Shown: in pieces, positions 1-4,790 of the stretch
Position numbering within the stretch: position 1 is the first letter of the stretch
How the letters are laid out: every line of letters begins with the position of its first letter
Source of the DNA: a virus
Taxonomy: Duplodnaviria; Heunggongvirae; Uroviricota; Caudoviricetes
Reading direction: 5' to 3' (one strand)
Virus record (IMG/VR): IMGVR_UViG_2529292721_000007
Coordinates: 1 to 4,790 of that record
DNA length: 4,790 nucleotides
Notes under the pieces: generated by a model
What the model saw: the letters and a program-made list of their open reading frames with translations, nothing else
The model's database searches: none
What the model was told of the DNA's origin: nothing
Made by a program: the position numbers and the translations under genes

Positions 1-1
1 G

Positions 2-214
2 GCAGATGATCCGCATCACATCATTGGTCATGGACTGGGAGGGATGGGAACAAAGGCTGATGATTTGTTTGTTATTCCGCTGTGCCGTAAATGCCATAGC
101 GAACTACACGCCGGGGTAAAAGATTTTGAAGAAAAACACGGCAGCCAGCTGTTGTTGCTGATTCGTTTTTTAATGCACGCGAGAAATTCGGGTGTCCTGA
201 AGTGGAAAGCATGA
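2..214 (+). CDS. C-terminal fragment of a DUF968-family (YdfU-like) nin-region protein; 5' end lies outside the window
   Basis: Open frame runs from the window edge to TGA at 212-214. Translation ends ...HHIIGHGLGGMGTKADDLFVIPLCRKCHSELHAGVKDFEEKHGSQLLLLIRFLMHARNSGVLKWKA, with a CxxCH...H motif. Sits immediately upstream of rusA, as in lambdoid nin regions. Family assignment is from memory, not a search. Confidence 0.55.
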   Translation, partial: ADDPHHIIGHGLGGMGTKADDLFVIPLCRKCHSELHAGVKDFEEKHGSQLLLLIRFLMHARNSGVLKWKA

Positions 215-580
215 ATGACTGAACGCATAGAATTTGTTTTGCCTTACCCGCCAACGGTGAACACTTACTGGCGACGTCGTGGCAGCACATATTTTGTATC
301 AAAAGCCGGTGAGCGTTATCGCCGTGATGTGGCGCTTATTGTTCGCCAGCAGCGGCTGAAATTAAACCTGTCCGGAAGGCTGGTGATAAAGATTATTGCA
401 GAGCCACCGGATAAACGTCGTCGTGACCTGGACAATATCCTGAAAGCACCACTGGATGCGCTGACGCATGCCGGACTTCTCATAGACGACGAGCAGTTTG
501 ATGAAATCAATATTGTGCGCGGTCAGCGCGTTCCTGGGGGGCGGCTGGGCGTGAAGATTTACAAAATTGAGAGTGAGTGA
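215..580 (+). CDS. rusA: Crossover junction endodeoxyribonuclease RusA (Holliday junction resolvase)
   Basis: 121-aa ORF whose ATG at 215 directly abuts the upstream stop (TGAATG). Contains RRRDLDN and LIDDEQ acidic motifs matching the RusA Asp active-site pattern. Size and position (before Q) are typical of lambdoid rusA. Confidence 0.85.
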   Translation: MTERIEFVLPYPPTVNTYWRRRGSTYFVSKAGERYRRDVALIVRQQRLKLNLSGRLVIKIIAEPPDKRRRDLDNILKAPLDALTHAGLLIDDEQFDEINIVRGQRVPGGRLGVKIYKIESE

Positions 581-588
581 TCGTAAAT

Positions 589-1131
589 ATGATATACCCG
601 GAAATTACAGGCAAAAGCGGCGAGCATTTACGTCTAAAAACGCTGGAAGCCGTCTGGATCCAGGGGAAATTACGGATGTGGGGGCGTTGGTCGTATATAG
701 GTGGTGGCAAACCAGGAAATATGTTCAATCAGTTGCTGGCATCCAAAAAACTGACAAAAACCGCAATCAATGAAGCCCTGCGTAGAATCAGGGAGTCAGG
801 GATTGATAAACCAGAGCTGGAAGCATTCTTGCGAGAGATGATCGCTGGCAGACAGAAGAGCTGGTTGTCTCACTGTACTGATGCAGAGGCGTTACGCATT
901 GATGGGGTGATAAGTAAAGCGCTTGCACGTTATCCTGGATTGATTGATATCCTGCGGCAAAGGTACGAAGGGCGGGGGATGAGTAAACGCAAAATGGCTG
1001 AATTGTTGAATGAGGTTCACCCTGAGTGGTGCTATGCAACATGCCGCAATCGTATAGATATGTGGCTGAGAATAGCTGAGTTTATTCTGTATCCACTGAT
1101 GCGAGATGCATTTTCTTTTACTGACGCTTAG
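589..1131 (+). CDS. Putative late-gene antiterminator, Q-like
   Basis: Roughly 180-aa ORF overlapping or abutting the rusA stop. Start is ambiguous: ATG at 589 or GTG at 577, both with weak SD, so translational coupling to rusA is likely. Contains LRMWGRW, reminiscent of the WG-W motif in Q-family proteins. Lies immediately upstream of a promoter-terminator interval and late genes, the canonical Q position. Confidence 0.6.
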   Translation: MIYPEITGKSGEHLRLKTLEAVWIQGKLRMWGRWSYIGGGKPGNMFNQLLASKKLTKTAINEALRRIRESGIDKPELEAFLREMIAGRQKSWLSHCTDAEALRIDGVISKALARYPGLIDILRQRYEGRGMSKRKMAELLNEVHPEWCYATCRNRIDMWLRIAEFILYPLMRDAFSFTDA

Positions 1132-1151
1132 AATCTGGAGGGCGTTTGTTG

Positions 1152-1229
1152 TTGCACGAAGAGGATTTTTGGCTGGTAGTAAGGTTTGTGCAGTTTTAGA
1201 AAAAAAGCTTGTATTTTTAGCCATAAACT
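1152..1229 (+). promoter_or_regulatory. Candidate late promoter (pR'-like) and Q-utilisation region
   Basis: AT-rich interval between the Q stop and a strong intrinsic terminator. Candidate hexamers are TTGCAC (1152-1157) with TAGTAA (1177-1182) at a 19-bp spacer, and a TG-TATTTT extended -10-like element at 1210-1217. The exact -35/-10 and start site cannot be fixed by eye. Confidence 0.3.
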
Positions 1230-1293
1230 GTTTCAATCCAGCTACGCTTCGCAAAGCTGTACCGCGAGGCGAATAGCAGACATGGACACCTGA

Positions 1294-1320
1294 AAGAACC
1301 CGCTTTATGCGGGTTTTTTT
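1294..1320 (+). terminator. Rho-independent terminator (tR'-like) ending the short late leader transcript
   Basis: AACCCGC (1297-1303), loop TTTAT, GCGGGTT (1309-1315), followed by a T-run through 1320. Classic GC stem plus U-tract immediately downstream of the Q gene. Confidence 0.8.
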
Positions 1321-1443
1321 ATGCCTGAAAAACGGCACAGAACATTAAACGCGCTGGTAGTTGTGAATACTGGTCTTTCAGCTTGCTGGCTTTTTCGACA
1401 AGAGGTATTGGTATGTCACGTTAACCAGAAAAGGGAAAAAGGC

Positions 1444-1641
1444 ATGCTAAAACAGCAGGATATGACCGAAACCGCCAGAGTGGTGTTTAATGAATTAAGC
1501 GTCACCGAACCGGCGACCGTCGGGGAAATTGCGCAGAATACTTACCTTTCACGCGAACGCTGCCAGTTAATACTGACTCAGCTTGTTATGGCGGGTCTGG
1601 CAGATTATCAGTTCGGTTGTTACAGACGCCTTCCGCAGTGA
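1444..1641 (+). CDS. Small (65-aa) putative winged-helix / HTH DNA-binding protein
   Basis: The six-frame ORF 1321..1641 is trimmed to ATG 1444, which has an AAGGGA SD 7 nt upstream (1431-1436); ATG 1321 sits inside the terminator T-run with no SD. Segment ATVGEIAQNTYLSRERCQLILTQLVMAGL has a helix-turn-helix character. Function unknown. Confidence 0.5.
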   Translation: MLKQQDMTETARVVFNELSVTEPATVGEIAQNTYLSRERCQLILTQLVMAGLADYQFGCYRRLPQ

Positions 1642-1667
1642 AGGCTTTTTAATTTGTGGTAATGGGC

Positions 1668-1698
1668 GGCTGGTGGGTGTTAGCGGCACCTGCCAGCC
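1668..1698 (+). promoter_or_regulatory. Imperfect 12-bp inverted repeat (candidate operator or RNA hairpin) between the HTH gene and the methyltransferase gene
   Basis: GGCTGGTGGGTG (1668-1679), 7-nt spacer TTAGCGG, CACCTGCCAGCC (1687-1698). Ten of 12 positions are Watson-Crick complementary; the other two are adjacent G/T pairs, which would be G-U pairs in RNA. No U-tract follows. Confidence 0.35.
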
Positions 1699-1791
1699 AT
1701 CTGCTCATGCGTTGGGGTCACAAGCAAACCTCAGGCCCATCTGCTTTGCGCAAAAGCGGTATGAGCCTATCAGAGAAGTGCTTATTGATCT

Positions 1792-2841
1792 ATGATTAAT
1801 ACTGTAAAAATATCCAGTTGTGAGTTAATCAACGCTGATTGCCTGGAGTTTATCCAGACCTTACCGGAAAACTCTGTCGATCTGATAGTCACAGACCCGC
1901 CATACTTTAAAGTGAAGCCCGAGGGCTGGGATAACCAGTGGGAGGGCGACGATGATTACCTGAAATGGCTGGACCAGTGTCTGGCGCAGTTCTGGCGGGT
2001 ACTGAAGCCTGCCGGAAGTCTTTACCTGTTCTGTGGTCATCGCCTGGCATCTGACACCGAAATCATGATGCGTGAGCGCTTTAATGTGCTGAACCACATT
2101 ATCTGGGCGAAGCCGTCCGGACGCTGGAACGGGTGCAATAAGGAAAGTCTGCGGGCGTATTTTCCGGCAACAGAGCGCATTCTGTTTGCAGAACATTATC
2201 AGGGACCGTATCGCCCGAAAGATGATGGCTATGTGGCACAGGGGCGCGAGCTAAAACAGCACGTCATGGCCCCGCTGATTTCTTACTTTCGTGATGCGCG
2301 TAAATCACTGGGAATAACGTCAAAACAGATAGCGGAAGCCACCGGAAAGAAAAACATGGCTTCGCACTGGTTTGGTACCAGTCAGTGGCAGTTACCGAAC
2401 GAGGGTGATTACAACAAATTGCAGGCGTTGTTTGCGCGTGTTGCGGCAGAAAAACATCAGCGCGGGGAACTGGAAAAGCCACACCACCAGCTGGTCAGCA
2501 CATACAGTGAGCTGAACCGGCAGTATACGGAACTGCTGAGTGAATATAAAAATTTGCGGCGGTATTTCGGTGTGACGGCGCAGGTTCCGTACACCGATGT
2601 CTGGACGCATAAACCGGTGCAGTACTATCCAGGGAAACATCCGTGCGAAAAACCGGCAGAAATGCTGCAGCAGATAATCAACGCGAGCAGTCGTCCGGGA
2701 GACCTGGTTGCAGATTTTTTTATGGGTTCAGGTTCAACGGTAAAAGCGGCGATGGCACTGGGGCGTTGTGCGATTGGTGTTGAGCTGGAGACCGGACGTT
2801 TTGAACAGACAGTCAGGGAAGTTCAGGATTTAATCGTTTGA
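1792..2841 (+). CDS. Orphan DNA methyltransferase, beta-class (circularly permuted), probably N6-adenine-specific
   Basis: 349-aa ORF. Motif IV DPPY at aa 35-38 (nt 1894-1905) near the N-terminus; AdoMet-binding motif I FMGSGS at aa 310-315 (nt 2719-2736) near the C-terminus, with a long putative target-recognition region between. This IV-then-I order defines beta-class amino-MTases. No restriction endonuclease candidate is adjacent. Confidence 0.85.
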   Translation: MINTVKISSCELINADCLEFIQTLPENSVDLIVTDPPYFKVKPEGWDNQWEGDDDYLKWLDQCLAQFWRVLKPAGSLYLFCGHRLASDTEIMMRERFNVLNHIIWAKPSGRWNGCNKESLRAYFPATERILFAEHYQGPYRPKDDGYVAQGRELKQHVMAPLISYFRDARKSLGITSKQIAEATGKKNMASHWFGTSQWQLPNEGDYNKLQALFARVAAEKHQRGELEKPHHQLVSTYSELNRQYTELLSEYKNLRRYFGVTAQVPYTDVWTHKPVQYYPGKHPCEKPAEMLQQIINASSRPGDLVADFFMGSGSTVKAAMALGRCAIGVELETGRFEQTVREVQDLIV

Positions 2842-2852
2842 AACGGATGAGA

Positions 2853-2881
2853 TTGCAGAATTAATTACGCACCATTATTAT
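2853..2881 (+). promoter_or_regulatory. Candidate sigma70 promoter for the tRNA cluster
   Basis: TTGCAG (2853-2858), 17-bp spacer, TATTAT (2876-2881). The predicted start falls a few nt upstream of the first tRNA 5' end at 2891. Confidence 0.5.
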
Positions 2882-2890
2882 TCTGCTCCC

Positions 2891-2966
2891 GGCCCTTTAG
2901 CTCAGTGGTGAGAGCGAGCGACTCATAATCGCCAGGTCGCTGGTTCAAATCCAGCAAGGGCCACCA
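2891..2966 (+). tRNA. ileZ: tRNA with CAT anticodon, ileX/ileZ-like (tRNA-Ile2, lysidine-type); tRNA-Met cannot be formally excluded from sequence alone
   Basis: Cloverleaf read by hand: acceptor GGCCCTT/AAGGGCC, D-arm GCTC-AGTGGTGA-GAGC, anticodon loop CTCATAA (CAT), T-arm GCTGG-TTCAAAT-CCAGC, discriminator A, encoded CCA. Closely resembles E. coli ileX as recalled. Confidence 0.8.
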
Positions 2967-2973
2967 TCACATA

Positions 2974-3050
2974 CCGCCATTAGCTCATCAGGATAGAGCG
3001 CCAGCCTTCGAAGCTGGTTGCGCGGGGTTCGAGTCCTCGATGGCGGTCCA
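2974..3050 (+). tRNA. argN: tRNA-Arg (anticodon TCG)
   Basis: Acceptor CCGCCAT/ATGGCGG (C1-G72), D-arm GCTC-ATCAGGATA-GAGC, anticodon stem CCAGC/GCTGG with loop CTTCGAA (TCG), T-arm CGGGG-TTCGAGT-CCTCG, discriminator T, encoded CCA. Confidence 0.75.
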
Positions 3051-3063
3051 TTATCTGTACCCT

Positions 3064-3140
3064 GCGTTGTTAGCTCAGCCGGACAGAGCAATTGCCTTCT
3101 AAGCAATCGGTCACTGGTTCGAATCCAGTACAACGCGCCA
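3064..3140 (+). tRNA. argO: tRNA-Arg (anticodon TCT, reads rare AGA/AGG codons)
   Basis: Acceptor GCGTTGT/ACAACGC, D-arm GCTC-AGCCGGACA-GAGC, anticodon stem ATTGC/GCAAT with loop CTTCTAA (TCT), T-arm ACTGG-TTCGAAT-CCAGT, discriminator G, encoded CCA. Confidence 0.8.
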
Positions 3141-3281
3141 CGCTTATTTTTCCAGGCTCGCTACGGCGGGTCTTTTTCATATCCGCGTCACGTCAGGCGC
3201 ACATCAAACAAACACAGAATCTTTCAGGGGGCGGGATAGTCAGTGTGACGTTCTCTGGGGGCCTGTCACTTCCGGGGATAG

Positions 3282-3303
3282 GTGTTTTTACGGGCTGCTG
3301 GTG
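3282..3303 (+). terminator. Weak hairpin plus T-tract just upstream of the lysis-gene RBS (possible attenuator or partial terminator)
   Basis: GGGC (3282-3285), 8-nt loop, GCCC (3294-3297), then TTTTTT (3298-3303). The stem is short, so termination efficiency is probably low. Confidence 0.25.
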
Positions 3304-3332
3304 GCCCTTTTTTATTTACAGGAGAAAGAAGT

Positions 3333-3725
3333 ATGTCTGAACCCTTATCCGGTTCCGGTACGGCTGCGGCGCTCGGCGGGGCGACGGTATTCGGGCTGTT
3401 TACCGGAATGGATTTCGGGATTGTGTTTGGCGCGTTCGCCGGGGCGTTATTTGTGGCAACGATGCCACAGTCACTTTCAGTCTGGCGCGTGGTGGCACAT
3501 TTTCTGGTGTCGTTTATTGTCGGCGTGCTGGGAGCGCGTGTGCTGTCAGCCTGGATTGCATCAAAAACAGGGTATGACGGTACATCAGCAGATGCGCTTT
3601 GCGCGGTGCTGGTCTCGGTGGTGTCGGTGAAGATTCTCTCGTTCATCCACCAGCAGGATATTGCATCGCTGGTGTCCGGTGTGTTCTCCCGCCTGCGGGG
3701 TGGAGGAGGCGGCAATGTTAAGTAA
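3333..3725 (+). CDS. Putative holin or lysis-associated membrane protein (130 aa, Gly/Ala-rich, three or four predicted transmembrane segments)
   Basis: ATG 3333 is preceded by a strong AGGAG SD (3321-3325). Hydrophobic stretches AAALGGATVFGLFTG, IVFGAFAGALFVATM, VVAHFLVSFIVGVLGARVL and ALCAVLVSVVSVKILSFI. First gene of a three-gene overlapped cassette ending in an endolysin. The antisense ORF 3266..3715 is judged spurious. Confidence 0.55.
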   Translation: MSEPLSGSGTAAALGGATVFGLFTGMDFGIVFGAFAGALFVATMPQSLSVWRVVAHFLVSFIVGVLGARVLSAWIASKTGYDGTSADALCAVLVSVVSVKILSFIHQQDIASLVSGVFSRLRGGGGGNVK

Positions 3726-3993
3726 CCTTCCCGGATTGCTGAATGTGGCGTTATGCACGGTTATCGTGCTGACGCTCTTTTTTTATCGTCGTCGTGATTC
3801 CAGACATAAACCGTTGATGTCATGGCTGGCCTGGCTGCTGATGCTGCTTTATGCCTTTGCACCACTCAGTTATCTGTGCGGTCGCCCGTTAGCGGCGAAC
3901 TGGCTGGCGGTGGGGCTTAATCTGCTGTTCTGCGTGTTGGTTATTCGCGCACGCGGGAACGTTTCAAAAATCTTTGTATTACGAAGACGCTGA
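3715..3993 (+). CDS. Second small membrane protein of the lysis cassette (92 aa; holin or antiholin-like)
   Basis: ATG 3715 is preceded by GGAGGAGG (3702-3709), which lies inside the upstream gene's C-terminal codons. Overlaps the upstream gene by 11 nt. Two or three hydrophobic segments (LLNVALCTVIVLTLFFY, LMSWLAWLLMLLYAFAPLSYL, WLAVGLNLLFCVLVI) and a basic tail. Stop TGA 3991-3993 lies 1 nt before the endolysin ATG. Confidence 0.5.
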   Translation: MLSNLPGLLNVALCTVIVLTLFFYRRRDSRHKPLMSWLAWLLMLLYAFAPLSYLCGRPLAANWLAVGLNLLFCVLVIRARGNVSKIFVLRRR

Positions 3994-3994
3994 T

Positions 3995-4540
3995 ATGAAG
4001 TCGAAAGATGAAATTTTTGACGAAGTTCTGGGAAAAGAGGGCGGTTACGTCAATCACCCGGATGATAAAGGCGGACCGACAAAATGGGGTATTACGGAAA
4101 AAGTCGCCCGCGCTCACGGATATCAGGGCGATATGCGTGACCTGACACGCGAACAGGCACTGGAAATCCTTGAGGCGGATTACTGGTTCGGACCACGCTT
4201 TGATCAGGTGGCCGCATTATCCTCTGATATTGCTGCAGAGTTGTGTGATACCGGTGTGAATATGGGGCCGTCCGTAGCATCGAAAATGCTCCAACGCTGG
4301 CTGAACGTTTTCAACCTGCAAGGCAAATTGTTCCCGGATATGGACGCAGACGGGCGTATCGGCCCCCGCACGATTAATGCACTACGGACTTATCTGCAAA
4401 AACGCGGCAAAGACGGCGAACTGGTGATGCTGAAGGCGCTGAATTGCACGCAGGGCGACCGCTATCTGGAGCTGGCAGAAAAACGCGAGGCCAACGAGTC
4501 GTTTGTCTACGGCTGGATGAAAGAGCGCGTAGCAGTTTAA
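3995..4540 (+). CDS. Endolysin: glycoside hydrolase family 108 N-terminal domain with a C-terminal peptidoglycan-binding domain
   Basis: 181 aa from ATG 3995; the six-frame ORF begins at an upstream TTG at 3974. N-terminal LGKEGGYVNHPDDKGGPTKWGIT carries the EGGY signature of GH108 lysozymes. The C-terminal half resembles the PG_binding_3-type module usually fused to GH108. Tightly coupled to the upstream membrane-protein genes. Confidence 0.85.
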   Translation: MKSKDEIFDEVLGKEGGYVNHPDDKGGPTKWGITEKVARAHGYQGDMRDLTREQALEILEADYWFGPRFDQVAALSSDIAAELCDTGVNMGPSVASKMLQRWLNVFNLQGKLFPDMDADGRIGPRTINALRTYLQKRGKDGELVMLKALNCTQGDRYLELAEKREANESFVYGWMKERVAV

Positions 4541-4633
4541 AAACTGACGCTGAAGTGCTGAACACCCTCAACTCACGCAGGCTCTTTTCTGGGGTTACGA
4601 TGAGCGAAAGTAAGGGGTACCGCATCAGATAGC

Positions 4634-4668
4634 AAAAACCCCGGCTGCTGGAACAGTCCGGGGTTTTT
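4634..4668 (+). terminator. Intrinsic terminator downstream of the lysis cassette (possibly bidirectional)
   Basis: A-run 4634-4638, stem CCCCGG (4639-4644) pairing with CCGGGG (4658-4663), loop extendable by CTG/CAG pairing, then TTTTT (4664-4668). Confidence 0.65.
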
Positions 4669-4759
4669 AGTTTTCACGTCAAAGAGGAAATTGTGAGTAG
4701 TGAGTACGGAGAAAATCCTCGTGGGAAAGTATAAAAGATTCTTTTTGAGGTTGTCCATT

Positions 4760-4790
4760 ATGAAAGGTATTGAAATGGAAACTCCCGCGA
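4760..4790 (+). CDS. 5' end of the next ORF (MKGIEMETPA...), function unknown; continues beyond the window
   Basis: ATG 4760 with GAGG (4747-4750) 9 nt upstream. Only 10 codons are visible, so no functional call is possible. Confidence 0.3.
   Translation, partial: MKGIEMETPA

Follow-up and report, generated by a model that had tools for sequence, protein, structure and literature searches.

The 4,790-nt window analysed here (positions 1 to 4,790 of the virus record IMGVR_UViG_2529292721_000007 in IMG/VR) most probably comes from a lambdoid prophage and holds the cargo block that stands first in its late operon; in this block, an M.EcoGII-type methylase gene is preceded by a conserved and covarying RNA leader; to the proposed explanation as a whole a probability of about 0.7 is assigned. 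What the present analysis establishes is the identity of the genes, their synteny, the presence of the terminator, and that the leader is conserved and covaries. According to this explanation, transcription from the late promoter would stop in the lysogen at the terminator upstream of the block, and upon induction Q-modified RNA polymerase would pass this site and read in turn through a small winged-helix gene, the leader of about 140 nt, the methylase gene, the tRNA genes and the lysis genes. Synthesis of the methylase would be restrained at two levels, by terminator and Q on transcription and by a dedicated leader RNA, and would be held down because such an enzyme harms the cell. Progeny phage DNA would thereby be shielded from many restriction systems that are blocked by m6A.

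All components of the block lie on the + strand in the order Q-like gene, terminator, small gene, RNA leader, methylase gene and three tRNA genes. The latter (2891–3140, ARAGORN and Rfam tRNA) have the anticodons CAT (ileZ in annotations elsewhere), Arg-TCG and Arg-TCT, end the module and are annotated as the same trio in Stx2 phage records. The remaining sizeable ORFs of the window encode phage functions (DUF968, RusA, the Q-like protein, two holins and a GH108 endolysin), and a restriction endonuclease that might be the partner of the methylase was found neither in the 4.8-kb window, as a preliminary description of the window had already noted, nor in related loci. Also the small ORF, the methylase gene, the terminator and the tRNA genes are located where that description had placed them. 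Positions 1309–3187, comprising small gene, leader, methylase gene and tRNA genes in unchanged order, align at 89–90% nucleotide identity with phiP27 and Stx2-converting phages (e.g., 1720a-02 and Stx2a_1447). The module precedes stx in phiP27 and 297 phage records and is already annotated in many Stx phages, and the assignment of the methylase gene to the slot between Q/terminator and tRNA genes, the place of stx in phiP27 and Stx2 phages, holds. In contrast to the phiP27/Stx2 block, however, the holins follow directly on the tRNA genes in the window, stx genes being absent, and its GH108 endolysin differs in type from that of the closest E. coli genomes. As the homology starts only inside the terminator (at 1309), the Q gene and the RNA between Q and terminator are of another type than in phiP27 and the Stx2 phages.

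The ORF at 577–1131 encodes a 184-aa late antiterminator-like protein of the DUF1133 type, matching Pfam PF06576 (E = 2e-101), PHROG 753 ('anti-termination protein Q-like', E = 9e-79) and, just above the cut-off of 26, PF06530 (Phage_antitermQ, 27.8 bits). About 160 nt 3' of its stop codon begins a strong tR'-like intrinsic terminator (1291–1320), the hairpin of which has a predicted folding energy of –20.6 kcal/mol (z = –5.6, equalled by 0 of 200 shuffled sequences) and is followed by a U7 run. In other genera, an equivalent terminator is found 5' of the module, which there lies behind Q genes belonging to PF03589, PF06530, PF06576 and PF06323. This recurrence behind four Pfam families of Q genes plus terminator, together with the finding of PMC5778455 that lysogens do not express M.EcoGI or M.EcoGII, favours a presumably late, Q-dependent expression of the module. 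The arrangement of Q gene, short non-coding interval, strong intrinsic terminator and late genes is shared with the lambda pR'–6S RNA–tR' region and with Stx phages producing StxS RNA (Sy 2020, PMC7547250). In the window, however, a scan for sigma-70 consensus promoters on the + strand of the stretch separating the Q gene from the terminator (1132–1290) did not locate pR', and inspection by eye offers just weak candidates. Moreover, the Q-to-terminator interval of StxS-carrying phages is not homologous to that of the window, as homology begins at 1309, and an Rfam search of the latter interval gave only sub-threshold matches (AgrB and isrK).

Between terminator and small gene, a conserved promoter-like box of the sequence CTTGCTG-N17-TATTGG-TATGTCAC is present (1382–1419, + strand), which the preliminary description does not mention. 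By-eye comparison, not tallied, finds it in essentially all of about 55 loci whose upstream region is intact, ranging from Escherichia to Photorhabdus, in the general form CTTGCTG-N17-TAYMTG-TRTGTCAC and with fixed internal spacing and distance to the start codon. Conserved are a –35-like TTGCTG, a spacer of 17 nt and TA in a –10-like hexamer. Owing to this box, the small gene may not depend on Q: as the box lies downstream of the terminator, at least the small gene could be transcribed without Q. Reading the box as a sigma-54 promoter was discarded, since inspection by eye showed no conservation of the GG element upstream.

A more far-reaching alternative, which we consider rather doubtful, is that the small gene, and possibly the whole block, is transcribed from the box in the lysogen independently of Q, with the small protein being a resident regulator which represses, for example, the methylase or another phage or host target. 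Besides the recurrence of the box at constant spacing, such a scenario could draw on a GC-rich hairpin holding the small-gene stop codon in its loop and followed by a U5 run (1628–1650, + strand), a terminator-like site which could stop a transcript of the small gene before the leader. A hairpin is present at this position in most loci, but in the window it does not fold better than shuffled sequences (z = –0.3), leaving its termination activity uncertain. Furthermore, the small-gene sub-module comes or goes as a unit while leader and methylase gene stay. On the other hand, the box is a poor sigma-70 match that fails the consensus scan, with a G at position 6 of the –10-like hexamer and only three of six consensus matches in the –35 element, and it could equally be explained as an operator or an RNA-level element. 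In addition, methylation by M.EcoGI and M.EcoGII is absent in lysogens (PMC5778455).

The small gene itself (1444–1641, + strand, PHROG 331) encodes a 65-aa protein starting at the ATG at 1444 within a 106-aa ORF (1321–1641); the 65-aa form is also the one annotated in the RefSeq entry of phiP27 (P27p23). AlphaFold2 predicts a winged helix with the order H1-H2-H3-beta hairpin at a pLDDT of 92.5, and dN/dS values between 0.03 and 0.13 versus other genera correspond to strong purifying selection. Linkage to the methylase is tight, with a homolog directly 5' of the methylase gene in about 56 of 80 genome loci and, conversely, a methylase gene 3' of the small gene in 72 of the 73 small-gene loci with enough sequence. 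These findings, together with the conserved sequence RCQLILTQL in helix 3, could suggest that the protein controls the methylase in the manner of a C protein or of PapI/FaeA, by binding near the methylase gene and timing its expression. Several observations make this unlikely. Leader and methylase gene are kept without the small gene in about a quarter to a third of the methylase loci, which means that the small gene is dispensable for the methylase. C proteins of restriction-modification systems are Xre-type HTH proteins with an operator (C-box) upstream of their own gene. While a conserved promoter-like box sits at the corresponding place here, the small protein is a predicted winged helix in which no Xre-type HTH was detected, as Pfam gave only sub-threshold matches to TrmB, DprA_WH, MarR_2 and HTH_20 and to no other HTH class. 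The resemblance to PapI/FaeA-type regulators put forward in the preliminary description, based on the segment now recognised as helix 3, could not be substantiated either. It extends to small size and winged-helix fold, but among 23 members of the family not one matched PF04703 (FaeA-like) at E ≤ 1, PapI is absent from the best 50 Foldseek matches in the PDB, and there is no phase-variation context of the Lrp/Dam type. Instead, these best 50 comprise winged-helix domains of O-methyltransferases, OhrR/MarR, IclR, MotA and SelB. A winged helix reading m6A as in DpnI found no support, since DpnI appears neither among the PDB profile matches nor among the best 50 fold matches. The structural model thus shows a winged helix of a generic kind.

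The gene following the leader (1792–2841, + strand) encodes a 349-aa orphan methyltransferase of the beta class, predicted to act on N6 of adenine in DNA. Family PF01555 (N6_N4_Mtase) matches residues 29–340 with E = 2.1e-44 and 152.5 bits (cut-off 26.7). In the translation, DPPY (residues 35–38) precedes FMGSGS (310–315) with the target-recognition region between them, which is the beta-class motif order, and both motifs are invariant across an alignment of 20 homologs. The best PDB sequence matches are beta-class methyltransferases, including M.RsrI, CcrM and M.MboIIA. Over the full length, identity to M.EcoGII (GenBank EGT69837.1, 349 aa) amounts to 91–92%. M.EcoGII and M.EcoGI (Murray 2018, PMC5778455; reportedly also Fang 2012) are encoded by prophages of E. 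coli O104:H4 C227-11 and methylate adenine in DNA non-specifically. An alignment with the M.EcoGII sequence in Suppl. Table S1 of PMC11551740, the text of which contains a few OCR errors, has identical residues at 317 of its 350 positions (91%). A value of 92% was obtained with an IMG/VR copy (L114) that equals M.EcoGII apart from OCR-type differences, its identity to the published text being 98.3% with deviations mostly at likely OCR-error sites. This M.EcoGII-equivalent locus has the same small gene and leader 5' of the methylase gene. On the basis of family match, motif order and identity, the orphan beta-class enzyme of M.EcoGII type suspected in the preliminary description is recovered, and its main idea proves right but already known. 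By sequence, the methylase is an ordinary M.EcoGII-type ortholog. It shares with M.EcoGII the length of 349 aa, the motif order, the prophage location and the lack of a partner endonuclease, and differs in 32 substitutions, of which about two thirds fall into residues ~135–260, i.e., the target-recognition domain as delimited in PMC11551740. The prophage context differs as well by a DUF1133-type Q and the absence of a toxin gene.

The activity predicted for this ortholog is most likely adenine methylation with little or no sequence preference. Due to the clustering of substitutions in the target-recognition domain, it might alternatively be sequence-specific or, considering that M.EcoGII also methylates RNA in vitro (PMC5778455) and that tRNA or sRNA genes lie 3' of the methylase gene, act mainly on RNA such as the adjacent tRNAs or late mRNAs instead of being a non-specific DNA methylase. 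We regard both variants as quite improbable. M.EcoGI and M.EcoGII are identical at 333 of 349 residues, and despite the 16 differing positions both are non-specific as well as silent in the lysogen (PMC5778455). The reconstructed ancestors Anc291 and SUPREM retain methylation of both DNA and RNA in rate assays, and the wild-type enzyme methylates RNA about 100-fold slower than DNA (PMC11551740, Suppl. Table S3).

The 150-nt gap between the two genes (1642–1791), passed over in the preliminary description, holds a conserved structured RNA on the + strand. This leader (1651–1791, about 140 nt) folds into a three-way junction plus hairpin made up of the helices P1 (1663–1667/1735–1739), P2 (1668–1679/1687–1698), P3 (1700–1709/1719–1728) and P4 (1741–1747/1753–1759), all on the + strand, and ends in a conserved tail that has no Shine-Dalgarno sequence and bears GATC immediately 5' of the ATG. 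With a covariance model (R1), matches below E = 1e-19 were obtained in 53 sources, in each case on the + strand and running up to the ATG of a methylase gene. In the corresponding alignment, 95.3% of the cells are paired compared to 30–43% in slid controls, and double (compensatory) changes occur in 12 of 30 pairs, a result reached by 0 of 500 shuffles. Pairing remains high also in an alignment made with MAFFT only (78.7% versus 25–61% in controls). The leader is 74–83% identical between loci, compared to 35–38% at four-fold degenerate sites of the adjacent gene. A scan for the RNA motif only, which also served to look for leaders away from methylase genes, gave 80 matches, and for 78 of them a methylase ATG follows 73–74 nt 3' of the core motif. 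Of the other two, one lies at a contig end and one has no detected N-terminal part of a methylase match. In Xenorhabdus and Photorhabdus loci, the leader is present only in shortened form. Two further pairings were dropped: a local hairpin AUCAG/CUGAU before the ATG, which by eye is broken without compensation in many sequences, and a GCUCAU-GUGAGC pairing, which shows no covariation.

Searching the whole window against Rfam 15 (4227 families) gave no match to the leader at E ≤ 1, and at E ≤ 10 positions 1620–1810 yielded a chance miRNA match alone. In five divergent loci, nothing overlaps the leader at gathering score. A full-text literature search with the conserved strings of the leader returned unrelated papers alone, the main text of a paper on 224 motifs lists no methylase-associated enterobacterial motif, and the available parts of the M.EcoGII papers (PMC5778455, PMC11551740) do not mention leader RNA, conserved box or small protein. 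The stretch 1651–1791 is a conserved, covarying RNA leader outside the Rfam families. That the interval is instead a small coding region, such as an upstream ORF in translational coupling, or a site acting at the level of DNA is very improbable: although many loci have a frame whose TGA overlaps the methylase ATG (ATGA) in a manner resembling translational coupling, and although GATC just 5' of the ATG is conserved, each single frame is open in at most 14 of the 53 sequences, indels shift the frame between loci, the methylase frame always contains at least two stops, and variability lacks 3-periodicity, for which reasons coding potential was rejected, while the compensatory changes along with many G-U but few A-C pairs indicate an RNA of the + strand.

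The properties of this RNA suggest that the leader probably gates translation of the toxic enzyme. It lacks a Shine-Dalgarno sequence and could adopt either the three-way-junction fold or an alternative fold pairing the bases just 5' of the start codon, and both are predicted to be nearly iso-energetic (means of –48.0 and –50.1 kcal/mol). Helix P1' of the alternative fold has three pairs with double changes, a number reached by 1 of 500 shuffles. The helix that would sequester the start region is supported by conservation but not by covariation, and the stability of the sequestering fold drops strongly in the loci that diverge most. As in riboswitches and protein-binding translational operators, a conserved, covarying 5' UTR structure precedes a single gene family at constant distance, loops and junctions are highly conserved, and of two predicted competing folds one would cover the start region. 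Unlike in these systems, however, no Rfam family is matched, the putative sequestering helix does not covary and a terminator-type expression platform is absent. We put forward only tentatively the joint reading that the leader represents a new class of RNA that regulates M.EcoGII-type methylases specifically and in cis, and which would be switched by a signal between three-way-junction and start-sequestering folds, with the 65-aa protein and the conserved box forming a second layer of control. Candidate signals within this reading are the methylase itself (autogenous control), SAM/SAH or a late phage factor.

Constitutive expression of M.EcoGI and M.EcoGII is deleterious (PMC5778455), and if the leader acted as such a switch, a toxic promiscuous enzyme would be translated only at the right moment. 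Across the loci compared, the M.EcoGII family comes first in the late operon, following Q genes from four unrelated families, and the methylase gene invariably travels with a conserved leader RNA that covaries and in most cases with a small protein of winged-helix fold. To our knowledge, what has been published on the natural regulation and biological role of M.EcoGII, a widely used reagent for chromatin and RNA footprinting, is confined to its silence in the lysogen and the harm caused by its expression. The arrangement described here offers handles on two questions, namely how a phage may keep a genome-wide methylase without killing its host prematurely and how the DNA of its progeny may escape restriction.

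By ORF, tRNA and profile annotation, the window covers the part of a lambdoid prophage that runs from late regulation to lysis. A DUF968 fragment (44-214), RusA (215-580) and a DUF1133-type Q-like antiterminator (577-1131, + strand) are followed by a strong intrinsic terminator hairpin (1291-1320, + strand; -20.6 kcal/mol, z = -5.6, then U7) and a 106-aa ORF (1321-1641, + strand). The latter includes a 65-aa protein from ATG 1444, the form with the equivalent start being the one annotated by RefSeq in phage phiP27. Downstream, the 349-aa methylase ORF (1792-2841, + strand; PF01555, E = 2e-44; DPPY at residues 35-38, FMGSGS at 310-315), three tRNAs (2891-3140, + strand), two holins and a GH108 endolysin are encoded. 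Both ORFs, the terminator and the tRNA trio of the preliminary description are corroborated by this ORF, profile and fold evidence. A simple terminator scan missed the hairpin at 1291-1320, probably because an A-U extension of the hairpin consumes the U-run. From the Q stop codon to the terminator, a consensus scan did not reveal any consensus sigma-70 promoter, and Rfam gave only sub-threshold matches in this interval (1132-1322, + strand; AgrB RF02891 at 27 bits, isrK RF01394 at 21.6 bits); the interval may be the source of a short RNA that resembles 6S/StxS but belongs to another sequence family. The tRNA with CAT anticodon (2891-2966) is assigned to Met by ARAGORN and to ileZ (tRNA-Ile, lysidine type) in phiP27 and several Stx2 phage records.

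The M.EcoGII-type assignment in the preliminary description is correct: across its full 349 residues, the methylase shares 91% identity with the M.EcoGII text in Supplementary Table S1 of PMC11551740, which contains OCR errors, and it is 92% identical to the M.EcoGII-equivalent copy of an IMG/VR provirus (L114). The L114 protein agrees with the printed text at 98.3%, the differences being mostly at evident OCR-error sites (NHHIW for NHIIW, RRRA for RRA). Of the 32 positions at which the window enzyme and M.EcoGII differ, roughly two thirds fall in the target-recognition region. By Murray et al. (PMC5778455), M.EcoGII is described as a 349-aa beta-class enzyme methylating adenine in any context, with the same behaviour for M.EcoGI (333 of 349 residues identical); both are reported as not expressed in the lysogen and harmful when expression is forced. 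Phage 1720a-02, stated there to encode a very similar enzyme, is among the nucleotide matches to the window (89% over 1309-3187). According to PMC11551740, the reconstructed ancestors Anc291 and SUPREM retain DNA and RNA methylation. This large family numbers 2905 proteins at E<=1e-20, and its members are spread over the enterobacterial genera recovered. Judged from sequence, the window methylase is a close ortholog of the characterised M.EcoGII and probably acts non-specifically as well.

The segment from 1309, inside the terminator, to 3187 matches phiP27 and about 300 Stx phage records at 89-90% nucleotide identity. These phages share the small gene, the methylase and the tRNAs with the window and then continue with stx, in phiP27 with stx2e A and B, whereas in the window the holins directly follow the tRNAs. 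Hence, the toxin slot is empty, and by gene content the window's late region is a toxin-less version of that of phiP27. Between tRNAs and holins, two or three terminator-like hairpins are found (3141-3281). The closest E. coli genomes, several bearing ETEC strain names, show 99.3% identity over 86% of the window but encode an M15 metallopeptidase instead of its GH108 plus PG_binding_3 endolysin (3974-4540), which therefore indicates a mosaic junction in the lysis cassette. In 80 loci from other species, too, the module lies just downstream of a terminator, and the gene 5' of this terminator encodes a Q that belongs to one of the Pfam families PF03589, PF06530, PF06576 and PF06323. Because it recombines behind four unrelated Q types and always in the order terminator, module, lysis genes, we infer that the module most plausibly forms the first cargo on a Q-dependent late transcript, which would fit the lysogen silence of M.EcoGI and M.EcoGII. 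The main interpretation of the preliminary description was right, but the methylase and the block are already known. In phiP27 (1689-2918), a GIY-YIG nuclease gene separates the small-gene/methylase block from the Q-like gene and could be a homing-type insertion at this junction. Another locus (L009, 5145-5548) carries two tandem STnc100 sRNAs (75 and 74 bits, both exceeding the gathering score) about 100 nt 3' of the methylase gene, in the place of the window's three tRNAs.

In about 56 of the 80 loci, the methylase gene is immediately preceded by one for a homolog of the small protein (62-67 aa), with identities as low as 37-48% in Xenorhabdus and Photorhabdus, and dN/dS amounts to 0.03-0.13 at saturated synonymous sites; accordingly, the small gene is real. 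Its family comprises 334 proteins and corresponds to PHROG 331, labelled as of unknown function. AlphaFold2 confidently predicts a winged helix (pLDDT 92.5) whose helix 3 (RCQLILTQL) is strongly conserved, Pfam winged-helix matches (TrmB, DprA_WH, MarR_2, HTH_20) are all sub-threshold, and structure comparison retrieved winged helices of a generic kind (O-methyltransferase N-terminal domains, OhrR/MarR, IclR). The proposed resemblance to PapI/FaeA is rejected for lack of profile and structural support: the FaeA/PapI profile matched none of 23 family members, and neither PapI nor DpnI is found among the top 50 structural neighbours. A C-protein-like role would be conceivable by analogy only. 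As the small gene is missing from about one fourth to one third of methylase loci, the methylase does not need it. The sole small-gene locus without downstream methylase (L292, 2708-2859), showing a weak, AT-rich leader match (34 bits), is probably a disrupted or decayed module. In the window (1628-1645/1650), as in most loci, the small-gene stop codon is positioned in the loop of a GC-rich hairpin; terminating ribosomes would melt it, so that read-through into the leader could be affected by small-gene translation.

Essentially all small-gene loci (about 55, by eye) share a conserved box (1382-1419, + strand) about 25-30 nt 5' of the start codon, CTTGCTG-N17-TA(Y)(M)(T)G-T(R)TGTCAC. Its geometry is promoter-like, but the -10-like hexamer ends with G and the -35 matches at only 3 of 6 positions; it could represent an operator, an RNA element, or a promoter that is weak or depends on a factor. 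As a promoter, it would make the small gene independent of Q, and the hairpin bearing the stop codon (1628-1650) could terminate that transcript. The hexamer TTGCTG is present at the box start (1383-1388) and, as TTTGTG in the window, at the 5' edge of the leader (about 1652-1660), likewise in related loci, and therefore flanks a small-gene sub-module present or absent as a unit; these flanks may have been left by recombination or may serve as a shared signal.

The 150-nt interval between the two genes, which holds the leader of the methylase gene (1651-1791, + strand), is conserved at 72-83% across 50 loci, including those devoid of the small gene, where a strong terminator directly abuts it. 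Four-fold degenerate sites of the methylase gene reach only 35-38% identity versus 74-83% in the leader, any given frame is open in at most 14 of 53 sequences, the methylase frame always contains at least two stops, and 3-periodicity of variability was not found in the 53-sequence alignment, which shows selection as a non-coding element. RNAalifold and manual inspection gave helix P1 (UGGGC/GCCCA), closing a three-way junction, P2 (GGCUGG-GGGUG/CACCC-CCAGCC), P3 (UUCGCU..UG/CA..AGCGAA), P4 (UGCUUU/AAAGCA) as a separate hairpin, and a conserved tail of about 45 nt ending with GAUCUAUG and having no Shine-Dalgarno sequence. In the covariance-model alignment, 95.3% of cells are paired and 12 of 30 pairs show compensatory double changes (0 of 500 shuffles; slid controls 30-43%). 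As this alignment leans to the model's structure, the check is less biased when MAFFT alone is used: 78.7% of cells paired, with P4 mis-registered, and 13 pairs with compensatory double changes (0 of 500 shuffles; slid controls 25-61%). G-U pairs are common and A-C rare, which points to a + strand RNA. All 53 covariance-model hits (E<1e-19) are on the + strand and end at the methylase ATG. Moreover, a viral-contig scan with the 17-base core motif alone retrieved 80 loci, 78 of them with the methylase ATG 73-74 nt downstream, indicating a dedicated 5' leader of this methylase family. L114 carries it too. The leader has no match in Rfam 15, and searching its conserved strings in full-text literature gave only irrelevant matches. 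The full form is not universal, as Xenorhabdus and Photorhabdus loci (L051-L082) possess a reduced variant without the P1 3' strand and P4 (covariance model E about 0.06-0.5), in which the 5' GUGAAAUGG and the P2 hairpin are kept about 110 nt upstream of the methylase.

The minimum-free-energy fold of the window leader differs from the covariation-supported one. In the former, the P3 loop and 3' strand (GGUCAcAAGC) are paired with GCUUAnUGAUC immediately 5' of the AUG, and helix P1' arises between the P1 3' strand and GUGAGCCU. Over 53 sequences, the mean energies of the two folds lie close together (-48.0 and -50.1 kcal/mol); for the most divergent loci, stability strongly favours the junction fold. 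Three P1' pairs show double changes, a level attained in 1 of 500 shuffles, and the start-site helix is conserved without covariation. The odds are about even that the leader gates translation of the toxic enzyme by switching folds, for which the methylase itself, SAM or SAH, or a late phage factor would be candidate signals.

On sequence grounds, a new M.EcoGII ortholog from a toxin-less prophage is thus described. Three features are new with respect to the literature retrieved: a leader RNA that is conserved and covaries, a conserved box ahead of the small gene, and a module position strictly downstream of Q genes from four families. Leader, box and Q placement open the natural regulation of the widely used M.EcoGII to experiment.

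Follow-up and report, generated by a model that had tools for sequence, protein, structure and literature searches.

The imperfect inverted repeat at positions 1668-1698 appears to form H1, the apical stem in a structured and conserved leader RNA, which directly precedes a phage DNA methyltransferase (MTase) gene and most likely sets or switches its translation, a reading to which we assign a probability of about 0.6. The leader occupies some 135 nt (about 1655-1794) of the window, a term used here for the whole stretch of 4,790 nucleotides that was analysed. We have collected 53 distinct versions of it, from Escherichia to Proteus and Morganella, and the parts recognized in the leader and its immediate surroundings are listed in Table 1.

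Table 1. Parts of the MTase leader RNA and neighbouring features in the window, with the partners and the pairing seen across the versions.
Feature	Position	Strand	Evidence and remarks
65-aa winged-helix-like ORF ("HTH gene")	1444..1641	+	ORF list; upstream neighbour of the leader, frequent, not obligatory
Terminator-like hairpin GCCTTC-CGCAGT-GAAGGC, then TTTTTAATTT	1628..1655	+	Terminator scan; overlaps the HTH stop codon
Conserved UGUG and short A-rich spacer (1-4 nt, variable)	1655..1661	+	5' edge of the leader; alignments A1 and A3
P1 5' strand AUGGGC	1662..1667	+	Invariant in 53/53 versions; partner 1703-1708
H1 left arm	1668..1679	+	Inverted repeat; contains Chi octamer GCTGGTGG at 1669-1676
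H1 loop	1680..1686	+	Variable in length and sequence: UUAGCGG, UUGUAG, UUGGUAG, others
H1 right arm	1687..1698	+	Inverted repeat; in H1, 96.5% of cells are paired and 6/12 pairs have two-sided changes
4-nt bulge AUCU, then P1 3' strand GCUCAU (1703-1708)	1699..1709	+	Pairing in the alignment
P4 5' strand GGUCACAAGCA	1716..1726	+	Partner 1779-1790
Internal-loop segment AACC(nn), conserved	1727..1732	+	Alignments
P3 hairpin AGGCCCAUCUGCUUU-GCGC-AAAAGCGGUAUGAGCCU	1733..1768	+	91.8% paired, 3 pairs changed on both sides; present in minimum-energy folds
Internal-loop segment: conserved UAYCAGAG, then variable linker	1769..1778	+	Alignments
P4 3' strand UGCUUAUUGAUC	1779..1791	+	Contains conserved UGAUC (1786-1790), 1 nt before the AUG
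N6/N4-type DNA methyltransferase gene	1792..2841	+	Pfam PF01555, E = 2.1e-44; PHROG DNA methyltransferase families

The sequence and the repeat finder agree on a 12-bp imperfect inverted repeat with arms at 1668-1679 (GGCTGGTGGGTG) and 1687-1698 (CACCTGCCAGCC), separated by the 7-nt spacer TTAGCGG. This confirms the original prediction, together with its two G-U pairs (U-G and G-U on the + strand, the other ten pairs being Watson-Crick). The placement of the repeat between the HTH and MTase genes also stood, and only the spacings given for it, 27 and about 95 nt, had to be corrected: the left arm lies 26 nt from the HTH stop codon (1639-1641) and the right arm 93 nt from the MTase ATG at 1792. 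RNA folding, which had been put forward as a check, gave -23.2 kcal/mol for the + strand 31-mer (z = -4.64, with none of 200 shuffles as stable) vs only -15.9 kcal/mol for its complementary strand, and on the + strand two more wobble pairs bring the hairpin to 14 pairs and leave a loop of 3 nt. The repeat is the most stable local hairpin of the window and the sole 31-nt stretch of the + strand that folds so stably; an equally stable hairpin appeared in none of 20 dinucleotide-preserving shuffles of the whole window. It is a real feature, beyond chance expectation.

The absence of a U-tract, also foreseen, holds for the window, where no T-run is found 3' of the stem (ATCTGCTC). Because no T-run follows it, H1 is not an intrinsic terminator, and this reading was discarded (the stem is followed by AUCUGCUC, with no U-run, and the terminator scan is silent on it). 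Xenorhabdus relatives carry hairpins at the equivalent position that are followed by T-runs, unlike H1 here. At the position of the terminator-like hairpin that overlaps the HTH stop codon, related loci have a hairpin of variable sequence.

The leader is widespread and closely tied to its gene. It was found in 2,884 of 5,426 complete E. coli genomes (about half), and among the matches listed all overlap the methyltransferase gene. Homologous leaders occur in the phages phiP27, SfV, cdtI, mEp460, LLS and Eeyore and in Stx2 phages, as well as in phages of Citrobacter, Klebsiella and Morganella; many genera of Enterobacterales carry them in prophages. In IMG/VR it is present at 78 of the 79 loci with the MTase gene (the remaining one has only 33 nt upstream), a scan that returned close relatives only (at least 90% protein identity) and which therefore provides association data with little extra diversity. 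The leader occurs exclusively with this class of methyltransferase genes. It is also better conserved than the gene itself, with a mean identity between versions of 80.7% (130 nt) vs 72.9% for the MTase coding sequence (its first 600 nt), and in 284 of 300 random pairs the leader ranked above the coding sequence in conservation. Natural variants include Chi-less stems, versions without P3 and one version without the sequestering strand. The ORF list contains no in-frame start upstream of the MTase ATG at 1792.

The leader RNA is apparently undescribed. Rfam 15 gave no match in 1640-1800 at E <= 1 when the whole window was scanned, and a scan of 1600-1830 alone at E <= 10 produced chance-level matches only (E 1.6-6.8, 12-15 bits). 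The leader sequence was not found printed in the literature searched, and the papers on ncRNA discovery that we examined do not describe it. The prophage small RNA svsR was considered and rejected as the leader, as it lies at cI and is unrelated. The Stx-phage methyltransferase M.ECPA8_3172P/PNB-2 corresponds to gp5/gp6, with the small partner gene numbered after the MTase gene (bioRxiv 10.1101/2023.09.20.558713), and no link was found between this system, as presented there, and the HTH-MTase gene pair of the window.

A way to decide at which level the repeat is maintained is to follow its two arms through the homologous leaders, a comparison that had also been suggested beforehand. In H1, compensatory double changes were found at 6 of the 12 pairs, and in the Proteus versions the arms (GACUGUAAAAGUG/CACCUUUACAGUC and GACAGUGAGGAUG/CAUCCCCGCUGUC) are wholly different in sequence while the helix is kept. 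Over the complete closed-state fold (P1, H1, P3 and P4, see below), 93.7% of the alignment cells are paired and 13 pairs are changed on both sides, compared with 6.5 +/- 1.5 in 500 shuffles, none of which attained 13, and with 2-10 in slid controls; these pair counts are inflated by the fitting of alignment A3 to the closed-state structure, the aligned sequences are related, and many of the compensatory changes come from few lineages, mainly Morganella and Proteus. P4 is paired in 90.2% of cells across versions, with both-side changes at 4 pairs. P1 reaches 97.8%, and in the 53 aligned versions it has no double compensatory change, all its changes being one-sided, wobble-compatible switches (G-U/G-C or U-A/U-G). 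The alignment holds 153 G-U cells, and pairing drops from 93.7% on the + strand to 86.5% when it is read on the - strand; the fold is thus tied to the sense strand by its G-U pairs. Compensatory changes and G-U strand specificity taken together point to an RNA structure rather than a DNA operator, which bears out the earlier reading of the repeat as an RNA hairpin. A conserved sense-strand secondary structure with covariation support is what would be expected of a cis-regulatory leader.

How such a leader could act on the MTase gene is suggested by the pairing possibilities of its strands. We take the leader to be transcribed on the + strand, within the late transcript. In the closed state, AUGGGC (1662-1667) pairs with GCUCAU (1703-1708) at the base of H1, giving a long irregular P1+H1 hairpin (-29.3 kcal/mol, z = -3.75), and P4 (1716-1726 with 1779-1790) encloses P3 (1733-1768) and pairs UGAUC, so that the ribosome-binding region would be shut. 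The minimum-energy folds of the window give this closed state, and in the conserved fold the start region is paired up to 1 nt before the AUG, P4 covering 1779-1790. There is no GGAGG-type Shine-Dalgarno sequence in the region of the P4 3' strand before the MTase AUG, and UGAUC, which matches the 3' end of 16S rRNA only partially, lies in the putative ribosome-binding site.

In the open state, the segment 1702-1709, which includes the 3' strand of P1, would serve as the 5' strand of a competing helix (P2alt) with 1719-1726, the 3' part of the P4 5' strand. P2alt is incompatible with P1 or P4 and the start region would therefore be single-stranded. The inverted repeat would act as a lock, since a standing P1+H1 would hold the strand able to open the start site; P1 might be opened by a ribosome translating the short ORF from AUG 1662, by RNase III cleavage of the long hairpin, or by a bound protein or small molecule. 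P2alt played no part in the model from which the alignment was built; its covariation score is 0.220 vs 0.086 +/- 0.010 in shuffles (0 of 500 as high), and one of its pairs (columns 51-75) appears as four pair types (CG 23, UA 12, AU 9, UG 3). The helix is strengthened in locus L039 and in Morganellaceae and is weak in most Enterobacteriaceae versions (4 pairs, a 2x2 internal loop and 2 pairs); at equilibrium it has zero probability in RNAalifold. The mean cost of the open state in constrained folds is only +2.3 kcal/mol above the closed one. AUGGGC also has an alternative partner, GCCCA at 1735-1739, predicted by RNAalifold and by constrained folds. On a plain MAFFT alignment RNAalifold gave a different long-range pairing, UGGGC with GCCCA, that we have kept as part of the open state. 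GCCCA is invariant like AUGGGC, and since both strands are invariant their pairing is beyond covariation testing.

The covariation of P2alt suggests a two-state translational switch, and we infer that MTase translation is limited by the fold and that the RNA passes between the two states in vivo. The translational attenuator mentioned in the original prediction was right in direction, but not as a hairpin acting alone, as the repeat belongs to the 5' domain and it is the 3' domain that pairs the ribosome-binding region. It is plausible, as had been proposed, that expression of the MTase is controlled apart from that of the other late-operon genes. Riboswitch expression platforms share with this leader the conserved multi-helix architecture, a covarying competing helix and, as proposed here, control at the ribosome-binding site; they differ in that here there is no Rfam match and the gene context suggests no ligand. 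Translation of lambda cIII is reportedly controlled by alternative mRNA structures (Altuvia, Oppenheim and colleagues, 1989-1991). That would be another phage mRNA start region with exclusive occluding and exposing folds and RNase III as a possible effector, although there is no homology in sequence or architecture, and the candidate switch described here lies wholly upstream of the start codon and comprises four helices over ~135 nt.

A purely static structure that damps translation or stabilizes the mRNA would explain most of these data equally well. A more specific version without a switch takes the P1+H1 hairpin, of ~18 pairs, as a site for RNase III or another nuclease, or as a protective 5' hairpin, which would separate or stabilize the MTase-tRNA part of the late transcript. 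Phages lambda and T7 use RNase III hairpins in their leaders, and P1+H1 is conserved as a structure and is long, irregular and very stable. Moreover, the window contains tRNA genes, which need processing, 3' of the MTase gene. Processing explains neither the covariation of P2alt nor why a 3' domain pairing with the start region is conserved, and we consider it unlikely as the main role.

The short ORF of variable length whose AUG is part of AUGGGC offers a different actuator. A ribosome translating from AUG 1662 would melt P1+H1, P2alt would form and the MTase start would open, much as in the erm and cat leaders, which work by translational attenuation. The four-segment logic is the same (1:2 and 3:4 hide the MTase ribosome-binding site, 2:3 frees it, and the short ORF overlaps segment 1) and these pairings are supported in the alignment. 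AUG 1662 and the next six codons are found in 53/53 versions, in many of them encoding MGGWWVL, and the conserved UGUG with its variable A-rich spacer 5' of the AUG resembles a weak ribosome-binding site. Whether the ORF is short or long (3 to >46 codons), initiation at this AUG would bring a ribosome into P1 or P4 and break the pairing. On the other hand, the leader ORF has no canonical Shine-Dalgarno sequence, its AUG is itself paired in P1, and the stem alone is enough to explain fully why the first codons are conserved. In distant Xenorhabdus relatives this start is replaced by AUG-UAG or AUA. Neither the stop position nor the peptide past residue 7 is conserved, and a conserved protein has been discarded, the ORF ending at 3, 7, 13-21, 32-33, 38, 43 or >46 codons with indels of 1-2 bases in the loops. 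The erm and cat leaders differ from this one in these same respects (here there is no clear Shine-Dalgarno, conserved stop or peptide) and also because the gene controlled here is a DNA and not an rRNA methyltransferase, with no inducing antibiotic implied. Actuation of this kind seems improbable to us, and AUG 1662 could possibly be kept only as an entry point for ribosomes.

Somewhat more doubtful is a riboswitch-like or protein-binding aptamer, in which the balance between closed and open states would be shifted by a metabolite, such as one connected with methylation, or by a protein of the phage or the host. The very high conservation of the unpaired segments AACC, UAYCAGAG and GUGUU would fit an aptamer, as would the two mutually exclusive folds of similar energy, the three-way junction adopted by the open state in constrained folds and the exclusive tie of the leader to one gene class. 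Yet there is no Rfam match, the known SAM and SAH classes included, and since only one gene family is found downstream, the context does not hint at any ligand. The conserved "loops" are perhaps just strands with two alternative partners.

The left arm of H1 also contains an exact Chi octamer (GCTGGTGG, + strand, 1669-1676), overlooked in the original prediction and present in 43/53 versions, and these bases may have a second use at the DNA level. Taken further, Chi would be primary and the hairpin secondary, the left arm being kept because GCTGGTGG flips RecBCD, entering from the right (cos-proximal) end, from degradation to recombination. The orientation may be the appropriate one. Judged from the gene order on the + strand (Q, then the methyltransferase, then the lysis genes), the phage right end would lie downstream as in lambda, the packaging site being outside the window, and with the right end downstream Chi would be in its active orientation (PMC12315714). 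Lambdoid phages, including LLS, which is one of our loci (L015), carry many Chi in this orientation clustered at the right end (PMC12315714), and the octamer found here is likewise exact, on the top strand and in the late right-end region. Outside the leader, the 53 loci contain 119 Chi on the + strand vs 41 on the - strand, although the window itself has two on each. Homology breakpoints lie at or beside Chi in PhiR5_1, phiSTEC1575-Stx2k, Eeyore and LLS. The left arm is far less variable than the right one (9 vs 18 variants), but this asymmetry is partly expected anyway, as a G/U-rich arm tolerates changes in its partner via wobble. Chi accounts for 8 of the ~135 conserved bases, leaving unexplained the other ~125 conserved nt and the compensatory changes of the right arm, and the hairpin is intact without Chi in the versions of Eeyore, of a MAG labelled Geobacteraceae (L021), of Rosenbergiella, of Buttiauxella and of Proteus; in one natural stem variant GCTGGAGG stands in its place. 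The study cited treats Chi as a DNA signal, and its text has no occurrence of "hairpin", "methyltransferase" or "intergenic". That Chi is what maintains the stem appears quite improbable.

The weakest reading is that of a near-palindrome bound by a dimer of the 65-aa HTH protein, with MTase transcription controlled as by the controller (C) proteins of restriction-modification systems. As in those systems, a small HTH-like gene lies beside the MTase gene (it is the immediate upstream neighbour of the leader in 40/53 versions) and an inverted repeat is nearby, its arms 10/12 complementary as DNA. C-boxes are symmetric DNA sites upstream of the C gene and inside its promoter. The repeat, by contrast, is downstream of the HTH gene in a gap without a promoter-like site (the promoter scan found none on the + strand of 1100-3350, this gap included), and its half-sites are not conserved together, as the arms evolve unevenly (9 distinct left and 18 distinct right) and the right one often carries bulged bases. 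Nor does it co-occur strictly with the regulator gene: 13/53 versions have no homologue of the 65-aa ORF at 80 nt or less upstream, yet their hairpin is intact. With G-U pairs in 39/53 versions, which are mismatches in a DNA palindrome (C-A on the other strand), and both arms swapped completely in Proteus with pairing retained, the repeat evolves as an RNA stem and the operator that had been proposed is very improbable. The HTH assignment itself falls below the Pfam cut-off (a TrmB match of 18 bits vs 25.6), and the ORF matches PHROG 331, of function unknown. The TGTG-(A)n-AT at the 5' side of the leader was considered as an extended -10 promoter and discarded, since the spacing is not constant and the key A at position 2 is missing from most versions.

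The structured leader that sets or switches MTase translation remains the reading that we favour. Its fullest form is rather tentative: an undescribed bistable RNA switch, responding to a ligand, a protein or a ribosome, might gate translation of an orphan phage DNA methyltransferase across Enterobacterales, with one stem dual-coded as an active-orientation Chi, so that the same twelve bases would be RNA regulator, RecBCD signal and mosaic junction. The overlap with Chi and the breakpoints at the stem make it a candidate test case for constraints shared by DNA and RNA and for the siting of lambdoid mosaic junctions. If the favoured reading is true, the leader would also offer a small two-state RNA that lends itself to experiment and comes with natural variants, and a structured RNA of more than half of the complete E. 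coli genomes, often multicopy and with Stx phages among its carriers, would have gone unannotated. It would govern the timing or amount of a phage DNA methyltransferase, an enzyme with effects on how phage DNA is shielded from restriction and, possibly, on host epigenetics.

The inverted repeat that the original prediction placed between the 65-aa ORF and the methyltransferase gene is present as described (here H1), with a 7-nt spacer and, as had also been pointed out, no U-run 3' of the stem. Its arms are complementary at 10 of 12 positions as DNA, and the remaining two form U-G and G-U pairs in + strand RNA. The folding energy of the + strand 31-mer is -23.2 kcal/mol (z = -4.64; equalled by 0 of 200 shuffles), that of the opposite strand only -15.9 kcal/mol. 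No other 31-nt + strand stretch of the window is equally stable, and none was found in 20 whole-window shuffles. Since the stability of the fold is unmatched both in shuffles and within the window, the repeat is confirmed as more than a chance feature.

Genes and RNA helices of the window (window positions)
Feature	Position	Remarks
RusA resolvase gene	215-580	
Q-type antiterminator gene	577-1131	DUF1133 and weak Phage_antitermQ match
Terminator hairpin	1293-1319	
65-aa ORF	1444-1641	
P1	1662-1667 with 1703-1708	AUGGGC with GCUCAU
H1	1668-1679 with 1687-1698	Reported repeat, GGCTGGTGGGTG and CACCTGCCAGCC; stacks on P1 over a 4-nt bulge
P2alt	1702-1709 with 1719-1726	Mutually exclusive with P1 and P4
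P4	1716-1726 with 1779-1790	GGUCACAAGCA with UGCUUAUUGAUC
P3	1733-1768	Hairpin inside P4
N6/N4 DNA methyltransferase gene	1792-2841	
Three tRNA genes	2891-3140	
Two holin-family genes and GH108 lysin gene	After the tRNA genes	

H1 is one helix of an interval, the leader, that is conserved between about 1655 and the methyltransferase ATG across many phages and prophages, with 53 distinct versions. It appears in phages of E. coli and Shigella (phiP27, Stx2 phages, SfV, cdtI, mEp460, LLS and Eeyore), Citrobacter, Klebsiella and Morganella, and in prophages of Escherichia albertii, Salmonella, Enterobacter, Klebsiella, Kluyvera, Citrobacter, Buttiauxella, Mangrovibacter, Rosenbergiella, Morganella and Proteus. 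By blastn, 2,884 of 5,426 complete E. coli genomes carry it, in up to eight copies per genome; among the matches listed, all overlap a gene annotated as DNA methyltransferase and none has an RNA annotation. It precedes the gene in 78 of the 79 IMG/VR loci with a close methyltransferase homologue, the 79th having only 33 nt of upstream sequence. Mean identity is 80.7% for the non-coding leader versus 72.9% for the methyltransferase gene; in 284 of 300 random pairs the leader has the higher value. No Rfam 15 family matches the leader, and searches of open-access full texts found no paper printing its sequence or describing a leader for this gene. It is probably a new cis-regulatory mRNA leader, of a kind already known. 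The more distant relatives in Xenorhabdus and Photorhabdus (loci L055-L081) have a simpler leader some 80-100 nt ahead of the methyltransferase start, lacking P3, with a hairpin at the same position that is often followed by a T-run (terminator-like); in Photorhabdus the two conserved loop segments directly adjoin each other (AACCAGAG).

The helices P1, H1, P4 and P3 were derived from the agreement between the minimum-energy fold of the window and a manual analysis of the alignment, and the 53 versions were realigned with a covariance model built on this structure. In the alignment thus fitted to the model, standard pairs fill 93.7% of the cells and 13 pairs show two-sided changes, a count that none of 500 shuffles reached (6.5 +/- 1.5); sliding the partners by 1-3 columns gave 2-10. 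Many of the compensatory changes stem from a few lineages, and the covariation statistics are not phylogeny-aware. Conservation and covariation of the arms across related prophages, proposed as a check of the repeat, could be verified for H1, which is 96.5% paired with 6 of its 12 pairs compensated. The clearest example is that of the Proteus versions, with arms (GACUGUAAAAGUG/CACCUUUACAGUC and GACAGUGAGGAUG/CAUCCCCGCUGUC) unlike those of E. coli in sequence and still complementary. P1 and the AUGGGC-GCCCA pairing are supported by invariant positions or one-sided changes only. H1 contains G-U pairs in 39 of the 53 versions, and with 153 G-U cells in the whole alignment the pairing drops to 86.5% if read on the other strand. 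Together with the asymmetric evolution of the arms and the bulged bases of the right arm (see below), these patterns point to a leader that acts as RNA read on the + strand, and we put the probability that the reported hairpin belongs to a functional RNA leader at about 85%.

P4 pairs twelve bases ending 1 nt before the methyltransferase AUG, including the almost invariant UGAUC. No GGAGG-type Shine-Dalgarno precedes this AUG; UGAUC is presumably complementary to GAUCA just 5' of the 16S rRNA anti-Shine-Dalgarno core, at what we take to be a suitable distance. The start region is thus closed in the conserved fold. P2alt, which was not included in the model that made the alignment, has a covariation score of 0.220 versus 0.086 +/- 0.010 in shuffles (0/500). 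One of its pairs is C-G in 23 versions, U-A in 12, A-U in 9 and U-G in 3, and the base at this position covaries with its P2alt partner, not with its P4 partner. In Morganella, Proteus and locus L039 (Enterobacteriaceae bacterium G50) both P2alt strands have changed at several positions and four to seven pairs remain. In constrained folding the energy of the P2alt state is on average only 2.3 kcal/mol higher than that of the closed state; AUGGGC is then paired to GCCCA, an invariant segment at the base of P3, in a three-way junction that leaves the start region free, and RNAalifold predicted the same long-range pair on an unfitted alignment. The L039 leader (1375-1515), which lacks the 3' strand of P4 and has a different start region and a stronger competing helix (UUACCCGU with ACGGGCAA), could be a naturally occurring "always open" leader or one that is wired differently.

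In the closed state P4 would sequester the start region of the methyltransferase gene, and P1 together with the reported hairpin would hold a strand otherwise able to open the start site; on formation of P2alt, P1 and P4 would be lost and the start region freed. Nearly every segment having two alternative partners would explain the unusual sequence conservation. Control of translation by sequestering of the start region seems to us rather probable on the sequence evidence; a genuine two-state translational switch, our preferred reading of the mechanism, is a more tentative proposal. The nearest functional analogues are the alternative structures of the lambda cIII mRNA, the attenuation leaders of erm and cat, and the expression platforms of riboswitches, all without homology to the leader. 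As the closed state dominates in the equilibrium prediction, a static damping or stabilising role is possible.

For a switch, one candidate trigger is a ribosome on a leader ORF starting at AUG 1662, in an erm-like attenuation. This AUG is invariant and follows a conserved UGUG and an A-rich spacer whose length varies, and the ribosome would melt P1 and H1, or P4 in longer versions, at any ORF length; however, no clear Shine-Dalgarno is seen, P1 pairs the AUG, and conservation is confined to the stem-encoded codons. The mini-ORF MGGWWVL-stop is found in 19 of the 53 versions (24 with single-residue variants of the seven-residue peptide), and in other versions the ORF has from 3 to more than 46 codons; that of the window extends beyond the methyltransferase start codon. 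RNase III, whose substrates occur in lambda and T7 leaders, could instead act on the long P1 and H1 duplex. A ligand or protein is a further candidate, but Rfam gives no match and the gene context is uninformative, the leader preceding only this one gene.

The left arm of H1 contains, on the + strand, the Chi octamer of E. coli (GCTGGTGG, 1669-1676), kept in 43 of the 53 versions. Its core, in frame with AUG 1662, gives tandem Trp codons (UGG UGG; window 1662-1685 and equivalents). Outside the leader the 53 loci have 119 + strand versus 41 - strand Chi sites, which are homologous and not independent. Chi follows an orientation rule, and some lambdoid phages, LLS among them, have such sites clustered at the right end (PMC12315714). 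The gene order, from Q to the lysis genes, would put the cos-proximal right end downstream of the window Chi, so RecBCD from that end would meet it from the 3' side, the active orientation. Eeyore, a Geobacteraceae-labelled MAG (L021), Rosenbergiella, Buttiauxella and Proteus have an intact hairpin without Chi, and Chi covers only 8 of the approximately 135 conserved leader bases; we therefore regard it as an additional role that the stem may have and do not take it to explain the repeat. The leader hairpin is also where breakpoints of mosaic homology cluster. In PhiR5_1 (~1560) homology ends 3-4 nt 3' of Chi and the right arm is absent; phiSTEC1575-Stx2k (1516-1581) keeps P1 and H1, with two C-to-T changes giving G-U pairs, before a different gene; and in Eeyore and LLS (~1196) homology starts just before AUGGGC (window ~1661). 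A second + strand Chi of the window (3297-3304) is inside a terminator-like hairpin just upstream of a holin gene (3292-3307; GGGCTGCTGGTGGCCC then TTTTTTATTT), and - strand octamers at 2484 and 3647 are both within coding sequence.

The protein-binding DNA operator, through which a dimeric HTH protein was suggested to control the methyltransferase, is rejected because the G-U pairs, the asymmetric evolution of the arms (9 versus 18 variants) and the frequent bulged base in the right arm are unlike a two-fold symmetric site, 13 of the 53 versions have hairpin and leader intact with no 65-aa ORF homologue directly upstream, the gap between this ORF and the methyltransferase gene has no promoter-like site, and the HTH assignment is weak (Pfam TrmB, 18 bits against a cut-off of 25.6 bits). 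The PHROG match of the ORF is to a family of unknown function. The leader belongs neither to the C-box operators nor to the intrinsic terminators.

The window is the late-control region of a lambdoid prophage, with phiP27 and several Stx2-converting phages, identical in gene order, as the nearest phage records. At 1628-1655 a terminator-like hairpin overlaps the 65-aa ORF's stop codon; relatives have a hairpin of other sequence at this place, even without the ORF, and this hairpin is possibly part of the leader module. Sub-threshold Rfam matches to isrK (21.6 bits) and AgrB (27.1 bits) in the stretch from Q to the terminator (1217-1322) fit a short late-promoter leader RNA of a type known in other lambdoid prophages. 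The tRNAs 3' of the methyltransferase gene are CAT (Met according to ARAGORN; the phiP27 homologue is annotated ileZ), Arg-TCG and Arg-TCT, the same trio as upstream of stx in Stx phages, and in the window three terminator-like hairpins separate them from the lysis genes.

Within P4, an almost invariant GATC (1787-1790) lies 2 nt before the methyltransferase ATG, and its partner (1716-1719) is GGTC or GATC. For a Dam-like enzyme, this would place a target site in the start region of its own gene.

Follow-up and report, generated by a model that had tools for sequence, protein, structure and literature searches.

A phiP27-type lysis cassette and a candidate outer-membrane lipoprotein predicted just past the window edge

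Does a phage whose lysis cassette carries holins and an endolysin, but no recognizable spanin genes, really do without spanins? The question is raised by a 4,790-nt stretch of viral DNA (positions 1 to 4,790 of IMG/VR record IMGVR_UViG_2529292721_000007; hereafter, the window), for which the original prediction described a lysis cassette that ended at a terminator and a phage that lacked spanins. The core of this cassette (3333-4540) appears to lie in a lambdoid E. coli prophage of the ETEC type, within its late operon, and the apparent lack of spanins is mostly a matter of the window ending too early: the next gene runs off its end, and the window says nothing on what follows.

The holin-holin-endolysin core

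The lysis core consists of three plus-strand ORFs in the coupled layout originally proposed, with an 11-nt overlap between the first two genes and a 1-nt gap between the second and third. The first (3333-3725; holin 1) encodes a 130-aa protein matching Pfam Phage_holin_8 (PF16931) and PHROG 198, the second (3715-3993; holin 2) a 92-aa protein matching Phage_holin_3_7 (PF05449) and PHROG 217, and the third (3995-4540) a 181-aa soluble endolysin (PHROG 315) with a GH108 domain at residues 8 to 91 and a PG_binding_3 domain at residues 95 to 179. All Pfam scores lie far above their curated cutoffs and, together with the PHROG holin and endolysin matches, bear out the identification of the locus as a lysis cassette. 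Good Shine-Dalgarno sequences stand 7 nt before both holin genes (AGGAGA before ATG 3333 and GGAGGAGG before ATG 3715), and a Q-like antiterminator, a methylase, and three tRNAs lie upstream of the cassette.

The small multi-TM proteins that precede the endolysin do differ from one another, as had been claimed: they belong to distinct Pfam and PHROG holin families and always form a translationally coupled pair, with holin 2 accompanying holin 1 at every locus examined. Holin 1 scores 82.6 bits against Phage_holin_8 (cutoff, 26.4), its residues 1 to 124 covering model positions 1 to 121 of 121, and has three to four hydrophobic segments (at about 17-45, 48-76, and 83-107), with a C-terminal tail that is basic; 51 distinct alleles give the gene a pN/pS of 0.175 when read in frame, versus >2 for the other frames. 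Holin 2 (75.7 bits against Phage_holin_3_7; cutoff, 25.4; pN/pS, 0.27) has three TM segments, at 4-26, 33-56, and 59-80, for which an N-out/C-in topology is predicted because loop 1 (RDSRHK) and the C-terminal tail are basic. Kyte-Doolittle 15-residue means in the holins peak at 2.5. Both proteins thereby look like holins, being small, with at least one TMD, a charged C terminus, and a gene that adjoins the endolysin and is translationally coupled to it, and they may act either as a holin/antiholin pair or as a two-component holin; a literature search found no paper reporting experimental work on either the Phage_holin_8 or the Phage_holin_3_7 family. In a check for dual-start antiholins, the in-frame extension of holin 1 from GTG 3282 crosses terminator-like hairpins, and the GTG extension of holin 2 coincides with the Shine-Dalgarno sequence itself.

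The endolysin was described as a GH108 enzyme with a peptidoglycan-binding domain, and both domains exceed their Pfam thresholds (Glyco_hydro_108, 93.0 bits against a cutoff of 21.2; PG_binding_3, 89.9 bits against 24.6). This two-domain architecture is shared with Sen1395 (PDB 6V3Z), to which the endolysin is near-identical in an end-to-end alignment (phmmer E = 1e-106), and with the typhoid-toxin secretion muramidase TtsA (6V40; phmmer E = 4e-86), both from Salmonella. The catalytic loop, EGGY...DDKGG...T, is identical in the endolysin and Sen1395, and two residues of the TtsA triad (Glu14/Asp19/Thr28) were mapped, with Glu15 and Thr29 of the endolysin corresponding to Glu14 and Thr28 by an offset of +1. 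Purified Sen1395 is an active muramidase that hydrolyzes peptidoglycan, whereas TtsA is specialized for LD-cross-linked polar murein and toxin export (PMC6996933); the endolysin of the window resembles the phage-type Sen1395, which lacks that specialization. The endolysin has no hydrophobic segment (maximal Kyte-Doolittle 15-residue mean, 0.88), so the claim that it lacks an N-terminal signal-anchor and depends on a holin holds. On its sequence, we classify it as a canonical holin-dependent GH108 N-acetylmuramidase and not as an SAR endolysin.

As a whole, the cassette is an ordinary, already catalogued phiP27-type lysis module (two holin-like proteins plus a muramidase), and a recombinant copy of one with annotated counterparts in many toxin-converting phages and E. 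coli prophages. At least 80% of it is present in 103 complete E. coli genomes; its gene order is annotated also in phiP27, phiSTEC1575-Stx2k, SerU-LTIIb, and Rac-SA53, and phiP27-type lysis cassettes are annotated in Stx2e/Stx2k phages and LT-II prophages. The best matches to the whole window are mosaics: 99.4% identity extends over 1-3975 but leads into an M15 endolysin, and others are 96 to 97% identical over the cassette. A junction-specific pattern had no match among the genome, metagenome, and viral contigs searched, and the exact endolysin and methylase proteins likewise did not lead to the source of the window. In phiP27 itself, both holin families occur in the same overlapping order (L28 and L29; 85% and 90% aa identity) and likewise after a methylase and tRNAs, but the endolysin, L30, is an M15 L-Ala-D-Glu peptidase rather than a GH108 muramidase. 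Rac-SA53 and SerU-LTIIb (KU052037, KU052038) share the order holin 1-holin 2-GH108 endolysin at 80 to 85% nucleotide identity.

From the endolysin to the window edge and beyond

Several features reported downstream of the endolysin start are real. The hairpin at 4634-4668 is a strong intrinsic terminator (AAAAA-CCCCGG...CCGGGG-TTTTT; z = -5.2 on the minus strand), bidirectional because an A-run precedes the hairpin and a T-run follows it, and the 13-codon mini-ORF lies at 4693-4734. The embedded ORF at 4444-4632 also exists and, as stated, is without a lipobox: a six-frame scan of 3300-4790 for a lipobox behind a signal peptide returned only three chance tetrapeptides, none of which qualify. 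Neither this ORF nor a minus-strand ORF at 4573-4758 matches Pfam or PHROG, and both were set aside. On the lipobox scan, the window, up to position 4790, encodes no o-spanin.

The terminator does not, however, close the module, contrary to the claim that the cassette ends there and that the phage is spanin-less. The hairpin opens a block of ~240 nt that is almost invariant across 39 related loci (two alleles) and looks like a recently spread insert. To this block belongs the gene of a small tail-anchored membrane protein (the TM protein; PHROG 4493, unknown function), whose 5' part (4721-4790, plus strand) is cut by the window end. Its start is probably GTG 4721 (~50 aa) rather than ATG 4760, as the upstream extension behaves as coding; gene callers use ATG 4760 (37 aa) and GTG 4700 (57 aa). 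In relatives, the complete sequence is MGKYKRFFLRLSIMKGIEMETPASLDLTRAAAFAIRLVAVAVLIWAVRWW; it has a strongly basic N terminus and a TMD at its C terminus followed by RWW only, from which an N-in topology with essentially no periplasmic domain is predicted. BLASTP did not relate the TM protein (37/50 aa) to a 45-aa protein of another locus, L062, that likewise ends in RWW.

In all 39 of these related E. coli loci, a gene for a 60-aa prolipoprotein (LPP) then follows, 1 nt after the TM gene; we infer from these loci, rather than read, its presence downstream of the window itself. Processing would leave a 30-residue mature lipopeptide. An invariant lipobox (L[VA]GC) is followed by a +2 residue that is V, A, or T and not Asp, and two further cysteines, C48 and C57, hardly vary; the gene's own frame has a pN/pS of 0.30, versus 0.81 and 1.27 for the other frames. 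Because of this ratio, the invariant lipobox, and the near-invariant cysteines, LPP can be taken as a real gene. In the related loci, its lipobox, lack of a +2 Asp, cysteines, and place in a lysis cassette together resemble those of an o-spanin, and an LPP-family lipoprotein (51/60 aa) also lies downstream in phiP27, where the small TM protein is missing and a minus-strand 90-aa gene is inserted before the lipoprotein. Kongari et al. (2018) already list LPP as the phiP27 o-spanin (PMC6139136).

The mature LPP is not cationic (net charge about -1), ends in ...RQCLQN with no hydrophobic C terminus, and has a helical hydrophobic moment of 0.33, a value reached by 6% of shuffles; AlphaFold2, given a 20-sequence alignment, returns an uninformative model, one long helix at a mean pLDDT of 67. 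The 23 LPP family representatives drawn from 1.84 billion searched proteins all lack a C-terminal TMD. Comparisons with Rz and Rz1, colicin lysis proteins, and the Pfam and NCBIfam collections turned up no similarity, and a Pfam search gave zero matches even at E <= 10, hence none to Lysis_col. An alignment with PHROG 1275 ("Rz-like spanin"; E-value, 0.048) covers the signal peptide only.

The Rz/Rz1 slot in related cassettes

A census of what follows the endolysin took in 78 loci that extend at least 1.5 kb beyond that gene; these are close relatives and not independent. Of them, 39 carry the TM protein and LPP, 30 carry only LPP (in most cases 17 nt past the stop codon of the endolysin), 3 carry Rz/Rz1, and 6 carry neither LPP nor Rz/Rz1. 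LPP and Rz/Rz1 were found together at none of the 78. Since six cassettes are without both, the slot need not be filled, at least where the prophage is defective or carries a toxin; Rac-SA53 and SerU-LTIIb have neither the TM protein nor LPP, and eltIIA/B toxin genes come immediately after their endolysin. The junction CG(C/T) TGG TGG TGA T ATG opens LPP in E. coli and, in Yersinia and L062, opens a Pfam Phage_lysis (Rz) gene with Rz1 embedded. Judged by this junction, LPP occupies the exact slot of Rz/Rz1 in Yersinia and some E. coli relatives. The claim of spanin absence stands in part, in that the E. coli lineage is without a canonical Rz/Rz1 pair or a credible i-spanin; it fails in that the lipoprotein fills the slot, is already listed as an o-spanin, and shares a junction that in Yersinia leads into Rz/Rz1.

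LPP genes lie 0 to 17 nt after the endolysin (or overlap its stop), or 1 nt after the TM gene. LPP also follows the endolysin in Salmonella salamae, in a Mu-like phage (ATGA overlap), and on a metagenomic myovirus-like contig, and it ends cassettes with a single lambda-S-type holin. Tail or receptor-binding modules differ among the loci (lambda-like Nu1/A, Terminase_2, HNH/Terminase_4, and Mu-like). At three loci (L007, L008, and L011), bor adjoins the cassette.

Candidates for an inner-membrane partner of LPP fared poorly. The TM protein lacks the N-terminal TMD and periplasmic domain of an i-spanin, only 3 residues following its C-terminal TMD; in Yersinia prophages, its gene stands ahead of Rz and Rz1 genes that form a full canonical pair, and it is missing from the 30 LPP-only census loci and from all distant LPP cassettes. 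It was rejected as an i-spanin on the last two grounds. Neither holin can be a general partner, as distant LPPs adjoin a single lambda-S-type holin. The ORF that Kongari et al. paired with LPP as the phiP27 i-spanin (NC_003356 20348-20542) has no PHROG match, whereas the whole of a 90-aa ORF on the opposite strand aligns with phrog_36812; among diverged relatives, it is this minus-strand ORF that remains intact, the plus-strand one being reduced to 36 aa with no TMD. As such, the published i-spanin looks like an antisense artifact. In seven other contexts, no TM ORF flanks LPP, and there is no conserved adjacent type-II membrane protein.

LPP cassettes share the three-step logic and gene order of lambda S-R-Rz/Rz1, with LPP in the position of Rz/Rz1. 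Like colicin lysis proteins and the phiKT gp28 disruptin, LPP is very small and would compromise the outer membrane without spanning the periplasm. Colicin release proteins are mature lipopeptides of 28 to 33 residues. LPP differs from them in having no Pfam match to their family, and from the disruptin, a known spanin substitute (bioRxiv 10.1101/515445) of a cationic, amphipathic, antimicrobial-peptide-like kind with no lipid anchor, in being lipid-anchored and slightly negative. Like T4 PseT.2, LPP would be an outer-membrane lipoprotein with two periplasmic cysteines, but two-component spanins (lambda; T4 PseT.3/PseT.2) have a type-II inner-membrane partner with a periplasmic coiled-coil domain, their o-spanins have 40 or more mature residues versus 30 in LPP, and they total 62 to 300 periplasmic residues (PMC6139136). 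With 30 residues, the mature LPP cannot bridge the periplasm. The u-spanin gp11 of T1 likewise comes from one gene, placed last in its lysis cassette, and begins with a lipoprotein signal; u-spanins, however, carry a TMD at the C terminus and are devoid of periplasmic cysteines (PMC6139136), whereas LPP has two conserved ones and, with no predicted C-terminal TMD, is not a unimolecular spanin.

How the outer membrane may be breached

We favor, with reasonable confidence, a phiP27-type core followed by the TM protein and, beyond the edge, by LPP, the latter most likely performing or enabling outer-membrane disruption. By analogy to holin-endolysin systems already characterized, the two coupled membrane proteins would accumulate and permeabilize the inner membrane at a set time; the soluble GH108 muramidase would thereby be released and degrade the murein, muramidase activity being on record for the near-identical Sen1395. 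Past the terminator, the module would go on with the ~50-aa tail-anchored protein (start at 4721 or 4760) and, as predicted from the 39 loci, with the prolipoprotein, whose mature form would be an outer-membrane lipopeptide with two further conserved cysteines. Sitting in the Rz/Rz1 slot, LPP would most likely carry out or enable the last step, which is possibly an unusual variant of outer-membrane disruption.

That the TM protein and LPP instead form a minimal two-component spanin, with the former as a C-terminally anchored i-spanin and the latter as the o-spanin, seems improbable. The two genes are adjacent in 39 loci with a 1-nt gap, their cysteine counts (0 and 2) follow the commonest pattern among spanin pairs, and Kongari et al. 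raise the idea of an i-spanin role for a type-I protein anchored at its C terminus (PMC6139136); against this stand the TM gene ahead of complete Rz/Rz1 in Yersinia, its absence from the LPP-only and distant cassettes, the predicted topology, and the near-invariance in DNA of a block that looks recently spread. We hold it somewhat less unlikely, though still doubtful, that the lineage is truly spanin-less, with LPP and the TM protein as late accessory genes and an outer membrane that fails by shear or through an unlinked factor. Receptor masking and superinfection exclusion, as by the lipoproteins T5 Llp and phi80 Cor, exemplify roles open to an accessory LPP, besides that of a lysis-timing modulator. 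LPP is indeed too short to span the periplasm and lacks a partner, the slot is empty in some cassettes, lambdoid phages carry lysis-adjacent lipoprotein morons (as bor at the three loci above), and ~13 to 15% of phages of Gram-negative hosts have no identifiable spanin (91/677; PMC6139136; bioRxiv 10.1101/515445). Yet LPP travels with the endolysin and not with tail or receptor-binding modules, which differ among loci; its gene lies 3 to 17 nt from the endolysin stop or overlaps it, and it and Rz/Rz1 are mutually exclusive at an identical junction.

Most remote is the reading of the cassette as a TtsA-like holin/muramidase device for protein export (type 10 secretion) that serves toxin release and not lysis. 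Toxin genes do keep close company with these genes, eltAB lying directly after the same endolysin in LT-II prophages and stx2e/stx2k just upstream of the same holins in phiP27/phiSTEC1575-Stx2k, and the endolysin is close to both Sen1395 and TtsA. However, the window holds no toxin cargo, the cassette occupies the canonical late-operon position (from Q and tRNAs to terminase) in apparently intact prophages, and the GenBank records of phiP27 and phiSTEC1575-Stx2k are complete phage genomes; moreover, Sen1395 cannot stand in for TtsA in exporting the toxin, and it breaks down ordinary DD-cross-linked murein (PMC6996933).

Within the window, then, the cassette adds nothing new, and the interest lies just past its edge: on lambdoid, Mu-like, and other backbones and with three holin/endolysin combinations, a tiny lipoprotein repeatedly replaces Rz/Rz1 with no credible inner-membrane partner. 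Tentatively, the LPP family may be a further class of outer-membrane-disrupting proteins that work without such a partner, the "smallest two-component spanin" of phiP27 being an orphan lipoprotein plus an antisense artifact. If this is true, LPP would fall outside the two-component spanins, the unimolecular spanins, and the cationic disruptins alike, and if the antisense reading is correct, one entry in a reference spanin catalogue (the phiP27 i-spanin) would need correction. The family occurs in E. coli, the host of the standard lambda Rz-am Rz1-am complementation assay, and it bears on how spanin-less phages breach the outer membrane.

The lysis cassette and its relatives

ORF coordinates and Pfam and PHROG assignments agree with the three-gene lysis cassette of the original prediction: ORF 1 (Phage_holin_8; positions 3333 to 3725, plus strand, 130 aa) and ORF 2 (Phage_holin_3_7; 3715 to 3993, plus strand, 92 aa) are both holins in PHROGs, and ORF 3 (Glyco_hydro_108 plus PG_binding_3; 3995 to 4540, plus strand, 181 aa) is an endolysin, with Pfam matches far above the curated cut-offs. 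ORFs 1 and 2, each preceded by a strong Shine-Dalgarno sequence, overlap by 11 nt, ORF 3 starts 1 nt past ORF 2, and each of the three genes evolves under purifying selection in its own frame (pN/pS, 0.11 to 0.27). By hydropathy, the endolysin is preceded, as predicted, by two different small membrane proteins of two holin families, with 3 to 4 and 3 transmembrane (TM) segments (positive charges in the latter are consistent with an N-out/C-in topology); the GH108 endolysin itself contains no hydrophobic segment and, hence, no N-terminal signal-anchor.

The upstream region (215 to 2841) is typical of lambdoid late-regulatory genes: RusA (215 to 580), a DUF1133/Q-like antiterminator (577 to 1131), a small HTH protein (about 1444 to 1641), and an N6/N4 DNA methyltransferase (1792 to 2841). 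Three tRNA genes (anticodons CAT, TCG, and TCT; within 2891 to 3140) between the methylase and the cassette resemble the ileZ/argN/argO set found before stx in Stx phages, and the CAT tRNA is annotated as tRNA-Ile in RefSeq at the near-identical locus L003.

The cassette is genuine but ordinary and has been annotated before. At least 80% of it occurs in 103 complete E. coli genomes in RefSeq, and the two holins, which are always paired, appear in the same order in several phage records. The LT-II prophages Rac-SA53 and SerU-LTIIb share both the holin pair and a GH108 endolysin (annotated "holin1, holin2, endolysin"), whereas the Stx2e phage phiP27 and the Stx2k phage phiSTEC1575-Stx2k combine the same pair with an M15 peptidase endolysin. 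Over its whole length, the window endolysin aligns with Sen1395 (PDB 6V3Z; E = 1e-106), and 6V40 aligns as well. Purified Sen1395 hydrolyses ordinary peptidoglycan, its over-expression stops growth, and its C-terminal substrate-binding domain differs from that of the typhoid-toxin secretion muramidase TtsA (Geiger et al. 2020, PMC6996933). This toxin-export muramidase is itself a close relative of the window endolysin.

Mosaic origin and the terminator-TM block

Positions 1 to about 3780 match an ETEC prophage with an M15 endolysin (L003, 99.4% identity), positions about 3781 to 4750 (beginning with the 3′ half of holin 2 and stopping shortly before ATG 4760) match prophages of the GH108 type (L007/L008), and from 4756 the match returns to the L003 type. 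Judged by these matches, the window is recombinant, joining two prophage types at breakpoints near 3780 and 4750, through either a natural exchange of endolysin modules or a chimeric assembly. Both types reside together in ETEC strain 120899 (CP025916); the exact recombinant was absent from all collections searched, so the content past 4790 is inferred from relatives.

The cassette is followed by a strong bidirectional terminator hairpin (4634 to 4668) and a gene for a small TM protein, which is cut by the window end and mostly called as 37 aa from ATG 4760 (P0124, on at least 1000 contigs). The 13 codons 5′ of this ATG are coding-like (pN/pS of 0.43 in frame and >1 out of frame; in Yersinia, three synonymous and zero non-synonymous changes), so the protein is probably about 50 aa long; in another lineage, the codon corresponding to GTG 4721 is ATG. 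A 13-codon mini-ORF (4693 to 4734), previously listed here, overlaps the probable start, GTG 4721, in a different frame and is probably not a gene in its own right. The N-terminus of the TM protein is basic and amphipathic, its single TM segment is C-terminal, and the sequence closes with RWW; the only families that it matches are PHROGs without assigned function. We rejected it as an i-spanin because in Yersinia it occurs alongside a genuine Rz.

The ~240-nt block from terminator hairpin to TM stop (window 4634 to 4790; L003 12378 to 12616) exists as 2 alleles in 39 loci; the flanking genes (holin, endolysin, and the lipoprotein gene described below) differ by 5 to 15%. This near-invariant block looks like a recently spread insert. 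A sigma-70-like promoter (minus strand, 4757 to 4728; 10/12 matches) points at the terminator, and together they could produce a ~90-nt antisense RNA; the sole Rfam match, P22 sar RNA (4631 to 4734, minus strand), is sub-threshold (23 bits versus a gathering score of 43).

A lipoprotein in the spanin slot

The original prediction of no spanin genes is partly a window-edge effect and partly true, since the lineage lacks a canonical spanin; a six-frame scan of 3300 to 4790 turned up no lipoprotein signal in any ORF, so within the window itself the prediction is correct. Wherever a related E. coli locus carries the TM protein, the TM gene is followed after a 1-nt gap by LPP, a 60-aa prolipoprotein (M.RKHWTHR.PR...LVAILVPFLLVGC|VSLDKARQLFDTASQVCEIVDGVRQCLQN), which we infer from these relatives to lie past the end of the window. 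LPP is a real gene: its pN/pS is 0.30 in its own frame versus 0.81 and 1.27 in the others, and a 24-sequence alignment shows an invariant lipobox cysteine, L34, and K36, plus two nearly invariant cysteines. Position 10 is often not Met, which identifies the 60-aa precursor as the true product.

Looking past 4790, as originally proposed, was possible in 78 related loci with at least 1.5 kb beyond the endolysin (close relatives, not independent). Most carry the TM protein and LPP (39 loci; 10 with GH108, 29 with M15) or LPP alone (30 loci; 26 with LPP 17 nt past the M15 stop, 4 phiP27-like); 3 have canonical embedded Rz/Rz1; the remaining 6 have neither (4 LT-II prophages and 2 deletion variants), and LPP and Rz/Rz1 never occur together (0/78). 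Yersinia enterocolitica prophages encode both holins, GH108, and the window-type TM protein, then, 3′ of an identical junction (CGC TGG TGG TGA T ATG), a 149-aa Pfam Phage_lysis protein (Rz) with an embedded Rz1 lipoprotein. At E. coli locus L062, an unrelated 45-aa TM protein ending in RWW leads through the identical junction into Rz/Rz1. Because the same junction leads to either, LPP takes the place of Rz/Rz1, and these comparisons show the two to be positionally equivalent.

The two unrelated TM proteins (37/50 aa and 45 aa) have in common the RWW end and the TGG TGG TGA T ATG junction into Rz or LPP (L097 to L099, 3001 to 3565; L062, 5466 to 6072), a likeness that points to a hot-spot for recombination, or to conservation of a translational-coupling signal, ahead of the spanin slot. 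AB5 toxin genes adjoin the cassette in several relatives (L001, L002, L080, L081, L004, and L013): eltIIA/B lie directly 3′ of the GH108 endolysin, replacing the TM protein and LPP, and stx2e and stx2k lie immediately 5′ of holin 1.

Farther afield, LPP follows holin_8, holin_3_7, and M15 in Salmonella salamae and in a metagenomic myovirus-like contig (6-nt gap), and the same holins and GH108 in a Mu-like phage (ATGA overlap). In the cassettes of the two LPPs that are most distant, only one holin, of the lambda-S type, precedes M15 or GH108 and then LPP. Across these gene orders, LPP is a mobile module that ends lysis cassettes, whatever the type of holin or endolysin and whatever the phage backbone. 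None of the ORFs adjoining LPP in context look-ups beyond this lineage encodes a membrane protein. The locus of the most distant homologue (L118, 1036 to 7189) runs Q antiterminator, lambda-S-type holin, M15, and LPP, directly followed by an alpha/beta-hydrolase gene and tail/baseplate genes, with no terminase/head genes in view; this element may be tailocin-like or degraded.

The catalogued partner and a proposed lysis mechanism

Only 23 LPP relatives emerged when a profile was searched against 1.84 billion representative proteins. Most are lipoproteins of 44 to 71 aa that share the cysteine pattern, and the longer ones, few in number (111 to 635 aa), represent fusions, frameshifted ORFs, or matches of a partial or repeat type. 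C-terminal TM domains and long periplasmic domains are absent from all 23. LPP resembles neither Rz1 nor Rz, has no Pfam match at all (hence none to colicin lysis proteins), is not cationic, unlike the phiKT disruptin, and yields a low-confidence AlphaFold2 model.

LPP is catalogued as the phiP27 o-spanin (20706 to 20861), one half of a "separated" two-component spanin whose periplasmic length, 62 residues, is the shortest on record; the i-spanin listed with it is a 64-aa TTG ORF at 20348 to 20542 (Kongari et al. 2018, PMC6139136). We rejected this i-spanin because it has no PHROG match, lies antisense to a conserved gene, loses its TM domain in relatives, and is absent from all other LPP loci. 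The opposing 90-aa ORF matches phrog_36812 over its full length (at L013, the phiP27 locus, 5226 to 5498 minus versus 5242 to 5436 plus) and stays intact in the diverged relatives L058, L086, and L087, where the i-spanin ORF is reduced to 36 aa. From these comparisons, we conclude that the catalogued i-spanin is an antisense artefact, probably an erroneous entry in the reference set of spanins, and that LPP is without an identified inner-membrane partner.

In the mechanism we propose, the two membrane proteins would form the hole, as a holin/antiholin pair or a two-component holin (a literature search found no experimental papers on either family); the soluble muramidase would then degrade murein, an activity shown for a near-identical protein; and the outer membrane would be disrupted by LPP or with its help. 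The 30-residue lipopeptide that processing of LPP would give is too short to span the periplasm, making a membrane-fusion bridge of the Rz/Rz1 type unlikely, barring an unlinked partner. The orphan lipoprotein in the spanin slot is the sole part of this cassette for a lysis specialist to test.
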